A DNA stretch of 64,000 nt, from assembly GCA_002771135.1 (NCBI GenBank), contig PCXO01000005.1, positions 38,061 through 102,060 of the forward strand, given 5' to 3'. A program made the translations under genes and the position numbers. The stretch is from Candidatus Yanofskybacteria bacterium CG10_big_fil_rev_8_21_14_0_10_46_23 (GTDB lineage Bacteria > Patescibacteriota > Minisyncoccia > 2-02-FULL-40-12 > IGHO2-12-FULL-4). Each line of letters starts with the position of its first letter. Positions within the stretch are counted from its first letter, which is position 1. Below are positions 1 through 64,000 of the stretch, piece after piece. Below the pieces are notes generated by a model that saw nothing but the letters and a program-made list of their open reading frames with translations, did no database searches and was not told the DNA's origin.

Positions 1-209
1 CGGCGCTTATCTCGGTAAACCTGGCGGTTCTTAATATAATCCCTTTCCCGGCCCTAGATGGCGGTCGGCTCCTGTTTATTATTATCGAGAAGATTCGACG
101 TCGAGCTATTCCTCAGAAAGTTGAAGGGTTGGTAAACGCGGCCGGTTTTTCTCTTCTGCTGTTATTGATGGTTTATATTACCGTTAAAGATGTTCTCCAT
201 TTTTTGTAA
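1..209 (+). CDS. rseP: RseP-family site-2 zinc metalloprotease, C-terminal fragment (5' end outside window)
   Basis: Frame 3 reads ...NLAVLNIIPFPALDGGRLLFIIIEKIRRRAIPQKVEGLV...; the PFPxLDGG motif is typical of the RseP C-terminus; stop TAA 207-209. Confidence 0.6.
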   Translation, partial: ALISVNLAVLNIIPFPALDGGRLLFIIIEKIRRRAIPQKVEGLVNAAGFSLLLLLMVYITVKDVLHFL

Positions 210-426
210 TCGCAAAATAAATAGAAAGAGCTAATTTTTATTCAGAAAAATATGTTTAATCAAGAAACCGTATCGCCTGTGGATTGCATGGTCCGACCAG
301 CTTGGGGGGGCGGAATCCATAGGCGATGCGGAATGAACAAAACTCGCTGGGTTTTGGAATGTTTTCGGATTAAATATATTTTTTACATTTGTTAAGTCAT
401 CTCCATTCGGCCATAATAAAGACAAT

Positions 427-1665
427 ATGAAAATTTCCGAATCTCTGATAAAAACCCAAAAACATACCGCTAAAGACGAGACCAGTCGAAATGCCCAACT
501 TTTGACTCAAGGGGGCTTTATTTATAAAAATATGGCTGGCGTTTATAGCTATACCCCAATCGGTCTTCGGGTTCTAAACAAAATCATGGGGATAATTCGG
601 GAAGAGATGGACAGGATCGGGGCTCAGGAATTATTTTTAGCCTCGCTTCAGGATCCTCAGATTTGGGAGAAAACAGAGCGTTGGTCCGATGAAGCGATCG
701 ATGTCTGGTTTAAGACCAGACTTAAAAATGAGACGGAGATCGGCTTAGCCACAACTCACGAGGAGCCACTGACGGAAATGCTTAGCCACTTTATCGGATC
801 CTATAAAGATTTACCCCGCTATCTTTATCAATTTCAAACAAAATTTCGGAATGAACTTCGGGCCAAAAGTGGTTTGATGCGCTCTCGGGAGTTTATCATG
901 AAGGACCTCTATTCTTTCAGTCGATCCGAGGCCGAACTTCAAGAATTTTATGATCAAGTGATTCTGGCCTATTCAACGATCTTTCAGCGTCTCGGTCTCG
1001 GGGAAAAAACGATCATTACTTATGCCAGTGGTGGAAGTTTTTCTGATTTTAGTCACGAATTTCAAACTTTAACTGAAGCGGGCGAGGACACAATTTATTT
1101 GGACGAAGAAAAGGGGTTGGCGATCAATAAGGAGGTTTATTCCGATGAAGTCATCACCAAATTAGGGTTGAATAAGAGCCGTCTCGTGGAGCGAAAATCA
1201 GTTGAGGTGGGGAACATCTTTAAATTGGGGACGCGATTTTCCGAGACCTTGGGCCTTGGCTTTACCGATGAAGATGGCCGGAAAAAACCGGTTGTTATGG
1301 GTTCTTACGGAATCGGTCCCGGGCGGGTCATGGGGACAATTGCCGAGCTACACAACGATGATCAGGGTTTAATTTGGCCCGAAGCGGTTACGCCTTTTCA
1401 GGTTTATCTCATTGGTCTAGATACCGGTTCGATTGAGGCGGAAAAAATTTATCGGCAACTGCTGGAGTCCGGGGTGGAGGTTTTATTTGATGACCGGGAC
1501 TCGGCCAGCCCGGGGGAGAAATTCGCTGATGCCGACCTTCTGGGGATTCCGTATCGGGTCGTCGTTAGCCCAAAGACGATCAAAGAGAACTCCATCGAGT
1601 TGAAATCACGTCAATCAAGTGAGACGGAACTAATTAAATTTAGTGAACTTTTGGAAAGGATCTAG
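427..1665 (+). CDS. proS: prolyl-tRNA synthetase (class II, short archaeal/eukaryote-like type)
   Basis: 412 aa; class II motifs (YSYTPIGLRVL..., REFIMKDLYSF, GSYGIGPGRVMG) and a C-terminal anticodon-binding domain. Confidence 0.85.
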   Translation: MKISESLIKTQKHTAKDETSRNAQLLTQGGFIYKNMAGVYSYTPIGLRVLNKIMGIIREEMDRIGAQELFLASLQDPQIWEKTERWSDEAIDVWFKTRLKNETEIGLATTHEEPLTEMLSHFIGSYKDLPRYLYQFQTKFRNELRAKSGLMRSREFIMKDLYSFSRSEAELQEFYDQVILAYSTIFQRLGLGEKTIITYASGGSFSDFSHEFQTLTEAGEDTIYLDEEKGLAINKEVYSDEVITKLGLNKSRLVERKSVEVGNIFKLGTRFSETLGLGFTDEDGRKKPVVMGSYGIGPGRVMGTIAELHNDDQGLIWPEAVTPFQVYLIGLDTGSIEAEKIYRQLLESGVEVLFDDRDSASPGEKFADADLLGIPYRVVVSPKTIKENSIELKSRQSSETELIKFSELLERI

Positions 1666-1745
1666 GCCTCTTTATTGACATAATTTATTTTTTATCTTAA
1701 TATCACTCGAGTTCTTTCAACTTACAAGGAGAGAAAAAATGATTA

Positions 1746-2117
1746 TTGGCTCGGCGGCCCATTTCAAGATCTGTGATTGTCCCTGCCCGCCCCCCCATGG
1801 AGAGGTTATCCTCTCCTAATGGCCGAATTTCTCCGGTTATTTTCTCGAAGGCCTTGGCTTTGCGGGTTATTGATTTAGCCGCGGCGGCCGGCTTGATAAC
1901 CAATTGGGAGATACCCGAGGTGAGGCGCCAAATCAAGGCGTCCTCTCTTCTGGATTTTGTGTCTGATTCAGATCGAGAGGCGACCCTCGCCGATCTTGAA
2001 ACACTTCACCCTCAGACCGGGAGGACAAAAGAGCTGAATCGGGTCGAGGATATTTTCCGGGAATCGTGGGTGAAAAATTACCACGACCCTCAAGAGGGCT
2101 GGTCCTGGATCAATTAA
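1746..2117 (+). CDS. hypothetical protein (start uncertain; see poly-C frame junction finding)
   Basis: 123-aa ORF followed immediately by a strong intrinsic terminator; its 5' end overlaps a short RBS-led ORF in another frame. Confidence 0.35.
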   Translation: MARRPISRSVIVPARPPMERLSSPNGRISPVIFSKALALRVIDLAAAAGLITNWEIPEVRRQIKASSLLDFVSDSDREATLADLETLHPQTGRTKELNRVEDIFRESWVKNYHDPQEGWSWIN

Positions 2118-2120
2118 ACC

Positions 2121-2144
2121 GCCCACCTAACGGTGGGTTTTTGT
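2121..2144 (+). terminator. rho-independent terminator
   Basis: GCCCACC-TAAC-GGTGGGTTTTTGTTT hairpin plus T-run directly after the stop at 2117. Confidence 0.6.
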
Positions 2145-2175
2145 TTGCTTTGCCTTTAGTGGTCAGTTTGATAGA

Positions 2176-3237
2176 GTGGGAATGCTTATGTTGGGACGAT
2201 TTTTCGGCTTATTTTCAAAAGATATTGGAATTGATTTAGGGACGGCAAACACCCTTGTTTATGTGCGAGGTCGGGGGATTGTTATCAATGAGCCCTCAGT
2301 TGTGGCGGTTAACCAAAAAACCGGGCGAGTGCTGGCCATCGGAGAGGAGGCGCGAAAAATGGTTGGCCGGACTCCCGGCTATATTTCGGTCTATAAGCCG
2401 TTGGTTAACGGCGTAGTTTCAGATTTTGAAGTGACCGAGCAGATGCTCAAATATTTTATCGATAAAGTTCATGAGGGTAATTTCCTATTTCCCCCGCGAC
2501 CCCGGGTGGTGGTGGGCCTTCCCTCGGGAGTGACGGAAGTGGAGCGTCGCGCGGTGGAGGATGCCACTTATAATGCTGGCGCTCGGGCTGTCTTTTTGAT
2601 TGAAGAACCGATGGCGGCGGCAATCGGGGCCCGCCTACCTATTCAAGATGCTTCGGCCAACGTTATCGTTGACATTGGGGGTGGGACGACCGAAGTGGCG
2701 GTAATTTCGATGGGGGGAATGGTTACCTCGCGGTCGCTTCGAATAGCCGGAGATGCTCTAACTAAAAATATTATTCAATACTTGCGAGAAGAGCACAATC
2801 TTTTTATCGGTGATGCGACCGCCGAACGCTTGAAAATTGAACTCGGCTCTGCCTTCCCTCTGGAAGAAGAACTGGAATCGACGGTTCGCGGTCGAGATTT
2901 GGTTACGGGACTACCCAAAGAAATAAAAATTACCTCTCAACAGGTTCGGGTTGCTTTAGCTCCTTCCGTCCAAAGAATTGTTGCCTCGGTTCGAAGCGCG
3001 ATTGAAGAGACCCCGCCGGAACTCATTGCCGATTTGTTGAATCGTTATATCTACATTTCCGGTGGCGGAAGTTTGCTCCGAGGACTGGATGAACTAATCG
3101 CCAAAGACACTAATTTACCGGTGCGAGTCGTTGACGACCCGCTAACCTCGGTGGTTCGAGGCTGTGGCTTGGTGCTAGAGAATATCGACGAGTTACAAGA
3201 TATTTTAGTTTCGACTCAAAAGGAGGGCTATGTTTAA
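2176..3237 (+). CDS. mreB: rod shape-determining protein MreB (actin-like ATPase)
   Basis: GIDLGTANTLVYVRGRGIVINEPSVVAV N-terminal phosphate-1 motif; 353 aa; GTG start at 2176, alternative ATGs at 2182 and 2188. Confidence 0.9.
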   Translation: MGMLMLGRFFGLFSKDIGIDLGTANTLVYVRGRGIVINEPSVVAVNQKTGRVLAIGEEARKMVGRTPGYISVYKPLVNGVVSDFEVTEQMLKYFIDKVHEGNFLFPPRPRVVVGLPSGVTEVERRAVEDATYNAGARAVFLIEEPMAAAIGARLPIQDASANVIVDIGGGTTEVAVISMGGMVTSRSLRIAGDALTKNIIQYLREEHNLFIGDATAERLKIELGSAFPLEEELESTVRGRDLVTGLPKEIKITSQQVRVALAPSVQRIVASVRSAIEETPPELIADLLNRYIYISGGGSLLRGLDELIAKDTNLPVRVVDDPLTSVVRGCGLVLENIDELQDILVSTQKEGYV

Positions 3238-4009
3238 TTCCTCACAAATTATCGCTCGATTTTTATTTTTTTTCAGTATCTTTTTAATTGGGGTTATCAC
3301 GGCCGGGGGGTTTCTCCGGGGGGCTCCTTTCTATTTCTTTTCTCGGCCGGTCGCGGGAGCCACCGAAATTAGCTTAGAGCTAAGATACTTTTGGCAATCC
3401 CTAACAAATTATAGAGAAATTTTTGAAGAAAATATTTTTCTGCGTCAAAAATATTCCGAACGACTCTCGCAGGAAGCCCGTGTGGCACAACTGGAGGCGG
3501 AGAATAAGCAACTTCGAGACCAATTGAAAATTGGGCCGGTTCCTCAAAACAAACTATTGCCGGTGCGGATTATTTTGAGTAAAGATGGTTTAGTCCAGTC
3601 CGGGGTTTTGATTGATTCTGGCACCTCGAGCGGTATTGAGGTGGGCGATGTTTTAATTTATGGCGGGAATGCCTTTATCGGGGTTGTCCAAGAGGTTTTT
3701 GACACAACGGCTCGAGTCACTCGACTTGGAGATCCCAGTTTGGAGATAAGTTTAGAGACAAATCGGGGCGTCCTTGCTTCAACTGAGGGAAAGATTGATA
3801 ACAATATTGAACTCAATCTGGTTTCGATTGACGAACAGGTCTCTATTGGAGATCTAGTCTTCACCAGTGGGCTTGACGGTTTGGCCCGAGGGGTTATTGT
3901 CGGGGTTGTCGTTCGTTCCGAATCTCCAAGTGGGGAATTATTCCAAAAAGTGGAGGTGGAACCGATTGTTAAAGTAATCGACTCCAATCAAGCTTTTGTC
4001 TTAAAATAA
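3230..4009 (+). CDS. mreC: rod shape-determining protein MreC
   Basis: Directly downstream of mreB, overlapping its stop; N-terminal TM, a coiled coil (QLEAENKQLRDQLK) and a beta-rich C-terminus. Confidence 0.65.
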   Translation: MFNSSQIIARFLFFFSIFLIGVITAGGFLRGAPFYFFSRPVAGATEISLELRYFWQSLTNYREIFEENIFLRQKYSERLSQEARVAQLEAENKQLRDQLKIGPVPQNKLLPVRIILSKDGLVQSGVLIDSGTSSGIEVGDVLIYGGNAFIGVVQEVFDTTARVTRLGDPSLEISLETNRGVLASTEGKIDNNIELNLVSIDEQVSIGDLVFTSGLDGLARGVIVGVVVRSESPSGELFQKVEVEPIVKVIDSNQAFVLK

Positions 4010-4010
4010 T

Positions 4011-4379
4011 TTGATGAAGTATTTATTCGGAATTATTTTTGGTTTATTTTATGATTTTGTTTTATCCGCTGGCTTTGGCTTACCTTCGGTAAACATTTTG
4101 CCGATTGTCTTGGTGTTACTTTTAATTAGCTCGGGGCGTCTTAATCGGCAGAGGTTATTCTTTGTTGGTTTGGGCGTTTTGGTCTATGATGCTTTCCAGC
4201 CCCACCACTTTGGTCTGGTTGCTTTCGCCTTTGCCTTATCCCTCGGCTTAGTTACGCTCATTAAAGAGCGGTTAATCCGTTTTGAGGCCCGCCCCCTATC
4301 GATCTTGTCTTTTGGCTTGATAATTGGCGCGATTCAATTTATGGCTCTTTCGGCTCTTGTCCGCATCTGGCCGGTTTAA
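4011..4379 (+). CDS. mreD: rod shape-determining protein MreD (polytopic membrane protein)
   Basis: 122-aa highly hydrophobic protein between mreC and the PBP2 gene; canonical gene order. Confidence 0.5.
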   Translation: MMKYLFGIIFGLFYDFVLSAGFGLPSVNILPIVLVLLLISSGRLNRQRLFFVGLGVLVYDAFQPHHFGLVAFAFALSLGLVTLIKERLIRFEARPLSILSFGLIIGAIQFMALSALVRIWPV

Positions 4380-4389
4380 TTTAGAGGTG

Positions 4390-6267
4390 ATGAATAAAAA
4401 ATATCGTATTTCTCCAAATGAAGATTTTGTTGATCCCGAGGAAACTTTGGCGGGTTCGCGGGGGCATGTTTCAACGATGGAGCATCCGGTTTCCGGGTCT
4501 ATTTTCCAAATTATTTTATTGGGGATAGTTTTTGTCTTAGTTTTCTATTTCATTTTTATTCTTCGCCTCTCTGTCGTCTCGGGGGGCGATCTTCGGTCGG
4601 CGGCAATTAGAAATGCCTCACTCAGTTATATTGTTTCGCCACCTCGAGGAACAATTTTTGATCGAAATGGTCAGACTCTGGCCTTTAATCTTCCCAATTT
4701 TAAACTGTTGCTAATCTCTCGACATGCTTCGATAAAATCACTTGAGAATGGAGCGGGACTCAGAATTGCCCAGATTTTAGATATTAGTGAAGCTGAAGTT
4801 GAGGCTGATTTTAATAGAATTAGTCGGGAGTCAGTCGTAGAGATAAAGAAGGATATTTCCAAAGAGCAGGCGGTTCAATTGGGCCAACTGGATATTCCGG
4901 GCTTAGTCGTGGTCTCCGAACCAGAGCGGGTCTATCCGCACGGTTCATATTTCTCGCATATCATTGGCTATATTAATAATGTTTCCGAAAAAGATCTTAA
5001 CCGAGATAGTTACTATTATCTTCGAGACAAAATTGGCCGAACCGGGATTGAGGCGACTTACGAAGCAATTTTACGGGGCGAGCATGGGGTCATCAATTTT
5101 TCTCAAGAGCATGTTGATCCGCAGAAAATTGTTGAGGAGGAATCCGGGAATAGTTTGGTTTTAAATATTGATTCCACTATCCAACAAGATCTCTTTGACA
5201 GCCTTGAAAAGGCGCTGAGATCGGCGGGGTTACATCGAGGGGCAGCGGTTATCCAAAATCCGAATAGTGGAGCGGTACTGGGGTTGGTCAGTTTCCCGAC
5301 CTACGACAATAATGAACTCCAAGATTCCTTAACCCAAGATCAAGTGACGCGTTTGTTTCAGGATTCGAATCGGCCTCTTTTTAATCGGGCTATCGGGGGT
5401 CTCTATAGCCCCGGTTCAACCATAAAGCCTCTTTACGCCCTAGCCGGCCTAAACGAAAAGACGATCACCCCCCAGACTTCGATAACCGACCTAGTCGGCT
5501 TTATTACCATTCCAAATCAGTTTGACCCCAATATTGTCTATACTTATCGAGATTGGAAGATCCAAGGCACGGTTGATCTTCGAAAAGCGATTGCCCAATC
5601 ATCAGACATCTTCTTTTATTCCGTCGGTGGGGGCTATGGAAACATCAAGGGGTTGGGTATTGATCGAATCACAAAATATTTAAGAGATTTTTTGGCGGAT
5701 AAAGCTTTAGGGATTGATTTGGCGGGGGAACAATCCGGATTTGTTCCGGACCCGACTTGGAAACTAGCTACGAAGGGGGAGCCTTGGTTTACCGGGGATA
5801 CCTATAATATCTCAATTGGTCAAGGAGATCTCTTGGTAACCCCGCTCTGGCTCAGTACTTACACCGCCGCGATTGCCAACGAGGGGATAATTTACCGACC
5901 TGAAGTTGTAAATAAAATTGTGAACAAGGAAAATGAAACTTTAGAGCTGTTTGAAAAAGAGATTATCGGTCAAGTTGATTTTGATCTTGCCGACCTTAGG
6001 GCGGTTCAGGAAGGTATGCGTCAAACGGCGACTACCGGAACGTCTCGATTATTGGCAAATTTGCCCGTGCCGGTGGCGGCAAAAAGCGGAACGGCCGAGG
6101 TGCTAAAGGGGAAGAGTTCCAACTCATTAATCACTGTCTACGGCCCCTATCAAGATCCTAATTTTGTTTTATCGGTTGTGATTGAGGGAATCAATCAAAA
6201 CCAGCAGGGTTTGGCGACGCAGGTAGCCTATGATTTCCTCACCAAATATTTTGCTAAAAATTTATAA
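4390..6267 (+). CDS. mrdA: penicillin-binding protein 2 (peptidoglycan D,D-transpeptidase)
   Basis: GAGGTG RBS then ATG at 4390; PPRGTIFDRNGQTLAFN dimerisation-domain signature; SxxK as STIKP, KTG-like as KSGTAE. Confidence 0.85.
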   Translation: MNKKYRISPNEDFVDPEETLAGSRGHVSTMEHPVSGSIFQIILLGIVFVLVFYFIFILRLSVVSGGDLRSAAIRNASLSYIVSPPRGTIFDRNGQTLAFNLPNFKLLLISRHASIKSLENGAGLRIAQILDISEAEVEADFNRISRESVVEIKKDISKEQAVQLGQLDIPGLVVVSEPERVYPHGSYFSHIIGYINNVSEKDLNRDSYYYLRDKIGRTGIEATYEAILRGEHGVINFSQEHVDPQKIVEEESGNSLVLNIDSTIQQDLFDSLEKALRSAGLHRGAAVIQNPNSGAVLGLVSFPTYDNNELQDSLTQDQVTRLFQDSNRPLFNRAIGGLYSPGSTIKPLYALAGLNEKTITPQTSITDLVGFITIPNQFDPNIVYTYRDWKIQGTVDLRKAIAQSSDIFFYSVGGGYGNIKGLGIDRITKYLRDFLADKALGIDLAGEQSGFVPDPTWKLATKGEPWFTGDTYNISIGQGDLLVTPLWLSTYTAAIANEGIIYRPEVVNKIVNKENETLELFEKEIIGQVDFDLADLRAVQEGMRQTATTGTSRLLANLPVPVAAKSGTAEVLKGKSSNSLITVYGPYQDPNFVLSVVIEGINQNQQGLATQVAYDFLTKYFAKNL

Positions 6268-6380
6268 CTGTGATATTCTCCGAAGCTGGAATTATCGAAC
6301 TTGTCCGGTTCCCTATTTTATCAACAGTGACGAAAGTCGGTTTTGCTGATACTTTTAGTTGTTAGATTCCTCAAAAAATT

Positions 6381-6845
6381 ATGGATAACCCACACTATAT
6401 AAGCAAGGAAGGCCTCGAGAAGCTCAAGCTTGAGCTCGAAGAAAGGAAGAATAGAATTCGGCCGGAGATTGCCAAACGTATCTTGGAGGCGACCGGTTTT
6501 GGCGACTTGTCTGAAAACGCGGAGTATACGGAAGCTAAAGAGATGCAGGCCTTCAACCAAGGCCGGATTGAGGAGCTTGAAGATATAATCCGCAATGCTT
6601 CAATAATTGATAACGGCGGGAAGAAGCCGACGCTGGTTTCCGTTGGGACAACCGTCGCGGTCCAATTCCGAGGCAAGAAACAAGAATTTACTATTGTCGG
6701 AGCCTCCGAATCAGCCCCGGCCCAAGGTCTAATTTCGAACGAATCCCCGCTGGGGAAAGCTTTTGTCGGCAAAAAAAAGGGCGAAGAAGTGAAGGTCACT
6801 ATCCCCAAGGGAACCGTTACCTATAAGATTATAAATATATCGTAG
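6381..6845 (+). CDS. greA: transcription elongation factor GreA
   Basis: YISKEGLEKLKLELEERKNRIRPEIAKRILEATGFGDLSENAEYTEAKE coiled-coil N-domain plus FKBP-like C-domain; 154 aa. Confidence 0.9.
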   Translation: MDNPHYISKEGLEKLKLELEERKNRIRPEIAKRILEATGFGDLSENAEYTEAKEMQAFNQGRIEELEDIIRNASIIDNGGKKPTLVSVGTTVAVQFRGKKQEFTIVGASESAPAQGLISNESPLGKAFVGKKKGEEVKVTIPKGTVTYKIINIS

Positions 6846-6867
6846 GTCTCAAAAATAGTTTTCTCTT

Positions 6868-6895
6868 AAAGGGTGTGGTGACACACCCTTTAAAT
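6868..6895. terminator. bidirectional intrinsic terminator (palindromic)
   Basis: AAAGGGTGTG-GTGA-CACACCCTTTAAA perfect 10-bp stem after greA. Confidence 0.6.
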
Positions 6896-6926
6896 TAGTC
6901 TAAAATGTAATAAATTAAATGAATCT

Positions 6927-8399
6927 ATGGCCCTTGAAGAAATTCGAAAAATAAAAATAAATAAGGTTGAGCGACTTCGAAAAAACGGGGCGGAACCCTA
7001 CCCGGCTTTAGTTGAGAGAACCCACACCATCGCCGAGGCGAAAGATGACTTTGAAAATTTACAAAACTCAGGCGAAACAATTACAATTGTCGGTCGGGTG
7101 GTCTCTCGTCGAGAACACGGCGGGTCGATCTTCATAAATTTGATCGATGGTGGGGGCGAGTTTCAGACATATTTGAAAAAAGACATTGTCGGCGAGGCGG
7201 TTTTCCAATCATTTATAGATTTTGCCGATGTCGGAGATTTTCTAGAGGTTTCCGGGAAACCTTTTACCACTAAAAAAGGTGAACCGACTCTAGAGATAAA
7301 TAGCCTTCGGATTATCTCTAAGGCTATCCTGCCGATGCCGGAGAAGTGGCACGGTTTAAAGGATGTTGAGGAGCGTTTTCGAAAACGTTATCTGGATTTG
7401 ATTTTCAATAAAGACGTTCGAACCAGTTTTGAGTTGCGGACAAAAATAATTGTGGCGGTCCGAAATTATTTTATCGATCACGGCTTCATGGAGGTTGAAA
7501 CCCCGATTCTCCAACCATTGGCGGGCGGGGCTTTGGCTCGACCCTTCAAAACGCATATGAACGACCTAGATTTGGATCTTTATCTCCGCGTTGCCCCCGA
7601 ACTCTATCTGAAGCGTCTTCTGGTCGGAGGGTTTGAACGAGTTTTCGAGATCGGAAAAGATTTTCGCAATGAGGGCATGGATCGAGAGCATAACCCGGAA
7701 TTCACGATGTTGGAGGCTTATGCGGCCTATCGCGACTACAACTGGATGATGGATTTTATCGAGAGCTTATTTAGAAAAGTTGTTAAAGAGGTTTTTGATA
7801 CGGAGAAAATTGAGACCGAAAAGGGGGAAATTAATTTTGGCCAACCCTTCCCGCGGCGGACTTTTAATGATTTATTGAAAGAACACGCTGGGGTGGATTA
7901 TGACGAAATTAGTGAGGCGGATTTAAAGATCAAAGCGGCGGATCTCGGGATCAAAGTCGAAGATAAAATGTCCAAAGGTCTTGTGGCTGATGAGATTTAT
8001 AAAAAGGTGGCTCGACCGGGGATCATTCAGCCAACCTTTATTATCAATCATCCCCTTGATATTTCTCCTTTGGCTAAAAAGATGCCGACGAATCCCAGTC
8101 ATGTTGAGCGATTCCAGCTCCTTTTGGGGGCGATGGAGGTGGCCAATGCTTTTTCCGAGCTGAATGATCCGATTGATCAGCGGGAACGCTTTGCCACCCA
8201 AGAAAAGAATCGAGATCGGGGTGATGAGGAGGCGCATCGGATGGACAATGATTTTATCGAAGCTTTAGAATATGGAATGCCCCCGGCCGCTGGCGTGGGG
8301 ATTGGGATAGACCGACTCGTTACGCTCTTGACGGGAGCCCATACGCTAAGAGAGATAATTTTATTCCCAACCATGAAGCCGGTTAAGATCGAAGAATAA
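6927..8399 (+). CDS. lysS: lysyl-tRNA synthetase, class II
   Basis: OB-fold N-domain (GRVVSRREHGGSIFINL) and class II core (FRNEGMDREHNPEFTMLEAY, GIGIDRLV). Confidence 0.9.
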   Translation: MALEEIRKIKINKVERLRKNGAEPYPALVERTHTIAEAKDDFENLQNSGETITIVGRVVSRREHGGSIFINLIDGGGEFQTYLKKDIVGEAVFQSFIDFADVGDFLEVSGKPFTTKKGEPTLEINSLRIISKAILPMPEKWHGLKDVEERFRKRYLDLIFNKDVRTSFELRTKIIVAVRNYFIDHGFMEVETPILQPLAGGALARPFKTHMNDLDLDLYLRVAPELYLKRLLVGGFERVFEIGKDFRNEGMDREHNPEFTMLEAYAAYRDYNWMMDFIESLFRKVVKEVFDTEKIETEKGEINFGQPFPRRTFNDLLKEHAGVDYDEISEADLKIKAADLGIKVEDKMSKGLVADEIYKKVARPGIIQPTFIINHPLDISPLAKKMPTNPSHVERFQLLLGAMEVANAFSELNDPIDQRERFATQEKNRDRGDEEAHRMDNDFIEALEYGMPPAAGVGIGIDRLVTLLTGAHTLREIILFPTMKPVKIEE

Positions 8400-8400
8400 C

Positions 8401-9708
8401 ATGTTAGATATTAAATTCATTCGAGAAAACTTTGAGTTTGTAAAAAAAGCCGCTCATGATAAGGGCTGTAAGCTTGATTTTGATAAACTTCTAAAGCTGG
8501 ATAAGGAACGGCGAGATTTATTGGGTGAGCTGGAAAAACTTCGGGCTAATCAAAACAAAGGTTCGAAAGCTAAACCGACCCCGGAGGAGCAGGGGGCCCT
8601 AAAAAACAATAAGCAAAGGATCCAAGCCCAAGAAAAAGAGCTCGAGGGGGTTACAACTGAATTTGACGCGCTCATGCTTAAAATCCCCAATCCGGCGATG
8701 GCCGATGTCCCCGTCGGTAAAGATGAGGCTGATAACCAAGTCATTCGAAAGTGGGGTGAGCCTCGGGAATTTAAGTTCCGAGTTCGAGATCATGTTGAGC
8801 TGGGGGAGATTTTAGATGTTATTGATATTGATCGCGCGACCAAGGTTTCGGGCGCGCGCTCGGCTTATTTAAAGGGTGGCGCGGTTAAAATTCAATTTGC
8901 CTTAGTTCAGTTTGTTTTTGAGGCGCTGACTAATGAGAAAACTCTGGCCAAAATTATAAAATCAATGGGAGAGAAAATCAATCCAAAACCGTTTGTTCCG
9001 GTTGTTCCCCCGGTTATTATCAAGCCCGAACCCTTCCGCCGGATGGCTCGACTCTCCGAGGCTGACAAAGACGAACGCTATTACCTTCAACAAGATGATA
9101 AGTACTTGGTTGGGAGTGCCGAACACACTCTCGGTTCAATGTTTATGGACGAGATTATTGATGAACGCGATCTCCCAATCCGCTTCTTAGGCTATTCGAC
9201 TAGCTTTCGACGCGAGGCCGGTTCCTATGGGAAGGATACCCGAGGGATTCTTCGAGTGCATCAATTTGATAAGTTAGAGATGGAGTCATTTACGGTTGGC
9301 GAAGATTCGCTTAAAGAACACAACTTTTTTGTCGCGATTCAGGAATACTTGATGCAACAACTCGACATCCCATATCAGGTCATTTTAGTCTCTACCGGCG
9401 ACATGGGTGGCCCGGATGCTCACCAAGTGGACATTGAGGCTTGGATCCCGGGTCAAAATAAATATCGAGAAACTCATACTGCTGACTTAATGACCGATTA
9501 TCAGGCTCGTCGACTTCAAACCCGAGTCCGACGGCTCAATGGTCAAATTGAAGTTGCTCACACCAACGATGCGACCGCTTTTGCTATCGGCCGAATTCTT
9601 ATTGCCATCTTAGAGAATAATCAAGAAGAAGACGGGTCAGTTAGAATCCCCAAGATTTTACAAAAGTATCTTGGTCAAAAGGTAATTAGGCCCCCGGAAA
9701 ACAAATGA
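8401..9708 (+). CDS. serS: seryl-tRNA synthetase
   Basis: MLDIKFIRENFEFV start, N-terminal coiled-coil arm, class II motifs; 435 aa. Confidence 0.9.
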   Translation: MLDIKFIRENFEFVKKAAHDKGCKLDFDKLLKLDKERRDLLGELEKLRANQNKGSKAKPTPEEQGALKNNKQRIQAQEKELEGVTTEFDALMLKIPNPAMADVPVGKDEADNQVIRKWGEPREFKFRVRDHVELGEILDVIDIDRATKVSGARSAYLKGGAVKIQFALVQFVFEALTNEKTLAKIIKSMGEKINPKPFVPVVPPVIIKPEPFRRMARLSEADKDERYYLQQDDKYLVGSAEHTLGSMFMDEIIDERDLPIRFLGYSTSFRREAGSYGKDTRGILRVHQFDKLEMESFTVGEDSLKEHNFFVAIQEYLMQQLDIPYQVILVSTGDMGGPDAHQVDIEAWIPGQNKYRETHTADLMTDYQARRLQTRVRRLNGQIEVAHTNDATAFAIGRILIAILENNQEEDGSVRIPKILQKYLGQKVIRPPENK

Positions 9709-10565
9709 ACAAATTAATTTGTTTTCTAAACGGCCAATTTCTCCCGATCACCGAGGCCAAGATTTCGGTCCAAGATCTGGGGCTCTCCCGAGCTTTTGGA
9801 GTTTTTGACAGTATCCGGCTTTATCGGGGCCAACCCCTCCATCTCGAAGATCACCTAAATCGATTCCGGGAATCGGCCAACGTGATCAACTTAGAACTGC
9901 CCGATAATTTTGAAGAAATGCCCGCCGTGATTAAGGCCCTTTTTGAAAAGAATAACGCTAATTTCAAAACGGACGCCTTTGTCAAAATTATTCTTACCGG
10001 GGGGCCTTCTCCTGATAGTTTCAGCTACAGTAGAGACCACTCAACCCTGATGGCCTTAATGTTTGGACTTTCGGATAATCTTGCGATTGAACAGACGGAG
10101 GGTGTAAAGGCGATTACCCAAGAGTACAAAAGAATTTTTCCCGAGGCCAAAACTTTAAATTATACGGTTCGGTTCGCTCTTCAAGATAAAATTAAATCAG
10201 CCGGAGCCAAAGAGTTGGTTTATATTCATGATGGAAAAATTCTAGAGGGTTCGATGAGCAATTTTTTCCTAATAAAAGATAACCTTTTAGTCACCCCGGA
10301 CTCCGGAATTTTAAAAGGCGTTACCCGAAAAGTTGCTCTACATCTGGCTCAAGAGGCTAATTTTGAAATTCAAGAACGTCCGGTCCTACTGTCGGAGCTA
10401 GCTTCTGCTCAAGAGGCCTTTATCACTTCAACGGCCCGGGAAATAACGCCATTGGTGCAACTGGATGAGACGGTCATTGGCGGTGGTCAGCCCGGAGTCA
10501 AAACGAAACAGTTGATCGAGACCTTCAAGCGCTATGTTCAGGATTACTCGCCGCCGGCCCTATAA
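9705..10565 (+). CDS. class IV (fold-type IV PLP) aminotransferase; D-amino-acid / branched-chain aminotransferase / ADC lyase family
   Basis: GVFDSIRLYRGQPLHLEDHLNRFRESA N-terminal signature of the IlvE/Dat/PabC family; 286 aa. Confidence 0.65.
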   Translation: MNKLICFLNGQFLPITEAKISVQDLGLSRAFGVFDSIRLYRGQPLHLEDHLNRFRESANVINLELPDNFEEMPAVIKALFEKNNANFKTDAFVKIILTGGPSPDSFSYSRDHSTLMALMFGLSDNLAIEQTEGVKAITQEYKRIFPEAKTLNYTVRFALQDKIKSAGAKELVYIHDGKILEGSMSNFFLIKDNLLVTPDSGILKGVTRKVALHLAQEANFEIQERPVLLSELASAQEAFITSTAREITPLVQLDETVIGGGQPGVKTKQLIETFKRYVQDYSPPAL

Positions 10566-10587
10566 AGATCGACTCCATTCTCGAAAA

Positions 10588-11352
10588 ATGAAACATCAGC
10601 GTCTAAGATGGGCCTTTTTGGCGTTGGGGCTATTGGTAGTTTTGGGAGTGGGGATTTATGGTTTGTTTTTTGCCGACCTTTTTAATGTTGAAGCGATTGA
10701 GATTTCTGGAAACAGCGCCATCAATCACAATTTAATTTTAGATTCGGTTAACCAATATCTCGAAAACCGTCGCTTTAATATCCCCCGACGACTGAATATA
10801 TTTTTGGTCAATAAGGATAGCCTTGCCGAAGCGATTCGGGGCGTTTCCTCCCGGATTGAAACGGTTAAGATAAAGAAGGGTTTATTCCATGAAATCAAGG
10901 TCGAGATAACGGAATTTAAAACTTTTGGGGTTTGGTGCCAATTAAAAATTGACCAATGTTTTTCGATTGATAAGGCCGGGCGTGCTTTTGAAGAAGCGCC
11001 CGCTTCTTCGGGCTTGATTCTTCTCCATGTTGATGACCATCGAGATAAAACGCTTGAAATTGGCCAGACGGTCCTTGAGAAAGATTGGTTAGAGCAACTG
11101 ATCTTGGCGCGAGAACTTCTTGATCAAAAATTGGAGTTAAAGACCCTGAACATAGTTTTAGTCGAAGATGGTTTTGGTGAGTATCAAATTGAGACTAACG
11201 AAGGTTGGCGCCTTCTTTTGAAGAGAGATTTGTCGACGCAAAATCAGATCGACGCCCTGAGTATATTCTTGGAGAAAGAACTTACAAAATCGGAACGAGC
11301 AAATTTAACCTATGTTGACGCGCGGATAAAAAACCGCTTTTATTATCAGTAG
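10588..11352 (+). CDS. ftsQ: cell division protein FtsQ/DivIB-like (POTRA domain)
   Basis: ATG at 10588 gives MKHQRLRWAFLALGLLVVLG... (N-terminal TM) then a POTRA-like region (NVEAIEISGNSAINHNLI). Confidence 0.5.
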   Translation: MKHQRLRWAFLALGLLVVLGVGIYGLFFADLFNVEAIEISGNSAINHNLILDSVNQYLENRRFNIPRRLNIFLVNKDSLAEAIRGVSSRIETVKIKKGLFHEIKVEITEFKTFGVWCQLKIDQCFSIDKAGRAFEEAPASSGLILLHVDDHRDKTLEIGQTVLEKDWLEQLILARELLDQKLELKTLNIVLVEDGFGEYQIETNEGWRLLLKRDLSTQNQIDALSIFLEKELTKSERANLTYVDARIKNRFYYQ

Positions 11353-11371
11353 TTTTTAAGGGAGGTTTCTA

Positions 11372-11584
11372 ATGTATCAGCGATGCTGCTTCTGTGGTCG
11401 GGGCAGAGTTGTCCTGAAAAGAGTGCGATGCGAGGTGGGCCAGAGACCTGCTTTCGCCTGCGTAGATTGCCTTGAGAGAGGGGAAACTCAGTGCTCCCGT
11501 CATCCCCGTCGGAGATTGATCCGGGGCGAATCCCTGAATTGCTCCGGCTGTAAGAAAAATTTTGTCCCCACTTTACAGGGCTGA
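11372..11584 (+). CDS. small Cys/Arg-rich protein (9 Cys, 12 Arg in 70 aa; three CxxC pairs), putative zinc-ribbon protein
   Basis: AGGGAGGT RBS 7 nt upstream of the ATG; CCFC...CVDC...CSGC spacing; GC content clearly above surroundings. Confidence 0.4.
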   Translation: MYQRCCFCGRGRVVLKRVRCEVGQRPAFACVDCLERGETQCSRHPRRRLIRGESLNCSGCKKNFVPTLQG

Positions 11585-11621
11585 CCTCGTTTCTTTAGGA
11601 GAGGGACGGGGTTTTTGTTTA

Positions 11622-13397
11622 CTAAAATTTATAAATGAAGATAGAGTTTCCGATTCGTTCGACGGGCTCTTGGTTTAAGAGCCAACCATAGTTTTGCTCC
11701 GGATCGGCCAGACTATTTACTAAAAAAGTAGCGGAGACGCCGATCCAACCCTCCGATTGATTATGATTTTTAAAATCAACCAAGTTTCGATAAGTTCCGG
11801 AGTTTATCCAGATTCTACGGCCGGGTAAATAGTATTCGGGATCGGCCCAGCCGAAGTAATCCAGATCAATTTTTTTAATATCATTCTCGATCAGCCAATC
11901 GCCTAAGCGTTTTAAATCCTGCCCCCAGTCTAGGTTGGAATCAACCACGATCTCGTGCGCGTTTTCCTGAGGCACGGTTTCATTAAAATAGGTTAAGTAA
12001 TAGGGGTAGATTGAGTGGTTCTCGTAGAAATACCAACCTAATAATCCCACAATAAAGAGACTAAATCCGGCTAATCCCTTTTTATAATGATATTGTTTTA
12101 GATGCTTAAAAATTTTATCAATCTGTCCGGCGACTAAGATAATGGTGAAGGGGTAAATTGGCAGAATGTGTCGAAGGCCGATATTAAGGTTACTTCGAAT
12201 ACTGATAAACCAATACAGGGCCAACCAAAGAAGCATAAAAAACTCTAAAAAGTTCTCCCGAATCAGTTTAAGGGGTCGGCGATAATTGGCGCGATCAGCC
12301 CGGAGACCGATAAAGATGAGGGCGGAAATAACTAAAGCCCACCAAGCCAGCGGTTCTTTAACAAGATAAACGATGGGGAAATAACTTTTTCGGCCATCTT
12401 GGGTTATATCTCCCAAAAAGAAAGCCGTGTTCCCGCCCTCTGATCGCTGTAGGGTTAGACCCAGACCAAGAGCATAGTGTCCGAGGGCCCGGAGCCCCGA
12501 TTTATCACTGGCCCAGCGAAGGATATTTTTAGGGGCATTGTCTGGGAAAGATTGAGTTAAGCTCGTTGTGTCGCTAACTTGGCGCTCAAGAGGATAATTT
12601 TTTGTCAGGACTAAGTAAGTTGGCCAGATTATTATCAAAAAGGTGACAAAAATAATTAAGATGGTTTTGCCGGTAAGGTTAGCTCCCCGAATAATTTTTT
12701 GTTTAAGAAGCAAACCGCTCTGTGTTAGGCCAAAAATAAAGGCGCTAATGATAAAGAAGGGGATTAATAGAATAGTTGAGAATTTAGCAAGGAGGGCGAA
12801 ACCGAGTCCGAGAATCAGCCCTAAAGCATTCTTTCTCGTTTGGTGATGAAGAAATCTTAAAAATAGAAATGAGGCCAAAGTTACTCCGAACATAGCCAAA
12901 AAATCAGTTGCCACGAATCGACTGTGAGCGATAATTGTCGGCGAGAAGGCGAAAATAATTAGAGCAATAAATCCCCCGATTGTTCCGTAATGATTTTTTG
13001 TCCAGCTAAAGATTAGGAGGCTGGCCAGAGCGAAGATGCCAACAAAGGGAAATTTTACGCTCCGGGTAGCCTGCTGAGAGTCCGTGATGGTTCCAAATAA
13101 AAGTTGCCGACCAAATTCCCATTGACCATTCAGGGCTTCAGTCCAACTTGCCGATTGAAATAGGCCGGCGTCATCAAAGTTCAGAAATAACAGCGGAGTC
13201 GCTCCGATAAGCTTTGCTAGGGGTGGGTGCTCGGGGTTAAGGCGATAATCTAACTTGGTCAAATACGAATAACCGGCCCCGATATGCGGGACCTCGTCGA
13301 CGATAAGAGAATCTTGCCAGAAACTGCCAATTGACAAGATTAGAGATAGGATGATAATGGCAGAGGCGATTAAAGCTCTCTGAATCTGAGTCTTCAT
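11622..13397 (-). CDS. lipid-carrier-dependent glycosyltransferase, GT39/GT83 (PMT/ArnT-like) family, polytopic membrane protein
   Basis: 591 aa, about 12 TM; N-terminal loop with DEVPH and NPEHPPLAK motifs characteristic of PMT/ArnT-type C-type glycosyltransferases. Confidence 0.6.
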   Translation of the reverse strand: MKTQIQRALIASAIIILSLILSIGSFWQDSLIVDEVPHIGAGYSYLTKLDYRLNPEHPPLAKLIGATPLLFLNFDDAGLFQSASWTEALNGQWEFGRQLLFGTITDSQQATRSVKFPFVGIFALASLLIFSWTKNHYGTIGGFIALIIFAFSPTIIAHSRFVATDFLAMFGVTLASFLFLRFLHHQTRKNALGLILGLGFALLAKFSTILLIPFFIISAFIFGLTQSGLLLKQKIIRGANLTGKTILIIFVTFLIIIWPTYLVLTKNYPLERQVSDTTSLTQSFPDNAPKNILRWASDKSGLRALGHYALGLGLTLQRSEGGNTAFFLGDITQDGRKSYFPIVYLVKEPLAWWALVISALIFIGLRADRANYRRPLKLIRENFLEFFMLLWLALYWFISIRSNLNIGLRHILPIYPFTIILVAGQIDKIFKHLKQYHYKKGLAGFSLFIVGLLGWYFYENHSIYPYYLTYFNETVPQENAHEIVVDSNLDWGQDLKRLGDWLIENDIKKIDLDYFGWADPEYYLPGRRIWINSGTYRNLVDFKNHNQSEGWIGVSATFLVNSLADPEQNYGWLLNQEPVERIGNSIFIYKF

Positions 13398-13414
13398 GGG
13401 GAGGGAAGGAGATT

Positions 13415-13678
13415 ATGCCCTCAGTCTTTCTTATTTTATTTCTAGGAATTATTACCCTGCTGATTTGTTTTTTAACTTTGGCAGGGGTGTTCCTTCTGGG
13501 TTACTGTCTCGCTAAGGTCGCTTGGGTCTTGTTTCTAAAAAATGATGCGGAGTTTAAAGATGTCGCTGAATTCTTCGTCATTTCTTTGTTTGGCGGGTTG
13601 ATCTTAGCTCTCGGTAGCTTTCTTAGTTTCCTAGTTCATCTATTTTCACTCATCGCTACCTTGGCGGCAAATTCATGA
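13415..13678 (+). CDS. small hydrophobic membrane protein (hypothetical)
   Basis: AAGGAGA RBS; 87 aa with 2-3 TM segments. Confidence 0.3.
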   Translation: MPSVFLILFLGIITLLICFLTLAGVFLLGYCLAKVAWVLFLKNDAEFKDVAEFFVISLFGGLILALGSFLSFLVHLFSLIATLAANS

Positions 13679-13701
13679 TGGCCGCCTTTTTATTACCCTA
13701 A

Positions 13702-14817
13702 TCAGAGGCTATTTTCAAGGTCTTGGCTTTCGAGTAGCCTTGCCGGGCTAGCCCATTGATTGAAATAGCGGTCGTATTGATAAAGGCCAATAGCGACAAG
13801 AAGGAGAATGAGCGTGGCGGTAACGGCGAAAACCGCTTGGTGCGGGCCCTTTCGGATATCAATCCAGCGATAAAGACTGAGGAATGCCCACCAGAACCCC
13901 TTGGCGGCCATCAAATAGGCCACAGGAGCGATGATAACGGCTAAGCGCGCGTTAACCCCGCTCCCGAAGAAAGATACTCCCAAAAGCCCTCCGATAAGCC
14001 AAATTATGGACAAAAGGGGAACGAGGGCTAAGTGGTGATGGTTTTGCCAATATTTGAATAAATCGCGGGCAATATTTATAAGGCCGATTAGGAAGAAAAG
14101 TCCAACCAGCCAAAACAATTGCGGTGAGCCGGGAATATTTTGGTCCGGATTTATGTCCCCCTGAAAATTGAACATGGCTAAATTCAGCCCCAGATTCTTT
14201 AGCAGGTTTGTGAAGGGAGTTGGAGTTTGGAAGACGGAGTTGTTAAAATTTTCATTTAAAAACTGGCTCGACTGAAAGTAAAGGTTAAGGCCAATCGGGA
14301 ATCCGGCTAGAAGGGTGAATAATATCAGCACCCCAAGGCCCCGCGCCAGAGCGTTTCGGAGGTATTCATATTTATTTTGGGGATAATCTCGTTTTATTTT
14401 TTGTCGATGCGCAACCAGAACAACTATGACAACGAAAAAACCGACTAGGGCCAGGGGGCTCAGATACAGAGTGCTTCCCAGAAGAAGACCGCAGATGATG
14501 AAGGGCAGGACATCGGAGGTGCGCAACCCGCGCCAGAGGAAATAGAATAAAAAGACCAAAATTGTTGAAACTAAAATTTCTACTGTCCCCAAACGAGAAA
14601 CTAAGATGTGCCAGAAAGAGAAGCTGACTAAAGAGGCGGTGATTAGGGCGATTCGACGATTATAGAGCTCCCGGGCTAAGAGATAAAGGCCGAAAACGCC
14701 AATTACCCCCGATAGCGCCATTATAGCTTCAATCTGCCCGGCAAGAAGCCAAAATCTTGAGAAAAAACCAACGAGGACAATCAAGCTGACTGATAGAAAT
14801 TCCAATTTCCTGCTCAT
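13702..14817 (-). CDS. membrane glycosyltransferase, GT39/ArnT-like (second copy), hypothetical
   Basis: Start trimmed to ATG 14817 (MSRKLEF...); multi-TM with the loop pattern of the ArnT/PMT N-terminal region. Confidence 0.5.
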   Translation of the reverse strand: MSRKLEFLSVSLIVLVGFFSRFWLLAGQIEAIMALSGVIGVFGLYLLARELYNRRIALITASLVSFSFWHILVSRLGTVEILVSTILVFLFYFLWRGLRTSDVLPFIICGLLLGSTLYLSPLALVGFFVVIVVLVAHRQKIKRDYPQNKYEYLRNALARGLGVLILFTLLAGFPIGLNLYFQSSQFLNENFNNSVFQTPTPFTNLLKNLGLNLAMFNFQGDINPDQNIPGSPQLFWLVGLFFLIGLINIARDLFKYWQNHHHLALVPLLSIIWLIGGLLGVSFFGSGVNARLAVIIAPVAYLMAAKGFWWAFLSLYRWIDIRKGPHQAVFAVTATLILLLVAIGLYQYDRYFNQWASPARLLESQDLENSL

Positions 14818-14902
14818 GGTTATTTTATTATACCACGCCCCCGATTTTATTGAGGGGCTTATACACACAAAATTGATTTAAGAACTGCTAGAATGAGTCC
14901 AG

Positions 14903-15769
14903 ATGGCGCTCGATTTTATCTCATTTTTTTGGTTTATTTTAGGCTTCGGATTAATTTTAATCGCGACCATTTTTGTTGTTCATGGCCGGGGATTTAAATT
15001 AAAGCCAAGCCCGAGACCAAATCTGCTTCACTTAAAGATAGCGACGGGGCAAATATCCGCGGGGACAGAAATTGAAAAAATGACTAACTTTCTCGAGACC
15101 CTAAGCGATCTTCATCGGCACGCGCAAGGTTGGAATGTCTTCCTTTTGGGCCAACCCTATTTAATTTTAAATTTAATCGTTCAAAAAAATGACTTAGCCT
15201 TTATCGTCTCTTTTCCTCCGGCTCAAAAGAGGTATCTCCAAAATAAATTAGAGCAAGCCTTCCCAAGAATCCGGTGGACAGAAACTGATTTGAGTTGGGA
15301 TGACCCCCCTGCCCAAGGAGCGGTTTTGACTCTCGCTCAAAACTCAAGCAAGACAAATGAGGATAAGGAAGCCCTGCCAGCGCCGGGCAGTCTTTTCGTT
15401 GTCCAAGAATTGCAAGTTATTCAGCAGAGTTTTGTCGATCATGAAAGACTATACCTTCAACTTTTGATTCGGCCGTCCCATCATAAAAAGGGGGCTCATC
15501 TCTATCAAACCAACTTTCGAATCCTTACTTTTCAAACAACTCCGGAGCGCGGTCGAGATCTGATCGGCAAAGTCGAACGGCTCTTGGAGAGAATCGTTTT
15601 TGCTCGAAAAATTCACTTTAAATTAAATTTTCCGTCGATGTCAAATTCTAATTCGCTTCAAGAAAATTGTCGAGATTATCGCTTTGATTTTAAAAATAGT
15701 TTTTATTTGACTGCCTCCGAGTTGGCCGCGGTTTATCATTTTTTTGACTCGGGGATAAAGCATGACTAA
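14903..15769 (+). CDS. hypothetical protein with an N-terminal TM anchor
   Basis: 288-aa ORF with no recognisable motif; overlaps the start of the next gene, so probably co-transcribed. Confidence 0.4.
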   Translation: MALDFISFFWFILGFGLILIATIFVVHGRGFKLKPSPRPNLLHLKIATGQISAGTEIEKMTNFLETLSDLHRHAQGWNVFLLGQPYLILNLIVQKNDLAFIVSFPPAQKRYLQNKLEQAFPRIRWTETDLSWDDPPAQGAVLTLAQNSSKTNEDKEALPAPGSLFVVQELQVIQQSFVDHERLYLQLLIRPSHHKKGAHLYQTNFRILTFQTTPERGRDLIGKVERLLERIVFARKIHFKLNFPSMSNSNSLQENCRDYRFDFKNSFYLTASELAAVYHFFDSGIKHD

Positions 15770-16364
15770 ACGCGATTTTATCTTTGCCATTATCACGGGA
15801 CTTTTAACAGGGCTGGTCGCCGGGTTTATCTTTAGGCACTTTCAAATAGCCTTTCCCTTTGATTTTCCTTATTTTGGTCTTGTTATCTTCGTCCCGATCC
15901 TTTGGATTCTGGGGGTTTGGCTGGGCAATTTTTTAGGCCGTTGGGTCCCATTCTTTAGCGAGTTTGGTCGTTTTGTCGCCATTGGCTTTACCAACGCGGC
16001 CGTGGATTTCGGGATTCTTAATCTTTTGATTAATCTCTCCGGCCTTGCCCAAGGGACAGCCTTTTCTGTTTTTAAAAGCCTATCTTTTCTGGTCGCACTT
16101 ACCCATAGTTATTTTTGGAATCGTTTCTGGGTTTTCCATGCCCGGGAACAAACCGAAAAACAATTTACCCGATTTTTTGGAGTTAATCTTGTCGCTCTAG
16201 TCATTAACGTTTCGGTCGCTTCAGCGATTGTTAATCTCATCCCGCCTCTGGCGGGGTTAAGCGCTCCGGCTTGGGCTAATCTGGGGGCGGTCGCCGGCTC
16301 CGGGGTTGCTTTGATTTTTAGCTTTGTCGGTTTTCGAACTTTTGTCTTCAAGAAGAACCCCTAA
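15762..16364 (+). CDS. GtrA-family membrane protein (polysaccharide synthesis / flippase-associated)
   Basis: C-terminal half FGRFVAIGFTNAAVDFGILNLLI...THSYFWNRFWVF matches the GtrA-like domain pattern; 4-5 TM. Confidence 0.55.
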   Translation: MTKRDFIFAIITGLLTGLVAGFIFRHFQIAFPFDFPYFGLVIFVPILWILGVWLGNFLGRWVPFFSEFGRFVAIGFTNAAVDFGILNLLINLSGLAQGTAFSVFKSLSFLVALTHSYFWNRFWVFHAREQTEKQFTRFFGVNLVALVINVSVASAIVNLIPPLAGLSAPAWANLGAVAGSGVALIFSFVGFRTFVFKKNP

Positions 16365-16413
16365 AGACAGACCGGCTCCATTCTGTTATAAAACTAGATA
16401 AGAAGCTTTTATT

Positions 16414-17499
16414 ATGGCGGAAACACTTTATCGAAAATATCGCCCCGCTAGATTCAAGGATATTCGGGGCCAAGAGCACGTTACCCGGACGCTTAGGGGC
16501 GCGTTGATGTTGGATCGAGTCGCCCACGCCTATCTTTTCGCCGGTCCTCGGGGAACGGGGAAGACCACGATCGCCCGTATTTTCGCCAAGGCCTTGAACT
16601 GCGAGAATCTCAAAGAGGGAGAACCCTGTGACAAATGTTCCACTTGTCAGGCCATTAATGAATCGCGAAGTGTCGACATTATTGAAATTGATGGCGCCTC
16701 GAATCGAGGCATTGATGAAATTCGGAATATCAAAGAGATTGCCCGAGTCGCTTCCAGCCAGAATCGTTTTAAAGTCTTTATTATCGACGAGGTTCATTCG
16801 CTAACCAAGGATGCCTTTAACGCTTTACTAAAAACCTTGGAAGAGCCCCCCGCTCATGTAAAATTTATTTTGGCGACAACGGAGCCCCATAAACTTTTGC
16901 CCACGGTTTTGTCCCGAGTCCAACGTTTTGATTTTAAAAAATTAAGTTTGGCCGAAATTATTGATAAGTTAAAACACATCGTTCGTTCTGAAAAAATTTC
17001 GGCTGAAACGGATATTTTCCATATTATTGCGACCAACGCGGAGGGGTCCCTTCGAGATGCGGAAAGCAGTCTGGCCAAGTTAATTTCTGTCAGTGGGACA
17101 GCTATTACGCTTGATCAGGCCAAGGATATATTGGGCTTTATTCCCACCGATCAGTATGCTAAGGCGCTTGACCTGATTTTAGCTAAAGATCAATCCGGGG
17201 GAATAAAAATGATTAACGACCTCTACGTCTCGGGGGTAGACCTCAGTCTTTTTACCGACGGCCTGATAAACTTTTCTCGAAAAATAATTATTGCCAAGGC
17301 GGTGGATTCCCCGAAAGAAAGTCTGGGTGATGAATTTTTAGATGATCACCTCCAATATGTTGAAAAAATTGCCAATACCGTCGAATCGGCCGACTTAATC
17401 AAAATCATCAATCGGCTTATTCAAGTTCGTCACGATCTCAAAACCTCACCTATTCCCCAACTTCCACTGGAGCTGGCGATTATGGACTTAGCCATTTAG
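16414..17499 (+). CDS. dnaX: DNA polymerase III subunit gamma/tau (short form, AAA+ clamp-loader)
   Basis: YRPARFKDIRGQEHVTRTLRGAL...AYLFAGPRGTGKTTIARIFAKALNCE; Walker A; zinc module CDKCSTCQ; DEVH; SRVQRF sensor. Confidence 0.9.
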   Translation: MAETLYRKYRPARFKDIRGQEHVTRTLRGALMLDRVAHAYLFAGPRGTGKTTIARIFAKALNCENLKEGEPCDKCSTCQAINESRSVDIIEIDGASNRGIDEIRNIKEIARVASSQNRFKVFIIDEVHSLTKDAFNALLKTLEEPPAHVKFILATTEPHKLLPTVLSRVQRFDFKKLSLAEIIDKLKHIVRSEKISAETDIFHIIATNAEGSLRDAESSLAKLISVSGTAITLDQAKDILGFIPTDQYAKALDLILAKDQSGGIKMINDLYVSGVDLSLFTDGLINFSRKIIIAKAVDSPKESLGDEFLDDHLQYVEKIANTVESADLIKIINRLIQVRHDLKTSPIPQLPLELAIMDLAI

Positions 17500-17551
17500 A
17501 TTCCCCTAAACAAAAGCCCCCGCCTAAGGAGGCGAGGGGGCAAGAAAAAAG

Positions 17552-17869
17552 TTAGATCGCAGACAACAAAAACACTAGAAACCCAACCACAACGATGATG
17601 ATCCCGATCCCCATCGTGCGGGGGCAGTCTTTCTCAAAAAACCCATGGAACAGGGCCGTAAACCCTGCCAGAATCAATACGATTCCCAAAGTTCCGAAGG
17701 ATCCCCTCGGGGTTCCGTAAAGGGTTGTCTGGAAAATTAATCCGCCCGATATAATCCCTATATACCACAACCTAGAGCCGTTACTTTTTGGCCGGGAGAA
17801 TTCGGCTATTGTGAAAAGAACGAGATTGATACCCAGAATAAAAAAACCCTCACTTATGGCCTCACTCAT
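17552..17869 (-). CDS. small membrane protein (hypothetical)
   Basis: AAGGAGACC RBS before ATG 17869 (MSEAISEGFFILG...); 3 TM helices. Confidence 0.4.
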   Translation of the reverse strand: MSEAISEGFFILGINLVLFTIAEFSRPKSNGSRLWYIGIISGGLIFQTTLYGTPRGSFGTLGIVLILAGFTALFHGFFEKDCPRTMGIGIIIVVVGFLVFLLSAI

Positions 17870-17965
17870 TTCAAGGTCTCCTTTCCTCACTATAAAATAT
17901 TAATTTAGATTTCTTGTCAAGTAGGGGGTGGGAGACAAAAGCCCCGTTTGCGGGGCGTGGGGAGT

Positions 17966-18144
17966 CAGAAGCCGTGGAAGAGAAAGTGAAGGCTTGCTCC
18001 AAAAATAATGGAGAGCTTTGAAATTTTCTGGCCAATTTTAAATCCCTCAGCGTCACCCCACCTTTTGGATTTTATCATCGTCACAAAACCGGCACTCATC
18101 CATAACACCAGCAGGACTTCTAAGGCCCTGACTAGTTCATACAC
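17966..18144 (-). CDS. small protein (about 59 aa), hypothetical; coordinates +/-1
   Basis: GGAGGT RBS 6 nt before a GTG start; reads VYELVRALEVLLVLWMSAGFVTMIKSKRWGDAEGFKIGQKISKLSIIFGASLHFLFHGF; downstream hairpin GCCCCGCAAACGGGGCTTTTG. Confidence 0.3.
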
Positions 18145-18266
18145 GGGTTACCTCCTCTGGAAAGTTCTAAGGTTATAAAAACATTATCTTTAAATTAAGT
18201 CAAGTAGAGCTTCTTGGCTTTGTAAAAAGTCAACTTTCGTGGTATTATTTTTCGAGAATTTAGTAT

Positions 18267-18337
18267 TGCCGGGTCGTCTAAAGGTAAGACTACGGTTTTT
18301 GGGACCGTCTATCGGGGTTCGAATCCCTGCCCGGCAG
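18267..18337 (+). tRNA. tRNA-Gln (anticodon TTG)
   Basis: Manual fold: acceptor TGCCGGG/CCCGGCA, D-stem GTCT/AGAC, anticodon stem ACGGT/ACCGT with loop TTTTGGG, T-arm CGGGG-TTCGAAT-CCCTG; no encoded CCA. Confidence 0.75.
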
Positions 18338-18374
18338 CTATCCTTCGCCAAGGCTTCGGAATAGCCTTGCTAAT

Positions 18375-18668
18375 ATGTATTATGTATATATTTTATACAG
18401 TTCAAAATCTAAAAACTTTTATTTTGGCTATACCGAGAATCTAAAGAAAAGATTTGGGGAACATAATAAAGGACTATCAAAAGCTACGGCTCCATATATA
18501 CCCTGGAAATTAGTATTCTATAGTGCTTTTGATACCATTAAAAAAGCCAAAGATTTTGAACTGTATTTAAAAACAGGATCGGGTAAAGCTTTTGCTTATA
18601 AAAGATTATTAAATTCCGAAGCCTTGAAGAAGGATTTGGGCCGAGGTGTTCCGAAACTCGGAGAGTGA
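18375..18668 (+). CDS. GIY-YIG nuclease family protein (small stand-alone)
   Basis: MYYVYILYSSKSKNFYFGYTENLKKRFGEHN - canonical GIY...YIG and R...E...N motifs; immediately downstream of tRNA-Gln. Confidence 0.75.
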   Translation: MYYVYILYSSKSKNFYFGYTENLKKRFGEHNKGLSKATAPYIPWKLVFYSAFDTIKKAKDFELYLKTGSGKAFAYKRLLNSEALKKDLGRGVPKLGE

Positions 18669-18900
18669 AGGACATCCCGGCAGCACTTCGACTCGCTTGC
18701 TTCAACAAGTTCAGCACAAGTCGCTCGCTCAGTGCGAGCACTGTGAGGCTTAGTTTTGCTCAGGAGGGACAGCCGACGAACGTAGGCGAGGAGGTACTGA
18801 GCCCAGCAGGGCGAATGTGCCACATTGTATGAATCGGAAAGGTTGCCTCATAAAAAGTGGAAAGGACGCAAATGAATCAAAGAGCTATAAACTTACAAAT

Positions 18901-19413
18901 ATGATCGATCTATATCACGGCAGTCCGGGCAAGATCGAAGGACCGCTAACACCAGTACTCCGGCATTCAACTTTGGATCATATTCACGACAAACCGGCGG
19001 TCTTTGCCACTGCGAGAATCGATTTGGCGAGCTTATTCATGTTTTCCTTTGACGATGTACTGGCCAGTATAGGTTTTGAGCAGGATATTGCTTATATTTG
19101 CATATGGGGAAGGCCAGAACAATTTCAGCCAAAGGACAGGGGCGGTTATATTTATGTCTTTTCCAGTGATAATTTCCAGAAAGTTGGGAAAGATTATGAG
19201 TGGCAAAGTTTCGAACCAACTCTTCCAAAGAAAATAAGAAGGCACGACTCGATTGTTGCGGGTGTGATAGATTGCTCGGCGCAGGCATATTTTATCGACG
19301 ATGATAAGATTATGGATGATGTCGTTAATAATAAAAACAATCGATCAGTAATTTTAAAAAACTTAGTATCCGAAAATCAGAAGATCAGCAAAAATATCAG
19401 GCAGTTTAGTTAA
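18901..19413 (+). CDS. hypothetical protein; possible ART-fold (LYHGS motif) protein
   Basis: ATG 18901 (MIDLYHGSPGKIEGPL...); AT-rich; the HG[ST] motif resembles H-Y-E ADP-ribosyltransferase / Tpt1-like folds, but the similarity is weak. Confidence 0.35.
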   Translation: MIDLYHGSPGKIEGPLTPVLRHSTLDHIHDKPAVFATARIDLASLFMFSFDDVLASIGFEQDIAYICIWGRPEQFQPKDRGGYIYVFSSDNFQKVGKDYEWQSFEPTLPKKIRRHDSIVAGVIDCSAQAYFIDDDKIMDDVVNNKNNRSVILKNLVSENQKISKNIRQFS

Positions 19414-19511
19414 CCTCAAAAAGATAGCCTCTAGATTATTTTCATTTTTAGTTTCTACAGGAATATAACCATTAATTCATCTTCGTTCAGGGAGGAGCAA
19501 AATCTAATTTT

Positions 19512-20042
19512 ATGAAAAATCTTAAAATATATTTAATAACCGGTGTGTGTGGCTCAGGGAAAACCAGCGTCATCAAGCCCCTTAATAAGTTATTGCCAAC
19601 TGGGAAATATGACATTCACGATCTTGATGAGAGAGGCGTTCCCAACAATGCTGGCAGAACTTGGAGATTCAACGAAACCCGATATTTTATTGACTTAGGC
19701 AACAAAAATCTAGAAAAAGGAATATCGACCATTATTTGTGGCTTTTCCCGGCCAAGCGAAGTGGCAGAGCTTATGCCGGGTCAGACAAATATTTCTTTTA
19801 TTCTTCTCGATGCCCAGCCGGAAACTATTAGAAAAAGAATTTTAGGCAGATATCCAACCAAGGAAAGCGAAGAAAAGTTTACCAAGCAGACGGGGGAGAC
19901 CATCTCAGAATTTATCGATAAAAATTGTAATTTCTTGCCTGTGCTAAGAAAAGAATGTCAGGAATATAAATGCGAGATAGTTGTCACGGATGATAAATCA
20001 AGTGAAGCTGTTGCGGGAGAGGTGGCTAAAGTTGTTGCTTAA
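19512..20042 (+). CDS. P-loop NTPase / kinase-like protein (hypothetical)
   Basis: Walker A YLITGVCGSGKTS at the N-terminus; 176 aa; AT-rich. Confidence 0.5.
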   Translation: MKNLKIYLITGVCGSGKTSVIKPLNKLLPTGKYDIHDLDERGVPNNAGRTWRFNETRYFIDLGNKNLEKGISTIICGFSRPSEVAELMPGQTNISFILLDAQPETIRKRILGRYPTKESEEKFTKQTGETISEFIDKNCNFLPVLRKECQEYKCEIVVTDDKSSEAVAGEVAKVVA

Positions 20043-20261
20043 TGGAAATCCAAATTCTTTGGCGGTACCCGCGTAGGCCTTTACAGAAAGGGTCGGCGAT
20101 GGTATTTTGTTGTTTGTTAGTTAAACAGAATCTTGAACTGGATTTTCAAATTTTGAAATTCATGAACCTTTGGCCCCAAATGACGAAACGCCGTGGCTCA
20201 GCGAAAAAGAATTTCCTCCATTGAACGGTTTCCGCTAGTGTCAAAACTCAATTTGCGAGCC

Positions 20262-20290
20262 GACTAACCCTCGGCTTTTTGTTTACTAAA
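20262..20290 (+). terminator. rho-independent terminator
   Basis: AGCCGA-CTAACCC-TCGGCT followed by TTTTTGTTT. Confidence 0.5.
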
Positions 20291-20375
20291 ATTTTAATAG
20301 ACAAAGATTGGACTAAATTCAAAAAGGATGAACTGTGTTACTATTGATGTAACAATATAGAAAATATTTTTTTCC

Positions 20376-20897
20376 ATGGACTTCCCCGAGGCTAGGGCAA
20401 TCTACTTAATTTTACATATAATCGGTTTGGCGATCGGCGCCGGCGGGGCTTTTTTAAGTGACGGAATATTCTTTCAATCGGCAAAAGATCGATCCTTTTC
20501 TAAAACAGAGGTGGGGTTCCTGAAGTTGGGCAGTCGTTTTATTTGGGTGGGTCTATTAATTCTTACTATAAGTGGCTTACTCCTTTTTTATATGAATCCA
20601 GATCGTTATTTGGCCTCAGATAAATTTTTGGCGAAGATGACTATAGTCGCGGTCATCGCCTTGAACGGTTTAATATTCCAGCGAGTTCACATAAAAAATA
20701 TTGAAAAAAATAAAGTTTCCGTTTCCTTGTTTATTAGTGGCGGGATATCGGCCGTATCTTGGCTCTCGGCAATAATTCTTGGCTCCCTCAGGTCCGTTTC
20801 CTATGACTATTGGACGATAATCGGTTTTTATCTGATCGTTTTGATTATTTCCGTCTTAGTTGGCCTCTGGATTAAAAAAACCGTGTTTCGTCTATAG
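20376..20897 (+). CDS. hypothetical membrane protein (4-5 TM)
   Basis: 173 aa with hydrophobic segments; no recognisable motif. Confidence 0.4.
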   Translation: MDFPEARAIYLILHIIGLAIGAGGAFLSDGIFFQSAKDRSFSKTEVGFLKLGSRFIWVGLLILTISGLLLFYMNPDRYLASDKFLAKMTIVAVIALNGLIFQRVHIKNIEKNKVSVSLFISGGISAVSWLSAIILGSLRSVSYDYWTIIGFYLIVLIISVLVGLWIKKTVFRL

Positions 20898-20909
20898 GTA
20901 AAAAATAAT

Positions 20910-21866
20910 ATGTGGAGCTTGGCCTTTTTTATCTTTGGCTTCGTCGCTCTCGTAAAGGGGTCGGATTTTTTAATTGATGGTAGCCGATCTATCGCCAAGC
21001 GTTTTAAAATATCCGATTGGATAATAGGGATAACAATTGTCGGGATCGGGACATCTATACCAGAGTTTAGTATCACGCTTCTCTCGGCCCTAAAAAACGA
21101 AGTTGACATTGGCTTGGGCACAATTATCGGCAGTAATACCTTCAATGCCTTATTTATTTTGGGGCTAGTGGCGCTGGTTTATCCGATAAGCGCAAAGCCG
21201 AGATGGATAAACCAAGATTTAACAATCAATATACTGGCCGTTATTATTACAGGGATCTTCATTTTATTTCCTATTTTTGGGGGTAATTTTTTTGAACTTT
21301 CCAGTGGTGAAGGGCGTCTCCTTTTAATTTTATTTCTTATGTGGATATTTCGAGAATTGTCCAAGAACGGGATAGACAAAGCTACTGATAAAAATGATCC
21401 GGCTTTAAAAATATTTTCTGTCCTAAGTTCTTTTCTTATGATCGGCGGGGGCCTTGCGGGGGTTCTTATTGGCGCCCAATGGGTAATTGATGGGGCCTTG
21501 ATAATAGCAAACTATCTGGGGACGAGTCAGGCCGTCATTGGGCTTACGATCGTTGGTATTGGCACGTCATTACCGGAGATCACGGTTTCCCTACGGGCTG
21601 CTCGCAGAAAAGATTTCGGAATATCTTTAGGCAATATAATCGGCTCTAATATTTTTGATTTTTTGGGCATATTGGGAATCGCCGCGTTATTCGGGGCAAT
21701 ATCTGTGCCCAAAGAGCTTTTTATTGATTTCGGGGTTACTCTAGGAGCTATGCTTATCTTAATGGCGATGATTCTCTCGGGCAAAAAGTATGTTTTACAA
21801 AGATGGCAGGGAGGCGTCATGGTTTTGGTATATCTTTCATATCTATTTTTTACATTTCAATTTTAG
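20910..21866 (+). CDS. Ca2+/cation antiporter, CaCA family (YrbG-like Na+/Ca2+ exchanger)
   Basis: Two alpha-repeats with GTSIPE / GTSLPE motifs (IVGIGTSIPEFSITL and TIVGIGTSLPEITVSL); 10 TM. Confidence 0.8.
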   Translation: MWSLAFFIFGFVALVKGSDFLIDGSRSIAKRFKISDWIIGITIVGIGTSIPEFSITLLSALKNEVDIGLGTIIGSNTFNALFILGLVALVYPISAKPRWINQDLTINILAVIITGIFILFPIFGGNFFELSSGEGRLLLILFLMWIFRELSKNGIDKATDKNDPALKIFSVLSSFLMIGGGLAGVLIGAQWVIDGALIIANYLGTSQAVIGLTIVGIGTSLPEITVSLRAARRKDFGISLGNIIGSNIFDFLGILGIAALFGAISVPKELFIDFGVTLGAMLILMAMILSGKKYVLQRWQGGVMVLVYLSYLFFTFQF

Positions 21867-21931
21867 ATACTTAATGGCGTTCCTTGCATTCCGCACGCTG
21901 TCTGTGATAATTAAAGGATAAAATCTTTCAA

Positions 21932-22483
21932 ATGTTTACCGCTGTCCAAGCTATCGATCTAAAATTATTTCATCTGCTCAATGGTCTTGCGGGCCAGTCT
22001 TTTTTTATGGATTGGCTTATTATATTTTTTGCTTCCCACTTGGAGTACGGGTTGGGGATTGCTTTCTTGGTTTTTGCTTGGCTCCACGGCGCTACTTTCA
22101 AACAAAGAATTTATGTCTTTGGGGTGACGGTGGTCTCCGTTATCGTTGCTAATTTTGGAATTACAAAAGTTATTCGCACTTTTTATCATCGCCCCCGACC
22201 GCTCGAGGCCTTGTCGATTACCCATCTGCTGACTCGGACGGATGCTTCTTTCCCATCAGGCCACGCCACGGTTTTTTTCGCCCTGGCGATGGCGATCTAT
22301 CTTCATAATCGAAAATGGGGGGTCTGGTTTTTCGTTGGGGCAATCTTAATTAGTCTGGGTCGAGTGACGGCGGGGATTCATTACCCCCTGGATATCTTAG
22401 GGGGAGCCGTTATCGGCATGGCCGTGGCCGCTTTTATTTTCCACCTTGCTAAAAGAAAAAAGTTGCTTTTAGTTAATTTTTAA
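21932..22483 (+). CDS. PAP2-family phosphatase (undecaprenyl-diphosphate / lipid phosphate phosphatase-like)
   Basis: KxxxxxxRP (RPRP), PSGH (SFPSGHATV) and SRxxxxxHxxxD (GRVTAGIHYPLD) motifs. Confidence 0.75.
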   Translation: MFTAVQAIDLKLFHLLNGLAGQSFFMDWLIIFFASHLEYGLGIAFLVFAWLHGATFKQRIYVFGVTVVSVIVANFGITKVIRTFYHRPRPLEALSITHLLTRTDASFPSGHATVFFALAMAIYLHNRKWGVWFFVGAILISLGRVTAGIHYPLDILGGAVIGMAVAAFIFHLAKRKKLLLVNF

Positions 22484-22573
22484 GGTATTATGAATTACCA
22501 CTAAATAGAGAAGGGCTCGCAAATTTGTCTTTTGGACAAGTCGCGTCATATTGGGCGGGCTTATTTTTTTGAT

Positions 22574-24373
22574 ATGGAAATTAGAAATATCGCCATTATT
22601 GCTCATGTTGACCACGGTAAAACCACGCTTACCGATGCTTTAATGCGCCAAACGGGGGCCAGTCAAGGCGATGTTTCAATGGATTCCAACGATTTAGAAC
22701 AGGAACGGGGGATTACAATTTACGCTAAAAACGCCTCTCTGGTCTATCCCGCCAGTGGCTCGGGACGAGAGTCGACAAAAATAAATATCGTTGATACTCC
22801 CGGCCACGCTGACTTTGGGAGTGAGGTTGAGCGAGTACTTCGTTCGATTGATTCGGTCTTGTTGGTGGTAGATGCTCAAGAAGGACCGATGCCCCAGACT
22901 CGCTTTGTTTTAAAAAAATCTTTAGAGCTGGGTCTAAAGCCAATGGTCGTCATTAATAAAATTGATAAACCGGCCGCTGATCCGGGCCGAGTCGAAGAGC
23001 AAGTTTTAGAGTTGTTTTGGGAGCTAGGGGCTACGGACGAACAATCTAACTTCCCGGTTATCTATGCTATCGGCCGAGATGGGATAGCGAAAAAGAAATT
23101 GACTGACGACTCGAAAGATTTAACCCCGCTCTTGGAGATGATCTTAGCGCATGTCCCGCCGGCTTCTTCTTCGGCGTTAACGCAGAAGCCCCTGCGAGCC
23201 CAGCCCTTCAATTTGGGTTACGATAATTTTTTGGGTCGCTTGGCGATCGTTCGAATTTACGAAGGAGTTATAAAGGTTGGCGATAAAGTTTATATAAAGA
23301 ACGCGGAGAAAGAGGACCGTCAGGCTCGCATTACAAAACTTTTTTCATTCAAGGGGCTTGAGCGTGTTGAAGTCGCTCAAGCTTCGACGGGTGACATTGT
23401 CTTAGTAGCCGGGCTAGAAGATATTGATATCGGCGAAACGATCAGTAGTGAAGAAGTTGCCGAACTATTGCCCCACATTGCGGTTGATGAGCCGACTATT
23501 GCTTTAAATTTCTTAGTTAACAATTCGCCCTTTGCCGGCCGAGAGGGTAAATTTGTGACCTCTCGACAAATTCGCGATCGCTTGAAGCGCGAGTTGGAAG
23601 TTAATGTTGGTCTAGATGTTGATTTTTCGCAAGCCGAGATATTTAAAGTCTCCGGGCGGGGAGAATTGCACGTAGCAATTTTACTCGAGAATCTTCGCCG
23701 AGAAGGTTTCGAACTCCAAGTTTCGCAACCCCAAGTTATTTTCCATGTTGATAAGCAGGGAAACAAATCGGAGCCATTCGAAGAAGTTGTTGTTGATACG
23801 CCCCAGATTTATCAAGGTACGATTATCGAACGTCTGGGCCAGCGAAAGATGTTTTTGAAAGATATCAAAACCCACAGCCAATCGGTTCGACTTATTTTTG
23901 AAGGACCGACCCGAGGCCTTTTCGGTTATCACAGCCAATTTGTTCTCGACACCAAAGGCGAAGGAATTATCGCCTCGCGATTCATTGAATTTCGACCCTT
24001 TGCCGGCGAGATTCAAAAAAGGATTGAGGGCTCGATGATCTCCATGATTGGGGGGAAAGCTCTGGGTTTCGCTTTGGATAATCTCCAAGATCGAGGCACC
24101 CTTTATATCAAGCCGGGGGTGGAAGTCTATGAAGGCATGGTCATCGGCAACACGGCTAAGGGTGAGGAAATGTATGTTAATCCGACAAAAGGTAAGCAAT
24201 TAACCAACATGCGGGCCTCCGGTTCCGATGAGGCCATTAATTTGACACCGCCTTTTGAACTAACGATTGAGCATGGACTGGAGGTTATGAGCGAAGACGA
24301 GTATTTGGAAATTACTCCAAAGTCAGTCCGACTTCGAAAACAGACTTTAGCTAAAAATATGCGCAACAAATAA
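22574..24373 (+). CDS. typA: translational GTPase TypA/BipA
   Basis: IAIIAHVDHGKTTLTDALMRQTG G1 motif, DTPGHADF, NKIDK; EF-G-like multi-domain of about 600 aa. Confidence 0.9.
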   Translation: MEIRNIAIIAHVDHGKTTLTDALMRQTGASQGDVSMDSNDLEQERGITIYAKNASLVYPASGSGRESTKINIVDTPGHADFGSEVERVLRSIDSVLLVVDAQEGPMPQTRFVLKKSLELGLKPMVVINKIDKPAADPGRVEEQVLELFWELGATDEQSNFPVIYAIGRDGIAKKKLTDDSKDLTPLLEMILAHVPPASSSALTQKPLRAQPFNLGYDNFLGRLAIVRIYEGVIKVGDKVYIKNAEKEDRQARITKLFSFKGLERVEVAQASTGDIVLVAGLEDIDIGETISSEEVAELLPHIAVDEPTIALNFLVNNSPFAGREGKFVTSRQIRDRLKRELEVNVGLDVDFSQAEIFKVSGRGELHVAILLENLRREGFELQVSQPQVIFHVDKQGNKSEPFEEVVVDTPQIYQGTIIERLGQRKMFLKDIKTHSQSVRLIFEGPTRGLFGYHSQFVLDTKGEGIIASRFIEFRPFAGEIQKRIEGSMISMIGGKALGFALDNLQDRGTLYIKPGVEVYEGMVIGNTAKGEEMYVNPTKGKQLTNMRASGSDEAINLTPPFELTIEHGLEVMSEDEYLEITPKSVRLRKQTLAKNMRNK

Positions 24374-24383
24374 GTTTAATTTT

Positions 24384-25577
24384 ATGTATCAAAAAAGATT
24401 TTCCGGTAAGCGATCTCGAAGTATTTATCCCAAACGGGCTAGCTTCCGTTATCCAAAACAGACCAAGAAAAGCGTCTCAATCGATCCGACTCGATTTGTC
24501 CATAAAGCAATAGTTACTCAAGAAAGTGACAATTTTATCCCCGAACATCGTTTTGAGGATTTAGTGATCTCACCGATTTTAAAACGTAATGTGGGGGCAA
24601 AGGGCTATAAGGTCCCCACTCCGATCCAAGATCGAACTATCCCGCATGTTTTACGGGGGCAAGATGTGGTGGGAATTGCCAATACGGGGACGGGGAAGAC
24701 GGCGGCGTTTCTTCTGCCCCTGATTGATAAAATTCTCATAAATCCGACCGAGAAGGTTTTAATCATTGTTCCGACTCGAGAGTTAGCGCTTCAAATTGAA
24801 AAAGAACTGCGGGATTTAATTCGAGGGTTAAACTTATGTCCAGTTTGTGTTGTCGGTGGTGCGGCTATCGGAGCCCAACTTAAAGCCTTGCGAACGAAAA
24901 ATCATTTTATCATTGGCACTCCCGGTCGACTCAGGGATTTAATAAAACGGGGGAATATCAAGCTAATTCAATTTTCGACGCTGGTTTTAGACGAAGCCGA
25001 TCGGATGTTGGATATGGGCTTTATTGAAGACATGCGCTTTGTCGCCAAAGGGATGCCTTCGGCCCGACACACTTTATTTTTCTCGGCCACAATTTCTCGC
25101 GAGATTGAGAGTCTGATTAATGAGTTTTTGAAACAACCCGTTCGAATCTCCGTTAAAACCGGCGAGACGGCTAAAAATGTCGAGCAGGATGTTGTTAAGG
25201 TAGGCTCCGGAAAGAATAAGGTCGATGTTCTCCACGACCTTTTGAATCAAAAAGAATTTCGAAAAGTTCTTGTTTTCGGCCGGACCAAACATGGCGTAGA
25301 AAAACTTTACCGACTTTTAATTGATCGCGGTTTTAAAGCGGAATCAATTCATGGCAATAAGAGCCACTCTCAGCGTCAGCGCGCCCTAAAAAGATTTAAA
25401 GAAAACAGTGTCCAAATTTTAGTCGCGACGGACGTCGCCGCTCGAGGTTTGGATATTGACGACGTCTCTCACGTTTTAAACTACGATTTACCGACAACCT
25501 ATGATGACTATGTCCATCGAATCGGCCGAACCGGCCGAGGCTCAAAACTGGGCAAAGCCCTCACCTTCATCGACTAG
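24384..25577 (+). CDS. DEAD-box ATP-dependent RNA helicase with a basic N-terminal extension
   Basis: Q-motif (GYKVPTPIQ), motif I (ANTGTGKTAAF), motif II (DEAD in LVLDEADRML), SAT, HRIGRTGR. Confidence 0.85.
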   Translation: MYQKRFSGKRSRSIYPKRASFRYPKQTKKSVSIDPTRFVHKAIVTQESDNFIPEHRFEDLVISPILKRNVGAKGYKVPTPIQDRTIPHVLRGQDVVGIANTGTGKTAAFLLPLIDKILINPTEKVLIIVPTRELALQIEKELRDLIRGLNLCPVCVVGGAAIGAQLKALRTKNHFIIGTPGRLRDLIKRGNIKLIQFSTLVLDEADRMLDMGFIEDMRFVAKGMPSARHTLFFSATISREIESLINEFLKQPVRISVKTGETAKNVEQDVVKVGSGKNKVDVLHDLLNQKEFRKVLVFGRTKHGVEKLYRLLIDRGFKAESIHGNKSHSQRQRALKRFKENSVQILVATDVAARGLDIDDVSHVLNYDLPTTYDDYVHRIGRTGRGSKLGKALTFID

Positions 25578-25603
25578 GCGGGTTCTCCCGAGGAAGGGTT
25601 AAT

Positions 25604-25632
25604 TTGACCTTAATCAGATTCTACTATATAAT
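25604..25632 (+). promoter_or_regulatory. sigma70-like promoter (TTGACC - 17 nt - TATAAT)
   Basis: Near-consensus -35 and -10 boxes with 17-nt spacing about 70 nt upstream of the ABC transporter ATG; then an AAGGAGGAGG RBS. Confidence 0.45.
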
Positions 25633-25699
25633 ATTAATTCGCAAATTGCTCGTTAACATAATAGTTTAAGGTCGTCCTAATAAGGAGGAGGTTGAAAGA

Positions 25700-26542
25700 A
25701 TGAAAACTAGGGAGCTGGTTCGAAAGGTCTACGAGACCTACTATGCTTTTCGGTGGGCCGTGTTGGGAGTTTTTGGCTTTATCACGGTAAGCCAAATTTT
25801 AAATCTTATTTCGCCCTATCTGCGGGGTAAAGTCGTCGACGGCTTCGTCAACAAGATACCGATCGGTGAGATTTACGCCATCATCGGCTTGGCCATTTTG
25901 GCCAACTTTACTCAGGTTGTTCTAGTGCGGTATTTTCGAGAAGTCTATGAATCTCATTACATTGACTTCTCGGTTCGCCGACACATTAGTCGAAGAATGA
26001 TTGGGAGACTGCTCCAGTTTTCGATTAGTCAACACGCTAACGAAAACTCGGGCGTGAAGATGGAGGTTATCAAGAAAGGGGAGCATGCCTTGACGGCTTT
26101 GGCTTTCCAAATCCTCTATCGGATTATTCCGACCATCGTGGAGGTAGCCTTTCTGACGAGCGTCTTATTTTATTTTAGCCCATTTTTAGGGGCCCTGGCC
26201 CTTGGGGGCGTTGTTGCCTACGTCCTCTTTGTCGTTTTTGTGAACACCCACTTTCGGGGTGATTACGAACGGATTGAGGGCCTCTACAATGACAGCTCAA
26301 AATTTCAAGGAGAAGTCTTGCGAAATATCGAGTCGGTCATCGCCAACGCCCAGGAAGCGCGGATTGCCCGCGAGGCCGATATCAACTTTGGTCGGGCTCT
26401 CGGGGTTCATCAAGAGATGACGATTCGATTCGATCGTTTCGCCCTAATCCGAAATTCGATCATTGTTCTTTTCGGAGGCGGATTTCTCGGAATTGGGGCA
26501 CCTTGGTCAATCAGGGCGTCCATACTCTTGGAGAGTTGGTAA
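25700..26542 (+). CDS. ABC exporter, transmembrane domain portion (type I exporter fold); frame-interrupted relative to the downstream NBD
   Basis: Six TM helices with ABC_membrane-type spacing; ends in ...VLFGGGFLGIGAPW, then a frame change. Confidence 0.65.
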   Translation: MKTRELVRKVYETYYAFRWAVLGVFGFITVSQILNLISPYLRGKVVDGFVNKIPIGEIYAIIGLAILANFTQVVLVRYFREVYESHYIDFSVRRHISRRMIGRLLQFSISQHANENSGVKMEVIKKGEHALTALAFQILYRIIPTIVEVAFLTSVLFYFSPFLGALALGGVVAYVLFVVFVNTHFRGDYERIEGLYNDSSKFQGEVLRNIESVIANAQEARIAREADINFGRALGVHQEMTIRFDRFALIRNSIIVLFGGGFLGIGAPWSIRASILLESW

Positions 26543-27462
26543 TGCTCTTGTCTTGGGCCGGCCAGATTTCCACTCGAATTTCCGGAGTTGGCTCAATTCA
26601 TCGTCAGATGGTTGAAATGATGGCCTCGGTTCGAAAATACTTCCAAATGCTCGCCATCGAGCCGGAAGTGCGGGAGCCTCAAAATCCGATCCGGCCCTTG
26701 AGATTTCGGGGCAATATCGAGTTCCGAAATATTCATTTCTCCTATCGAAATCGGTCTGGGGGTGATCGAGTTGAACTTTCAAACTTAGCCTTGCAGGATG
26801 TCAGTTTCTCGATAAAATCTGGCGAGCGGGTCGCCTTTGTTGGCGAATCGGGCGCCGGAAAGAGCACCATCGTTCTTGCTCTTTTGCGCGGCCAAGACCC
26901 CGATCAGGGGCGAATTTTGATCGATAATAACGACTTGCGGTCTCTCGATCTCAAGCGTTTTCGCGGAGCTATCGGGCTCGTCGAACAATCGGTCTTTCTT
27001 TTCGACAACACCCTCCGGTATAACCTTACCTTTGGGTTGGATGGTCGATCTGTCCAAGACGAGGAGCTAGATCGCGTGGCCAAAATGGCCTGTATTGATC
27101 GATTTTTCCCCAAGCTAGAGCGGGGTTATGACACACTTATCGGGGAAAGGGGCATTCGGCTTTCTGGCGGGGAACGCCAGCGGGTCGGGATCGCCCGAGC
27201 CTTAATGAAGAATCCGGATTTCCTCATCTTTGATGAGGCCACGAGTAATCTGGATCCCGTTAATGAGGGGCTCATTCGGGAGGCCATTCAAACCGCTTCC
27301 CAAGGTCGAACAACAATCATTATCGCGCATCGTTTCAGCACGATTCGAGGCGTCGATCGGGTGATTGTTTTTGATCAAGGCCAGGTCGCCGGTCAAGGGA
27401 CACATGAAGAACTGGTTCAGTCATGTGAGCCCTACCAGCGCTTAGTCGAGAGCCAATTATAG
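26503..27462 (+). CDS. ABC exporter, ATP-binding domain portion (continues the upstream TMD after a frame shift)
   Basis: Walker A GESGAGKST, signature LSGGERQRVGIARAL, Walker B IFDEATSNLD, H-loop IIAHR; the 5' part ...QGVHTLGELVMLL is the TM6 continuation. Confidence 0.75.
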   Translation: MVNQGVHTLGELVMLLSWAGQISTRISGVGSIHRQMVEMMASVRKYFQMLAIEPEVREPQNPIRPLRFRGNIEFRNIHFSYRNRSGGDRVELSNLALQDVSFSIKSGERVAFVGESGAGKSTIVLALLRGQDPDQGRILIDNNDLRSLDLKRFRGAIGLVEQSVFLFDNTLRYNLTFGLDGRSVQDEELDRVAKMACIDRFFPKLERGYDTLIGERGIRLSGGERQRVGIARALMKNPDFLIFDEATSNLDPVNEGLIREAIQTASQGRTTIIIAHRFSTIRGVDRVIVFDQGQVAGQGTHEELVQSCEPYQRLVESQL

Positions 27463-27617
27463 AAAGTCCCAAAGAGCCGATCGGGCTCTTTTTTGTTCCG
27501 ATTCTATGTTGGCAACCTATCCTTTATTTTGTAAGATAGGGCAGTTATCTTCATTGGATCTAGTTCTGGCTGTTCCAATCACTACGGCCATTGCCGTGAT
27601 CTTGGGGAAATTAAGAT

Positions 27618-27866
27618 ATGCTCGATAAGTTAAAACAATTAAAACAGATCCGCGATCTCCAAAAAGAGATCGGTAAAGAATCGATTGAAATTCAACGCCA
27701 AGGCATAAAAGTAACAATCGGAGGCGATATGAAAGTTTTAGATTTAAGCCTAAATCCTCAGCTCTCCAATACCGATAATGGCCGAATCGCTCAAGATTTA
27801 ATTAATGAAGGGCTTGATAAAATCCAAAGGAAAATCGCGGGGCTAATGGGTAACTTTAATTTTTAA
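27618..27866 (+). CDS. YbaB/EbfC-family nucleoid-associated DNA-binding protein (short)
   Basis: KVTIGGDMKVLDLSLNPQL...DLINEGLDKI pattern matches YbaB; 82 aa. Confidence 0.55.
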   Translation: MLDKLKQLKQIRDLQKEIGKESIEIQRQGIKVTIGGDMKVLDLSLNPQLSNTDNGRIAQDLINEGLDKIQRKIAGLMGNFNF

Positions 27867-27868
27867 TT

Positions 27869-28933
27869 ATGCGCCAACGTCTAATAATTTTTGGCACTAT
27901 AATTTTAGTTAGTCTGGTAATTTATTTTGGTTTTTTCAGAGAGTCGCGTGACGAAACCATCAATGAGATTACTTCGGCTGAAAACTACTTTATTAGCGAA
28001 GTTCAAAAAGGCGTTGTTGCCGAGCTCGGCCAACCCTTTGAAGGTTTCGAGTCGGCGATGTTTTTAGCGGTCTATCCCGGCTTAGTCGCCGATGATTTTA
28101 ATAATGTTGAAATCTATGGCGACTTAAACAATTTTTTTGTCTCCAGCTCGGCTGATAACTCGATCACGCCCATCGGAATGATAACTTTTTTGAATAATGT
28201 CGCCGGAAGATTGAACTTGGCGAAAGAGACGGAGTCGGACATTGATTTTATTTTAGATTTTATTAAGAGAACCCCGGGTCCCAGTCCCAATCCGATAACC
28301 ACCCCTACGCCGATTTTTAGCCCGGCCATAACCTCGACCCCTCGAGCAACAATAATCAAACAATCCGTCCCCTTCACCGCCCAAGCCCCATTTGGGGATT
28401 GGGCCGATCAACGTCAACAAGATGCGTGTGAGGAGGCCTCCGCCTTGATGGCGGTCTACTGGGCCAGAGGAATCACCGCCCTAACCCCGCAGAAAGCCCT
28501 AGGGGAGATTATTACGGCTTCTGATTGGCAAGAGGCTCAATATGGCACTTATAATGACACCTCGGCCCAAGATACCGTTTCAAGGATAATAATGCGCTAT
28601 TTTCAATATGCTGAAGCTCGGGTTGAATTGCCTAACTCGCCTCAAGACATCCTGGCCGAAATAGAGGCTGGGAGCCTAGTTCTTGTTCCGGCTGTTGGCC
28701 AGCTCTTAGGCAACCCCTATTTTACGCCCCCCGGCCCGGAGCGCCACATGTTAGTCATTATTGGCTACGACTATGAAACTAAAGAATTTATCACCAATGA
28801 TCCCGGAACAAAGCGGGGGAAAGATTATCGTTACAATCAAAATGTTTTATTCGAGGCGATTCGCGACTATCCCACCGGTAATCACCGCCCCAGCACGGAG
28901 AATCAAAAGAGGATGATCATTATCTCTAAATAA
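27869..28933 (+). CDS. membrane-anchored C39-like (papain-fold) peptidase domain protein with a Pro/Thr-rich linker
   Basis: N-terminal TM; low-complexity PGPSPNPITTPTPIFSPAITSTP linker; C-terminal domain with candidate catalytic Cys (QQDACEEASALMAV) and His (HMLVIIGYDYE...TNDPG), typical of Peptidase_C39_2. Confidence 0.5.
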   Translation: MRQRLIIFGTIILVSLVIYFGFFRESRDETINEITSAENYFISEVQKGVVAELGQPFEGFESAMFLAVYPGLVADDFNNVEIYGDLNNFFVSSSADNSITPIGMITFLNNVAGRLNLAKETESDIDFILDFIKRTPGPSPNPITTPTPIFSPAITSTPRATIIKQSVPFTAQAPFGDWADQRQQDACEEASALMAVYWARGITALTPQKALGEIITASDWQEAQYGTYNDTSAQDTVSRIIMRYFQYAEARVELPNSPQDILAEIEAGSLVLVPAVGQLLGNPYFTPPGPERHMLVIIGYDYETKEFITNDPGTKRGKDYRYNQNVLFEAIRDYPTGNHRPSTENQKRMIIISK

Positions 28934-28974
28934 GGTCTTTATTTTTGGCTTAATTCTGTTAGGATAGCCTCATT

Positions 28975-29619
28975 ATGAAAAAAATCGGACTAATCTTGGT
29001 CGTCATTGCTATTCTTATTTTGGCCTTTATTTTCTTTAGAAACAGTGGGCCGACCAATAACCTTGATCAATTTGAGCAAAGCGCTGAGAATCTTCCGGTT
29101 ATCCCGGAGGGCCAATACAAAGTTGATAGCGAATTAACTCGACTGCGTTGGCAGGGCTCGCGAATTGACGGAAGTACGCACTTTGGCTTCGTTACCGTTA
29201 GCGGGGGAGAAGTTGAAGTTAAGGAGGGCAAAGCCGAAGGGGAATTTAACATTGATATGACGACAATTTCTGAAAGCAAGAACACGGAAATGTTTTTGCT
29301 AGATATTCGCGGTGAAGATTTCTTTGCCGTCGATCGCTTCCCAACGGCTAAAATTAAAATCAACATTGACTCCGAAATGGACCGGGGGCCGGAGGCTTAC
29401 ACGGTTCGAGGCGAACTGACGATTCGAGATAAAACCAACCCCATTTCTTTTCCGGCAAGAATCCATCGCGACGGCAATAATCTGGTAGCGGACGCTTCCT
29501 TCCTTATTGACCGAACTGAGTGGGATATTATTTTTGACTCGGGCAGTTTCTTCACTAATCTTGGCGATCGAGCCATCCACGACAACATTCAGTTTGAACT
29601 TCACCTTATTTTAAATTAG
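28975..29619 (+). CDS. YceI-like periplasmic/lipid-binding protein
   Basis: N-terminal TM/signal, then an 8-strand barrel pattern (LRWQGSRIDGSTHFGFV...FNIDMTTISE...DRFPTAKIKI...ADASFLIDRTEWDI). Confidence 0.65.
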   Translation: MKKIGLILVVIAILILAFIFFRNSGPTNNLDQFEQSAENLPVIPEGQYKVDSELTRLRWQGSRIDGSTHFGFVTVSGGEVEVKEGKAEGEFNIDMTTISESKNTEMFLLDIRGEDFFAVDRFPTAKIKINIDSEMDRGPEAYTVRGELTIRDKTNPISFPARIHRDGNNLVADASFLIDRTEWDIIFDSGSFFTNLGDRAIHDNIQFELHLILN

Positions 29620-29657
29620 TCTCGGGGACATCTTGACGGAGATGCTATAATTAATTT

Positions 29658-30149
29658 ATGGAAAACAAAAATAAAGCAACCCAAGAGGCGGCTTTTGCGG
29701 CCGGCTGTTTTTGGGGGATAGAAGATGCTTTTCGCCAATTAGAGGGCGTTACCTTCACGGAAGTTGGCTATATGGGTGGCCATCAAGATGACCCTAGCTA
29801 TGAAGGAGTCTGCGGAGGACAGACCGGTCACGCCGAGACGGTTCACTTGGAATTTGATCCCGATAAAATCTCTTACCAAAAATTATTAAAAACTTTTTGG
29901 GAAATTCATGATCCAACCACGCTAAATCGACAGGGGCCCGATGTCGGCTCGCAATACCGTTCGGTAATTTTTTACTATAATGATGACCAGAGAAAACAAG
30001 CCGAGGAGTCAAAGACGGCCTTGGAAGATTCTGAGAAATACGACGACGAGGTCGTTACCGAGATAGTCCCGGCTCCGGAGTTTTATCGGGCGGAAGAATA
30101 TCATCAGCAATACTTTGAGAAAACCGGCCGGCGGGTTTGTCACGTTTAA
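29658..30149 (+). CDS. msrA: peptide methionine sulfoxide reductase MsrA
   Basis: AAFAAGCFWGIEDAF active-site GCFWG motif; 163 aa. Confidence 0.9.
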   Translation: MENKNKATQEAAFAAGCFWGIEDAFRQLEGVTFTEVGYMGGHQDDPSYEGVCGGQTGHAETVHLEFDPDKISYQKLLKTFWEIHDPTTLNRQGPDVGSQYRSVIFYYNDDQRKQAEESKTALEDSEKYDDEVVTEIVPAPEFYRAEEYHQQYFEKTGRRVCHV

Positions 30150-30163
30150 CTTCAAAAAGAAAA

Positions 30164-30192
30164 GACTCCCCGTTTCGGCGGGGAGTCAGTTT
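30164..30192. terminator. bidirectional intrinsic terminator between convergent genes
   Basis: GACTCCCCG-TTTC-GGCGGGGAGTC perfect hairpin flanked by A-run / T-run. Confidence 0.65.
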
Positions 30193-30608
30193 TGGAATCG
30201 ACGGGCGATCTTTTGGGCTAAGCCCTCTAGATCGTCCAATTCCGACTGGTGTACTACCAAGTCGGCCTTGGTCCCGTCTTTCTCGGGGTTGATGGTCAGG
30301 TCAATTGTGACCCTCTTTCCCCGAAAGACAAAGAACCCGTCGATTCCGTGCCACTGATCCAGTGGCGATCCTAGTGCGGTGTAGAACCGCAATTCCGACC
30401 AATCCTCGATTTCCAGCGCGATAGCGATCAGCGCGTGGAGATCGTTCATGGTCGGCGATTCGGGATCGCTCGGATCACCCGACTGGCCCTTTTCGACCAG
30501 TCGGAGGCTCTCACGGAATGGGGTATAATCCCCATTCCAAGAGAGCCGGCACGGGCCCAGCACCTCTTGTTCAAAGAGGTGCCCAGTGTAACTACTAGGT
30601 GTGGCCAT
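30186..30608 (-). CDS. hypothetical protein (141 aa), relatively GC-rich
   Basis: AAGGAGG RBS then ATG at 30608 (MATPSSYTGHLFEQEVLGP...); acidic; no recognisable motif. Confidence 0.45.
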   Translation of the reverse strand: MATPSSYTGHLFEQEVLGPCRLSWNGDYTPFRESLRLVEKGQSGDPSDPESPTMNDLHALIAIALEIEDWSELRFYTALGSPLDQWHGIDGFFVFRGKRVTIDLTINPEKDGTKADLVVHQSELDDLEGLAQKIARRFQN

Positions 30609-30758
30609 TTCCAACCTCCTTGAAAGGTACTGGCGAGCGGAGACCCATTCTCCGCTCTCAATATCTATATTATCCCATATATTATATAAGTATGTCAAAT
30701 AAAGTAAAAACCCCAACTTTTGGGGCATTTCTCTTTTTTTCCGTCTTTTTTAGGAGTT

Positions 30759-31514
30759 TTATTCGAAAATCGATAAGGCTTGCATAATCCCCATGCCCAA
30801 AACTAGACCTATTAGTTGGAAAGTGGCTAATTTAATCCCATTTTTCCGGCCTTGGTTGAGCTCCGGGATCAAATCGGTTAAGCCAATATAGATAAAACTT
30901 CCAGCGGCCAGGGGGACAACATATTCAGCAAAGGCGGTAACCTCTTGGCCAATCAGAACTGTCAAAATTAAACCGGCAACGGCCACAAGGCCGGAAATAA
31001 AATTCCAGAATAAGGCCTGTCGACGCGTATAGCCGGAGTGAATCAAAACCCCAAAATCACCAACTTCTTGAGGAATTTCGTGAAGAAAGACGGCGATGGT
31101 CGTTGCAACCCCCAAAGGAATACTGACCAGATAAGAAGCCCCGATTAAAATACCGTCGATTAAGTTATGTAAGCCATCACCGATTAAATTCATCTGACCG
31201 ATTCGATGATCGCAATGTTCGTGGCTCGTGTGATGATCGTGATGCCAAAGCAATATTTTTTCCAGAATAAAGAAAAAAACTATGCCCCCTAGGACCAAAA
31301 GCGCCGTTTGGTTAGCGCCCAACACTTCTGTCGCTTCGGGGATTAAGTGAATGAAGGCATCGCCGACAAGAGTTCCGGCCGCTAAACTTACCAGAAAAAA
31401 GGTAATTCGCTTTAACCGAGACTTACTTATGGATAAGAAAACCAGCGCTATTAAGGAAATTAAACTGACGGCCACGACACTTATCAATGAATAAAGAAAA
31501 ATGTTTGACTCCAT
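30759..31514 (-). CDS. zupT: ZIP-family divalent metal (zinc) transporter, ZupT/GufA-like
   Basis: His-rich loop HDHHTSHEHCDH; conserved HEIPQEVGDFGVL motif in TM. Confidence 0.8.
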   Translation of the reverse strand: MESNIFLYSLISVVAVSLISLIALVFLSISKSRLKRITFFLVSLAAGTLVGDAFIHLIPEATEVLGANQTALLVLGGIVFFFILEKILLWHHDHHTSHEHCDHRIGQMNLIGDGLHNLIDGILIGASYLVSIPLGVATTIAVFLHEIPQEVGDFGVLIHSGYTRRQALFWNFISGLVAVAGLILTVLIGQEVTAFAEYVVPLAAGSFIYIGLTDLIPELNQGRKNGIKLATFQLIGLVLGMGIMQALSIFE

Positions 31515-31552
31515 GATTTAGATTTAGTTTAGATTCTGTTAGAATAATAGCA

Positions 31553-31984
31553 GTGAGATCAAAAATCACAAAATTTATTGCCTTAATCAGCGGACTAGGG
31601 ATTATCGATACAGCCTATCTTTCTTGGCAACATTTTAATTATAACCCGCTCCAGTGCAGTTTCTTCAGTGGCTGTGACATTGTTACCACCAGTCGATTCG
31701 CCGTGATCGGGGGCATCCCCTTGGCTCTGATAGGTCTTTTGTTTTATGCGATTGTTTTTATTTTAAATCTAATTTCCGAAAAACATCGATCGGCTCAAAA
31801 GATTTTATTGATTTTAGCTACGATCGGTTTTGGCGTCTCTGTTGTTTTACTCTATCTTCAAATTTTTGTGATTAAAGCTTTATGTATCTATTGTTTAACC
31901 TCATTTGCAACCTCAACGCTGATTTTTATCGCTCTCCTTTCTTCTCTTCGAAAAAACAAAAACCCCATCGCCTCGACTAGATAG
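31553..31984 (+). CDS. vitamin K epoxide reductase (VKOR) family membrane protein
   Basis: 4 TM; loop cysteines CSFFSGC and active-site CxxC (CIYC) in the last TM. Confidence 0.6.
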   Translation: MRSKITKFIALISGLGIIDTAYLSWQHFNYNPLQCSFFSGCDIVTTSRFAVIGGIPLALIGLLFYAIVFILNLISEKHRSAQKILLILATIGFGVSVVLLYLQIFVIKALCIYCLTSFATSTLIFIALLSSLRKNKNPIASTR

Positions 31985-33008
31985 TCAATTGAATGGGGTA
32001 GAATTTTCTAAGGAAGCTCTTGACGCGTTCACCAAGAACTTCAAAGACCACATGATCCGGGTGGATTTTTTTCACGCGGATGGCCAACCCGGCGATCCGC
32101 TCTTCCGCCCCTGGGAGGGCCGTGGCCGCTAAAGCCAGAATCGGGTCCGCTTTAGGATCACAGTCGAAAATTCGACAAAAGTCCGACCACTTTTGGGAAT
32201 CCTCTTCCACGAATTTTCGGATCATATAAGCCAAGAGGTGTCGAGCAATATCGACCCTCCCGTTTTCCAGCCGAAGGTAGCTATAGCGAGCCACGCTTTC
32301 GGCTAGCTTTCTTAAATTAATGTACCGGAGGGGATCGGAAAATTTGCTCCCTCGATTCATTCCATAAACCTTGTCGGAGAATAGGAAGAATTTATGGAGC
32401 TGATAGTTCAAGATAGGGTTTTTAAGTTCCCCCCTTAAAATATCCGCCAGAAGAAGCGGGTCTTCCTTTAGGACTGAAAATCGCTTTCCGGAATAAATCG
32501 GGTAGCGTTTCGGCCAGCTTTCGATTACACGCCCCTTGCTTCGAGCGGTTACTTGGAATCTGGATTGCTCAATATCCAAACCGGGCCGGGCCCAGTTTTC
32601 GGCTTGGATATCGGCTTCGTACTGAAGCATCGCCAGAATATGCGGGCGAACAAGGCGGTACTGGTCCGGGGTAAGCCAAGATACTTTTTTCCTTGACGGG
32701 ACCCAGACCTTCCCCTCTGGCCCCTGCATATTGTTTGGGTGGTTGGCCCGTGTGGCCCCAATCCCAATTTCGCAGAGGTCAACAACTTTAGGAATAGCCA
32801 CCCCGTACCTTTTAGAGACCTTGATAAAATCAGGGGCGAGTTTTTGGGGTCTCCCGATGATGGTCATCAGGGCCAGGCGAGGCCCAGAGGAGTCTGCGAT
32901 CTTTATCTCAACCCCGTCGGGATCAGTGATCGTGATTAGATATCGACTTAAGTGGGAGACGAGCTCCAAGTCGCGTCTAACCTTTTGAAGCGTTTTTTGG
33001 GTTATCAT
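31977..33008 (-). CDS. hypothetical protein (343 aa), second gene downstream of the reverse transcriptase; candidate effector
   Basis: No recognisable motif; start is 12 nt after the stop of the 437-aa gene, so likely translationally coupled. Confidence 0.45.
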   Translation of the reverse strand: MITQKTLQKVRRDLELVSHLSRYLITITDPDGVEIKIADSSGPRLALMTIIGRPQKLAPDFIKVSKRYGVAIPKVVDLCEIGIGATRANHPNNMQGPEGKVWVPSRKKVSWLTPDQYRLVRPHILAMLQYEADIQAENWARPGLDIEQSRFQVTARSKGRVIESWPKRYPIYSGKRFSVLKEDPLLLADILRGELKNPILNYQLHKFFLFSDKVYGMNRGSKFSDPLRYINLRKLAESVARYSYLRLENGRVDIARHLLAYMIRKFVEEDSQKWSDFCRIFDCDPKADPILALAATALPGAEERIAGLAIRVKKIHPDHVVFEVLGERVKSFLRKFYPIQLTI

Positions 33009-33020
33009 TTCTGGCCCTCC

Positions 33021-34334
33021 TTAGAACATCCCAAACTGTTGTTTAGTTTCCAAAGCCTTTCCTTGGCTTTGGCCGAGAGCTCTAAGCTCGTCAGGCGCCA
33101 AGGCAAGAATTTGCCGATGTCGCTCTAACTTTTCTAGGGTCGCTTTTCCCGTTCGACGGCCCGGAAACGGAGAAATTCCTCGAAATGTTTGTTGACCAAA
33201 AGATGGCTTTCTTTTTATCGGAACGATAAACCCCAGCCGGTAATACGGGAAGGCGGGGACAACACTCCGACAAAGGTCAGCTTGAAAGACACAATCCGCG
33301 CAAGGTTCCCAATAGTTTTTTGGGATTAAACCCGGCTGGGCCAAAGCCTCCTCGGTGAAAAACATCCTCTGGCCATTGGGCCCGTTCCTACTTTGAGATT
33401 GAATATGAGCCGAGCAATCTGTTCGACTCTTAAACCAAATTGAGTAGGAAAGGCTGTAAATCGGCAGATCTAGCTTAGTGATCATCCCCATCGTCCAAAG
33501 CGCGATGGAATTGGTGATCTGCTCCGTGACCCGAAAAGCGGGTCTTCCTCGCAGAGCCTTGAATATAGCCCCGTTATCGACCCGATTTTTTTCTGAACCA
33601 ATCTGACCCGGCTGAAATTTTTGCCAGACCTTTTTGTTGATTTTAATTAACCCCAGCCCCAGAAAGAGCCGGATCATGTGAAAATCAACTGGCAACGGAC
33701 AGGGCATTTTCGGAATCAACTCCTGTTCCATATACCAAATCGCGAGCAAGGAGAAGATTTTTAGGCGCATGCCCCCAAACCGATCATGGCGATCAACAGT
33801 ATTATTGAACGCGGAGACAACGTTGTCTTGGCCCTGAAATATTTTCCGGGGGTCGCCCTCCCAATACTCCGACAAGCATCGGGCGTTGTTCCGCCAATTT
33901 TGAGTATGCTCTCGGATATTCATCGCCAGAGAGCCGTGGTTTGACTCGCCTTGAGTCGCTCCGCCAAGAGCGATAAGGCTGGCTTCTTCCAACTTCTGAC
34001 CGATCTCCGGCGAGCTCATCCGGATAATTTCTTCCGGCTCGAACATCTCCGGATAAATTTTACAAAGTATCCCCAGGGAGAAAAAGGGGTCATCACTGTT
34101 TATCCCGCCTCGCATAAAGAGCGCCACGAAAAAATAAAACAGCACCATTTTCCGAGGATCTCCTCTTAGCTCCGTTAGCGAATTGAGATAGAAAATTTCG
34201 GGAGGGACGGTAAGGCCGTAGCGACCTTCCCCCTCGCGATACTGTTTCTCCAAAACCCCAAAAACATAACTCGCCCGTTGGCGATTAAAGAACACCAACC
34301 CCGCGCGAGCTTGCGCCTTCATTTTATTGCCCAT
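33021..34334 (-). CDS. hypothetical protein (437 aa), first gene downstream of the reverse transcriptase; candidate effector
   Basis: No recognisable motif (MGNKMKAQARAGLVFFNRQRASYVF...). Confidence 0.45.
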   Translation of the reverse strand: MGNKMKAQARAGLVFFNRQRASYVFGVLEKQYREGEGRYGLTVPPEIFYLNSLTELRGDPRKMVLFYFFVALFMRGGINSDDPFFSLGILCKIYPEMFEPEEIIRMSSPEIGQKLEEASLIALGGATQGESNHGSLAMNIREHTQNWRNNARCLSEYWEGDPRKIFQGQDNVVSAFNNTVDRHDRFGGMRLKIFSLLAIWYMEQELIPKMPCPLPVDFHMIRLFLGLGLIKINKKVWQKFQPGQIGSEKNRVDNGAIFKALRGRPAFRVTEQITNSIALWTMGMITKLDLPIYSLSYSIWFKSRTDCSAHIQSQSRNGPNGQRMFFTEEALAQPGLIPKNYWEPCADCVFQADLCRSVVPAFPYYRLGFIVPIKRKPSFGQQTFRGISPFPGRRTGKATLEKLERHRQILALAPDELRALGQSQGKALETKQQFGMF

Positions 34335-34436
34335 GTGGTTATTATCCCTTCTGATTTTTTTAATGAACGGAAAAGTACACTGAGCTTAGCCTAACAGAAT
34401 AGACCCACTAGGCAAACAAAAAACCGCTTCTTGATT

Positions 34437-35423
34437 TTAGCGGTTATTTTCTGGATCATCTTGCAACTTTCGAAAAGAACGGAGAAGTTTTTCCTCGTGT
34501 TGGTTGGGGACCTGCCGCGCGACCTTAAGGGTGTGTAAGACGAGTCCAACCATTCCCCGAGCTCGAGCGATCTCGTGGGGATCTCGCGTTTCCAGAGCTC
34601 GATGGACCAGCCCCGCGATTTTACGGGTGTAATTTCGGGGGATGAACATCCGGCCCCCGTATTCAAGGCCGATCCCGGTTATTACAATCGGCCCCTTTTT
34701 TAAATCTTTGAACTGACACTTGCCGTGGTTAATCGGCAATCGCCACTGTTTCAAGGTTTCTCTAATTTCGCGACGCTTCTTTCGAGAAGGCCGAGATCGA
34801 AAAGAGAATACGAGATCATCAAGATAATGGGTGTAATGACCCGCGGAAATCATTTTAGAAATCCGCCAATTAACAAGGGTGCCAATATAGGCGTTGAAAA
34901 GATCGGGGGAGGCGGGGAGACCGACGGGCAACCCGGGAATCTCCGGCAAAAGAAAATACCTCTCCAGAAATATCGTCACCCCGGCTTCATCTTCTTCCGA
35001 AAAAGCTTCGAAGTGGGGGATTGCCCGAAGAAATTCGATCACAATCTTGATCATCAGACTGTGGTCAACTTGACTGTAGGCATCTTTCAGATCCACAACA
35101 TAGAAAAACCGGTTCCCCCGATGTTCAGATACCAGTCTCTGATGGGAAAACCCGGGGCGGGCGCCTCGGGCGTAATGTAAAGCCGAACTCGCTTTCTTGG
35201 AGACCCGCAAAAGATAAATGAGCCCTTTGTGGAGAAACCGGAGGGCCTCATTCGGAACGGTTAGCATTCTGACCTTCTTTTGGCCACTGAGGGGGTTTAT
35301 ATCTCGGATCGCCCATCTTTCCCATTTGGGAGGCTCTGAAAATGTCGGTCGGAGGCTAAGCTCTCCCGGCTTCGTGTAAGCCGATCGCTCTAATTCCGCC
35401 AGAAAATCGCTTATTTTATACAC
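34437..35423 (-). CDS. reverse transcriptase (compact, retron/DGR/defence-RT type; no maturase or endonuclease domain)
   Basis: AAGGAGAG RBS then GTG start; RT motifs YVVDLKDAYSQVDH, GLPVGLPASPDLFNAYIG, YTHYLDDLVF (YxDD); ITG triplet (PIVITGIGL) in the thumb, reminiscent of the retron VTG motif; 328 aa. Confidence 0.8.
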   Translation of the reverse strand: MYKISDFLAELERSAYTKPGELSLRPTFSEPPKWERWAIRDINPLSGQKKVRMLTVPNEALRFLHKGLIYLLRVSKKASSALHYARGARPGFSHQRLVSEHRGNRFFYVVDLKDAYSQVDHSLMIKIVIEFLRAIPHFEAFSEEDEAGVTIFLERYFLLPEIPGLPVGLPASPDLFNAYIGTLVNWRISKMISAGHYTHYLDDLVFSFRSRPSRKKRREIRETLKQWRLPINHGKCQFKDLKKGPIVITGIGLEYGGRMFIPRNYTRKIAGLVHRALETRDPHEIARARGMVGLVLHTLKVARQVPNQHEEKLLRSFRKLQDDPENNR

Positions 35424-35459
35424 TGCGATCTCTCCTTCTTTATTGTTTTTTTAAAAATC

Positions 35460-35650
35460 AGCAGGGGGAGTCTCGAACCCGAAACCGATTTTTGCTGAGG
35501 TTGCTAGGAAGCTCGGTGCGAAAAAACACCTTACTCTCCTTTTTGGATTCTAGCCGAACCCTACGCGCTATGTGAATAGCGCGCACCCGCTCTGAGCGGA
35601 TCGGCCCTCACTTAGATGGTTAAGGTTCTTCCGCGACTCCCCCCTGTCCT
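35460..35650 (-). ncRNA. structured non-coding region immediately upstream of the RT, bounded by inverted repeats; candidate retron msr/msd-like ncRNA
   Basis: CAGGGGGAGTC (35462-35472) is the reverse complement of GACTCCCCCCTG (35635-35646), one nt apart; internal hairpins (CGCGCTAT-TCAC-ATAGCGCG; CCGCTC-TG-AGCGG); GC-rich; no ORF. Confidence 0.45.
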
Positions 35651-35714
35651 TCCTAGACCGCTGAGGTGCTAGGAGGCTGATTTTATATTCGCACAATGGG
35701 GTAAATTTACAATA

Positions 35715-36086
35715 TTAGTTTGGATCGACACATTGAGCGCTGTCTTTAAACGGGGGGATTGTTTTTATGATATTACTCAGGGTACTGGTTAGGTCGGCCC
35801 GCTCATTTGATTGGATCAGCTCGTCGATGTGACCCTTGGAAGAATCAATGACATTTTTTAAAGTATCCGCTTGTTCTTCTAGGCTGAGATTGGCAAATTT
35901 CCCCTCATGGATAAGATTTTCAAAATCATTAATTTCGTTTTTAAAATCGGAAAGAATCGTCTTCTCTTTGGCGGCCGGATTTATGATGGTAATAGTTTTT
36001 TCTTTAGCCGCTTGGATAAAGTCGGGTTTTACAAAACCGATTACCAAACCAAGGGCGGCGAGACCAACTAAAAAGCGAATAATCAT
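35715..36086 (-). CDS. small secreted/membrane-anchored protein with an AAKEKTI tandem repeat (hypothetical)
   Basis: N-terminal signal/TM; AAKEKTITIINPAAKEKTIL repeat. Confidence 0.4.
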   Translation of the reverse strand: MIIRFLVGLAALGLVIGFVKPDFIQAAKEKTITIINPAAKEKTILSDFKNEINDFENLIHEGKFANLSLEEQADTLKNVIDSSKGHIDELIQSNERADLTSTLSNIIKTIPPFKDSAQCVDPN

Positions 36087-36167
36087 GGTTTTTATATATT
36101 ATCATTATTTGGGTGCAACGTCCTCTAAATTATAGTATAATGGTCGTGGTAAACGAGCCAAATTTTT

Positions 36168-37508
36168 ATGAAGAAACGGCCACAAAAAATTATCCTGACC
36201 GTCCTTTTTGTCTTGGGGCTAATCTTTTCGGGGCTAACCCCCGGATTTTCTTTGGCTGACGAGAGTCTCGACGCGATCAAGGCGCGCGAAGCGGAGATTC
36301 AAAGACTCCAAGAACAAATACAAGCCCTCCAGGGCCAGATCGACGCCAAGCAGGGTGTAGCTCGAACACTAGAAAATGAGATCTCCAGATTAAACGCTCA
36401 AATTTCCAAGGTTCAGCTGGGGATTCAACAAATTCAACTCTCGATTGACGGAGTTAACGGTGACATTGTCGGGATTAATCGAAAGATTCAAGATGGCCAA
36501 ACCACCATGGCGACGCACAAGGAAGCCCTCTCCGAAATAATCCGGGTTATTAACCAGCAAGATTCAGAAAATTTAACGGAGATAGTCCTGAAAAATGATT
36601 CTATTTCCGACTTCTTCTCAAACCTCCACGCCATTAAAACGACGCAGAACTCGCTCAAGATTTCAATTGATCGGATTCGCCAAATCCAAGCCGAACTGGA
36701 AGAAGACCAAGCGATTCTTCAAGACAGACGTGGTGAACTTGAACAACTGCAAACCTTTCAGGAAATAGAGCGCCAAGCCATCGCTTCGGCTCGGGGCACC
36801 AAAGATAAAATTTTAAGCCAAACCCGAGGCGAAGAGGCGCGTTTTCAAGATCTGGTTCAGCAATCGAAGCGAAATATCGAGGCCCTAAGAGCCGAGATCC
36901 AGTTCTTGGTCCAAAGTGGTATTACGGCGGAGGACGCGGTCAAATATGCCGAATTAGCGGCATTGCGAGTTGGCATTCGGCCGGCCTTCCTTTTGGCTCT
37001 TCTGGATACCGAATCTCGTCTGGGAGCAAACGTCGGAAAGTGTGTCATCGTTGACCAGACAAGCGGAACAACTCGACATGTCACTACCGGACAAATATCG
37101 CAAAGGGGGATACATCCGACCAGAGATTTGCCGGTCTTTCTCCAGATAACCAACGAGCTTGGTCTTGATCCCGGGCAAACGCCCGTATCTTGCAACCCCT
37201 ACGGCACCGCCGGTTGGGGCGGAGCGATGGGCCCGGCCCAGTTCATTCCCTCGACTTGGCTGGGCTATCGAGAAGCGGTATCAAAAATAACCGGCCGAAC
37301 CCCGGCAAACCCTTGGAATTTTGAGGATGCCTTCATCGCCTCGGCTTTATATTTAGCGCGTCGCGGAGCCGCCGCTCAAACCAGAGAAACCGAGATCGCC
37401 GCCGCTAAGGCTTACATCAGTGGTAGCCCAACTTGTAGTAGCTCAATTTGTAACTATTACGCCAACGCCATTCTCCAAAAAGCGGCCCAAATTGAACCGA
37501 CGTTGTGA
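36168..37508 (+). CDS. secreted coiled-coil protein with a C-terminal lytic transglycosylase (SLT/MltB-like) domain
   Basis: Signal peptide, about 250 aa of coiled coil, then ALLDTESRLG...GAMGPAQFIPSTW, typical of the SLT_2 / MltB lytic transglycosylase family. Confidence 0.65.
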   Translation: MKKRPQKIILTVLFVLGLIFSGLTPGFSLADESLDAIKAREAEIQRLQEQIQALQGQIDAKQGVARTLENEISRLNAQISKVQLGIQQIQLSIDGVNGDIVGINRKIQDGQTTMATHKEALSEIIRVINQQDSENLTEIVLKNDSISDFFSNLHAIKTTQNSLKISIDRIRQIQAELEEDQAILQDRRGELEQLQTFQEIERQAIASARGTKDKILSQTRGEEARFQDLVQQSKRNIEALRAEIQFLVQSGITAEDAVKYAELAALRVGIRPAFLLALLDTESRLGANVGKCVIVDQTSGTTRHVTTGQISQRGIHPTRDLPVFLQITNELGLDPGQTPVSCNPYGTAGWGGAMGPAQFIPSTWLGYREAVSKITGRTPANPWNFEDAFIASALYLARRGAAAQTRETEIAAAKAYISGSPTCSSSICNYYANAILQKAAQIEPTL

Positions 37509-38800
37509 AGCATAAAATTAAAATAATTATTTTAGCCTTACTCTTACCCGTCGCTTTGGTCGCTTTTGGGAGCACCACGAATCGAGAAGTCTTCGTCACC
37601 AATGTCAACGATTCGATAGCCTCTCAAGCCGGCGGATTTTTTGGAACCAGCGCCTCGATAACGGAAAATCTTTCCGAGCAGATAAAAACGGCCGTTGATC
37701 TTCTCAAGAATTCCGAACCGTTAGATATTGTCTACGCGAACACCTCCCAAATAAGAGCCAGTCAAATTCAAGAAGAGCCTCTTCGGCAACAAATCGCGCT
37801 GGCCATTTTAGAGGTCCCGACCGGCAAAATTTTTGAAGAACGTTACTGGCTTGATCGAGCCGAGATAATCGAGGCGAACGAGCTGAGAAAAAAATATCAA
37901 AATGACCCCAATCTCCCCGAATTTTTGCCGGCCAATCCGGACAACCGCTTAACTGTTACCAATAACTGGTGGAACAGTTTTAACTCGGATTTAAAGATTT
38001 CCAATCCGGACAAACCCAATCGAAACTACATTGTCTTGGCCAATAAATATATCTGGGAAAATGAAAATATTGTTTTTGAGTCCGATATCACACACGCCGG
38101 TCGTTTTTCTGACATTATCTACGTCCCATATTCAGCAAGTATTCACACCCCGGAGATAGTCGCCCTCGGGCGGGAAGCTCTTGATACCCACGTCAAAAAA
38201 GCTTTTCAATATTTAAGCGAGCGTCAAGTTCAATCACTCGCTTTTCCGGGAAAGCCGGTCGCCGAAACGCTCACGCCCGAATTTATAAAAACTATAATTA
38301 CGATTGAACATACCGACCCATTGTTGTTTTTCTCGGCTTCGGAAACGGGCCGAAGCCAACTGGCCCAACGCGTTTTAATTCGATTGGGCACAAATGGGCC
38401 CGACGCCTTCCGCTTCACGGTCTCAAAAACCGGCGCCGCCGGAATTGCCCAGATTCAACCCACGACTTATGACGCTATCGTCCAGACTTACCCCCAAGCC
38501 GAATTGGAGGAAGACACGGATAGCGGTCGAGCCAATCTCCTCAATAGCATCATCGCCTCTATTTTGGTTTTTGATGACCACCTCGCGACTGTTTTCCGGG
38601 GTATGGACGCGACCGAACGGCAACTCTTTGATCAGAAAGTGGTTGAAAATACCGAGTTTATCGAACTGGTTCGAGCGGCGATCTATAACGGCGGACCCAG
38701 TAAAATTGATCGCCCCACGGCGACGATAAAAACTTCGAATAACGAAACCTTCGGCTTCATCCAAAAATATCAGGCCATCAAAGCCTTGGATCTACTCTAA
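37505..38800 (+). CDS. secreted protein with a lytic transglycosylase (SLT family 1-like) domain
   Basis: Signal peptide; FFSASETGRSQLAQRVLIRLGTNGPDAFRFTVSKTGAAGIAQIQPTTY matches the ES...GAxGLMQ..P.T pattern. Confidence 0.5.
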   Translation: MKHKIKIIILALLLPVALVAFGSTTNREVFVTNVNDSIASQAGGFFGTSASITENLSEQIKTAVDLLKNSEPLDIVYANTSQIRASQIQEEPLRQQIALAILEVPTGKIFEERYWLDRAEIIEANELRKKYQNDPNLPEFLPANPDNRLTVTNNWWNSFNSDLKISNPDKPNRNYIVLANKYIWENENIVFESDITHAGRFSDIIYVPYSASIHTPEIVALGREALDTHVKKAFQYLSERQVQSLAFPGKPVAETLTPEFIKTIITIEHTDPLLFFSASETGRSQLAQRVLIRLGTNGPDAFRFTVSKTGAAGIAQIQPTTYDAIVQTYPQAELEEDTDSGRANLLNSIIASILVFDDHLATVFRGMDATERQLFDQKVVENTEFIELVRAAIYNGGPSKIDRPTATIKTSNNETFGFIQKYQAIKALDLL

Positions 38801-38857
38801 GATCAAGCCCCCCATCTTTTCTAAAAGCAAAAAAGCTGGTATTCAAGAAGTAAATTT

Positions 38858-39799
38858 ATGAAGAAAAAAGAAAAAATTGACTTGCCGGAGAGTATTGCCA
38901 ATATAAATAATGATCAACCTATTTACTTTGAAAAAAATAGCTCCTCCCTAAAAGTTTTTGAAGTTGTAAATAATATTCTCGGACCATATGGCTACGAAGA
39001 AGTTTCCGCTGGTCAATTCAAACGTATTGCCGGTAGTTCGGCAAATTCATCTAACAAGATAGAAAATTTTGCGATCGGGAGGGGCTCAATTGCTCATGGA
39101 TTCACCCACCTACCAAATATTATTGAGTATTGCCAATCAATTATTGATAATTCTATTTTGGTTCCCTTAGAAGAAGTTATCAAGGAATTCAATTGGGCAA
39201 AAAAAGCAATCAATGAAAATTTTATAACACTCCATTCGAATGGAAAAATGAGATATGACATAGAGGCAATTATGGATATAACAAAAGGAATGTTAAACGA
39301 AGTCGCGTTTAAAATGGACTGCGAATCCTATGGGATCGATATAGAGCTAAATAGAGATTTTTATAAAGGAACTTCCAATACTGATGAGGGGCAGGATGTA
39401 AAAAGAGTAAGGTTTAACAAAAATAAGTTTGCTGAACCTAAAGTTAAAGTCCAAATAAAAGATGTCCAGTACTTTTTGTTGATTCCGAAAAATGAGTTTG
39501 GAGGAGATAGGCAGGCCGGTCTTTTTGTTGGGTATAGGGTTCATTGGAAAAAAGCGAATACAGGGCAAAGATTTTTTAGAAGTTTAGGCGGTCGTGGCGA
39601 AGAAATATTTTCAGATTTTCCTGTTTTGGGCGGTATCAGGGTAGAAAGAAGAGGTTGGGCGCTAAGAAGCGATTTTCAAAGCTTACCAGCTGGCACAGCA
39701 TCAAAAGGCATGAAATTTAATAACGACAATATGTTTGTTTATTGGGATAATTTAAGAAATATGGAAGAATTATTCCCAAAACTTTCAGATCTAATCTAA
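38858..39799 (+). CDS. hypothetical protein; candidate Type II restriction endonuclease partner of the convergent methyltransferase
   Basis: Very AT-rich; 3' end overlaps the 3' end of the C5-MTase gene by 9 nt in convergent orientation (classic R-M layout); no recognisable motif. Confidence 0.3.
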   Translation: MKKKEKIDLPESIANINNDQPIYFEKNSSSLKVFEVVNNILGPYGYEEVSAGQFKRIAGSSANSSNKIENFAIGRGSIAHGFTHLPNIIEYCQSIIDNSILVPLEEVIKEFNWAKKAINENFITLHSNGKMRYDIEAIMDITKGMLNEVAFKMDCESYGIDIELNRDFYKGTSNTDEGQDVKRVRFNKNKFAEPKVKVQIKDVQYFLLIPKNEFGGDRQAGLFVGYRVHWKKANTGQRFFRSLGGRGEEIFSDFPVLGGIRVERRGWALRSDFQSLPAGTASKGMKFNNDNMFVYWDNLRNMEELFPKLSDLI

Positions 39800-41350
39800 G
39801 CGCATTGCTTTTATTATTTGTCTTGCGACAGCCTTAACTACCGGGACTGTAACGGAATTGCCGATTTGTTTGTAGAGTGCCGAATCTGCAATTGCGGGTA
39901 ATTTATAATTGCTAGGGAAACCTTGAACACGTGCACACTCAAGTGGCGTTAGTTTTCTAATACCTTTTTCGTCTTTAATAATTGGCACATTGTGTCCGCC
40001 AGTCCCCATGTTGGCCGTAAGGGTGGGACAGACGCCTTTTTTATTTTCTCGAACATACTGTCGGCGCCATTGATAAACTCGCCCCTTGTCTTTTACAAAT
40101 TCTGCTAATTTCGGGAAAAGGGGCTTGTTGTTGTAGTAATATTTACTCCCAACATTTTTCTCAAGAATATCAGACATCGAAGTGGTGAGTGGCACGGGAT
40201 CGGGAAACTCAAAACAATCAGCATGTTTTTTGTTTTTAAATCCGACAATATATATCCTCTCTCTATTTTGGGGCACGTTGCCATACTCCATGCTATTGAG
40301 TACTTTTGCTTTTACATAGTAGCCGAGATTCACAAGTGTTTCCTTAATAATTTTAAAAGTCCTGCCATCGTCGTGACTTTTTAGATTCTTTACATTTTCT
40401 AGTAGAAATCCCCTCGGCTTTCTTGCCTCAATAATTCTGGCAATGTCAAAGAATAGGTTGCCACGATCTTTTTTGTCCCCAAAGCCTTCTCGGTAGCCAG
40501 CGATAGAAAAAGCCTGACAGGGGAAGCCACCCAGAAGAAAATCGAATTCTGGCAAATCATCAATGCCAATTTTTCGCACATCTTCCACAATAAGTTTTGA
40601 AGTTGGAAAATTGAGATCGTAAGTATATTTGCATTTAGGTTCAAAGTCATTTGCAAATACCGTATCAAACCCGGCGCTCTCAAAGCCGAGTCGGAGTCCG
40701 CCAATACCAGCAAACAAGTCTATTGTTTTGAATCCATTTTTTTCAATAACCGGGATTGTTTTAGGTTGTTTGTGGATTATTTTAATCAGTATCCCTCGAA
40801 TTTCTACTTCGCTCCGATAAATAGGTAAGTGGCTTTGGTTTGACGGTTGCAATCTAACGCGATCTTTTTCACGATATATTTTTTTTAGTGTAGCCTCATT
40901 GTTATCGATGATCGCTACCACAGTCTGTCCATTTTCTGCGACGGCTTGTTTTTTGATTACCACCGTGTCGCCATCGAAGATACCCTCGTCAACCATACTA
41001 TCTCCTGCAACTCGCAAAGCGTAATAGTAGGAATCTTTGTTGAGAAGACTGTTACTAACCGCCACGGTCGCATCAAAATTTTCAATTGCTTCGATAGGCT
41101 GGCCGGCAGCAATTATACCAACAATTGGAATTTCTGTTGTTTGCCGAATATTTAATCCTCTCGTAGAGTAATCATCCCTTGCGAGTAGTTTTTTTTCAAT
41201 TAAACCACCGATATGTTCATGGACAGTTGCCGGAGATTTAAGCCCAAACTTCTTTTGAATTTCATTGATTGTAGGGGATATGCCATTTTCTCGGATATAC
41301 CCTTCGATAAATGTATAAAGTTCTTGTTGTCGTTTTGTGAGAGTAGCCAT
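39791..41350 (-). CDS. LexA (S24 autoprotease repressor) - DNA cytosine-5 methyltransferase fusion protein
   Basis: N-terminus is a full LexA: wHTH (MATLTKRQQELYTFIEGYIRENGISPTINEIQKKF), Ala-Gly cleavage site (IIAAGQP), Ser (AGDSM) and Lys (ATLKK). C-terminus is a C5-MTase: motif I DLFAGIGGLRLGF, motif IV GGFPCQAFSIAG, motif VI ENV, motif X QIGNSV. Continuous ORF with no internal start. Confidence 0.8.
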   Translation of the reverse strand: MATLTKRQQELYTFIEGYIRENGISPTINEIQKKFGLKSPATVHEHIGGLIEKKLLARDDYSTRGLNIRQTTEIPIVGIIAAGQPIEAIENFDATVAVSNSLLNKDSYYYALRVAGDSMVDEGIFDGDTVVIKKQAVAENGQTVVAIIDNNEATLKKIYREKDRVRLQPSNQSHLPIYRSEVEIRGILIKIIHKQPKTIPVIEKNGFKTIDLFAGIGGLRLGFESAGFDTVFANDFEPKCKYTYDLNFPTSKLIVEDVRKIGIDDLPEFDFLLGGFPCQAFSIAGYREGFGDKKDRGNLFFDIARIIEARKPRGFLLENVKNLKSHDDGRTFKIIKETLVNLGYYVKAKVLNSMEYGNVPQNRERIYIVGFKNKKHADCFEFPDPVPLTTSMSDILEKNVGSKYYYNNKPLFPKLAEFVKDKGRVYQWRRQYVRENKKGVCPTLTANMGTGGHNVPIIKDEKGIRKLTPLECARVQGFPSNYKLPAIADSALYKQIGNSVTVPVVKAVARQIIKAMRLD

Positions 41351-41671
41351 ATATAAATATTTTATCCCGAAAACTACCCGAAAACTACAGCGAGTTGTCC
41401 ACACTCTATTCGACATCTTGTCTTTATTTAGTTAAAAAACAGGAGTAGTGTGGGCATAGAATACCTCGACATTCGATCTTAAAACTAGTAATAAAACTAA
41501 CGAGAGCGCTAGAGATTTTGCGGATTTGAGTACCGCTGATCAAAAGAAATTTCTGATTGAGTATTTGGATAAAAATCAGCTTTATGCAAATTTAAGCAAG
41601 ATTGAGGGTAGGGGATATCTGGTGAGCAAAGAGGGTATTAAATTAAACAAAGAATTCTATGAAGATTAATT

Positions 41672-42556
41672 ATGTGGGATAAAGTCGCAACTTTTTTAAG
41701 TTTTTCTGGTATTGAGGATAAAACGGTATGGCAAGATGTTATCCTTAGTTCTTTTTTGATACCACTAGTAATTTTTTTAGGGGTAAAACTTTCGAAATGG
41801 TGTAATAGTATTAGACCGTCAAGGTTAATTTTTAAAGATTATTTATCTAAAAATTCTTTTATTTATATATTTCATTCTCAGATGTCTGGCGCAGATGACG
41901 ATTGGAACTTTAATAAAAACCAAAAGTATATTGCGAGATATCCCGACCCAACTCCTACAGATTATGCTCATCTTGGGATCCAGAAAAAGCTAAATATTGA
42001 TCCGGTATCATCAGGGGCTGATAGTGAATGTGTTGCGGACATTTTTAATATTTTGGGGTTAATTCAAAAAACAAAAAATATTATTATTGGAGATCTGATA
42101 AATGATTGGAGCATTTGGTCAAAACCAATATTTTCAGTAGGTTTTAATCCAAAAACTAATAAACTTATCGAAAAATGCGACCCGATTTTTTTTGAATTAA
42201 GCGGAACTTCCTTAAAAGTAAAGAATACGAATATTAGTTATGGGTCTAATTTACCAGATGACGCCGGAGTAATACAAAAAACGATTGATAAAGATTCGGG
42301 GAACCCAGTTTTTATATTAGCGGGTATAGGTACTCTCGGAACAAGCGAGGCTGGCTTTATCTTGAAGAACAATTTTATTAAACTTGGGAAGCTTTTTGGG
42401 AATGATCCATTTTGCGTATTTTTAACAGTAAAAACTAATGAAGGCAAAAATTCAGCTTTAATAAGAAAAATTGTTCCCAGTCCCAAATGGTATCGAATTT
42501 TTATGTTTCCAATATTATATTTCAACTTTAAAAATAAAGATTTTTTTAAATACTGA
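41672..42556 (+). CDS. hypothetical protein with an N-terminal TM (AT-rich, island-associated)
   Basis: 294-aa ORF; no motif recognised. Confidence 0.4.
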   Translation: MWDKVATFLSFSGIEDKTVWQDVILSSFLIPLVIFLGVKLSKWCNSIRPSRLIFKDYLSKNSFIYIFHSQMSGADDDWNFNKNQKYIARYPDPTPTDYAHLGIQKKLNIDPVSSGADSECVADIFNILGLIQKTKNIIIGDLINDWSIWSKPIFSVGFNPKTNKLIEKCDPIFFELSGTSLKVKNTNISYGSNLPDDAGVIQKTIDKDSGNPVFILAGIGTLGTSEAGFILKNNFIKLGKLFGNDPFCVFLTVKTNEGKNSALIRKIVPSPKWYRIFMFPILYFNFKNKDFFKY

Positions 42557-42558
42557 TT

Positions 42559-42897
42559 ATGCTATACGACGAATTCAATTCATACAAAAACTTTGTCGGC
42601 GCTGATGTTTTCAAAAACAAGGCCACAGAAAAAACGGATATTTTGAAAAATCTTAATCCGGCTTTTCCGGTGCGCGAATATCAGAAAGAAGCGCTGGGAC
42701 GATTTTATTATTATGTTGAAGAATACCACCAGAAACAAAAGCCGATTCATTTGATGTTTAATATGGCGACCGGTTCGGGCAAGACGCTCATAATGGTCGC
42801 CAATCTTTTGTATTTTTATCAAAAGGGATACCGTAATTTCATTTTTTTACTCGCCTTGGCAACATTATCCAAAATAGAGGGGGGCGGGCAAATTTAG
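42559..42897 (+). pseudogene. truncated N-terminal fragment of an SF2 helicase / Type III (or Type I) restriction res-subunit-like protein
   Basis: REYQKEALGRF...PIHLMFNMATGSGKTLIMVANLLYF (helicase motif I and Q-like region), but the ORF ends after 112 aa. Confidence 0.5.
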
Positions 42898-42918
42898 AAC
42901 ATCGAGTAAAATAAACAT

Positions 42919-43203
42919 ATGCTCAAAGAATACATAAAATACTTAAAAGACAATCCGCGGGGGTATTGGTTCAAAGCTCGGCTCTACGGTTGGGGCTGGG
43001 TTCCTGCCCGATGGCAGGGCTGGCTTGTGGTGGCTATTGGCCTAGCCATTTTCATTCTCGGGATTTACGTCGGGGAGGCTGATGACGCGCCCGGGGCGGC
43101 CCTCTTGGGCTTTCTGCTGATGCTTGCCCTGATATCCACCTTCGGTTATTGGAAGGGCGAAAAGCCTCGTTGGCAATGGGGACCGCCAAAGGAAAGAAAA
43201 TAG
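42919..43203 (+). CDS. small membrane protein (hypothetical), GC-rich
   Basis: 94 aa, 2 TM, Trp-rich. Confidence 0.35.
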   Translation: MLKEYIKYLKDNPRGYWFKARLYGWGWVPARWQGWLVVAIGLAIFILGIYVGEADDAPGAALLGFLLMLALISTFGYWKGEKPRWQWGPPKERK

Positions 43204-43225
43204 TTTATACTGTAAAACATAATAT

Positions 43226-44284
43226 ATGCGGACAAAAAACATTCTTGTTATCGTAATCAGTAGCACCATTATCGTCGTGGCATTATTGTTTGGTTTTCGG
43301 TCCTTGGCCCCTAATGGTGATCAACCCAGCCCGGTGAACTTTACCCAAGAGGGAAACGTGGTAAGAGATAACCCGGGGTTTAAACCCGGAGTCTGGTACT
43401 TGGTCTACGAACAGTCGGGATCATCGGCCCTAACCAAGGAATTAGACTTGGCTGATATTGCCCCTCTCCCTTTACAAAACGGGGAGCAGGTGCACGTAGA
43501 AGGGCGTGAGCGCGCCGGCGTGGTAAAGGTAACAAGTCTGCAAATTCTTAACGGATATTATGACGACCTGATTTGGGTTGAGGCGCCCTTGCCGGATCAA
43601 ATCGTGGCCAGCCCACTTCTTATCACGGGGCAGGCGCGCGGGAACTGGTATTTTGAGGCCTCCTTTCCGGTAACATTACTGGACGCGAATGGTAAAGTCT
43701 TGGTCCAAAAGCCCGCTCAAGCACAGGGTGACTGGATGACGGCTGAATATGTGCCATTTTCGATCACACTTGATTTTATTAACCCGGCCACCGATACCGG
43801 CACGCTGATATTACATAATGATAATCCATCGGGATTGCCTGAAAACGATAAAGAATTGCGCCTCCCGGTTCGCTTTACCGTTGCAAGTCAAACGGTCAGC
43901 CTTTATTACTATAACGCCGAAAACGACAAGGACGCTTCGGGCAATATATTGTGTTCAAGCCAAGGGTTGGTACCGGCGCAAAGGCAGATTCCCGTTTCGC
44001 AAACCCCGATACAAGATACGATAAATCTATTATTACAGGGGCAATTAACCGCTACGGAAAGATCCGCGGGGGTTACCACGGAATATCCTCTGTCTGGATT
44101 TACATTACAGGGAGCAAATCTCCGAAACGGAGATTTGACTTTGGATTTTTCTGATCCCGAGAATAAAACCGGCGGGGGATCGTGCCGGGTAGGAATTTTA
44201 TGGAAACAGATTGAAGCCACCGCCCAGCAATTCCCGGGAGTCAATCAAGTTAAGTTTATTCCGGAATTCCTTTTCCAACCCTAA
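43226..44284 (+). CDS. GerMN / Gmad2 (Ig-like) domain-containing secreted protein
   Basis: N-terminal TM; C-terminal LYYYN...ILCSS...LQGQLTATERSAG...GFTLQGANLRNGDLTLDFSD pattern of the GerM N-domain. Confidence 0.55.
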   Translation: MRTKNILVIVISSTIIVVALLFGFRSLAPNGDQPSPVNFTQEGNVVRDNPGFKPGVWYLVYEQSGSSALTKELDLADIAPLPLQNGEQVHVEGRERAGVVKVTSLQILNGYYDDLIWVEAPLPDQIVASPLLITGQARGNWYFEASFPVTLLDANGKVLVQKPAQAQGDWMTAEYVPFSITLDFINPATDTGTLILHNDNPSGLPENDKELRLPVRFTVASQTVSLYYYNAENDKDASGNILCSSQGLVPAQRQIPVSQTPIQDTINLLLQGQLTATERSAGVTTEYPLSGFTLQGANLRNGDLTLDFSDPENKTGGGSCRVGILWKQIEATAQQFPGVNQVKFIPEFLFQP

Positions 44285-44303
44285 ATTTACGCTAAGCAAG
44301 CTC

Positions 44304-45362
44304 ATGGTAAGTGAACCCAAACAACCATCTTTAGGAAAGGTCTTCGTCGCGCTGTCGGGTGGAGTTGACTCGGCCGTCAGCGCCGGACTTTTAAAGCAGG
44401 CTGGCTACGAGGTCACCGGGATTTATTTTAAGCCTTGGCAACCCGAGCACAATCTCGCCCATTGTCGCTGGCAAGAAGATCGTCGTGACGCCCTGCGTGT
44501 CGCCGTTAAGTTGGGGATTCGATTTGAAACTTGGGATTTCTCCGCGGATTACCATGACCGCGTGGTTAACTATATGATCTCGGCCTATAAAAAGGGGCAG
44601 ACGCCCAACCCGGACATAATCTGCAATGATGAGATAAAATTTGGTTTGTTTCTGGAAAAATCTCGCCAAGCCGGAGCTGATTTTATCGCGACCGGCCATT
44701 ACGCCCAGATAAAAAAATCCCCTTCGGGTAAATTCCAACTTCTCATGGGCGCCGATCCCGAGAAAGACCAGTCTTATTTTCTATACAAATTAACCCAAGC
44801 CGAGTTGGCAATGACTCTTTTCCCCGTCGGTCACTTGAAAAAAACGGCCGTCCGGAAACTGGCGGAGAAGCTGAAGCTTCCCGTGGCAACCAAAAAGGAC
44901 AGCCAAGGCGTTTGTTTTGTCGGTGATTTGAGCATGCGCGAATTTTTAAAAGAATATATCCAACCCCGGCCCGGCGATATTAAGAATACTCAAGGCGAAG
45001 TCATTGGTCGGCACGAGGGGATTGCTTTTTACACAATTGGCCAGAGACACGGCTTTACCACCAAAAATAACCGCCCCTATTATGTTGTCGGAAAGAAGGC
45101 TACCGAAAATGTTTTGATCGTCGGGTTGAGTCCCGTTATTCAAAAGGAGATAAAAATTCGGGATTTAACTCTGATTGATCCGGAGGAAAAAATTTCCGAG
45201 CTTGTTAAAACCCGCTCCCGCTATCGCCAAAAGCTAGTCGCGAGCCGGCTAAAAAACGATCAGGTTATCTTTTTGGAGAACCAAGAATCCCCCTCGCCGG
45301 GGCAATCAATTGTTTTCTATCAAGAGAATCGAGTTTTGGGCGGAGCCATTATTAACGACTGA
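44304..45362 (+). CDS. mnmA: tRNA-specific 2-thiouridylase MnmA
   Basis: PP-loop VFVALSGGVDSAVSAGLLKQAGYEVTGIYFKPW; catalytic Cys region; about 350 aa. Confidence 0.85.
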   Translation: MVSEPKQPSLGKVFVALSGGVDSAVSAGLLKQAGYEVTGIYFKPWQPEHNLAHCRWQEDRRDALRVAVKLGIRFETWDFSADYHDRVVNYMISAYKKGQTPNPDIICNDEIKFGLFLEKSRQAGADFIATGHYAQIKKSPSGKFQLLMGADPEKDQSYFLYKLTQAELAMTLFPVGHLKKTAVRKLAEKLKLPVATKKDSQGVCFVGDLSMREFLKEYIQPRPGDIKNTQGEVIGRHEGIAFYTIGQRHGFTTKNNRPYYVVGKKATENVLIVGLSPVIQKEIKIRDLTLIDPEEKISELVKTRSRYRQKLVASRLKNDQVIFLENQESPSPGQSIVFYQENRVLGGAIIND

Positions 45363-46875
45363 GCAGAGGCAGGAGACTTTGACCGGTCATCGTTTTGGGC
45401 TTGGGAATCCCCAAAAGTTCCAAGATTGTCGGCGCAATGTCCGATAAAATCCCGCTTATTTGTTCGGGCTGACCTTTTTTGTACTTTAGAGTTTCCGTGG
45501 CCAGAATGAAGGGGACGGGATTGTCACTGTGGCGGGTTTCCCGTTCACCCGAATTGTAGGTCATGACCTCAACGTTGCCGTGGTCGGCGGTGATAATCAG
45601 CGTCCCCTGCGTTTCCAAAATAATTTGGTGGAGTTGCTGAATTGATTTGTCGACAAATTCCACCCCGGCCACAGTCGCCTTAAAATTACCCGTGTGGGCC
45701 AAAAGATCGGCATTGGCATAATTAGCCACAAAAAAATCAAAGTGGTTTCGGCCGATCTCTCGGACAAGATGCTGGGTAATCTCGGAAGCCCCCATTTCCG
45801 GCCGGGCCTCGATATCGCTTGTCGAGTTAATGAAAATATCGGTCTCGCCATCAAGGGGCTGATCCTTCAGGCCGTTGAAAAAATAGGTAACGTGGGCGTA
45901 TTTTTCACTTTCGGCGATGTGATATTGATTTTTGTTACTATCGGCCAAAATCTGGGCTAGCGTATCCGGAACATCCGGGGGTAAAAACAGAGGATCGATC
46001 TGATTGTTTTCAAAATACCGCGTCATCGTGACAATCATTAGCCCGGCCGGCAACCGTCGCGAGAAAAAGTTGAAATCCGGGTCAATAAAAGCGTGAGCAA
46101 TTTGACGCATGCTATCCTCTCGAAAGTTGAAAAATAATAAGCCATCGCCGGACTTAACCTGACCATCGGCGACTAGACTATTGGTCAGAGGCGGGATGTC
46201 CGCGTCAGTGACCCCTTGGGCGTGAAACTCGGCTATTGTTTTTTGAAAGTCGTCCGTCTTCTGGCCGATGCCCAGCGTCATCAACTCAAGGGCTATTTTT
46301 GTTTTATGCCAGTCCCGGTTCCGATCCATCGCGGTATTGCGACCAACGATCGAACTGATTTTAACCTGTGGCCGGTCCTTTAACTGAAGGGTCAACTTTT
46401 CCAAAAGAAGTCGGGATTCTTTCAAGCCGGAATCCTTGCCATCGGTAAAAAGGTGGAGAAAAACTTCATTATCCAAAGAAAGAACGTCTATCAAATATAA
46501 AAGATGCCTGAATGAGGCGTGAACTTTTCCGGAGGTCAACAGTCCCGCCAAATGGATCCGCTTATTATGGAGTTTAATTTTTTTTATTTGGGGATAATTT
46601 TTGAGCTCCCCCGAATCAATGGCCAAGTCAATTTGGGTGTCATACGGGGGGATGATTCGACCCGAACCAATTGAGAAGTGGCCCACTTCCGAATTGCCCG
46701 CCTCCCCCCAATTTAGGCCGACGGCCGGACCGGAAGCCTGAAGAAGCGTTTGGGGATAGTGAGTCTTTAAAAAATTCAGATATTTCAAGTCAGCAACTTG
46801 AAGGGGATTGCCGTTGATTTGTTTGGAATGCCCCCAGCCATCAAGGATGACCAGAAGGAGAGGCCCTTTATTCAT
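45352..46875 (-). CDS. gpmI: 2,3-bisphosphoglycerate-independent phosphoglycerate mutase (iPGM)
   Basis: MNKGPLLLVILDGWGHSKQ... N-terminus plus phosphatase and transferase domains; 507 aa. Confidence 0.9.
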   Translation of the reverse strand: MNKGPLLLVILDGWGHSKQINGNPLQVADLKYLNFLKTHYPQTLLQASGPAVGLNWGEAGNSEVGHFSIGSGRIIPPYDTQIDLAIDSGELKNYPQIKKIKLHNKRIHLAGLLTSGKVHASFRHLLYLIDVLSLDNEVFLHLFTDGKDSGLKESRLLLEKLTLQLKDRPQVKISSIVGRNTAMDRNRDWHKTKIALELMTLGIGQKTDDFQKTIAEFHAQGVTDADIPPLTNSLVADGQVKSGDGLLFFNFREDSMRQIAHAFIDPDFNFFSRRLPAGLMIVTMTRYFENNQIDPLFLPPDVPDTLAQILADSNKNQYHIAESEKYAHVTYFFNGLKDQPLDGETDIFINSTSDIEARPEMGASEITQHLVREIGRNHFDFFVANYANADLLAHTGNFKATVAGVEFVDKSIQQLHQIILETQGTLIITADHGNVEVMTYNSGERETRHSDNPVPFILATETLKYKKGQPEQISGILSDIAPTILELLGIPKPKTMTGQSLLPLLSR

Positions 46876-47058
46876 ATCATTTTCATTATAAGGGATAGTC
46901 TGAAATGAACCTAATAGTCTACTTTGACACCCCCACCCGGACCTGTTAGGATTAAATCGTTAAATAAATTAAATCTTAAAGCATCCGTCATGTAGCTAAT
47001 CGGTTTGGATTACACATGCTGGAGAAAGTTCTTATACTGATGGTGCTTTACAAAAACT

Positions 47059-48594
47059 ATGTTTTTTGGATCAATTCATCCACTTTTTGTGGCTATTTTT
47101 GGCGTGGCGATCGGAGTTGCTCTGGGTTATATAATCCGGAGATTTCTAGCCGATCATCGAATAAAATCAGCGGAAACTAAAGCTCAGACCATCTTAGGTG
47201 AGTCAAAATCGAAAGCCCAAGACATCCTCTTAGAGGCAAAAAATAAGGCGCTGAGAATTCTTGATGATGCCAAAAAAGAAGGGAAAGAGCGTCAAACTCA
47301 ATTAATCCGAATTGAGCGTCTCCTGACTAAAAAAGAAGTCGAGCTGGAAGAAAAAGGCAAAATAATTACCCGCGATCAAAAAAGTATTGAAGAGAAGGAG
47401 GGAGCCGTTACGAAAACCCGAGAAGAATTAGAGGATCTCAGAGTTCAACATACTCAAAAATTAGAGGCGTTATCCAAAATATCTCGAGAAGATGCTCGCG
47501 TTCAACTATTCCAAAAAATAGAGGACGAGAACCGCGAAGAGATTCAAGAACGGATAAAAAAACTTGAGCGGGACAAGCGGGATGAGCTTGAGCAAAGAGC
47601 CAAAGATATCCTCACGGTGATTATCCAACGCTACGCCGGCTCTCACGTAACCGACGTTTCCACGACGGTGGTTTCTTTGCCCTCGGATGAAATTAAGGGG
47701 AAAATTATCGGCAAGGAGGGGCGGAACATCAAGACGATTGAGCGCCTAACCGGAGTTGATGTTATTATCGACGATACTCCGGAAACTTTAATTTTATCCG
47801 GCTTTGATCCGGTTCGGCGTCAGATTGCCCGATTGGCCTTAGAAAAATTAATAAGTGACGGGCGAATCCACCCGGCTAAAATTGAAGAGATGGTTTCCAA
47901 GGCTACGGACGAGATTGATAAAAAAATAAAGGAAGCCGGGGAGGCCAGTTTATATGAGCTGGGCATCGGCCCCGTTGATGAAAAGCTGGTCTATCTTTTG
48001 GGTCGCTTGGCCTTTCGAACCAGTTTCGGCCAAAATGTCTTACTCCACTCGATTGAAGTGGGTCACATCTCCGGAATGTTGGCGCAGGAACTCGGAGCCG
48101 ATCCTGTTATCGCCAAAAAGGCGGGCCTCTTTCACGATATCGGCAAAGCGGTCGACCATGAAGTTCAGGGCAGTCATGTTCAAATTGGCCGAAAAATACT
48201 GGAAAAGTTTGGGGTTGATCAGGAAGTTATCCGCGCCATGGAGGCCCACCATGAAGAATACCCCTATACCAGCCTAGAATCCCGAATTGTTCAAACCGCA
48301 GATGCGATCTCCGGAGCTCGTCCGGGCGCTCGGCGGGACACGGTTGAGATTTACCTCAGGCGCCTCGAGGATCTCGAGCGAATCGCCAATTCTTTCGGGG
48401 GCGTAGAGAAAACCTACGCCGTTCAAGCGGGTCGAGAGCTTCGAGTTTTCGTTTCCCCCAGTGAAATGGACGATTTAACCGCCATGAAATTAGCCAAGGA
48501 TATTGCCAAAAAAATTGAAGAAGAGGTTCGATATCCGGGAGAAATAAAGGTAAACGTTATCCGAGAAACTCGAGCAATTGAGTACGCTCGATAA
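47059..48594 (+). CDS. rny: ribonuclease Y
   Basis: N-terminal TM, long coiled coil, KH domain (GKIIGKEGRNIKTIERLTGV), HD domain (HSIEVGHISGMLAQELG...GLFHDIGKA). Confidence 0.85.
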   Translation: MFFGSIHPLFVAIFGVAIGVALGYIIRRFLADHRIKSAETKAQTILGESKSKAQDILLEAKNKALRILDDAKKEGKERQTQLIRIERLLTKKEVELEEKGKIITRDQKSIEEKEGAVTKTREELEDLRVQHTQKLEALSKISREDARVQLFQKIEDENREEIQERIKKLERDKRDELEQRAKDILTVIIQRYAGSHVTDVSTTVVSLPSDEIKGKIIGKEGRNIKTIERLTGVDVIIDDTPETLILSGFDPVRRQIARLALEKLISDGRIHPAKIEEMVSKATDEIDKKIKEAGEASLYELGIGPVDEKLVYLLGRLAFRTSFGQNVLLHSIEVGHISGMLAQELGADPVIAKKAGLFHDIGKAVDHEVQGSHVQIGRKILEKFGVDQEVIRAMEAHHEEYPYTSLESRIVQTADAISGARPGARRDTVEIYLRRLEDLERIANSFGGVEKTYAVQAGRELRVFVSPSEMDDLTAMKLAKDIAKKIEEEVRYPGEIKVNVIRETRAIEYAR

Positions 48595-48730
48595 TCTGTT
48601 TAAAAGTCGAAAAGTTGCAGTTATCTACAGATAGTGCTAGAAATACAGTATAATTACACAATAAAAGTAATTTAACGTTATCTTCTCTCGCCGAGGTCAA
48701 AACCAAGATGAGGAAGGTAGGTACGTATTT

Positions 48731-49015
48731 ATGGACAAGACAGTTACAAAAGCAAAATTTGTTCAGAGACTGGCTGATAAGATGAACGCCAGCAAGAAAG
48801 ACGCTCAGGATTGGCTCGATGTTATTTTTGATGAGATTGTTGCCGTTATGAAAGAAGGCGACAAGGTCAACATCACCGGCTTTGGAATTTTCCGAATTTA
48901 TGATCGAAAAGCCCGCATGGGTCGAAACCCTGCGACCGGTGAACCTGTTCAGATTGCCGCCAAGCGAATGCCTAAATTCCGACCGGGCAAAGTTTTGAAA
49001 GAAGCGATCGAGTAA
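48731..49015 (+). CDS. hup: DNA-binding protein HU
   Basis: KAKFVQRLADKMNASKKDAQDWLDVIFDEIVAVMKEGDKVNITGFGIFRIYDRKARMGRNPATGEPVQI - canonical HU/IHF fold. Confidence 0.85.
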   Translation: MDKTVTKAKFVQRLADKMNASKKDAQDWLDVIFDEIVAVMKEGDKVNITGFGIFRIYDRKARMGRNPATGEPVQIAAKRMPKFRPGKVLKEAIE

Positions 49016-49043
49016 AGACTCACAGCGGTTAGATAGATCAAAA

Positions 49044-49071
49044 AACCTCCGTATCAAACGGAGGTTTTTTG
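49044..49071 (+). terminator. rho-independent terminator
   Basis: AACCTCCG-TATCAAA-CGGAGGTTTTTTG. Confidence 0.65.
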
Positions 49072-49125
49072 ATTAGAATAAATAAAATCCCCACTCAATC
49101 AGTGGGGTGGACGGACTTAAAAAAA

Positions 49126-49674
49126 TTATCTTTGCTTCGGCCAGTAGCCGTGAGCTAGTTTTGATTTCAAAATTTCTTTTTCTGATAGAACCTTCTCACC
49201 TGGCTCAAAGATAAGTTTTTTTACTTTAGATTTCTTAAGTCTCGATTTTCTACAAACTAATCGAGACATCCAAGAACTATCACGATCAAGTTCTCGAATA
49301 TAATGCTTTAAATCCCCGATATTTAGACCTCGAGTTGTCCCGGTTGTTATCGGGTGAAACAACATTCTTGCTCCTGGCGATATCCAACGCCTCTGGCCAG
49401 AAAGGAAGATGATAACCCCGCAAGATTCAGCCGAACCGGTTATCACGGTCTGAATGGGAGATTTTATAACTGTTGTTAAAGTTTCAAAAATCGCCCTGCT
49501 TGAGCGAACTATCCCGCCATTGAGATCAATCAAAATTGTTATTGGATCATTATTCTCCTGATCGAGTTGACGCGCTTTTTCAAGGAACTCGCCCGCCGTT
49601 TCGAAATTAATCTCACCAAAATAAGAAATAATTCGCCTCGGAACGCAAGGAAATGCACTTAACTTCTTACTCAA
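49126..49674 (-). CDS. ClpP-family serine protease (stand-alone, possibly phage-derived)
   Basis: ITILIDLNGGIVRSS...TVITGSAESCGVIIFLSG...RMLFHPI matches the ClpP Ser/His catalytic segments; 182 aa; no clpX adjacent. Confidence 0.55.
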   Translation of the reverse strand: MSKKLSAFPCVPRRIISYFGEINFETAGEFLEKARQLDQENNDPITILIDLNGGIVRSSRAIFETLTTVIKSPIQTVITGSAESCGVIIFLSGQRRWISPGARMLFHPITTGTTRGLNIGDLKHYIRELDRDSSWMSRLVCRKSRLKKSKVKKLIFEPGEKVLSEKEILKSKLAHGYWPKQR

Positions 49675-49781
49675 CTTATTCTCCTTTCAAAAAATAAACT
49701 ACCAAGATTTAACTATTAAAGTTCTAAAAATAATTTTTGTCAAACGTTCCCTCTCTCTTTTAAAAACCAAAACGTCTAATT

Positions 49782-49857
49782 TTGGAGCCGATGGTCGGAT
49801 TCGAACCGACGACCTCTACTTTACGAAAGTATTGCTCTACCAACTGAGCTACATCGG
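49782..49857 (-). tRNA. tRNA-Thr (anticodon CGT), CCA encoded
   Basis: Reverse complement folds: acceptor GCCGATG/CATCGGC, D-arm GCTC-AGTTGGTA-GAGC, anticodon loop TTCGTAA, T-arm GTCGG-TTCGAAT-CCGAC. Confidence 0.8.
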
Positions 49858-50094
49858 CACCATCTCGCTTTGATTAAGATCAAAGCTTCCTCCTTCGCCG
49901 GAGGCTTCGGAGGACAAGTCGGAAATAAGATAACCTTGCTTGTCATGCGAAGCCTCGGGCGAAGTCTGACCCGCCGAAGCTTGGGGATTAGTTCAATCGG
50001 AGGTGGGAGCTACCTCGGCCCTTTTTCGATCTTACCACATAAAATCTGATTTTCTTTTTAAACAATGGCTATTATGAGTATTTTTTCCCATAGG

Positions 50095-50340
50095 TTAAAT
50101 TGTCCGTAAGATTTGTTTGAGCTTTCTTCGCCCACCTCCATTTTTCCAGTATAGTTCTCTTTTTCTTGCCTCTATTGATGTATTAAACTCTTCAGAAAAC
50201 AATAGATCTAATGGGCGCCTGAATTTAGTAGATTTTACTTGTCCCGAATTATGTTTCTTTAACCTCTCCTCCAGATTATTTGTATAGCCGACATAAGTTT
50301 TGTTATCCTTATTGCTTTTTAGGATATAAATATAAAACAC
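50095..50340 (-). CDS. GIY-YIG nuclease family protein (small stand-alone)
   Basis: MFYIYILKSNKDNKTYVGYTNNLEERLKKHNSGQ...; lies between tRNA-Gly and tRNA-Thr. Confidence 0.75.
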   Translation of the reverse strand: MFYIYILKSNKDNKTYVGYTNNLEERLKKHNSGQVKSTKFRRPLDLLFSEEFNTSIEARKRELYWKNGGGRRKLKQILRTI

Positions 50341-50548
50341 TAATCTGTTGAGAGCGGGTCGCCCGTTTGGGGCGGACCTCGCTCAAAATTTGGAACAAAT
50401 TTTGAGCGGGTGAAGGGAATCGGTCACGAATAATCTTTCACTTCCGTTCAAGATTTTCTCGACCCCAGCTCGCTTGTTCCACCCTTTGACGGAACATCGC
50501 TCCGCTTTTCGATTCCTTTAACAACCAATAAATTGGTTGTTAACCCGG

Positions 50549-50619
50549 AGCGGGTGAAGGGAATCGAACCCTCATCACTAGCTTGGAAGGCTAGAGCTCT
50601 GCCATTAAGCTACACCCGC
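50549..50619 (-). tRNA. tRNA-Gly (anticodon TCC)
   Basis: Reverse complement: acceptor GCGGGTG/CACCCGC, anticodon stem CTAGC/GCTAG with loop CTTCCAA, T-arm with TTCGATT loop; no encoded CCA. Confidence 0.8.
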
Positions 50620-50808
50620 CTGCGCCCCATAAAAATCTCGAGGCTTCGGCGAGGCAGGCCCGTTAATTTTGGGCCCGCCAAATAATATCTTGAAATTATG
50701 CTATGAAAACTTTTATTTATCAACAGTGGGGCGAGCAGAACTACCGATTTCTGACAACTTGCACCCGCGCCTGGTGGCGCGAGTACTGCGCTCCCCTTCG
50801 GTCGCTTG

Positions 50809-50881
50809 TATCCCGGGCAGGACTCGAACCTGCAACCGACAGCTTAGAAGGCTGTTGCTCTTCCGATTGAGCTACCGGGAC
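50809..50881 (-). tRNA. tRNA-Arg (anticodon TCT)
   Basis: Reverse complement: acceptor GTCCCGG/CCGGGAT, D-arm GCTC-AATCGGAA-GAGC, anticodon stem ACAGC/GCTGT with loop CTTCTAA, T-arm GCAGG-TTCGAGT-CCTGC. Confidence 0.8.
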
Positions 50882-51098
50882 ATATATTTTTTGAATAACA
50901 TGACTCCCATTTAAAGTATATAAATTGTTAATAATCAAAACGCTTGCCCCCCGAATCCGCCGACTGGCGGAGAAGGGGGAAGCTACCGGGACATGTTCGG
51001 ATATTATACCACGAAAGACATTGCCGGTAAATGGAAAGCGTGGTAAAATAATTTAGATTTAGTTATACTAAATTCCGCTTAAATTTAAATAGTTCCCT

Positions 51099-51172
51099 CG
51101 GGCTGTAGCGTAGCGGTTTAGCGCGCCTGCTTTGGGAGCAGGAGGTCGTCGGTTCGAATCCGACCAGCCCGA
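51099..51172 (+). tRNA. tRNA-Pro (anticodon TGG)
   Basis: Acceptor CGGGCTG/CAGCCCG, D-arm GCGT-AGCGGTTTA-GCGC, anticodon stem CCTGC/GCAGG with loop TTTGGGA, T-arm GTCGG-TTCGAAT-CCGAC. Confidence 0.8.
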
Positions 51173-51190
51173 CAGGTCGAAAATCAAAAT

Positions 51191-51266
51191 GGTGGTCGTA
51201 GCTCAATGGTAGAGCACCGCTCTGTGGCAGCGGTGGTTGTGGGTTCGAATCCCATCGATCACCCCA
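51191..51266 (+). tRNA. tRNA-His (anticodon GTG) with encoded G-1 and 3' CCA
   Basis: G-1 pairs with discriminator C73; acceptor GTGGTCG/CGATCAC; anticodon stem CCGCT/AGCGG with loop CTGTGGC; T-arm GTGGG-TTCGAAT-CCCAT. Confidence 0.85.
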
Positions 51267-51517
51267 TGAAGCCTGTAAACTTGAATAAAAAAAATATTAT
51301 CCGGATATTAATCACTTTAGTAGTTACGCTTTTTATTTTACCTAGAATTATGGTGACAGAACACTTCGCTTGCAGTGATTATTGCCCCGGGCCTGAGGAG
51401 CAATATCTTGTAAAAGTTTATCCTATAGTTTTTAATTCAGCCTGGTGTCGTTTAATTGGGGGTGATCCGGGCAGTTATAATGGTTGGGGTGAATTTAATA
51501 TTTGTCGAGTGAAGTAA
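51266..51517 (+). CDS. small secreted/membrane-anchored Cys-containing protein (hypothetical, 83 aa)
   Basis: ATG overlaps the last base of the tRNA-His CCA; hydrophobic signal/TM IIRILITLVVTLFILP; four Cys (CSDYCPGP...WCRL...NICRVK). The longer ORF-track start at 51206 overlaps the tRNA and was trimmed. Confidence 0.3.
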   Translation: MKPVNLNKKNIIRILITLVVTLFILPRIMVTEHFACSDYCPGPEEQYLVKVYPIVFNSAWCRLIGGDPGSYNGWGEFNICRVK

Positions 51518-51724
51518 TATTGCAGTTGCAACATCCCACACCAAGCAAACCCCCAGACAAAAATTTTTGCAAACAAAAATCCCAACCTCCTTTTGCCGAA
51601 AACATCTCTAAAAATTATAAAGAGAGAATCATCGAGAGCTTCTTTGACTCTTTTGGATAAAAGGGGTATTTTATTTTTGGAACTTTCAAACATTTAACAA
51701 CTTTTAGAGTGGGGGGATACGCAG

Positions 51725-52072
51725 ATGGAGAATAGATCCTCAGTTACAATGCACGGTGATGTGGCCGTCTTTCATCTGGACAAAAGAATAACTATTTCTG
51801 AAGGTGGATCGACTAAGTTCAAAAATAGAGTTCTGAACCTCTTGATAAATAAGAAGAAAAAAATCTTGCTCGATATGAGTAGGGTGGAATGTGTTGATTC
51901 CGGTGGAATTGGGGAGTTTGTACGGGCCTTTGTAACCACAACAAACAACGGTGGTCAGATTAAAATATATGCCATGTCTCGGGAGAAGGTTGACAGCCTT
52001 ACTTTTACAAAATTGGCGATGACTTTTGATACTTTTGAAGGCCTAGATGACGCCCTCGCGAGTTTAAACTAG
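51725..52072 (+). CDS. STAS-domain protein (anti-sigma-factor antagonist, SpoIIAA-like)
   Basis: LDMSRVECVDSGGIGEFVRAF...GGQIKIYAMSREKVDSLTFTKLAMTFDTFEGLDDA pattern of anti-anti-sigma STAS domains. Confidence 0.55.
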   Translation: MENRSSVTMHGDVAVFHLDKRITISEGGSTKFKNRVLNLLINKKKKILLDMSRVECVDSGGIGEFVRAFVTTTNNGGQIKIYAMSREKVDSLTFTKLAMTFDTFEGLDDALASLN

Positions 52073-52097
52073 CCCCCCCCGACTTAGATCAGAATAA

Positions 52098-52126
52098 TGA
52101 GTTGCAAGGCCGTTTGCGAAACGGCC
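52098..52126 (+). terminator. rho-independent terminator
   Basis: AAGGCCGTTTGCGAAACGGCCTTTTTTATTTTT. Confidence 0.65.
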
Positions 52127-52167
52127 TTTTTTATTTTTATTGAACCATTTGATAAAGTAGAAGAGAA

Positions 52168-52368
52168 ATGAAAATTGAGTTCAGTAAAAAACTTTGGGAC
52201 TTACCCAAGAAGATTCGCCAAAAGATAAGGAAGGAAGAACGCCTAGAGGCAATTCAGCGCTTAAAACGAATTCGGAAATTTCAGAAAATATTCTTTTGGC
52301 TAATCTCCACTATTATCGCCGGGGGCACCTTAATTGCTCTTTTGGCCGCCTTCGGCTATTATCACTAA
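52168..52368 (+). CDS. small basic protein with a C-terminal TM (hypothetical)
   Basis: 66 aa; KR-rich N-terminus and a single TM. Confidence 0.3.
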   Translation: MKIEFSKKLWDLPKKIRQKIRKEERLEAIQRLKRIRKFQKIFFWLISTIIAGGTLIALLAAFGYYH

Positions 52369-52419
52369 GTGGCATAAGTTTAAACCTCTGAAAGTTATCC
52401 GAGGCTAGGCCAAGAAAAT

Positions 52420-52791
52420 ATGGAAATTTTTAATATCTCGGCACAATTCAGCAGGTACGCCTTTCCTCTAATTCAATTAGGAGTTGGGATCATTTTTATT
52501 TATCACGGCTTACCCAAAATTATTAAGCTAGGCCAAACTAGCAAAATGATGCAAATGCCCTTAACGGCCGTACTAATCTTAGGTTTAGTCGAGACTCTCG
52601 GAGGAATCGGCCTAATCTTTGGGTCAACTTTCTTCATTCGTTTTTCCGCCCTTTTATTGGCCATTGTAATGATCGGCGCAATTTTCTTTAAAATTCGAAA
52701 ATTTAAGACCCCCTTCTCTAGCGGGCAAACTACCGGCTGGGAATTTGATTTCATCCTTTTGATCGCCAATATTGCCATTCTGATCAAATAA
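52420..52791 (+). CDS. DoxX-family membrane protein
   Basis: YAFPLIQLGVGIIFIYHGLPKI start; 4 TM; 123 aa. Confidence 0.55.
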   Translation: MEIFNISAQFSRYAFPLIQLGVGIIFIYHGLPKIIKLGQTSKMMQMPLTAVLILGLVETLGGIGLIFGSTFFIRFSALLLAIVMIGAIFFKIRKFKTPFSSGQTTGWEFDFILLIANIAILIK

Positions 52792-52846
52792 AAAAGGCCC
52801 GTCTTTCTTTTTTGCAATAAAAAGACAATTTCTCTATACTGGCTTT

Positions 52847-54691
52847 GTGAAAAGTGCTCAAATTCGCCAGAAATTTCTCGACTTCTTCGAGGCAAAAGGC
52901 CACACCATCGTGCCCTCGTTTTCGCTTGTGCCGGACAATGACCCCACAACGTTATTTACCTCTTCGGGAATGCAACCCATGGTGCCCTATCTTCTGGGGC
53001 AAGAACACCCCCTTGGGAGGCGCATCGTTGATTCTCAGCGATGTTTCCGGGCAGTTGATATTGAGGAGGTAGGCGATAGTCGTCATACAACTTTCTTTGA
53101 AATGCTGGGGAATTGGTCTTTCGGTGACTATTTCAAAAAAGAACAACTGACTTGGTTGTACGAATTTTTGACTAAGGAATTACAGATCGATTCGGACAAA
53201 CTTTATGTTACGTGTTTTGGAGGCGATAATCAGTTTAAACTTCCTAAGGACACTGAATCTTACGCGATTTGGAAAGAATTAGGCGTCCCGGAAGAACGCA
53301 TCTCATTTTACGGAGGTGAAAAGAACTGGTGGAACAGGGGTAAAACCGGTCCGGCGACAACCCCGATCGGCGACCCCTGCGGTCCGGACAGCGAAGTATT
53401 CTACGAGTTTAGCGACATTGCGCATAATCCAAAATTTGGCGAGGAGTGTCATGTCAATTGTGATTGTGGCCGATACGTTGAAATTGCGAACAGCGTCTTC
53501 ATGGAATATTTGAAACAGGATGAAACAACGTTTGTTCCGCTCGCCCAAAAAAATGTCGATTTTGGAGGAGGATTAGAGCGTATCGCCATGGCTGTTAACA
53601 ACGAGGCTGATATTTTCAAGGCGGTTGAAGTATTGGAAGCAATTATCAAAGAGCTGGAACGGCTCGGGGCTAATGCTTCCGTAGACTATCTGGCCAATAA
53701 TTTTCCTTTACGAATTATTGCCGATCATATACGGGCGGCTGTCTTCATGATTCAAGATGGCATTGTGCCTTCGAACAAAGAGGCGGGATATGTTCTCCGA
53801 CGACTCATCCGACGTTCAGCGCTACAGTTACATCAATTGCAGATAAAGGATCTCGTTGTCTGGAAAAATCTGGTTGGAATTATCGCCGAACATTATGGCG
53901 ATCTCTATCCAGAGTTAATCTCAAATAGAAATGGCAACCTAGAAATACTTCTCGCGGAAGTCAACAAGTTCAATGAAACTCTGGAAAAGGGCTTGAAGGA
54001 AATCACCAAAGTAGAACAACTGGACGGAAAGCTCGCGTTCAAGCTCTACGAGACCTACGGCTTCCCATTTGAATTGACCGAGGAAATCGCCCGAGAGCGA
54101 GGACAAGCGGTTGAATACGGGGTTTTTAGGGCTGAATTTAAAAAACACCAGACACTTTCTCGCCAGAACTCAAAAAGTAAGTTCGGCGGACATGGTTTGA
54201 TTCTAGACACCGGCGAGCTGAAAGCCGGCGATGAGATCGAATTAAAGAAAGCAACGCGACTCCACACGGCAACTCATTTACTCCAAGCCAGCCTTCGAAA
54301 AGTATTGGGGGAGAACATCCAACAACGAGGCTCCGACATAAACGCGGACCGACTTCGGTTCGATTTTTCGTTTGAGCGTAAACTAACTGATGAAGAAAAG
54401 GAGCGCGTCGAGATGAATGTTAACCATTTTATAAAAGAAGGACTCAAAGTAACCAAACAAGAGATGAGCTATGACGAGGCCATAAAAAGCGGAGCCTTGG
54501 CCTTTTTTAAACAAAAATATCCCGAACGGGTGACGGTTTATACTATTGCAACCAACTCGGGAGAGATTATCTCCAAAGAGCTGTGCGGGGGGCCCCACAT
54601 TGACAACTCTTCGAAACTAGGTAGTTTTGAGATAAAGAAAGAAGAATCGGTGGGCGCGGGTGTCCGCCGGATCAAAGCTGTTTTACAATAA
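52847..54691 (+). CDS. alaS: alanyl-tRNA synthetase (short form lacking the C-Ala domain)
   Basis: N-terminal catalytic core (FTSSGMQPMVPYLLG, RCFRAVDIEEVGDSRHTTFFEMLGNWSFGDYFK) and editing domain (HTATHLL...CGGPHI); only 614 aa. Confidence 0.9.
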   Translation: MKSAQIRQKFLDFFEAKGHTIVPSFSLVPDNDPTTLFTSSGMQPMVPYLLGQEHPLGRRIVDSQRCFRAVDIEEVGDSRHTTFFEMLGNWSFGDYFKKEQLTWLYEFLTKELQIDSDKLYVTCFGGDNQFKLPKDTESYAIWKELGVPEERISFYGGEKNWWNRGKTGPATTPIGDPCGPDSEVFYEFSDIAHNPKFGEECHVNCDCGRYVEIANSVFMEYLKQDETTFVPLAQKNVDFGGGLERIAMAVNNEADIFKAVEVLEAIIKELERLGANASVDYLANNFPLRIIADHIRAAVFMIQDGIVPSNKEAGYVLRRLIRRSALQLHQLQIKDLVVWKNLVGIIAEHYGDLYPELISNRNGNLEILLAEVNKFNETLEKGLKEITKVEQLDGKLAFKLYETYGFPFELTEEIARERGQAVEYGVFRAEFKKHQTLSRQNSKSKFGGHGLILDTGELKAGDEIELKKATRLHTATHLLQASLRKVLGENIQQRGSDINADRLRFDFSFERKLTDEEKERVEMNVNHFIKEGLKVTKQEMSYDEAIKSGALAFFKQKYPERVTVYTIATNSGEIISKELCGGPHIDNSSKLGSFEIKKEESVGAGVRRIKAVLQ

Positions 54692-54783
54692 AGAAAGGGA
54701 GTAGACGGCTTCGGCCGTTTTTTGTTTGGGGATAAGCTTTTGATTGGTTTTCAAGAGCCCATGCTATAATTTAAAGGTAAATT

Positions 54784-56670
54784 ATGGCCACCAAGATTAT
54801 CCACGTTCTAAAGAGTGATACCTTTGAAGAGGTAATGGCAGAACTAAAGGGCGCCGAGGCGGATGAAGTTATTTTTATATTCCCGAAATCAAGTAAATTT
54901 GAAGCCGAAGAGACTAATTTTGAAGAATTAAAATCGCTCGCTGACAAGAAGAAAAAAAATGTGACCATAATGGGCGGTCACCATCTAGAAACAGTCGCGA
55001 CTGAGTTCGGATTTCATTTTGTCCCCTCTCAAGTTAACGAAAAAACTGTCGAGTCAAAATCGGAGATAGAAGAGACCCTTGAGGCGATCGACGATGAGGT
55101 CGAAGAGCAACAGGAAGAAGACACCGAGGTTAGTTTTGAGGTTGAAAAGGAATTGGAGGAAGAATTTGGCGAAGATACACCTATTGAAGAAACTGACTTT
55201 GATGATCCGCAAAGTATCAGTGAGCCCGCGGTTATTGACTCGCCTGAAAATGAATCCGAGGCGGTTGCCCAATTGGCGGCTTCTCGGGCCGGGATGACCG
55301 ACATTATTCCGCCCAATCAGGGGGATCGGTCGCTAAAAATCAAGAAGGAGGGGGTAGCTAAAAGAGAGTCTGTCCCTCTAGCCGTGTTACCGCAACCGGG
55401 AGAAAAATACTCGCCGAAGGCGCTGATCGAAACTGAGCGCGACAAGATGTCAAAGGCATGGCTGGGACGGTTTTATAAAAAAAGCAACGGAGATGACAAT
55501 TTAAGATCAAAATCCAAAAAAGTCTCGCCCCCTAAAAAGAAACGGGGCATTCTATGGTTTGTTATCGGGGCCTTAATCGTTTTAGCTTTAATAATCTACA
55601 GCACCTTTGGCGAGGCCAAGGTTATCGTTACTCCCAAAACCCAACAACTTGATTTTCAAATCGATGCCAGCACCTCAAGTCGATTTAGCCGGGTGGACAC
55701 TTCTTTTAACACAATTCCCGGAGAATTCTTCAGTATTGAAAAATCGGGACAAGAGACAATCAAGGCAAGTGGTCAAAAAGAGGTTTCTCAAAAAGCCCGC
55801 GGGAAAATAACCGTATTTAACGAGTCGGGGACGGAGCCTCAAAGGCTGGTCGCGACGACTCGCTTTGAGACCACCGACGGCTTAATTTTTAGAACGCCCG
55901 AGGCGATAACCGTCCCCGGCGCAAAAGTTTCTGACGGGAAAATAGTTGAACCGGGGAAAATTGAGATCGAAGTAATCGCGGATCAGCCCGGAGAAAATTA
56001 TAACGTCGCTTCAGGCCGTCTGACCATTCCGGGATTCAAGGGGAGCGACAAATTCGATAAGTTCTATGCCACCCCAAATGGTTCCTTCTCGGGGGGGATT
56101 GTCGGTCTTGCCAACATCGTCACACAAAGTGATTTAGATAAAATTGAAACCACTCTTTCATCGAAATTAAAGAGTGAAGTTGCCCAAGCCGTCACCGGGC
56201 AATCCCGTGAACTAACGGTCATTGACTCTGTTGAGCCCGAGATAATTGAAAAAACATTCAGTCACAAAGTCGGAGAAGCAACCGATGAAGTTAGTCTCAC
56301 TTTAACTTTGCGAGTCGCCACAATTGCCTTTAGAGAAAACGACGCCATCGCCTTGGTTGATCAGTTTATTCAAAAAACCGGCGATCTTGAGCTGGTCAAA
56401 TCCGCCTTAAATATTGACTATCAAAATCCAAAAATTGACAAGGAGAATGAAACCCTGGACTTCACCATGAAGGTAACGGGGAGAGCCGGAGTCCGGATAG
56501 ATACCGAAATCCTCACTCAGAAATTAATCGGTTTAAGGGAAGCCGCGATCCGCGAAGTCATTAATCAAATCCAAGAGATTGAATCCGCTCGAATTATCTT
56601 GTCGCCTTTCTGGGTCAAGCGAATCCCCGAGGACCCCAATAAAGTAAAAGTAGAAATATCCTACGAATAA
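54784..56670 (+). CDS. hypothetical membrane-anchored protein: cytoplasmic N-domain, acidic low-complexity region, single TM, large extracytoplasmic C-domain
   Basis: 628 aa; acidic tract EETLEAIDDEVEEQQEEDTEVSFEVEKELEEEFGED; TM ILWFVIGALIVLALIIY. Confidence 0.45.
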   Translation: MATKIIHVLKSDTFEEVMAELKGAEADEVIFIFPKSSKFEAEETNFEELKSLADKKKKNVTIMGGHHLETVATEFGFHFVPSQVNEKTVESKSEIEETLEAIDDEVEEQQEEDTEVSFEVEKELEEEFGEDTPIEETDFDDPQSISEPAVIDSPENESEAVAQLAASRAGMTDIIPPNQGDRSLKIKKEGVAKRESVPLAVLPQPGEKYSPKALIETERDKMSKAWLGRFYKKSNGDDNLRSKSKKVSPPKKKRGILWFVIGALIVLALIIYSTFGEAKVIVTPKTQQLDFQIDASTSSRFSRVDTSFNTIPGEFFSIEKSGQETIKASGQKEVSQKARGKITVFNESGTEPQRLVATTRFETTDGLIFRTPEAITVPGAKVSDGKIVEPGKIEIEVIADQPGENYNVASGRLTIPGFKGSDKFDKFYATPNGSFSGGIVGLANIVTQSDLDKIETTLSSKLKSEVAQAVTGQSRELTVIDSVEPEIIEKTFSHKVGEATDEVSLTLTLRVATIAFRENDAIALVDQFIQKTGDLELVKSALNIDYQNPKIDKENETLDFTMKVTGRAGVRIDTEILTQKLIGLREAAIREVINQIQEIESARIILSPFWVKRIPEDPNKVKVEISYE

Positions 56671-56739
56671 CCCGATCTCCCAAAAAGATTGACGTCGGGC
56701 GCTTTAACTGCTAGGATACTTCGGTAATTATTTAATAAA

Positions 56740-56955
56740 TTGTCTGAGAAAAACAACAAGGAACGAGTCGAGGGGGTCGTTACAAAAACCCTGCCAGATA
56801 CAAAATTTATAGTCGAATTAGAGGGTGGCAAAGAAATCCTCGCGTACTTGTCCGGCAAGATGCGCCTCAACTATATCAAAGTTTTGACGGGGGATACGGT
56901 TCAACTAGAACTAAGTCCCGATCAGACAAAAGGGAGGATCGTTTATCGAAAATAA
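56740..56955 (+). CDS. infA: translation initiation factor IF-1
   Basis: S1-like fold [61 protein letters not shown]; TTG start. Confidence 0.85.
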
Positions 56956-57011
56956 CGATTTAATTGTGTTAACCACTTCTGACTATTCGGGTCGTCGTGG
57001 ATTTTTGTTTC

Positions 57012-57125
57012 ATGAAAGTACGGACTTCCGTTAAAAAGATGTGTAAGCAATGCAAAATCGTCCGCCGAAACGGGAAGGTTTACTGTATTTGTAAAAATCC
57101 GAAACATAAACAACGTCAAGGCTAA
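57012..57125 (+). CDS. rpmJ: 50S ribosomal protein L36
   Basis: [37 protein letters not shown] (37 aa, zinc-ribbon C-x2-C-x12-C-x-C); not in the ORF track (<60 aa). Confidence 0.85.
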
Positions 57126-57133
57126 ATTAATTT

Positions 57134-57523
57134 ATGGCCGTAAGAATTTCCGGGGTTAATATCCCCGAAGAAAAAAGAATAGAGATTGCCCTGACTTATG
57201 TCTTTGGCATTGGCAATGTCACCAGCAATATAATACTGAAAACGGCCAAAATCGACCCCAATAAACGCACTAAAGATTTAACCGCCGATGAGGTCAGCGC
57301 GATCCAAGGGGTGATTGATAGAAATTATACGATTGAGGGAGACTTGCGACGGGAAATTACAAATAGTATAAAACGACTTCGCGATATCAATACTTGGCGC
57401 GGCTCCCGACACACGAAAAAATTACCCATTCATGGCCGAAGCAAAACCAATTCGCGAACCATTCGAGGTAACGTTCGTCGCTCCGCCGGTTCGGGTAGAA
57501 AACCGACCGCTCAGAAAACATAA
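57134..57523 (+). CDS. rpsM: 30S ribosomal protein S13
   Basis: [27 protein letters not shown]... Confidence 0.9.
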
Positions 57524-57525
57524 TC

Positions 57526-57957
57526 ATGGGTAAAAAAAGAATTGTCACAAAAGAAGGAGGCTCCGTCTCAAAACAAAATGTTCGAGTCTCCAAAAAAGCC
57601 CGCAAGCGAAAAGTTACTCGCGGGATTGTTCATGTCTCGTCATCTTTTAATAACACCATCGTCTCTATCGCCGACCCAAATGGCGAAGTTTTTGCCTGGT
57701 CTTCGTCCGGCAATCTAGGTTTTCGGGGCGCTCGAAAATCAACCCCCTACGCGGCAACCCTCGTCGCCCAGAACGCTGCCGAGAAAGCAAAAGTTTCTGG
57801 ATTAATGGAGGTGGCCGTTCGAGTTCGCGGAGTTGGCCCCGGTCGAGAAGCCGCTATCCGGGGGTTGATTAGCGCCGGCTTAGAAGTTACGGAAATTAGC
57901 GACGAGACCCCTTTGCCCCACAACGGCGCCCGCCCCCGAAAGGCTCGCCGAGTTTAA
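57526..57957 (+). CDS. rpsK: 30S ribosomal protein S11
   Basis: [45 protein letters not shown]. Confidence 0.9.
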
Positions 57958-57972
57958 GATTTAATAAATATT

Positions 57973-58608
57973 ATGGCACGCTATCGAGGACCCAAAGAAA
58001 AATTAGAACGCCGAATCGGTGTGAAACTCTCCCTAAAAGGCGAGCGTTCTCTTTCGCCTAAAGCGGCAATGGTTCGCCGACCCTATCCTCCCGGAATGCA
58101 CGGGAACAAGCGCCTGCGAAGACTTTCTGAATATGGAACCCAGCTTAAGACAAAACAAAAAGTCCGGTACATTTATCGCCTCATGGAAAAGAAATTCCGA
58201 CGCTATGTTGATGAAGCCATGAAATCTCGATCGGAAACGGCTGAATTACTGGTAAGGTCTTTGGAACAACGGCTCGACAACATTATTTATCGATCCGGCA
58301 TCGCTCAGTCCCGAGATCAAGCTCGACAGATTGTAAACCACGGCCATATTTTAGTTAATGGGAAAAAGGTCTCAATTCCTTCCTACCAAGTAAAGAAAGG
58401 GGATATTATTTCTATTCGACCGGGGAGCCAGAAGACTAAGTTCTTTTCTACCTTAGTCCCTGATTGGATTGAAAAGATAAGTTGCCCGTCGTGGATGAAT
58501 GTCGATACAAAATCTCAAAAAGCAACGATCACCGGCGTTCCAAATTTAGAAGAAAGTGGATTAGAACAGAATGATTTAAAGACTATCGTTGAGTTCTATT
58601 CTCGATAG
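57973..58608 (+). CDS. rpsD: 30S ribosomal protein S4
   Basis: MARYRGPKEKLERRIGVKL...; S4 RNA-binding domain. Confidence 0.9.
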   Translation: MARYRGPKEKLERRIGVKLSLKGERSLSPKAAMVRRPYPPGMHGNKRLRRLSEYGTQLKTKQKVRYIYRLMEKKFRRYVDEAMKSRSETAELLVRSLEQRLDNIIYRSGIAQSRDQARQIVNHGHILVNGKKVSIPSYQVKKGDIISIRPGSQKTKFFSTLVPDWIEKISCPSWMNVDTKSQKATITGVPNLEESGLEQNDLKTIVEFYSR

Positions 58609-58630
58609 ACTCCGATAGCAAAAAATAATT

Positions 58631-59386
58631 ATGATCCAGCTACCAGAAAAATTTAAGAAAATCTCCGAAAGTGGCCATACGGCCAGTTTCGAAATTTCGC
58701 CCCTTTACCCGGGCTATGGCGTGACCATCGGAAACGCGATTCGTCGAGTTCTTTTGTCATCCCTAGATGGCTCGGCGATAACCTCCGTCAAAATTAAGGG
58801 CGTTGACCATGAATTTTCAAACTTGGCTGGATCAATGGAAGACGTTATCGAGATAATCATCAATCTAAAGCAAATTCGATTGAATTTATTTACGGAAGGA
58901 CCGATTACCCTCAAGGTTAAAGCTAAGGGAGAAAAGAAAGTCACCGCCAAAGATATCGAAACCACTGCCGATGTCGAGATCGCTAACCCGGACCAAATTA
59001 TTGCCACCCTTACCGACAAAAAAGCGGAATTAGATATGGAAATAACCGTTGAGCGGGGAGTGGGCTACGTCCCGGCAGAGTTACAGCAGAAAGAAAAATT
59101 GAGTGTTGGGGTCATTATGGTTGACGCAATTTTTTCTCCGGTCCAATTCGCTAATTTCAAAGTTGAAAATATTCGAGTCGGTGATCGGACCGATTACAAC
59201 AAACTGATGCTCGATATCCAGACAGACGGGACGATCTCTCCACAAGAAGCGCTTCAACGGGCAAGCTATCTTTTGATAAATGGATTTCAATCTATCGTAG
59301 GAGAAGAACTCAGCACCGCCAAAGTTGTCGAGGCGGAAGAAAAGCCGAAAAAGACCCCCAAAACAAAGAAGCCCGCGAAGAAATAA
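58631..59386 (+). CDS. rpoA: DNA-directed RNA polymerase subunit alpha, N-terminal domain only with a Lys-rich C-terminal tail
   Basis: Alpha-NTD dimerisation/assembly fold (ISPLYPGYGVTIGNAIRRVLLSS...); 251 aa, ending in EEKPKKTPKTKKPAKK in place of an alpha-CTD. Confidence 0.8.
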   Translation: MIQLPEKFKKISESGHTASFEISPLYPGYGVTIGNAIRRVLLSSLDGSAITSVKIKGVDHEFSNLAGSMEDVIEIIINLKQIRLNLFTEGPITLKVKAKGEKKVTAKDIETTADVEIANPDQIIATLTDKKAELDMEITVERGVGYVPAELQQKEKLSVGVIMVDAIFSPVQFANFKVENIRVGDRTDYNKLMLDIQTDGTISPQEALQRASYLLINGFQSIVGEELSTAKVVEAEEKPKKTPKTKKPAKK

Positions 59387-59388
59387 CC

Positions 59389-59739
59389 ATGAATAAGTTT
59401 AAGAAAGGTCGAAAATTCGGGAGAGTTAGGAACCAAAGAATTGCCCTGATCCGAAACTTGGCCGGTGATTTTATAATGCAAGAAAAAATTGAGACCAGCC
59501 TTGCCAAGGCTAAGAGCTTGCGACCTTTCGTGGAAAAATTAATTACTAAGGGAAAAATGCAAACCTTAGCCAACCGCAAACAATTAGCTACCCAGCTACC
59601 CGAAAAAGCCGCTAAAAAAGTCTACGACGACCTAGGCCAAAGATTTAAAGATCGAGCCGGGGGCTACACCCGAATCACAAAGTTACCCCCGCGACGAGGT
59701 GATGGTTCGGAACGAGCCATAATTGAATTCGTCTCCTAA
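59389..59739 (+). CDS. rplQ: 50S ribosomal protein L17
   Basis: GRKFGRVRNQRIALIRNLAGDFIMQEKIETSLAKAKSLRPFVEKLITKGK. Confidence 0.9.
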   Translation: MNKFKKGRKFGRVRNQRIALIRNLAGDFIMQEKIETSLAKAKSLRPFVEKLITKGKMQTLANRKQLATQLPEKAAKKVYDDLGQRFKDRAGGYTRITKLPPRRGDGSERAIIEFVS

Positions 59740-59743
59740 GATT

Positions 59744-60085
59744 ATGAATGTGACTAACATTGACGCAACAAACCAAAGCTTTGGAAGGTTAGCCAGCCAG
59801 GTGGCCAAGATTTTAATTGGTAAAACTCGGCCGACCTATCAGCCCCACATAATGCCCAAAGAGCAGGTTGTCGTTGAGAATATCGACAAAATAAAATTTA
59901 CCGGAAATAAATTTACCTCCAAAAAATATTATCGCTATTCGGGTTATCATGGTGGGATTACCAAAGAAATCCTAGATGAAAAATGGTCTAAAAACTCTAG
60001 AAAAGTTCTGACCAAGACTATCTTCGATATGTTGCCCAAGAATAAACTCCGGAGCGAAATTATTAAAAACTTAATTATAAAATAA
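59744..60085 (+). CDS. rplM: 50S ribosomal protein L13
   Basis: ATG 59744: MNVTNIDATNQSFGRLASQVAKILIGKTRPTYQPH... Confidence 0.85.
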   Translation: MNVTNIDATNQSFGRLASQVAKILIGKTRPTYQPHIMPKEQVVVENIDKIKFTGNKFTSKKYYRYSGYHGGITKEILDEKWSKNSRKVLTKTIFDMLPKNKLRSEIIKNLIIK

Positions 60086-60087
60086 AC

Positions 60088-60558
60088 ATGGCTGAAGAAA
60101 AGACAAAAACAAAAAAGGAGAAAGGGGCGACCCCCGAAGTCGATGAACAATACTATGAAGCTGTCGGCCGACGGAAGGAATCGGTGGCGCGAGTTCGAAT
60201 TATCACCCAAAAGGTCACTGACGCCCAAAAGGAGGGGCAGGCGCAAATAACGATAAACGGCAAGCCCCACACGGAATATATTCCCCAGGCGGAACTTCAG
60301 CAAATTGTAGAATCGCCTCTCCAAAGGCTCAAATCAATTGATCGATTTAAAGCCATCATTAAAGTCTCTGGCGGGGGAATCCGAGGACAGGCCGATGCGA
60401 TTAGGCACGGCATCTCTCGAGCCTTAGTTAAATTTGATGACAATTTTGGGAAGAAAATGCGCCGGGCCGGTTTTCTAACACGGGACTCTCGAATTAAAGA
60501 GCGGAAGAAATATGGCCTTAAAAAAGCTCGCCGAGCGCCGCAGTGGAGCAAGCGATAA
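60088..60558 (+). CDS. rpsI: 30S ribosomal protein S9
   Basis: YYEAVGRRKESVARVRII...GGGIRGQADAIRHGISRAL...KARRAPQWSKR. Confidence 0.9.
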   Translation: MAEEKTKTKKEKGATPEVDEQYYEAVGRRKESVARVRIITQKVTDAQKEGQAQITINGKPHTEYIPQAELQQIVESPLQRLKSIDRFKAIIKVSGGGIRGQADAIRHGISRALVKFDDNFGKKMRRAGFLTRDSRIKERKKYGLKKARRAPQWSKR

Positions 60559-60563
60559 GGCTT

Positions 60564-61496
60564 TTAGATTTCTAAGTAGATATATTTATCCGAGAATTTA
60601 ATCAGGAGGCGACCATCCGATTGAGACTTAATTTCGTCTATGTTGGCCTCAGTAAATACAGTATAAACATTCCGGTTACTTCGACCGTCAAGCTCTACGA
60701 AAAAAATATTGTTCCTGGCTTTCACAAAAAGATGGTCATCCGTCTTGAACCAATCAAGCGCGTCTATTTCCGAAGAGGTTTCCAAAATTATTTCTTCATC
60801 TCCAGCCAAGTGAATCGGCTGATAAGAAGTATCCTTCAACCAGATGACCCCTACCTGATCGGCGCTTCGCCAAGCAATTCGATCCCTTCGTTTATTGATA
60901 ACAAAATCATCCACGCCGGATTCCATAACTTCAAGATTGTCTCCGGTTAGTTTGTATAAAATGCCTCCCCGGGCGGTTTTAATCAGAACAATATCGACTC
61001 CCCCCAGACGCTCCACCTTCTTTACGGCCTTTGGCTCAACAGCCAAAGTTTGGCTAATCGTTTCAAAAGTCCCGGAATTTGGGTCAATGACCTCCGCTAA
61101 AGATTCCAACTCGTCCGAGACGGAAGCTATTTCAATCTTTGGAGTTTTTGTGACCAAATAAACCGAGGGAAAATTGGTTAATTCGCCGGCCCGAACCGTA
61201 GCCGTTTTCCCCCAGTCATAAAAACCATCCTTAGTTATTTTTATTTGATAATCCCGCGGACGTAAACGTCCCTTTTCAAAAACATCACTCAGCCCGGAGA
61301 GGGAGCTCTGAGTTTTATTGTCAAACAAAACTTTGCCGGAAGTTTGGGCACTGACTCGAATTGACCCGGTCTTAACAATCTTTCCCTCGGCGAAACTGTA
61401 AACATAGCCCTGAGCATATAGAGTAACGCCGATACTGATGAGGATAAAGGCCCCTAGAGACAAATAAAATAGGATGTTTCGACTTCTTTTCTCCAT
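60564..61496 (-). CDS. hypothetical secreted/membrane-anchored protein (possible beta-propeller-like repeats)
   Basis: 310 aa; N-terminal TM; beta-rich; no recognisable motif. Confidence 0.4.
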   Translation of the reverse strand: MEKRSRNILFYLSLGAFILISIGVTLYAQGYVYSFAEGKIVKTGSIRVSAQTSGKVLFDNKTQSSLSGLSDVFEKGRLRPRDYQIKITKDGFYDWGKTATVRAGELTNFPSVYLVTKTPKIEIASVSDELESLAEVIDPNSGTFETISQTLAVEPKAVKKVERLGGVDIVLIKTARGGILYKLTGDNLEVMESGVDDFVINKRRDRIAWRSADQVGVIWLKDTSYQPIHLAGDEEIILETSSEIDALDWFKTDDHLFVKARNNIFFVELDGRSNRNVYTVFTEANIDEIKSQSDGRLLIKFSDKYIYLEI

Positions 61497-61606
61497 GACT
61501 TTATTATGCCATAAATTTATGCATATTTCAAATAAAGGCCTCTGGATATAATTTGATTCGTTAGGGTCGAAATGATAGGGTGGAGACGCAATAAGACCTC
61601 CAATTT

Positions 61607-62614
61607 ATGTTTAACCGAAAAATCGGCATTGATTTAGGGACGACCAACACTCTGGTTTTTTTACCTAATAAGGGTATCGTTATCCGCGAACCCTCCGCGG
61701 TTGCCATTTCTGTTTTGGATAATTCGATAATGGCCGTGGGGGATCAAGCCAAGGAGATGGTTGGTCGGACCCCGGACAGTATTATTGTTTCTCGACCCCT
61801 GAAAGAGGGCGTCATCGCTGATTATCGAGTAACCGAAGCAATGCTTCGCTACTTCATAAAAAAAGCCAGTAGCAGTTTTAACATTTTCAAACCCGAGGTC
61901 CTTGTCTCCATCCCGGCCGGGATTACCTCCACCGAAAGACGGGCCGTCATTGAAGCAACCATAAATGCCGGCGCTCGATCGGTCTATCTCGTTAAGGAGC
62001 CGGTCTTGGCAGCCATCGGGGCCGGGATATCAATCAACAGTCCTTCGGGCAACATGATTTTAAATATTGGGGGCGGGACAACGGAGATTGCCGTTGTCAG
62101 CCTCGGCGGGATTGTGACTTCGTCTTCGGCCAGAATCGGCGGGAATAGAATTGATCAAGCTATTGTTGATTATATTAAGAAGCATCATGGCCTCGCGATT
62201 GGGGATCGGACGGCCGAATTAATAAAGATCGCCATTGGGAGCGCCGTTAAACAAACACAGGAAGAACGAATAAATATCCGGGGGCGAGATTTAACCTCCG
62301 GCTATCCAAAGATTGTTGAAATTACCTCCAATGAAATAACCGAGGCGATTCAGGAGCAACTTCAGGAGATAATCCAGACCGTAAAAAATGTTCTTCAGGA
62401 CACCCCCCCCGAACTCTGCTCGGACATTATGGATAAGGGGATTATGATTTCCGGCGGGGGCGCCCTGATTAAAAATATCGACACCCTCGTCACTCGAGTT
62501 ACGGGCGTACCGGCCCAGATTGCCGATGAACCACTTCTTTGTGTCGCCAAGGGGACCGGAGTCGTCTTGGATAGCCTCGATGTCTATAAACGTAATATCG
62601 TCTCGAAAAAATAA
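61607..62614 (+). CDS. MreB-like actin-family ATPase (second paralog)
   Basis: MFNRKIGIDLGTTNTLVFLPNKGIVIREPSAVAI; 335 aa; not followed by mreCD. Confidence 0.8.
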   Translation: MFNRKIGIDLGTTNTLVFLPNKGIVIREPSAVAISVLDNSIMAVGDQAKEMVGRTPDSIIVSRPLKEGVIADYRVTEAMLRYFIKKASSSFNIFKPEVLVSIPAGITSTERRAVIEATINAGARSVYLVKEPVLAAIGAGISINSPSGNMILNIGGGTTEIAVVSLGGIVTSSSARIGGNRIDQAIVDYIKKHHGLAIGDRTAELIKIAIGSAVKQTQEERINIRGRDLTSGYPKIVEITSNEITEAIQEQLQEIIQTVKNVLQDTPPELCSDIMDKGIMISGGGALIKNIDTLVTRVTGVPAQIADEPLLCVAKGTGVVLDSLDVYKRNIVSKK

Positions 62615-62615
62615 T

Positions 62616-63716
62616 ATGGCCTCTAAGCTCAAAATTGCACTTGTCCATGACTGGCTAATGGCTCTGGGCGGAGCAGAAAAAACCCTGCGAGAAATGCATC
62701 GGTTATTTCCGGAAGCCCCGATTTTTACACTTTTTCGAAGTGAAAAATTTACCAACGCATTTCTCCCTCAAGCTAAAATAAAGACGACGTTCCTGCAAAA
62801 ATCAGTTCAGCGAGGGCGCCGTTACAGAACTCTTCTACCCCTAATGGGCACCGCGGTTGAATCAATTGATTTAAGCGGATATGACATTGTCATCTCTTCA
62901 AGCGCCTCCTTTACAAAGGGGGTCATTACCGACCCCCAGACAAAACACATTTGTTACTGCTACAGCCCGACTCGTTTTCTATGGGATTGGCACGCCGAAT
63001 ATAAGAGACAAAACCGTTACGGGTTGATTAGCGCGTTGGCCCAGCACACTATTCGGTTTTGGGACCAGCAGGCCGCTCAGCGACCCGACTACATGGTGGC
63101 CATCTCAAAAACTGTCCAAGCCAGAATAAAAAAATATTACCGACGAGATTCCGAGGTTATTTATCCTCCGGTTGATTTTATCCCGCCGACCCAAAATCAA
63201 CATCCGCAACAACAACCCTTCTATCTGATTGTCAGCCGCCTTTACGCTCACAAAAACATTGACATCGCGATTCAAGCTTTTAATAAACTTGGGCATAATT
63301 TGGTTATAATTGGTGATGGCCCGGAGCGCAAAAACCTGGAGAAGCAATCCGGAGCCAATATAACTTTTCTGGGCTTCCTTGATGACTCCGCCGTTCACGA
63401 TTATTATAGTAAGTGTTTAGCCTTTATCATGCCTCAAGAAGAAGATTTCGGTCTGACCCCGATCGAGGCCATGTTTCATGGCCGACCGGTCTTAGCCTTG
63501 AATCGGGGAGGCGCCAAAGAATATATCCTAGAGAATATTAACGGCGAGTTTTTCCAAAGCCCCACCCCGGAAGTTCTGGCCGATGGCGTTCGAAGACTCA
63601 GTGAAAATCTTGCCACTTATAGCCCCGAGCTGATCAAGAAAACAGCCAATCGCTTTACCGTAAAAAGGTTTCACTCTGAATTTAAGGCTTTGGTTGATAA
63701 AATTGCTCGTGAATAA
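62616..63716 (+). CDS. glycosyltransferase family 4 (GT-B, retaining)
   Basis: ATG 62616 (MASKLKIALVHDWLMALGGAEKTL); C-terminal EDFGLTPIEAMFHGRPVLALNRGGAKEYI E-x7-E motif. Confidence 0.75.
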   Translation: MASKLKIALVHDWLMALGGAEKTLREMHRLFPEAPIFTLFRSEKFTNAFLPQAKIKTTFLQKSVQRGRRYRTLLPLMGTAVESIDLSGYDIVISSSASFTKGVITDPQTKHICYCYSPTRFLWDWHAEYKRQNRYGLISALAQHTIRFWDQQAAQRPDYMVAISKTVQARIKKYYRRDSEVIYPPVDFIPPTQNQHPQQQPFYLIVSRLYAHKNIDIAIQAFNKLGHNLVIIGDGPERKNLEKQSGANITFLGFLDDSAVHDYYSKCLAFIMPQEEDFGLTPIEAMFHGRPVLALNRGGAKEYILENINGEFFQSPTPEVLADGVRRLSENLATYSPELIKKTANRFTVKRFHSEFKALVDKIARE

Positions 63717-63720
63717 AATA

Positions 63721-64000
63721 AAATCGATTCAAAAAGTTGCCGTCATTGTTTTGCAATTCAATAACTCCGAAAGCACAAAAGCCTGTTTGGCTTCGATTCT
63801 TGAGAGTTTAATTCGACCCGATTTAATTATCGTCGTTGATAATGCCTCCAACCCCGAGCATCTGGGTAACCTGAAAAGTTTCATCTCGGATAAGCCGGAA
63901 ATTGAATTGATCGAGAGCTCGGGGAATAGTGGCTACTCGGGGGGCAACAATCTGGGCATAAAGAGAGCCCTGTCTCAAGGAGTCGAGGCTGTCTTTATTT
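63721..64000 (+). CDS. glycosyltransferase family 2, N-terminal fragment (3' end outside window; start codon uncertain)
   Basis: KVAVIVLQFNNSESTKACLASILESLIRPDLIIVVDNASNP - typical GT2 N-terminal DxD-region; no canonical ATG, so possibly a rare start. Confidence 0.45.

Follow-up and report, generated by a model that had tools for sequence, protein, structure and literature searches.

The gap behind an FtsQ-like gene of an uncultivated groundwater bacterium, whose genome is assigned to Candidatus Yanofskybacteria of the Candidate Phyla Radiation (CPR), contains a 70-codon open reading frame (ORF) that probably encodes a small Cys-rich protein. In our preferred reading, to which we give a probability of roughly 55%, the ORF is an orphan and possibly recently acquired gene, which is co-transcribed with ftsQ and translated into a basic small protein with two putative metal sites. 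We infer the translation of this ORF, the metal binding of its product, the assignment of the ligands and a binding function from the features of the locus and of the translation. The whole stretch of DNA that was analyzed, 64 kb in length, is called the window in the following.

Position of the ORF and its predicted transcript

The interval 11353-11621 (269 nt) delineated by the sequence-only reading coincides to the nucleotide with the gap that separates the FtsQ-like gene, with its stop at 11352, from a convergent gene on the minus strand, with its stop at 11622. The FtsQ-like gene (10534..11352, plus strand) encodes an N-terminal membrane helix and a POTRA domain, and its product is 100% identical to the NCBI protein COV31_01005 from a metagenome-assembled genome of Candidatus Yanofskybacteria (bacterium CG10_big_fil_rev_8_21). 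Full identity to a protein of that genome was likewise found for the aminotransferase encoded further away. The Pfam match of this protein to POTRA_1 is marginal, with 23.4 bits against a cutoff of 23. The convergent gene (11622..13397, minus strand) encodes a mannosyltransferase-like GT-C glycosyltransferase of the PMT_2 family (Pfam PMT_2, E 3.1e-09). The strand switch between ftsQ and a GT39 gene described by the sequence-only reading was correctly positioned, whereas its names need some care: the FtsQ-type match only just passes, and GT39 is an approximation of what Pfam reports as PMT_2. The genes located further out encode MreB, MreC, a penicillin-binding protein, GreA, tRNA synthetases, an aminotransferase, GtrA and a DNA polymerase III subunit, and three ORFs among these called and Pfam-scanned genes have no Pfam match.

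One ATG ORF is present in the gap. It occupies 11372..11584 on the plus strand, comprises 70 codons followed by a TGA stop, and is translated as MYQRCCFCGRGRVVLKRVRCEVGQRPAFACVDCLERGETQCSRHPRRRLIRGESLNCSGCKKNFVPTLQG. An upstream extension of this ORF is impossible because its stop-to-stop frame starts at 11360. The ftsQ stop lies 19 nt upstream of the ATG of the small ORF, and a Shine-Dalgarno (SD) motif, GGGAGG (11360-11365, plus strand), can be read from the sequence 6 nt before this ATG. Several clear genes of the window are preceded by the same motif, among them mreC (3230) and those at 25700 and 31977-33008. A perfect ribosome-binding site had been claimed for the ORF; the SD motif is indeed good and lies at 6 nt, but SD-like motifs precede only about 12 of the 61 genes in the window. 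Folding of the initiation region (11340-11400) gives no excess of structure over its shuffled versions (z +1.25).

Scanning of the plus strand between ftsQ and the ORF found no promoter-like or terminator-like site. An intrinsic terminator was identified by the terminator scan at 11583..11621 on the plus strand, consisting of a hairpin of 14 pairs that overlaps the TGA stop and is followed by TTTTTGTTT. The folding energy of this terminator is -17.1 kcal/mol on the plus strand (z -3.07) and -5.3 kcal/mol on the minus strand, where the fold is weak because many of the hairpin pairs are G-U pairs that are lost on that strand. Since the first terminator after ftsQ sits behind the ORF, the ftsQ mRNA must run through the ORF, and the distance of 19 nt between the ftsQ stop and the ATG likewise places the small ORF on the ftsQ transcript. 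The hairpin is predicted to end a serS-dat-ftsQ-ORF transcription unit. The unannotated small gene would be the last cistron of the serS-dat-ftsQ transcript and would be translated from its own Shine-Dalgarno sequence, with the transcript ending at the hairpin that begins at the ORF stop. An extension of FtsQ into the ORF by read-through or frameshifting was rejected, as the two reading frames differ and the C-terminus of the FtsQ-like protein is fully covered in end-to-end alignments with the FtsQ-like proteins of relatives.

The size and composition of the gap are unusual for this genome. The other well-defined convergent pairs in the ORF map of the window either overlap or are 5-52 nt apart, and the sole larger convergent gap (42898-43908, about 1 kb) contains further small ORFs. 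The gap behind ftsQ has the highest GC content (0.52) among the 21 gaps in the window, the others ranging from 0.26 to 0.50. Apart from those with tRNAs, small ORFs or one unassigned stretch, the other gaps are AT-rich (0.26-0.42). In a compact genome with short convergent gaps and AT-rich spacers, the GC-richer spacer of 230 nt from ftsQ to the terminator is therefore unlikely to be empty.

The predicted protein and its putative metal sites

The translation of 70 aa contains 9 Cys and 12 Arg, with three CxxC pairs (C5-C8, C30-C33 and C57-C60) and one CxxH pair (C41-H44); the length, the Cys and Arg counts and the three CxxC pairs are all as the sequence-only reading had reported them. The product is very basic, with 16 Arg+Lys against 5 Asp+Glu. 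Assigned by motif spacing alone, C5, C8, C30 and C33 are the putative ligands of a C4 site and C41, H44, C57 and C60 those of a C3H site, leaving C6 and C20 as spare residues. The knuckle pairs typical of zinc ribbons and zinc knuckles are found at the motif level only, as C5xxC8-x21-C30xxC33 and C41xxH44-x12-C57xxC60. A single-sequence AlphaFold2 model of the product has a mean pLDDT of 45.9, which is too poor to define a fold, and one hairpin (17-22 / 25-30) and a short helix (31-35) are seen in this low-confidence model. Taken as a protein, the product would be a strongly basic cytoplasmic polypeptide of 70 aa, in which a C4 site followed by a C3H site may build two small zinc-knuckle or zinc-ribbon-like metal-binding modules. 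With a net charge of about +11, its most likely binding partner would be a nucleic acid or an acidic protein.

Small zinc-finger proteins of haloarchaea offer the nearest comparison. The micro-proteins HVO_2753 and HVO_0758 of Haloferax volcanii and Brz of Halobacterium are about 60-70 aa long; such micro-proteins are often unannotated or lineage-specific, their function is not deducible from sequence, and AlphaFold2 is unreliable for their metal geometry (PMC11241148, PMC10716476, PMC2253796). The ORF is similar to them in its size, its several CxxC pairs and the absence of any other recognizable domain, but it differs in that it belongs to a CPR bacterium, has no sequence similarity to them and carries metal sites that are putative. 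By analogy, and with putative metal sites, the ORF may be said to resemble the small zinc-finger micro-proteins of archaea and bacteria (PMC11241148, PMC10716476). Measured against the C(P)XCG motif (PMC11241148), only CCFCG fits CxxCG, while CVDCL and CSGCK do not, and there is no Pro at the optional position, so that the ORF falls outside the definition of this group. Another haloarchaeal protein, the cell-division protein CdpC, has dual zinc ribbons (C3H + C4) but far exceeds the ORF product in size, since it also comprises an amphipathic helix, a disordered linker of considerable length and a domain that binds FtsZ1 (bioRxiv 10.64898/2026.07.16.738847). The ORF shares with CdpC one putative C4 site, one putative C3H site and a link to cell division through the FtsQ-like gene. 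In contrast, the order of the two sites is reversed, no homology is expected, and the link consists of gene adjacency in one genome.

Several bacterial zinc-binding families have features in common with the ORF product as well. The CxxC-x21-CxxC spacing resembles that of DksA/TraR-type fingers, and the CxxH and CxxC pairs recall the CHC2 fingers of primases, although they are separated by 12 residues in the ORF and by about 17 in the primases. The zinc-binding ribosomal proteins L31, L32, L33, L36 and S14 are small and basic, as is the ORF product. No model of the generic families zinc_ribbon_2, DZR, zf-dskA_traR and zf-CHC2 matches the ORF at E <= 10, and neither Pfam nor NCBIfam gives a match to the zinc-binding ribosomal families bL31, bL32, bL33, bL36 and uS14. 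The search of Pfam-A and NCBIfam at E <= 10, with their zinc-ribbon, zinc-finger, metallothionein and ribosomal models, returned no family at all for the ORF. The ORF is no demonstrable member of any defined family. The sequence-only reading had offered a zinc-ribbon-like protein, a horizontally acquired peptide and a structured RNA as three options; the first is the best supported, by the SD motif, the terminator, the Cys pattern and the size of the gap, even though no family model matches it.

Homologue searches at the sequence level gave little more. The best match in the PDB is ZBTB20 (E 0.32), a word-index search of the protein database produced no candidates for the ORF, and an exhaustive phmmer search against 1.84 billion protein representatives returned no match; the exact ORF sequence is absent from a collection of 15 billion proteins. 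The DNA of GTDB genomes, of viral contigs and of JGI metagenomes was also scanned with the peptide as seed. No homologue was revealed among the candidate stretches listed, and two of these scans, with about 600 stretches listed, are weak negatives. The ORF was left uncalled by gene callers on two full-length contigs, whereas on the truncated contig L003 a gene was called from its ATG. A lack of homologues of such ORFs cannot be demonstrated with protein databases, since the ORFs are passed over in gene calling. The gene may be a lineage-specific orphan, and its codon usage would fit a young or recently acquired one. The horizontal acquisition considered by the sequence-only reading is compatible with the atypical codons and with the fact that no counterpart is established in the syntenic relatives recovered, but the searches that we ran found no donor. 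A mobile element was rejected, since neither terminal or flanking repeats nor a second copy were found and the DNA is not similar to other loci.

Codon usage, chance and alternative readings

The GC content of the ORF is 55%, compared with 41-45% in its neighbors. It had been described as far above the neighboring genes, which is right in direction but overstates a modest excess. A value of 52.9% is already predicted from the amino acids of the ORF and the genomic codon usage. The excess sits at codon position 2 (0.54 vs 0.36 in native genes), and the modest GC island follows mostly from which amino acids are encoded. The synonymous codon usage of the ORF is atypical (z -2.25, p 0.012) and near uniform choice, and an equally low codon score was found in 1 of 89 real-gene windows. 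TGC serves as the codon for 7 of the 9 Cys against 34% genome-wide, and AGA for 5 of the 12 Arg against 12% genome-wide. Such atypical codons are compatible with a gene that is young or was recently acquired, and also with non-coding DNA.

The occurrence of the ORF by chance was estimated with shuffled sequences. Of 5000 sequences obtained by dinucleotide shuffling of the gap, 104 (2.1%) contained an ATG ORF of at least 70 codons. At least 9 in-frame Cys were obtained in 4 of 5000 ORF shuffles and at least three CxxC pairs in none of 5000; three CxxC pairs are only mildly unlikely once 9 Cys are given (estimate about 0.08). Nine of the 14 TGY triplets fall in the ORF frame (p = 0.017). When all six frames of the 64-kb window were searched for ORFs of 30-130 aa that have at least 4 Cys and two or more CxxC pairs, this one alone was recovered. 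All these tests are post hoc, as the ORF was chosen for its Cys richness.

The rival that has to be taken most seriously, although we think it rather unlikely, is a spurious ORF in a GC-richer spacer of 230 nt, which would be a 3' UTR or a leftover of inserted DNA, with the frame, the SD-like hexamer and the Cys all coincidental. No homologue was found in the searched collections and the gene callers pass over the ORF, both of which are as expected for such a spacer. The same is true of its codons, whose choice is indistinguishable from uniform synonymous usage and whose log-odds score does not favor the ORF frame over the other frames. The window contains 15 instances of GGAGG with an ATG following at 4-9 nt, which is close to the estimate for chance. 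Furthermore, Cys-rich spurious ORFs are known in related loci, where 2 of 4327 small ORFs in 685 kb are spurious alternative-frame ORFs with at least 9 Cys, and the gap between ftsQ and the glycosyltransferase gene is variable in relatives, with unrelated insertions. What counts against a spurious ORF is that four independent coincidences would be needed, namely that an ORF spans the gap (p ~0.02), that it has 9 Cys in frame (p ~0.001), that a strong SD motif lies at 6 nt, and that the terminator is located behind the ORF and not behind ftsQ. A spacer of this kind would also be out of place in a compact genome, in which the other well-defined convergent gaps do not exceed 52 nt and intergenic DNA is normally AT-rich.

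A structured RNA on the plus strand, either a regulatory element of the 3' UTR or a small RNA released by processing of the ftsQ transcript, in which the ORF would be incidental, is very improbable in our view. This option of the sequence-only reading, for which an Rfam scan had been suggested as a check, was not borne out. The scan of 10800-12200 with Rfam 15 under permissive filters (E <= 10) matched the region to no known non-coding RNA family, the best scores being 14-17 bits (E 7-10) against thresholds of 37-50; at the gathering score, the only known RNAs over the whole window are six tRNAs, and scanning of the related loci gave nothing relevant. The folding energies are ordinary (z -1.46 over the entire gap, -1.0 in the ORF body and +0.85 on the minus strand), and the terminator hairpin is the sole significantly structured part of the gap. 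Folding of the entire gap at minimum free energy pairs the SD region with a downstream segment, which would suit an RNA, as would the GC content of the gap, raised relative to the other gaps; the GC excess is, however, explained by the amino-acid composition, and no promoter-like site lies upstream on the plus strand. The relatives supply a further argument for an RNA: in three loci of more distant relatives (L019, L020 and L033), a promoter, a GC-rich and non-coding-looking segment of about 500 nt and a terminator follow ftsQ, so this position can host RNA genes. Against this, the gap has no DNA similarity to these RNA-like segments.

It is equally hard to favor a real ORF with another role, such as the precursor of a cysteine-modified RiPP, a metallothionein-like buffer or the remnant of a mobile or phage gene, and we regard these roles together as having only a slim chance. 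With 9 Cys in 70 aa, the product has about the Cys density of bacterial metallothioneins and of SCIFF-type precursors, the atypical codons suggest a foreign origin, and a weak match to PHROGs was obtained, its only one, to phrog_17160 of unknown function (E 0.011). The strongly basic product is unlike metallothioneins, and no Pfam model, metallothionein included, matches it. A SCIFF or ranthipeptide precursor would be accompanied by an adjacent maturase, whereas the flanking genes encode the FtsQ-like protein and PMT_2, and neither these nor the called or Pfam-scanned genes further out match a radical-SAM or other maturase family. With regard to a mobile or phage remnant, flanking repeats and a second copy are missing, PADLOC gives no match to the ORF, and the sole phage match in tblastn, in Mycobacterium phage Suarez (E 0.5), lies on the strand opposite to an annotated gene and is hence spurious.

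Under the preferred reading of a translated small protein, the ORF would add another Cys-rich small protein missed by standard annotation, encoded in an operon with a cell-division gene, to the small proteome of the Candidate Phyla Radiation, which is essentially unexplored. Unannotated Cys-rich small ORFs are already a known phenomenon and this ORF is confined to a single genome, and it would gain a broader significance only through evidence of its expression and metal binding or through the discovery of a family.

The locus in other assemblies and in relatives

The locus is found in three other assemblies with 100% identity over up to 10.8 kb. The presence of the same sequence in these assemblies means that the ORF is not an assembly artefact, and the identity of all copies leaves no variation for a dN/dS estimate. 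More distant counterparts were approached through the neighboring genes. The FtsQ-like protein as a query retrieved only itself in the protein database and nothing in the GTDB genomes. For the aminotransferase as an anchor, the nearest homologue is 42% identical and the fetched contexts are without synteny. A metagenome scan seeded with SerRS yielded 80 loci with SerRS identities of up to 60%, and the FtsQ proteins of the nearest relatives are at most 30% identical.

Among these 80 loci, L011 alone keeps the order GreA-AsnRS-SerRS-FtsQ-gap-PMT_2, with the last gene on the minus strand; its FtsQ and PMT_2 proteins are 30% and 48% identical to those of the window, respectively. In two other loci (L014 and L016), ftsQ and the glycosyltransferase gene abut and leave no gap, while the segments of about 500 nt behind ftsQ in L019, L020 and L033 are unrelated to the gap of the window. 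The position between ftsQ and the glycosyltransferase gene is evidently a variable spot among the relatives.

The gap of L011 contains a Cys-rich ORF of 87 aa (70 aa when counted from Met18) at L011 4774..5037 on the minus strand, downstream of the glycosyltransferase gene. It lies in the same gap as the ORF of the window, and both share a collinear C-x-F-C near the N-terminus, an A-C-x-C in the middle and a Q-C at 40-41. The two ORFs differ in that they are on opposite strands and that neither the C-terminal CxxC nor the His is conserved between them. Their global alignment beats composition-preserving shuffles (p ~0.004), and the BLASTP E value of the pair is only 0.036. The phmmer E value is 24 among 16,629 ORFs, and 2 of 177 unrelated Cys-containing ORFs reach a higher alignment z than the L011 ORF; the homology is a lead and is not established. 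We consider it a long shot that the two ORFs are fast-evolving orthologues, which would represent a micro-protein family with dual metal sites at the FtsQ locus of the Yanofskybacteria lineage, or that the gene arose de novo or was captured very recently by a symbiont with a streamlined genome. If such an orthologue family is real, it could be an accessory factor of the divisome or the envelope, with a logic analogous to that of CdpC, and it would have been missed because gene callers reject its composition.

The L011 gap between ftsQ and the glycosyltransferase gene is 734 nt long. It also contains an extremely stable palindromic element of 177 nt (z -14.5), a second copy of which is located 4 kb away.

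The ftsQ-glycosyltransferase gap in related loci

The gap downstream of ftsQ, in which the 70-aa Cys/Arg-rich ORF of the window (11372-11584, plus strand) lies, carries various other elements in related metagenome loci. In the nearest syntenic relative (locus L011), a nested-palindrome element of 177 nt (4353-4529) was identified immediately 3' of the ftsQ stop codon, with a predicted folding energy of -111 kcal/mol (z -14.5). The element recurs 4 kb away (L011 8436-8612) in a copy that shares 98.9% identity with the first. It has no match in Rfam and resembles a miniature mobile element or a repetitive palindromic one belonging to the L011 genome. The same gap of L011 also contains a Cys-rich ORF of 87 aa with 7 Cys (4774-5037, minus strand), or 70 aa if counted from Met18, which was predicted by a gene caller in a Logan assembly and belongs to a protein cluster of size 1. 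This ORF and the window ORF occupy the same gap on opposite strands, and their similarity is suggestive but not statistically significant.

In three more distant relatives (L019, L020, and L033), ftsQ is followed in order by a near-consensus promoter (TTGACA ... TATAAT), a GC-rich segment of roughly 500-600 nt (about 8100-8730 in L019 and L020; about 3130-3740 in L033), and a terminator. The segment contains long G+C helices (GTTGGCGGCGGCG ... CGCCGCCGCCAAC), and L019 and L033 share 78% identity over its first 150 nt. No credible ORF was found in the segment in these three loci, and no Rfam match was obtained at E <= 1. The segment may represent a large non-coding RNA of Parcubacteria that has not yet been described.

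The aminotransferase gene between serS and ftsQ

A class IV aminotransferase gene (window 9705-10565) is located between serS and ftsQ, with its reading frame overlapping serS on one side and ftsQ on the other. In L011, FtsQ directly follows SerRS, and the aminotransferase is missing from that position. Identity to the closest homologues of the window protein reaches only about 42%, and among the few homologues with a named source, several come from Bacteroidota. The aminotransferase gene may have entered the serS-ftsQ operon by lateral insertion.

Translation initiation, gaps, and small ORFs in the window

Of the 61 long ORFs whose starts were examined across the whole window, only about 12 carry a Shine-Dalgarno (SD)-like motif no more than 22 nt from the longest-ORF start, and the combination of GGAGG with an ATG 4-9 nt further on is about as frequent as we estimate by chance. 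This Candidatus Yanofskybacteria genome therefore seems to use SD-led initiation as a minority mode.

Two further gaps, one of 291 nt (35424-35714, GC 0.49) and one of 1023 nt (61497-62519, GC 0.48), showed neither a convincing ORF nor an Rfam match. They could harbor unrecognised RNAs, or the starts of genes could be mis-set; one example is a TTG start with an SD site (62006), from which the gene at 62520 would be longer.

A very hydrophobic 87-aa ORF with an SD-like site (13415-13678, plus strand), placed between two divergently oriented PMT_2 glycosyltransferase genes, is predicted by gene callers and has no match in Pfam. Two other small ORFs adjoin tRNA genes, one of 97 aa (18375-18668, plus strand) and one of 81 aa (50095-50340, minus strand). 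The two have similar N-termini (YVYILYS ... FYFGYTENLKKRFGEHNKG and YIYILKS ... TYVGYTNNLEERLKKHNSG, respectively), and both show a putative resemblance to GIY-YIG nuclease domains.

Follow-up and report, generated by a model that had tools for sequence, protein, structure and literature searches.

The 343-aa protein encoded at positions 31977..33008 (minus strand) of the 64-kb stretch of Candidatus Yanofskybacteria DNA analysed here (the window) belongs to an uncharacterised family of about 310–360 aa. Its gene and that of a 437-aa protein (33021..34334, minus strand) form a conserved pair, found tightly linked across many uncultured bacteria and in three gene orders. We give about even credence to the 343-aa protein being a non-catalytic accessory partner of a divergent HhH-GPD glycosylase in a two-gene DNA-maintenance (base-excision) module. 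An earlier note made from the sequence alone implied the role of a retron effector, which the protein probably does not have.

According to the open-reading-frame listing, the 343-aa gene starts with an ATG at position 33008. A GGAGG ribosome-binding site can be read from the sequence 7 nt ahead of this codon (33016..33020, minus strand), directly past the TAA stop codon of the 437-aa gene (33023–33021). The 12-nt gap between stop and start (33009–33020; GGAGGGCCAGAA), together with the ribosome-binding site, fits the translational coupling within an operon that the earlier note had proposed. At its 3′ end, the 343-aa gene converges on, and overlaps by 8 nt with, a VKOR gene (31553..31984, plus strand; Pfam PF07884, E = 1.5e-24), so that the arrangement first described is confirmed in its coordinates; the VKOR gene is unrelated to the 343/437 module.

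A word-indexed homology search returned the 343-aa and 437-aa proteins themselves only, and exhaustive HMMER searches were needed to recover family members. With the 343-aa protein as query, this retrieved 55 cluster representatives of similar length; the profile of the resulting family matched the window protein with E = 1e-70, and alignment-based AlphaFold2 modelling yielded a confident structure (pLDDT 88.2, pTM 0.87). The ORF is therefore a true gene, not a chance reading frame. Most of the family-conserved residues are retained in the window copy (D13, G52, E80, R87, R106, K108, Q116, Y117, W139, G174, R176, D183, D189, R304, and E323), whereas positions 87–89 read RAN where the family has a conserved RPY.

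The 343-aa protein showed no significant sequence or fold similarity to any described protein family. The impression at first reading that it carries no assignable motif was borne out by scans against Pfam, NCBIfam, PADLOC, and PDB sequences, none of which gave a match, and against PHROGs, where the best hit was insignificant (E = 0.058). Comparison of its model with PDB folds gave a weak winged-helix signal as the only hint of similarity. The earlier note had named homology to a known metabolic enzyme as an outcome that would speak against its own reading; none was found for this protein, whereas its 437-aa partner does have a known fold, that of an HhH-GPD glycosylase (see below).

[quoted passage not shown] In SSB itself, the DDDIPF tip serves as an interaction hub (PMC5872125). 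Among 1374 ORFs from the family loci, each 90 aa or longer, the motif occurred in 21, of which 17 were 343-family members. The other four, ~157 aa long, end in ...KDIPF, and the two that were scanned proved to be SSBs (Pfam SSB, E = 2e-40 and 1.7e-38). The 343-aa protein itself does not combine an OB-fold SSB domain with an acidic-IPF tip and is not an SSB.

For the 437-aa partner, structure comparison of the predicted model revealed an HhH-GPD fold, glycosylase-like but divergent, with QNG1, a nucleotide-salvage enzyme rather than a DNA enzyme, as the top match. The model is weak overall (pLDDT 55.8), being confident for residues ~50–210 but not for the Cys region. Single-sequence scans (Pfam, NCBIfam, PHROGs, PADLOC, PDB sequences) gave nothing significant; in particular, the 437-aa protein and five relatives matched no Pfam family at E ≤ 1, HhH-GPD and DUF2419 included, and the 437-aa protein matched no PDB sequence. 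A scan of a genome-contig collection likewise yielded no relatives of this protein.

Conservation was more informative. Across 57 sequences of the 437 family, G188, K192, and D217 were invariant, as was the motif GMRxK(192)IFSL, while a second motif, PxPVD(217)FH..R, featured H219 and R222 in 98% of members each. C307 was also invariant and three additional cysteines (C345, C348, and C355) were present in 95–98%; these last three are spaced CX2CX5C in relatives and CX2CX6C in the window copy, which is further distinguished by a unique helical C-terminal extension of ~40 aa. Four cysteines including CX2CX5C, combined with a GxxRK...D pattern, typify DNA-binding enzymes of the EndoIII/MutY type. 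When the family was compared by hhalign with an E. coli Nth sequence, PVDFH aligned with AVDTH (probability ~2%) and the Cys region aligned locally to the Nth cluster loop (2.3%), both alignments being short, local, and non-significant. Taken together, the residue patterns and the predicted fold suggest that the 437-aa protein is probably a very divergent EndoIII/MutY-like glycosylase with a putative iron–sulfur cluster. At three loci, the 437-like gene contains nonsense mutations.

Pairing of the two families was assessed by profile searches of 84 loci, hhalign comparison of distant clusters, and a non-redundant tally. The tally comprised 56 non-redundant metagenomic loci found via the 437-aa family, 46 of which were decidable; in 36 of these, a 343-like gene adjoined the 437-like gene, either in tandem (15 loci), convergently (14), or upstream (7). 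For instance, the convergent neighbours of 343-homologs at two loci (L004 and L007) are 437-homologs with 30% identity (E = 3e-47 and 7e-54), and two distant 343-like clusters could be joined to the family by hhalign (probability 98.6–98.7%). At 8 loci, an unrelated ~410-aa protein (cluster c5) is found as the partner instead; we considered it as a hidden 343 relative and rejected this (hhalign probability <1%). Three 343-homolog loci had no 437 gene within several kb. Stop-to-stop ORF gaps at other tandem loci mostly range from 70 to 250 nt, and coupling as tight as the 12 nt seen here is rarer there.

At other loci, the pair is surrounded by core genes, e.g. those for ThrRS, MiaA, GatB, TGT, TruB, RNase HI, RecJ, DnaG, RpoD, MnmA, RNase HII, the CCA-adding enzyme, and SSB. 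Its position between DnaG–RpoD and an M48 peptidase is stable across genomes whose DnaG proteins are 60–80% identical. The pair evolves fast: 343-family proteins share 38–58% identity where RpoD retains 71–88%, and 437-family identities do not track those of neighbouring genes (r about 0.25). PADLOC returned no significant match for the window proteins, 52 members of the 343 family, or six of the 437 family, the lowest E-value among the 52 being 0.0054 (one member, to PDC-M01B). Likewise, phage records queried with one member of each family, and viral contigs queried with the 437-family alignment, yielded no match.

In the preferred reading, the 437-aa enzyme would flip out and excise a damaged or modified base, with Lys192 and Asp217 as catalytic residues and the Cys4 cluster contacting DNA, and the 343-aa protein would bind DNA, the glycosylase, or both. 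The SSB-like tail of its relatives may tie the enzyme to SSB-docking genome-maintenance proteins. In the window, both proteins would be co-translated from one mRNA, next to a retron-like reverse transcriptase (RT) and RNA that would represent a separate, lineage-specific neighbour. Against this reading stand QNG1 as the top structural match, the weak model of the 437-aa protein and its lack of any significant HhH-GPD match at the sequence level, and the lack of both tail and RPY in the window's 343-aa copy. The fast evolution of the pair, the 437-family identities out of step with neighbouring genes, the loci with a different partner, the nonsense mutations, and the three 343-homolog loci with no 437 gene nearby also count against it.

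The RT gene lies upstream of the pair (34437..35423, minus strand; 328 aa; Pfam RVT_1, E = 8.6e-17) and encodes YLDD and VITG motifs. Its product aligned nearly full-length to NCBIfam retron_St85_RT (E = 3.4e-17; 62.6 bits against a cut-off of 235) as well as to PADLOC RT_II-A and RT_I-A, all with scores under the curated thresholds; among annotated proteins, it is closest to an E. coli RT of the retron St85 family (25.7% identity). Matches to DRT and UG models were marginal, partial, and weaker than those to retron models (UG26, E = 2.7e-6; UG17, 9.8e-6; Drt3a, 1.1e-3; Drt2, 1.8e-3), arguing against assignment to the DRT class. Neither the genome-contig nor the viral collections contained relatives of the RT. 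Preceding the gene is a structured 291-nt leader (35424..35714, minus strand), a candidate retron msr/msd RNA that is predicted to fold at –105.6 kcal/mol (z –4.7) and carries 9-nt terminal inverted repeats at ~35676–35684 (AAAAUCAGC) and 35453–35462 (GCUGAUUUUU); an Rfam scan assigned it to no family. A diversity-generating retroelement was considered and rejected, as no TR/VR repeat of the leader occurs within the window. The RT stop codon is spanned by a terminator-like hairpin (34414..34445, minus strand; AACCGCU, 10 nt, AGCGGUU, then UUUUUGUUU), pointing to possible termination of RT transcripts ahead of the 437-aa gene, 102 nt further on. The GC content of the RT, 437-aa, and 343-aa genes falls inside the normal range of the window (z about +1), and a horizontally acquired island, as judged by base composition, was accordingly rejected.

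This neighbourhood had led the earlier note to see in the two proteins of no assigned function behind an RT the effector module of a retron or DRT system. In such a system, msDNA made from the structured RNA by the RT would restrain the 437-aa and 343-aa proteins until phage infection frees both, whereupon DNA damage by the glycosylase-like enzyme would cause abortive infection; a retron would have captured the otherwise free-standing pair in this Yanofskybacteria lineage, with the glycosylase and its partner as effector. The local architecture is compatible with this, as structured RNA, RT, 437-aa gene, and 343-aa gene follow one another on one strand in the order of a retron operon, the best full-length matches of the RT are retron models and its nearest annotated relative belongs to the St85 family, the 12-nt coupling is tighter than in most tandem loci, and there is no obvious alternative effector next to the RT except an upstream ORF of 123 aa with membrane or coiled-coil character. 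Type I-A retrons use an otherwise free-standing Septu pair, PtuAB, and St85/Sen2-type retrons an N-glycosidase-like toxin; given the former precedent, co-option of the pair is conceivable for a single genome. Comparative evidence points the other way. Not one of the 84 other loci with the 343 and/or 437 family encodes an RT (a phmmer search with the window RT found itself only, even at E < 10), which makes the pair independent of the RT, and at one locus (L023) the two genes occur in tandem, and even overlap, without it. Moreover, the window copies keep the invariant residues of their RT-free relatives and are no divergence outliers, no PADLOC model for retron or other defence effectors matches either family, other copies lie in core-gene contexts, the three genes do not stand out from the window in GC content, and the hairpin and 102-nt gap intervene after the RT. 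The effector interpretation is thus not supported by comparison across loci, and we regard capture by a retron, even in this lineage, as improbable.

The pair might instead act in conflict without any RT, its glycosylase attacking foreign DNA, e.g. DNA with modified bases, and the 343-aa protein serving as specificity, regulatory, or immunity partner; such a cassette would act like a restriction–modification or toxin–immunity pair and be linked in any orientation. Indeed, linkage over ~3–100 nt persists through tandem, convergent, and upstream arrangements, and orientation-independent linkage of this sort is common for restriction–modification-type pairs. The fast divergence, the 437-family identities discordant with those of flanking core genes, the replacement of the partner by the ~410-aa protein, and the occasional nonsense mutations are likewise compatible with a cassette for conflict or defence, as are the retron-like RT adjoining the pair here and a ParE/YafQ toxin near another copy (L005). 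In addition, a recent preprint reports HhH-superfamily glycosylases that act against phage on their own (bioRxiv 10.1101/2025.10.29.685425). However, the flanks consist of core genes for replication, translation, and tRNA functions rather than of defence islands, locus position is stable among genomes with 60–80% DnaG identity, PADLOC gave no match, the phage and viral queries used returned no copies, and the SSB-like tail points to integration into host genome maintenance, leaving a conflict cassette an unlikely explanation. We attach still less weight to the 437-aa protein being a QNG1-like N-glycosidase with free nucleotides or nucleosides as substrates and the 343-aa protein as auxiliary subunit. 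Such an activity would be useful to auxotrophic CPR bacteria, and QNG1 is the top structural match; the translation-gene neighbourhood is weak evidence for salvage, because genes of this kind are abundant in small genomes. In contrast, the four conserved cysteines (CX2CX5C) and the GxxRK...D pattern fit DNA-binding enzymes, DUF2419 is not matched, and both the winged-helix signal of the 343-aa protein and the SSB-like tail point to DNA.

If the base-excision reading is true, many uncultured CPR-type bacteria carry a base-excision enzyme too divergent for sequence models. It would operate alongside a dedicated partner of no known fold, whereas classical glycosylases manage without one. Carried by a protein that is not an SSB, the SSB-like tail would then be a new route by which a repair enzyme is connected to the bacterial network of genome maintenance. 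Were the retron capture true instead, this would be the first retron with an Fe–S HhH-GPD DNA glycosylase as toxin, regulated via a partner of no known fold. For annotation, the locus advises caution: an RT followed by two genes of no assigned function is insufficient for calling a retron effector without comparative evidence.

Among known systems, type I-A (RT, PtuA, PtuB) and St85/Sen2-type II-A retrons resemble the locus in gene order, with structured RNA and a small RT followed by two co-directional genes. The window RT is nearest to the retron St85 and RT_II-A models, yet far below the cut-off, and the 343 and 437 families match no known retron effector and are not RT-linked elsewhere. 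The queuosine-5′-monophosphate glycosidase QNG1 (DUF2419) shares no sequence family with the 437-aa protein; to our knowledge, it has no Cys4 cluster, and we know of no partner protein for it. With Brig1 and the HhH-superfamily 'Dag' antiviral glycosylases, the 437-aa protein has in common a divergent glycosylase fold outside the canonical repair families; such glycosylases are presented as single proteins in the preprint text, which mentions neither an operon nor a two-gene system (bioRxiv 10.1101/2025.10.29.685425), whereas the present family has a core-gene context, a conserved partner, and no defence-database match. Compared with the Fe–S HhH-GPD glycosylases EndoIII and MutY, to which it has no significant match through Pfam HhH-GPD or PDB sequences, the 437-aa protein is about twice the length of EndoIII, has its first Cys 37 residues before the second rather than 6, and is encoded beside an obligate-looking neighbour that the classical glycosylases lack. 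Finally, the C-terminal tip of SSB has its like on the tail-bearing members of the 343 family, and the SSBs encoded at the same loci end in ...EVKDIPF.

Inspection of the window bore out a minus-strand ORF at 31977–33008 that initiates with an ATG at 33008, encodes 343 aa and follows a co-oriented 437-aa gene (33021–34334, minus strand; TAA stop codon at 33023–33021). The 12 nt between this stop codon and the ATG (GGAGGGCCAGAA) open with a GGAGG Shine-Dalgarno sequence, 7 nt from the start codon. At its other end, the 343-aa gene converges, as the earlier note had it, on a VKOR gene (31553–31984, plus strand; PF07884, E 1.5e-24), with the two 3′ ends sharing 8 nt. A gene for a 328-aa reverse transcriptase (RT; 34437–35423, minus strand; RVT_1, E 8.6e-17) lies 102 nt upstream of the 437-aa gene. 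GC content of the RT, 437-aa and 343-aa genes is ordinary (z ~ +1). Elsewhere in the window, three consecutive low-GC genes (38825–42553; 0.31–0.40, z down to –3.4 relative to the window's genes) may represent horizontally acquired DNA, and the highest GC3 (z +2.1) belongs to a 180-aa ORF (30186–30728, minus strand) that matched no Pfam, NCBIfam or PADLOC family and, among PHROGs, produced an insignificant hit (E 0.28). Five of the window's tRNA genes (Thr, Gly, Arg, Pro, His) cluster at 49783–51266; the sixth, tRNA-Gln, is located at 18267–18338.

Scans against Pfam, NCBIfam, PHROGs, PADLOC and PDB sequences returned no significant match for the 343-aa protein, in keeping with its initial description as devoid of assignable motifs, and a word-indexed search of 5.8 billion proteins retrieved the protein itself alone. 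Exhaustive HMMER comparison with 1.84 billion representatives revealed 55 relatives at E ≤ 1e-3, nearly all of 310–360 aa and aligning end to end at 24–39% identity, and the ORF is thus a real gene of an undescribed family. Conserved positions comprise D13, VIAVIGP, LLxEIGIGxxRPY, RRKWFxLTxEQY, W139, GxRFSV, DxxLxxDIxWAE and VFEVF; the window copy carries RAN instead of RPY at 87–89 and retains the remaining conserved residues. No family member matched any Pfam or PADLOC family, and the family profile found nothing in the PDB. The AlphaFold2 model built from the family alignment is confident (pLDDT 88.2, pTM 0.87); as modeled, the protein has no recognizable overall fold among solved structures and probably contains a small winged-helix element.

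About a third of the distinct family members (29 of 81) have a C-terminal acidic run that leads into a final [IVLMF]PF, e.g. EEEDIPF, DDKIPF, LEDIPF, EEDDFPF, NDDMPF, DEEEIPF or LSDDIPF (the tail-bearing family includes protein relatives P0003–P0056 and loci L001–L080, e.g. L002:5977–7023, L014:1447–2667 and L078:1064–2152). Of the 1374 ORFs ≥ 90 aa across the window and comparison loci, just 21 have such an ending, and 17 of these belong to the 343-aa family. The other four (~157 aa, ending in ...EVKDIPF; L055 and L058–L060) include two that were scanned and that the Pfam SSB model identified as true SSBs (E 2e-40 and 1.7e-38). Many enzymes of genome maintenance, DnaG included, dock on the conserved SSB tip DDDIPF (PMC5872125). 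Because of this SSB-like tail in its relatives, we link the family to DNA maintenance; the window copy itself ends in ...FYPIQLTI and is devoid of the motif.

The 437-aa partner likewise had no Pfam or PDB sequence match. Alignment of 57 distinct family sequences revealed R75, G76, W147, N150, G188, K192, L196, D217, W280, W300, R304 and C307 as invariant and C345, C348, C355, H219 and R222 as 95–98% conserved, in the order GMRRK(192)IFSLL ... PxPVD(217)FHxxR ... C307 ... PC345xxC348PIExxC355. When the family was compared by hhalign with an E. coli Nth sequence, probability reached only ~2%, with two segments at this low level falling, in Nth order, on the AVDTH catalytic motif and the C-x2-C-x5-C cluster loop. 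An AlphaFold2 model from six sequences was weak (pLDDT 55.8), its confident core spanning residues ~50–210. With moderate confidence, we consider the protein a very divergent, possibly bifunctional EndoIII/MutY-like glycosylase with a Cys4 metal cluster. The window copy additionally carries a helical C-terminal extension of ~40 aa (residues ~396–437, 33021–33146; pLDDT 77–88), found in none of the aligned relatives.

Six homologs of the 343-aa protein could be placed on contigs, none of them near an RT. In two loci (L004, L007), the convergent neighbor was a 391–394-aa protein lacking a Pfam match that proved homologous to the 437-aa protein (30% identity, E 3e-47 and 7e-54). A search with the 437-family alignment added four members, each with a convergent, Pfam-negative neighbor of ~325–345 aa that, where DNA was available, was assigned to the 343 family by profile search. 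Scanning metagenomes with a 437-family seed, and thus unbiased as to the 343 family, yielded 73 loci that collapsed at 90% identity into 56 groups (46 decidable, 10 too short). The window's tandem order, 437 then 343, was found in 15 groups and a convergent arrangement (spacing 3–100 nt) in 14, while in seven a distant 343-like gene sits directly upstream on the same strand (98.6–98.7% hhalign probability against the family). Adjacency in 36 of the 46 decidable loci, in three orientations, supports a conserved functional pair whose products, judging from this proximity, may interact physically; together with the 12-nt, GGAGG-containing gap, it also upholds the operon proposed for the window genes. 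Two groups had a partnerless 437-like gene. The remaining eight (non-redundant loci) carry an unrelated convergent gene for a ~410-aa protein with a weak ParB-HTH match (Pfam, E 2e-4) and no relationship to the 343 family by hhalign (minus strand, L040:6215–7462, L043:6122–7474, L048:6327–7565, L049:6192–7358, L052:6221–7441 and L053:6295–7560), which may have taken the place of the 343-like partner without being homologous to it.

Recurring neighbors of the pair are DnaG and RpoD (eight loci), MnmA (six) and the CCA-adding enzyme (five), besides M48 and M50 peptidases, ThrRS, MiaA, GatB, TGT, TruB and SSB. RNase HII adjoins the pair in five loci, directly 3′ of the 343-like gene in four tandem ones (L015:7323–8033, L019:7282–8046, L021:7322–8008, L044:2890–3738) and, in L023, upstream of the 437-like gene. 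The 437-like gene of L007 has its start within an RNase HI gene (3674–4108), beside which RecJ is encoded. In one syntenic group (L025, L031, L036, L038, L039, L046, L047), the pair's slot between DnaG-RpoD and an M48 peptidase is kept at DnaG identities of 60–80%. Viral contigs and phage records contained no copies of the pair's families with the queries used. With about even confidence, we propose a two-protein base-excision or DNA-maintenance module, in which the 437-aa protein would, judging from its fold, be the catalytic Fe-S HhH-GPD enzyme, and the 343-aa protein would act as an accessory subunit binding DNA and/or, as adjacency suggests, its partner, and bearing an SSB-like docking tail in many relatives.

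A rather unlikely alternative is that the pair forms an RT-independent conflict cassette. Linkage that outlasts changes in orientation, partner exchange in eight loci and the recent report of antiviral HhH glycosylases (bioRxiv 10.1101/2025.10.29.685425) would fit this idea, as would the pair's evolution. The 343 family diverges rapidly (38–58% identity vs. 71–88% for RpoD), yet its members in the syntenic DnaG-RpoD/M48 group correlate with their neighbors (r 0.7–0.87). Identities of 437-like proteins do not track neighboring genes (r about 0.25; e.g. L038 vs. L047, DnaG 79% and 437 45%; L038 vs. L046, DnaG 60% and 437 83%), a pattern suggesting that alleles are exchanged while the locus stays in place. 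Also counted in favor of a conflict cassette, a single in-frame stop breaks the 437-like gene in each of three loci, at a conserved Trp (L031:5661–5663 TGA, L066:461–463 TAG) or Tyr (L052:5961–5963 TAG); possible explanations are pseudogenization, strain variation or faulty assembly.

The earlier note had seen in both proteins the effectors of a retron or DRT. The best full-length matches of the RT are indeed retron models (NCBIfam retron_St85, PADLOC RT_II-A and RT_I-A), the first at E 3.4e-17 and 62.6 bits, below its cut-off of 235; among annotated proteins, it comes closest to an E. coli RT labeled 'retron St85 family' (25.7% identity), and no relatives turned up in the genome and viral collections. 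Its 291-nt leader (35424–35714, minus strand) matches no Rfam family and has pronounced secondary structure (–105.6 kcal/mol, z –4.7), with 9-nt inverted repeats closing it off. As no TR/VR repeat exists within the window, the locus is not a DGR, the class to which a review assigns ~80% of RTs in CPR genomes (PMC8632793); the stretch at 34437–35714 (minus strand) pairs a retron-like RT with a structured leader in a CPR genome. Abutting this leader with its stop codon is a 123-aa ORF (35715–36086, minus strand) of no assigned family, with an N-terminal hydrophobic helix and an otherwise coiled-coil-like sequence, which is a possible effector of the retron itself. Straddling the RT stop codon, before the 102-nt gap to the 437-aa gene, is a hairpin (AACCGCU...AGCGGUU) with UUUUUGUUU after it, apparently a terminator of the RT's own. 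The effector claim found no support, because the pair is widespread without an RT (none in 84 comparison loci by phmmer with the window RT, even at E < 10), resides among core genes and matches no defense model, and because of this apparent terminator; the 343-aa protein is a weak candidate retron effector. Type I-A retrons employ the Septu proteins PtuAB, and by analogy a retron might have co-opted the pair in this lineage only, which we regard as improbable. A QNG1-like role of the pair in nucleotide salvage seems similarly doubtful.

As to known systems, the 343-aa family is undescribed and without a known fold, and its 437-aa partner is probably a new branch of a known superfamily, invisible at the sequence level. 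Relative to base-excision enzymes, the pairing of the two proteins and the SSB-like tail are the new variations.

Follow-up and report, generated by a model that had tools for sequence, protein, structure and literature searches.

A structured non-coding RNA family linked to retron-lineage reverse transcriptases in CPR bacteria

The segment at 35460-35650 of the window (the whole 64,000-nucleotide stretch of DNA that was analyzed) is part of a structured non-coding RNA (ncRNA) belonging to a family of ncRNAs linked to reverse transcriptases (RTs), as demonstrated by a covariance model (CM) match, three conserved motifs (i)-(iii), a long terminal helix and the MFE fold. Comparison of related loci establishes that the RNA family exists, how it folds, which strand is functional and that it is strictly linked to the RT. 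With moderate confidence, we read the segment as the cognate structured ncRNA gene of the adjacent retron-lineage RT, most likely working as a retron msr-msd RNA. A retron-type RNA is the best supported assignment because of the msr-msd-like layout and the RT lineage. The pair represents a previously uncharacterized two-part family of RT and ncRNA, apparently effector-less, in the ultra-small CPR/Patescibacteria.

The segment sits in a 291-nt gap (35424-35714) between two minus-strand ORFs. A preliminary description had called it ORF-free and richer in GC than its flanks. The ORF scan indeed found no ORF of at least 50 aa within 35424-35714, and the GC content of 35460-35650 is 0.55 vs 0.41 in the 100-nt flanks. 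The window mean is 0.447 (SD 0.058, 191-nt windows), and the segment ranks in the top 3.4% of the 191-nt windows, i.e., it is enriched, not extreme. The minus strand folds at -105.6 kcal/mol (z = -4.7), which none of 200 shuffled sequences matched. The plus-strand fold also beats shuffled sequence (z = -3.7), and it is the comparative evidence that identifies the minus strand, which is the RT strand, as the functional one. The ORF upstream of the ncRNA, at 35715-36086 on the minus strand, encodes 123 aa with a hydrophobic N-terminus; it has no convincing family match and is not conserved in the related loci.

The search for known RNAs in 34000-37000 gave no Rfam match at E ≤ 1, and the comparison with curated retron models that had been proposed as a check was thus negative. 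ARAGORN detected no tRNA or tmRNA at the site, and the Rfam gathering scan of the whole window returned six tRNAs and nothing at the ncRNA site. The tRNAs for Thr, Gly, Arg, Pro and His form a cluster at 49783-51266 and tRNA-Gln lies apart at 18267-18338; their arrangement is ordinary.

Relatives were gathered from genome and metagenome collections, giving 53 loci, 43 of them unique, and the named hosts are nearly all CPR/Patescibacteria MAGs. The same RNA architecture is present on the RT strand in at least 29 of the 43 related loci. An nhmmer search with the window RNA alone found no relatives, and no upstream sequence was alignable to the window; even a sequence-only profile whose seed included the window gave it no better than E = 0.099. 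The window RNA is thus the most diverged of the family and could be placed only with the help of structure. On the RT strand, the relatives share (G/A)ACCTCAGCG (= GCTGAGGT), and the complement CGCTGA follows 30-70 nt further on. Exact CCTCAGC occurs in 21 of the 41 unique upstream regions and is the sole invariant block of alignment A2.

Folding and duplex searches gave a consensus that reads, from 5' to 3', often a leader hairpin, then arm5, motif (i) YUGAGG, P2, P3, the P4/P5 domain, motif (ii) ACCUCAGCG, arm3, and motif (iii) CGCUGA. The arm5/arm3 helix is 25-45 bp long, and in about 20 of 23 instances it is more stable than any of 30 shuffles; its sequences are unrelated between loci. P2 has 9 bp and a 4-nt loop in the consensus. 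Among 31 instances, 95% of the P2 cells are paired with both-side changes at 9/9 pairs, and for P3 the figures are 75% and double changes at 8/8 pairs. The covariation score of P2 and P3 together is 0.751 vs 0.304 when shuffled (0/500 reached it), and slid partners score at most 0.22. The many G-U pairs in P2/P3 indicate that the RT strand is the functional strand. In the relatives, P3 and motif (ii) are separated by the P4/P5 domain, which forms one closed stem-loop 37-232 nt long, with a closing stem GGUUC.../...GAACC and usually a pyrimidine tract inside; at least seven of the eight pairs of the P4 closing stem are formed in 19 of 31 instances (1.9 expected by chance). The msd-like stem-loop at L040:2915-3300 measures about 232 nt vs 37-126 nt in the other relatives, suggesting that this domain tolerates large insertions.

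The three motifs are complementary to each other. Motifs (ii) and (iii) pair at all six positions in 24 of 30 instances (chance 4.7), and motifs (i) and (ii) at all five in 16 of 30 (chance 3.5). Compensated variants of the (ii):(iii) pairing (UCAGCU/AGCUGA, UCAACA/UGUUGA, UUAGCG/CGCUAA, and UCAGCA/UGCUGA) were found in L008, L013, L001b, L028, and the window, and a compensatory (i):(ii) change, UGAGA/UCUCA, in L012 and L009b. Motif (iii) is as conserved as motif (ii).

The CM of P2-P3 was built from 26 relatives with the window left out. In the 64-kb window it produced one significant match, at 35536-35587 on the minus strand (20.5 bits, E = 0.0024), and in the 43 loci it produced 38 matches, all on the RT strand and beside the RT. 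A second, weak match in the window, at 15124-15175 on the minus strand (11 bits, E = 0.58), has no RT near it and poor pairing, and is probably a chance match. The recurrence of the same architecture beside RT homologues, with strong covariation, answers the conservation check that the preliminary description had put forward, and supports, together with the RT lineage, its proposal of a stable structured ncRNA (a retron msr-msd or another RT-associated template RNA).

The MFE fold of the window RNA holds every helix of the family consensus. The parts of the RNA, in 5' to 3' order, and the RT gene are the following:

35453-35684, minus strand: whole predicted ncRNA, about 230 nt from the 5' leader to motif (iii), based on the MFE fold, the CM match and the motifs; ends approximate

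35676-35684, minus strand: 5' leader AAAAUCAGC, for which perfect 9-bp pairing with the 3' tail GCUGAUUUU (35454-35462) is possible

35652-35673, minus strand: 5' hairpin P0, CCUAG-CACCUCAGCGG-UCUAGG, with a second exact ACCUCAGCG within its loop, which is the second direct-repeat copy of the preliminary description

35618-35646, minus strand: arm5, 5' strand of the terminal helix P1 (a1-like), including the inverted repeat

35605-35611, minus strand: motif (i) GUGAGGG, complementary to CCUCA of motif (ii) and containing the candidate branching G

35587-35599, minus strand: small hairpin CCGCUC-A-GAGCGG, a window-specific insert between motif (i) and P2

35563-35584, minus strand: P2, 9-bp hairpin (CGCGCTAT/ATAGCGCG) with the loop UCAC, first msr-like hairpin

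35545-35561, minus strand: P3 hairpin GGGUUC-GGCUA-GAAUCC, second msr-like hairpin, shorter than those of the relatives

35506-35540, minus strand: P4/P5 msd-like stem-loop AGGAG..GGUG-UUUUUUC-GCACC..CUUCCU, about 35 nt, the shortest of the family

35493-35502, minus strand: motif (ii) AACCUCAGCA, the ACCUCAGCG box of the family and, on the RNA strand, the first direct-repeat copy

35462-35486, minus strand: arm3, 3' strand of the terminal helix P1 (a2-like), from the inverted-repeat and duplex search

35453-35463, minus strand: motif (iii) UGCUGAUUUUU, complementary to UCAGCA of motif (ii)

34437-35423, minus strand: RT gene (328 aa, GTG start, RBS GAAGGAGAG 6 nt upstream), directly downstream of the ncRNA

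The three hairpins noted earlier are all present, CGCGCTAT/ATAGCGCG at 35564-71/35576-83, CCGCTC/GAGCGG within 35587-35599, and GGTG/CACC inside 35506-35540. The inverted repeat GGGGGAGTCTCG/CGCGACTCCCCC exists as well (35464-75/35632-43; 12 nt, 92%); it is part of the terminal helix, and the element is longer than 35460-35650, reaching approximately 35453-35684. Both copies of the direct repeat GCTGAGGT(T)GCTAGGA(A/G)GCT were found, at 35494-35513 and 35660-35678, but the second lies outside 35460-35650 and outside the inverted repeats that had been thought to enclose it. The repeat combines the family-wide motif ACCUCAGCG on the RNA strand with a second copy specific to the window, and it arises because this second exact ACCUCAGCG sits in the loop of the 5' hairpin. 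A leader hairpin ahead of the terminal helix is common in the relatives, but without ACCUCAGCG.

The arm5/arm3 duplex of the window has an energy of -34.4 kcal/mol and beats 30 of 30 shuffles. A G-to-A change in motif (ii) is compensated by a C-to-U change in motif (iii) (UGCUGA). The divergence of the window RNA, the largest in the family, consists of the extra small hairpin, the short P3, the shortest P4/P5 and the second exact ACCUCAGCG; the spacer between motif (i) and P2 also differs among the relatives. A P4 of the family type (GGUU..GCUAG with CUAGCAACC) was considered for the window and rejected, as it would disrupt the (i):(ii) pairing at a cost of +5.9 kcal/mol. The pairing of the 5' leader with the 3' tail (AAAAUCAGC/GCUGAUUUU) is not a family trait, since in the relatives a 5' leader partner for motif (iii) was matched at chance level only. 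The leader may even precede the true transcription start because of the -10-like TATAAA at 35682-35687, although to take this box for a promoter element is a guess from the sequence. AT-rich -10-like boxes are found upstream of the 5' hairpin in several relatives, and the promoter scan of the window region gave a single internal site, at chance level.

The partner RT belongs to the retron RT lineage. It was recognized as Pfam RVT_1 at 9e-17, and when the family profile was compared with the sequences of solved structures in the PDB, the retron RTs Ec86, Ec83, Ec67 and Ec78 matched at 3e-29 to 1e-20 over profile positions 19-277 of 302. Other RTs in the PDB gave weaker matches, i.e., group II RT 1e-9, Drt3a 1e-6, Drt2 6e-7, the diversity-generating retroelement (DGR) RT 8ub7 0.007, and AbiK 0.01. 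In the alignment of hallmark motifs, NATPH of Ec86 corresponds to NVxxH of the family, VTG to I(T/N)G, and YTRYADDLTLS to YTRYLDDLTFS. The window RT itself has LVSEH in place of NAxxH, with the N lost, and keeps ITG. Both the sequence and the AF2 model (pLDDT 90) indicate that its catalytic YLDD motif is intact and that palm, fingers and thumb are all complete, and its ten best Foldseek matches are all retron RTs. In PADLOC, the best full-length RT matches are retron RT types; the RT_Ec107-like model gives E = 5e-7. None of the retron subtype HMMs reaches its curated cut-off, the NCBIfam St85 model scoring 62 bits vs a cut-off of 235.

A word-indexed search found only 25 homologues of the RT, and an exhaustive profile search found 510 cluster representatives (50% identity) at E ≤ 1e-30, each of them a single-domain protein about 300 aa long. 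An exact look-up of the window RT returned no sequence on record. Among the IMG/VR viral contigs there was one distant relative with 25% identity, which argues that the RT family is not phage-borne in that collection.

The arrangement of RNA and RT varies between loci. The same ncRNA lies downstream of the RT at L002:2120-2420, L008:1600-1900, L037:1170-1420, L012:7090-7340 and L010:6985-7250, and L005 has one copy on each side of the RT. In about ten loci the ncRNA closes with its own hairpin and U-run ahead of the RT. In a Kerfeldbacteria MAG (L017:4780-5960, JACPSJ010000005), three complete tandem ncRNA units precede one RT. Each unit has all three motifs, P2-P3 and a separate terminator made of a hairpin and a U-run, and a fourth, truncated P2-P3 lies just ahead of the RT start. 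Two CM matches each were obtained in L001, L004, L005, L007, L008 and L009. No terminator-like site was found in the window region, including ahead of the RT, and the window RNA is therefore probably co-transcribed with the RT.

No conserved effector emerged from ORF clustering across the 43 loci, and Pfam and PADLOC analysis of 75 neighboring proteins identified housekeeping functions only (aminoacyl-tRNA synthetases, TatD, SMC, DnaB, FtsK). In the window, two ORFs of 437 and 343 aa (31977-34334, minus strand) follow the RT directly and share its orientation. They match nothing in Pfam, NCBIfam or PADLOC, and since they are not conserved as neighbors of the RT in related loci, a role as effector throughout the family is unlikely.

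A retron msr-msd transcript is defined by terminal inverted repeats that hybridize, one to three msr hairpins, and one msd stem-loop (PMC7736814). In the window RNA, 35618-35646 pairs with 35462-35486, and the covarying P2 and P3 are followed by the single closed stem-loop of about 35 nt. From this layout and the RT lineage we infer that the RNA is reverse-transcribed, as well as a priming site and a branched msDNA product. The ncRNA would be transcribed from the minus strand, jointly with the RT or under a promoter of its own, and its ends would pair as the long arm5/arm3 helix, lengthened inward by UGAGG:CCUCA, in the manner of an a1/a2 stem. P2/P3 would be the RT-binding, msr-like part, and P4/P5, ahead of ACCUCAGCG, the msd-like template. 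Once bound to P2/P3, the RT would prime from the 2'-OH of a conserved G in UGAGG, at the inner end of the terminal helix, and copy P4/P5 into a short single-stranded DNA that remains joined to the RNA. The conserved Gs of motif (i) are at the right place for branching and the nucleotide after the helix is not conserved; the choice of a branching G within UGAGG is a guess from this position. The output may be defense through a trans-acting or host factor, or some other use of the msDNA.

Compared with canonical retrons (Retron-Eco1/Ec86, Ec83, Ec78/St85), homology spans almost the entire RT and includes the NAxxH-like, (V/I)TG and RYxDDLT motifs. The ncRNA likewise adjoins the RT on the same strand and has hybridizing terminal repeats and two short hairpins followed by a variable stem-loop. 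On the other hand, the CPR family is restricted to CPR bacteria, shows no Rfam or retron-type HMM match at family cut-offs, and has no conserved effector gene, the third part of a tripartite retron. In some loci its ncRNA follows the RT or is repeated in tandem arrays that carry their own terminators, and its three complementary motifs, above all the 3' CGCUGA, have no known counterpart in retrons. Most of these differences count against the retron reading, as do the (ii):(iii) pairing, which excludes the terminal helix in cis, and, in the window, the LVSEH and the msd-like stem of only about 35 nt. In the Retron-Eco5 branch there are orphan retrons, which consist of RT and ncRNA without an associated protein (PMC7736814). 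Retron-Eco5/Ec107 is thus a precedent for the effector-less CPR family, although a distant one as judged by the PADLOC match, with another host phylum and other RNA motifs.

In an alternative explanation that we find rather unlikely, though likelier than the other alternatives, the system is not a canonical retron, and the RNA is template or scaffold of the RT with a different chemistry. YUGAGG, ACCUCAGCG and CGCUGA would form a strand-exchange device that programs an unusual cDNA synthesis, with trans- or self-priming or template jumping to repeated cDNA; one RT would be served by interchangeable ncRNA cartridges, with the DNA product as effector and functional output. Motifs (i) and (iii) are partial direct repeats, and 166 nt separate the two ACCUCAGCG copies of the window. 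The direct repeats, (i) CUGAGG and (iii) CGCUGAGG-like, could allow strand exchange or template jumping, and in the window the jump could instead lead from one ACCUCAGCG copy to the other and yield concatemeric cDNA, as happens in DRT2; alternatively, the 3' motif annealed to motif (ii) could prime in trans. This explanation would account for a two-component system without a conserved effector, like DRT2 and DRT9, for the several ncRNA units per RT in several loci, and for the complementarity of both (i) and (iii) to (ii), which is far above chance and has compensatory variants. By geometric reasoning, the (ii):(iii) pairing would enclose arm3 and is incompatible in cis with the terminal helix; an alternative conformer, dimerization and priming are candidate roles for motif (iii). 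The direct repeats of the window, moreover, flank arm5 and the core, and in DRT2 short repeats abutting the basal stem serve template jumping (PMC11100668).

DRT2 (UG2) resembles the present system in that an RT and an upstream structured ncRNA suffice and that short repeats lie beside the basal stem, whereas the CPR family differs in RT lineage and RNA architecture and has no never-ending ORF. The RT is much nearer to retron RTs than to Drt2, Drt3 or DRT9. There is no conserved stop-free frame either, as the window RNA has stops in all six frames and open frames in the relatives are at chance level (8 and 9 of 23 vs about 7 and 5 expected). A DRT2/Neo reading was rejected for the lack of a conserved open frame and the wrong RT lineage (NCBIfam Drt2 17.5 bits vs a cut-off of 390). 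Against the different chemistry in general, the second ACCUCAGCG copy is specific to the window, and in many loci a terminator hairpin of about 35 nt after motif (iii) leaves no free 3' end without processing.

It is improbable that the RNA binds the RT without being copied, with a regulatory or scaffolding function such as control of RT activity or stability, or as an antitoxin-like partner. The conserved structure and the RT linkage do show partnership, not templating. To our knowledge, however, every characterized bacterial RT-ncRNA pair of this kind (retrons, DRT2, DRT9, DRT10) uses the RNA as template. The retained YLDD and full palm, fingers and thumb of the RT also speak against an uncopied RNA, and so does the stem-loop, which varies in length and sequence like a template cassette.

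It is very unlikely that the segment merely terminates the upstream gene or serves as the leader (5' UTR) of the RT mRNA, with an attenuating or translation-controlling structure. The position of the window RNA, directly between the ORF 35715-36086 and the RT start with no terminator in between, would suit a 5' UTR. The RNA is downstream of the RT in five related loci, however, has its own hairpin and U-run before the RT in about ten, and stands in three complete units ahead of one RT in L017. The variable position and the own terminators thus rule out the terminator/attenuator reading, which the preliminary description had named as a possible refutation of its proposal. The window region lacks a terminator-like site, which argues against an upstream gene's terminator, and a 230-nt multi-domain RNA with covarying helices far exceeds an attenuator.

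A template repeat of a DGR, the commonest RT system in CPR bacteria, would agree with the similar RT size, but it is effectively refuted by the absence from the 64-kb window of a second, VR-like copy of any part of 35424-35714 and by the wrong RT type (3e-29 for retron RTs vs 0.007 for the DGR RT 8ub7), and no conserved Avd-like or target gene was found.

No description of retrons or of such an RNA in CPR bacteria was found in the searchable literature. A known group of similar description is UG38, which comprises small single-domain RTs of Class 2 UG/Abi and has been reported from no source other than CPR metagenomic bins (PMC9226505; Mestre et al. 2022). Our family, like UG38, is small, single-domain and CPR-restricted, a likeness by description only; it scores far better against retron RTs than against any of the UG/Abi models.

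Retrons and newer defense RTs serve as immune systems and as genome-editing tools. Almost all of those known to us are from Proteobacteria and have an effector, and DGRs had been regarded as nearly the sole RTs of CPR bacteria. The present RTs form a sizeable family, with about 500 clusters at 50% identity (E ≤ 1e-30), in which a minimal RT of about 300 aa has a well-defined RNA partner. They offer a compact construct for asking what orphan retrons do, how priming is specified, what the three-way complementary motif is for, and whether several RNA cartridges can share one RT. The small RT with its short template could also suit applications.

Follow-up and report, generated by a model that had tools for sequence, protein, structure and literature searches.

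Among the described systems closest to the locus analysed here are the C5-cytosine methyltransferases (MTases) M.SsoII, M.Ecl18kI and M.EcoRII, in which an N-terminal regulatory DNA-binding domain is joined through a flexible linker to the catalytic domain, and which bind and repress the promoter of their own gene (PMC3978073, PMC3695355, PMC12707154). The regulator of the M.SsoII type is a Cro/434-type helix-turn-helix (HTH) of about 70 residues without a sensor. Its operator is an inverted repeat located between divergent modification (M) and restriction (R) genes, and SsoII and Ecl18kI also activate R. Type II restriction-modification (R-M) systems are regarded as having no damage-responsive safety valve, and the known modes of control are C proteins, promoter methylation and short HTH domains fused to the MTase. 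Type I systems display restriction alleviation, which protects the cell from its own restriction enzyme after damage or recombination (PMC11109961, PMC12707154), by ClpXP proteolysis of HsdR or by control of assembly and without any LexA-fused methylase. No type II equivalent was described in the R-M review that we consulted for comparison.

The locus shares the order of regulatory domain, linker and C5-MTase with the M.SsoII type, but the regulator is a full LexA of about 195 residues with an intact cleavage site, the predicted operator is a direct repeat corresponding to the probable SOS box of the lineage, and the R gene is convergent and has no operator. An N-terminal HTH homologous to M.SsoII residues 1-71, which would define the SsoII type, is not present, since the N-terminus matches LexA_DNA_bind and Peptidase_S24 rather than an HTH_3-type domain. 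Nor is there an operator between divergent M and R genes that could control R: M and R converge in 71 of 75 loci, and no operator box was found near the R genes in the scanned loci. With LexA itself (TIGR00498; PDB 1JHH, 3K2Z) the protein has in common the domain order, the Ala-Gly bond, the Ser/Lys dyad and a box at its own promoter, autoregulation being inferred. Unlike LexA, it bears a C-terminal enzyme of 320 residues, its gene is part of a mobile R-M cassette, and it groups in a clade of its own, apart from the standalone Patescibacteria LexAs. The first-pass annotation knew of no description of this arrangement, and none was found in the literature that we searched, including a 2025 R-M review that makes no mention of LexA.

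The window, by which we mean the whole 64-kb stretch of DNA analysed, contains the fusion as a single unbroken reading frame, with the domains arranged in the order LexA winged HTH, S24 autoprotease, linker and C5-cytosine methyltransferase:

39791..41350, minus strand: LexA-C5 methyltransferase fusion CDS, 519 aa plus stop, start taken from homolog alignment
41156..41350, minus strand: LexA winged-HTH DNA-binding domain, aa 1-65, recognition helix ...ATVHEH... (Pfam LexA_DNA_bind, 5.6e-15; helix and half-site co-vary across loci)
41102..41107, minus strand: codons of the predicted scissile bond Ala82-Gly83 (aligned to E. coli LexA Ala84-Gly85; conserved in fusions)
40787..41128, minus strand: S24 autoprotease/dimerisation domain, aa 75-188, with Ser118 at 40997-40999 and Lys156 at 40883-40885 (Pfam Peptidase_S24, 1e-28)
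40733..40786, minus strand: variable and probably flexible linker, aa 189-206 (18 aa; low identity, low pLDDT)
39809..40732, minus strand: C5-cytosine DNA methyltransferase domain, aa 207-514, catalytic Cys278 (Pfam DNA_methylase, 1e-91)

The frame is open across 39791..41416 on the minus strand. Alignment with 28 homologs favours the ATG at 41350, giving a protein of 519 residues that begins MATLTKRQQ, whereas the NCBI record uses an upstream ATG at 41416 (541 aa). With the upstream start, the promoter would fall within the coding sequence. The claims of the first-pass annotation on the protein held: the in-frame fusion is supported by the continuous frame, by the domain scores and by recurrence; every quoted motif string is present (IIAAGQP, AGDSM, ATLKK, FAGIGG, PCQ, ENV and QIGNSV); and no methionine occurs between residues 120 and 353, in agreement with the claim that none precedes MTase motif I. 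The frameshift or stop codon between the domains that would have refuted it failed to appear.

An obvious concern is that two genes were joined by a sequencing or assembly error. However, the fusion architecture is common to more than 120 protein clusters at 90% identity, relatives are encoded by at least 582 GTDB species representatives, and 75 of the best 80 loci contain full-length fusions. Frameshift and chimeric assembly can thus be excluded, and with in-frame fusions in hundreds of independent assemblies the artefact reading is effectively refuted. The fusion is a widespread Patescibacteria family and not an isolated case. MTase-only orthologues also exist, at 68-71% identity.

The LexA module scored 181 bits against the NCBIfam lexA equivalog TIGR00498, above the family cut-off of 111 bits. 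Residues A82-G83, S118 and K156 align residue-for-residue with Ala84-Gly85, Ser119 and Lys156 of E. coli LexA. Among the 68 full-length copies over which conservation was counted, Ala82, Ser118, Lys156 and the catalytic Cys278 are invariant, and Gly83 is retained in 67, at a mean pairwise identity of 61% for the LexA module. By contrast, linker residues 195-206 have a mean pairwise identity of only 23%, suggesting that selection acts on the cleavage and catalytic residues. In the AF2 model, the pLDDT falls below 50 across linker residues 195-203. The conservation is shown, and the LexA module is complete, as proposed in the first-pass annotation (winged HTH, Ala-Gly bond and Ser/Lys dyad), and apparently cleavable, with RecA-stimulated cleavage and DNA binding inferred.

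The C-terminal part is a C5-MTase (NCBIfam dcm TIGR00675, 335 bits) with motifs I (FxGxG), IV (PCQ), VI (ENV), VIII (QxRxR) and X (GNSV) and a target recognition domain with a TL dipeptide, all in canonical order; the C5-MTase motifs are invariant among homologs. We infer that the target is likely to be GCNGC. M.Bsp6I recognizes GCNGC and M.NgoFVII recognizes GCSGC, and the partner endonucleases (REases) of the fusion include a Bsp6I-like enzyme in 26 loci and an NgoFVII-like enzyme in 8 loci. Related MTases moreover occur fused to Bsp6I-type REases. In host DNA, GCNGC is the most depleted of 32 short palindromic motifs, with an observed/expected ratio of 0.42 for the window and of 0.61 when the loci are pooled, and it is one of the two most depleted motifs in 30 of 40 loci. 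The depletion is shown, and methylation is inferred. The best PDB match of the MTase is M.HhaI (8.7e-61, full-length), which suggested GCGC; this specificity was rejected since GCGC is not depleted (observed/expected 1.00) and the partner REases are of the GCNGC/GCSGC type. The M.HhaI match falls in the catalytic core. The family thus resembles the Bsp6I/Fnu4HI-type (GCNGC) and NgoFVII (GCSGC) systems in its partner REases, in the Bsp6I REase-MTase fusions of its clade and in the GCNGC depletion, but differs in that one MTase type, its specificity being inferred, is paired with eight unrelated REase families.

The surroundings of the fusion gene are those of an R-M cassette, with two features of note in the window:

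38858..39799, plus strand: convergent candidate restriction endonuclease, 313 aa, its 3' end overlapping the methylase gene by 9 nt
41526..41669, plus strand: remnant of a type III Mod methylase (last ~45 aa) at the left junction of the cassette (PADLOC MTase_III, 1.5e-07, profile positions 657-700 of 708)

The restriction partner raised as an idea in the first-pass annotation was confirmed at the level of gene families. The downstream gene belongs to one of eight unrelated REase families in 73 of 75 loci, among them RE_Bsp6I (1.4e-11), RE_NgoFVII_C (1.7e-13) and PDDEXK_5, and the gap between M and R, with a median of 0 nt, does not exceed 10 nt in 67 of 71 loci. NCBIfam returned no names for the REase families. 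R is convergent with M with neither a gap nor a terminator between them. A C-protein-like HTH was found in 15 loci and Vsr in 8 loci; in the 15 related loci a 73-aa HTH_3 C-like gene lies upstream of R, and the cassette of the window has no C gene. Compared with C-protein-controlled systems, the C protein is thus optional in this cassette family and the LexA fusion is the constant regulator. Two features of type II R-M systems, an MTase gene beside an endonuclease gene and avoidance of the recognition site (GCNGC) in host DNA, are both present. We conclude that the fusion supplies the methylase of a horizontally mobile type II R-M cassette, endonuclease activity being inferred. The genes flanking the cassette vary from locus to locus and are mostly non-phage; the same Mod remnant also adjoins the fusion promoter in locus L005.

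These data bear on the suggestion, made in the first-pass annotation, of a prophage or island repressor-MTase chimera. In its favour, locus L022 lies beside genes for a terminase-like protein and a serine recombinase as well as a separate S24 repressor, and serine recombinases occur near a few loci. Against it, none of the best 80 matches in 2.9 million viral contigs (IMG/VR) is a full fusion. A CI/LexA-like immunity repressor of a temperate phage would be expected in a phage genome with lysis-lysogeny or integration genes as neighbours, which is not the case here. Moreover, in the 80 genome loci and the window, the fusion gene's promoter was the only site with a high-scoring operator box (described below); the PWM scan comprised the window and flanks (~1.2-1.27 Mb), or ~20 kb per genome. 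Prophage origin was therefore rejected, and like the artefact reading the chimera is all but excluded.

The region upstream of the fusion gene contains the following promoter elements:

41366..41387, minus strand: predicted LexA operator (no binding data), a perfect tandem 11-nt repeat, TAGTTTTCGGG x2, with the core TTTCGG-N5-TTTCGG at 41367..41383
41359..41364, minus strand: probable -10 hexamer TAAAAT, 8 nt 5' of the ATG, read from the sequence and equivalent in position to TATAAT elsewhere

The operator fills the spacer between the -35 and -10 elements. The repeat TTTCGG-N5-TTTCGG, with a fixed 11-bp period and abutting the -10 box, was found in 54 of ~70 fusion loci and a TTTCTA variant in another 9 loci, and is absent from the MTase-only relatives. 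The LexA-family trait of a box that overlaps the gene's own promoter is thus present in 54 + 9 loci, physical binding being inferred. The first-pass annotation had suggested looking for palindromic LexA boxes in 41351-41670, and this suggestion must be corrected: only weak inverted repeats are present, and the strong feature is the tandem direct repeat. Direct-repeat LexA boxes of equal period are known in Alphaproteobacteria (PMC4951493), where the GTTC-N7-GTTC box resembles the repeat seen here. In 49 loci a recognition helix with the sequence S-T-[IV]-H-[EQ]-H accompanies CGG boxes, and in 9 loci the helix S-T-A-H-[YH]-Y accompanies CTA boxes. This co-variation is shown.

Some further observations concern the same region. 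The co-variation involves few clades and is confounded by phylogeny. The window's own promoter is unlike most in having a poor -35 element and almost no leader; a near-leaderless transcript is inferred from sequence alone. Operator matches in loci L215 and L245 were rejected as a tandem-repeat artefact of TTCGGTTATAAT.

One alternative explanation is that the LexA module is merely a dimeric autorepressor that sets the order of M before R expression, like the SsoII HTH, is blind to RecA and uses its S24 domain only for dimerisation. Autorepression by itself accounts for the position of the operator, non-cleaved HTH repressors fused to MTases are a known precedent (PMC3695355, PMC3978073), and truncated LexA variants without the Ser occur behind the same promoter in loci L180 and L205. 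However, dimerisation alone requires neither the Ala-Gly bond nor the Ser/Lys dyad, and these are kept in 67-68 of 68 copies despite 61% module identity, as well as in the independent fusions to other MTases. We consider this alternative unlikely.

From the genome-loci scan, we at first took the operator to be specific to the fusion. This was rejected, as the metagenome scan showed that the fusion-type promoter also precedes standalone LexAs of 197-208 aa. In one case (L172), the standalone lexA is followed by uvrB (identified by Pfam) and a probable uvrA (identified by eye only). Because it precedes standalone Patescibacteria lexA genes, one of them adjoining uvrB, TTTCGG-N5-TTTCGG is likely to be the SOS box of this Patescibacteria lineage, although no binding data are available. 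The RecA-responsive SOS coupling proposed in the first-pass annotation is supported by this shared operator, with cleavage inferred and not shown. No recA, uvrA, uvrB or second lexA was found in the 64-kb window or the flanks of the fusion loci, apart from the phage-like S24 repressor in L022. The lack of a second lexA is uninformative, since only ~1.5% of each genome was sampled in the fusion loci.

It could be argued that the fusion is the host's sole SOS master repressor and governs the cellular regulon, with the methylase as a passenger or delivered to SOS promoters. The module exceeds the LexA equivalog cut-off and uses the same box as the lineage's standalone lexA, neither the window nor the flanks of the 75 fusion loci (~1.5% of each genome) contained a standalone lexA, and PGAP names these proteins "transcriptional repressor LexA". 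On the other hand, the flanking genes are unconserved and the cassette of the window lies inside a wrecked type III R-M locus, indicating a mobile accessory element in hosts that already functioned. The MTase-only orthologues at 68-71% identity and the separate clade of the fused modules also argue against this reading, and targeted methylation of SOS boxes would have no substrate since the operator contains no GCNGC. A sole master repressor therefore seems improbable.

The model that we favour, with moderate confidence, is an SOS-controlled, autorepressing LexA-methylase of a mobile type II cassette, in which cleavage raises the output of methylase. The architecture, the residue conservation, the operator and its co-variation with the helix, the R-M context, the GCNGC depletion and the recurrence on other MTases are shown; the DNA binding, RecA-dependent cleavage, induction, antisense interference and physiological role are inferred. 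The LexA part would dimerise through its S24 domain, and the fusion would bind TTTCGG-N5-TTTCGG in its own -35/-10 spacer and repress its own synthesis, so that M would be made in a burst when the cassette enters a new cell and kept at a low steady level thereafter. Since the box is identical to that before the lineage's standalone lexA genes, the fusion promoter should also be an ordinary SOS promoter. RecA filaments on single-stranded DNA, arising from external damage, recombination, DNA uptake or the breaks made by the system's own endonuclease at unmethylated sites, would induce cleavage at Ala82-Gly83 of the fusion and of any host LexA. This would free an 82-aa DNA-binding head from an intact S24-methylase body, and the promoter would open and yield more methylase. 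Because R is convergent without a gap or terminator, raised transcription of M should also run antisense into R. Overall, damage would push the M:R ratio up. This would amount to an intrinsic form of restriction alleviation in a type II system, one that curbs self-restriction and is similar in effect to the type I phenomenon.

Two objections to this model may apply. Expression of M in a naive cell could be low if the host LexA sits on the same box, which would be awkward for establishment. It is also possible that the S24-MTase fragment is degraded after cleavage, in which case the effect would be opposite to that proposed. In E. coli, proteases act on the fragments that LexA cleavage produces. 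This leads to a third alternative, a suicide switch, in which cleavage triggered by damage or phage is followed by proteolysis of the S24-MTase, so that methylation is lost and the cell is killed by the endonuclease, which is stable, as in abortive infection or post-segregational killing. The same architecture is compatible with this scenario, and R-M systems reportedly kill when M declines (PMC11324026). However, cleavage also derepresses the promoter for new MTase synthesis and leaves the MTase domain intact, and ordinary DNA damage would be lethal to the host, apparently a high price for a cassette present in at least 582 species. We regard the suicide switch as very unlikely and retain the alleviation model.

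If cleavage is real, a methylase with a conserved SOS sensor provides a direct link from the DNA-damage response to epigenetic self-protection, and a natural case of LexA as a portable, cleavable regulatory module. The probable SOS box is supplied here for a large uncultivated radiation, and the swapping of REases around a fixed methylase is a resource for new GCNGC-type endonuclease families. Testing the hypothesis would be easy, as it takes no more than two purified proteins and a single 17-bp site.

The same LexA module and promoter were also found on a second C5-MTase (P0300/L161), a D12 N6A MTase (L192) and an N6_N4 MTase (L202), with the scissile Ala-Gly bond and the Ser/Lys dyad preserved; L192 and L202 likewise have a convergent abutting gene. 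A methylase with this putative SOS sensor is found across hundreds of species, and the design has been invented anew for four methylase families. A bolder reading, which we put forward only as a possibility, is that R-M systems of Patescibacteria repeatedly captured the host LexA together with its promoter, in at least two independent fusion events and on four MTase families, yielding a self-sensing circuit in which breaks by its own endonuclease, or any SOS signal, lead to cleavage that boosts methylation and, through antisense transcription, silences R. If true, type II systems would here have their first counterpart of restriction alleviation. The fused LexA, reading the host SOS box, would then act in trans on the host SOS set-point, tying the host's damage control to retention of the R-M element.

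A further element was observed in the promoter region:

41395..41403, minus strand: DnaA-box-like 9-mer TGTGGACAA; the consensus of the other loci, TGTGGATAA, is the reverse complement of TTATCCACA

The 9-mer was considered as a terminal repeat of the cassette and rejected, being absent from the right end. It is present as an exact match in 39 of 70 fusion promoters and with at most one mismatch in 53 of 70, against a background of ~0.008 per 140 nt.

The fusion protein is encoded by one reading frame and joins a LexA regulator, consisting of a winged helix-turn-helix (wHTH) and an S24 autoprotease, to a C5-cytosine methyltransferase (MTase):

39791..41416, minus strand, continuous open frame of the fusion
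Residues 1-65, LexA_DNA_bind (Pfam, 5.6e-15)
Residues 75-188, Peptidase_S24 (Pfam, 1e-28)
Residues 207-514, DNA_methylase (Pfam, 1e-91)

Alignment with 28 homologs placed the start at the ATG at 41350 (MATLTKRQQ...), giving a protein of 519 aa. The public record COV31_01170 (541 aa) begins at the upstream ATG at 41416 (minus strand); this start would enclose the promoter, the LexA box and a DnaA-like box (41351-41416) in the coding sequence, and the homologs favour 41350. The N-terminal 194 residues scored 181 bits against the NCBIfam LexA equivalog (cut-off 111), and the remainder of the protein matched dcm with 335 bits (NCBIfam). Among solved structures, the LexA proteins of E. coli and T. 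maritima aligned with the LexA part (about 1e-29), and M.HhaI was a full-length match to the MTase part (8.7e-61). In this comparison, Ala82-Gly83, Ser118 and Lys156 of the fusion correspond to Ala84-Gly85, Ser119 and Lys156 of E. coli LexA. The AlphaFold model predicts three folded units and a low-confidence linker at residues 195-203. The first-pass annotation, made from the sequence alone, had reported a continuous LexA-MTase frame and quoted motifs from both parts; both claims held, as every motif was found and the frame is uninterrupted and recurrent in homologs.

With 5.8 billion proteins searched, the same three domains recurred in over 120 separate clusters at 90% identity, whose members are approximately 525 aa long, share 67-72% identity with the window protein and come from many Patescibacteria lineages. 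Relatives are encoded by at least 582 GTDB species representatives, and clustering at 50% identity leaves one representative for the family. The best 80 GTDB loci (L001-L080) contained 75 full fusions and 5 MTase-only orthologues (68-71% identity). Databases label the fusion proteins just "LexA" or "cytosine methyltransferase". Recurrence of the architecture across clusters and loci rules out a frameshift or a chimeric assembly as its source. The mean pairwise identity of 68 full-length copies was 56% in the wHTH, 68% in the S24 domain, 23% in the linker (residues 195-206), 78.5% in the MTase and 80% in its target-recognition region. All 68 copies have Ala82, Ser118, Lys156 and the catalytic Cys278, and 67 have Gly83. 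From this conservation we infer that the cleavage chemistry is likely to be under selection. It is not excluded that the LexA module is instead a timing repressor that acts without cleavage.

The region upstream of the fusion gene (the M gene) has a fixed layout across loci, in this order: the DnaA-box-like 9-mer TGTGGATAA, a -35 element TTGnnn, the direct repeat TTTCGG-N5-TTTCGG, which fills the -35/-10 spacer, TATAAT and a leader of about 35 nt. Two of these elements were located in the window:

41366-41387, minus strand, operator, a perfect 11-nt tandem duplication
41395-41403, minus strand, DnaA-box 9-mer (TTATCCACA / TGTGGATAA), beside the LexA box

In the window, only 8 nt separate the -10 hexamer from the ATG, so that the predicted transcript is almost leaderless; the leader is about 35 nt in most loci. 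A LexA-box palindrome, which the first-pass annotation had suggested for this region, was not convincingly found upstream of the fusion; the direct repeat is present instead. The repeat matched at 10 or more of 12 positions in 54 of about 70 loci, with an 11-bp period without exception. TTTCTA replaces TTTCGG in nine loci, and in a few the repeat is inverted and located 3' of the -10 element. No repeat was present upstream of the MTase-only relatives. The recognition helix tracks the half-site, with S-T-[IV]-H-[EQ]-H accompanying CGG (49 loci) and S-T-A-H-[YH]-Y accompanying CTA (9 loci). Alphaproteobacteria are known to have direct-repeat LexA boxes with this 11-bp period (PMC4951493).

When metagenome contigs were scanned for the operator together with the -10 element, at least 120 loci matched. 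These included 48 loci with LexA and this MTase, 12 in which LexA was followed by the contig end, and 15 with LexA-like genes but without this MTase. Among the 15 are standalone LexAs, 197-208 aa long, that share 43-54% identity and the recognition helix with the window module. One standalone lexA (L172) precedes uvrB, identified by its Pfam UvrB domains, and a gene that is probably uvrA, the latter recognized by eye only. The occurrence of the same repeat before standalone lexA genes, one of them with uvrB, makes it very likely that TTTCGG-N5-TTTCGG is the Patescibacteria SOS box and that M is driven by an SOS promoter, although this identity is inferred from sequence. An operator private to the fusion was rejected on the same grounds. 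It is not excluded that the fusion is the sole LexA of its host. In L252 (4990-7860, operator-oriented strand), a standalone lexA is divergent from a cassette of a separate C5-MTase, an R.HinP1I-like endonuclease (3.9e-89) and Vsr, and the two share a 113-nt intergenic region containing the LexA box. This arrangement could represent an unfused precursor of the LexA-MTase design. Two further matches, L215 and L245, were rejected as operators: they are false matches produced by five tandem copies of TTCGGTTATAAT (half LexA box plus -10 hexamer) upstream of a 975-aa ORF, judged HsdR-like by eye only.

In L001-L075, the DnaA-box 9-mer precedes the fusion start by about 78 nt. It was exact in 39 of 70 fusion promoters and had at most one mismatch in 53, against a background of about 0.008 per 140 nt. 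It was also observed upstream of the standalone lexA in four metagenome loci (L163, L167, L172 and L186), at times inverted or moved. Its placement suggests co-regulation of lexA-type promoters in Patescibacteria by DnaA or another factor. Its interpretation as a terminal repeat of the cassette was rejected.

ORFs were called in the 80 loci and the window and then clustered. The gene directly downstream of the fusion is convergent in 71 of the 75 fusion loci and belongs to one of eight unrelated families in 73. Three families were named by Pfam, namely RE_Bsp6I (26 loci), PDDEXK_5 (9) and the NgoFVII C-terminal DNA-binding domain (8); the other five had no Pfam match. The stop codons of M and this candidate endonuclease gene (the R gene) abut: the median gap is 0 nt, 67 of 71 loci have at most 10 nt between the genes, and the genes overlap in 23. 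A 73-aa HTH_3 protein resembling controller proteins of restriction-modification (R-M) systems precedes the endonuclease gene in 15 loci, and Vsr is divergent upstream of the fusion in 8. Vsr is a T:G mismatch endonuclease that accompanies m5C methylases. Outside the cassette, no gene conservation was found among the clustered loci, and no full fusion was present in the best 80 matches in IMG/VR viral contigs. Thus, the convergent R families, accessory genes, variable flanks and absence of full fusions from the best viral matches indicate a mobile type II R-M cassette with the fusion as its M gene. The window flank contains:

41526-41669, plus strand, type III Mod remnant, last ~45 aa (PADLOC)
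41672-42556, plus strand, 294-aa ORF of unknown identity between the remnants
42559-42897, plus strand, type III Res remnant, first 112 aa (PADLOC)

These remnants place the cassette within another, degraded R-M system. In L005 (1985-2077), the fusion promoter is likewise bordered by this Mod stub, a hint of either repeated insertion at one site or common descent of the junction. In L022 (1-10000), the fusion adjoins a phage-like block which, as judged by eye, contains terminase-like genes, a serine recombinase, a ParB-like methylase, seemingly caspase-like and TIR-like genes, and a separate S24 repressor with a Cys-Gly site, 32% identical to the LexA part of the fusion.

M.Bsp6I targets GCNGC and M.NgoFVII targets GCSGC, and related MTases were found fused to Bsp6I-type endonucleases. 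GCNGC was the most under-represented among 16 XYNY'X' motifs and 16 four-base palindromes, with 68 sites observed in the window against 161 expected (O/E 0.42) and an O/E of 0.61 across 1.14 Mb of pooled loci. The depletion was seen with all four central bases, but neither for the one-mismatch neighbours nor for GCGC (O/E 1.00). Among the 40 loci that reach 15 kb, GCNGC was the most or second most depleted motif in 30. The avoidance is thus shown, whereas GCNGC as the likely, best-supported methylase target is inferred from partner families and depletion; specificity was not measured. The sole GCNGC site in the M gene is formed by GCT GCC GGC, which encodes Ala-Ala-Gly at the LexA cleavage site (41102-41110, minus strand), and the R gene has none. 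Across L001-L080, the near-invariant MTase, with a target-recognition region 80% identical, has partners from eight unrelated endonuclease families. These are likely to be non-homologous isoschizomers exchanged beside a fixed M gene, and the downstream families would be a source of uncharacterised GCNGC-type endonucleases.

While the architecture, conserved cleavage residues, operator position and helix co-variation, shared box, convergent R and GCNGC avoidance are shown, all steps of the following mechanism, from DNA binding to antisense transcription, are inferred. The dimeric fusion, plus any host LexA, would sit on the box and block RNA polymerase. Activated RecA would trigger cleavage at Ala82-Gly83, removing the wHTH, leaving the S24-MTase body intact and opening the promoter. 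More methylase would be made, antisense transcription would enter R, and the M:R ratio would rise after damage, recombination, DNA uptake or self-restriction. If true, this would give type II systems an analogue of the restriction alleviation known from type I systems (PMC11109961, PMC12707154). The opposite outcome, in which cleavage leads to methylase loss and suicide, is not excluded.

The nearest known systems are M.SsoII, M.Ecl18kI and M.EcoRII, in which an HTH of about 70 aa, joined by a flexible linker to a C5-MTase, represses the M gene. In contrast, the regulator of the fusion is a full LexA with autoprotease, its operator is a direct repeat that is very likely the host SOS box, and its R gene is convergent and lacks an operator. 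The LexA-MTase fusion was undescribed in the literature searched, and a 270,000-character 2025 review of R-M biology does not mention LexA; a prior mention in a 2017 Patescibacteria SOS paper is not excluded.

The metagenome scan and a representative search showed other fusion partners of the LexA module under the same promoter: a different C5-MTase (P0300/L161), a D12-class N6A MTase (L192), an N6_N4 MTase (L202/L260) and, instead of a methylase, a C-terminal excisionase-like HTH_17 (L217, operator-oriented strand). A convergent abutting gene is again present in L192 and L202. In a rough NJ tree, the modules fused to the two C5 families group with those of the D12 family in a single clade, which suggests module shuffling; the standalone LexAs are sister to this clade. 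The N6_N4 and HTH_17 fusions branch separately from it, indicating that fusion occurred independently at least twice. LexA-like ORFs truncated to 121-125 aa, with a wHTH near-identical to that of the fusions, were observed behind the same promoter in L180 (499-876), L205 and L194 (operator-oriented strand). The 125-aa copies (L180, L205) have Ala-Phe for Ala-Gly and GDHM for GDSM. In all three loci, a large gene converges on the LexA-like ORF in place of an MTase/endonuclease pair; it encodes 657-673 aa in L180 and L194 and is split into ORFs of 387 and 277 aa in L205, and L194 additionally contains a C-like gene.
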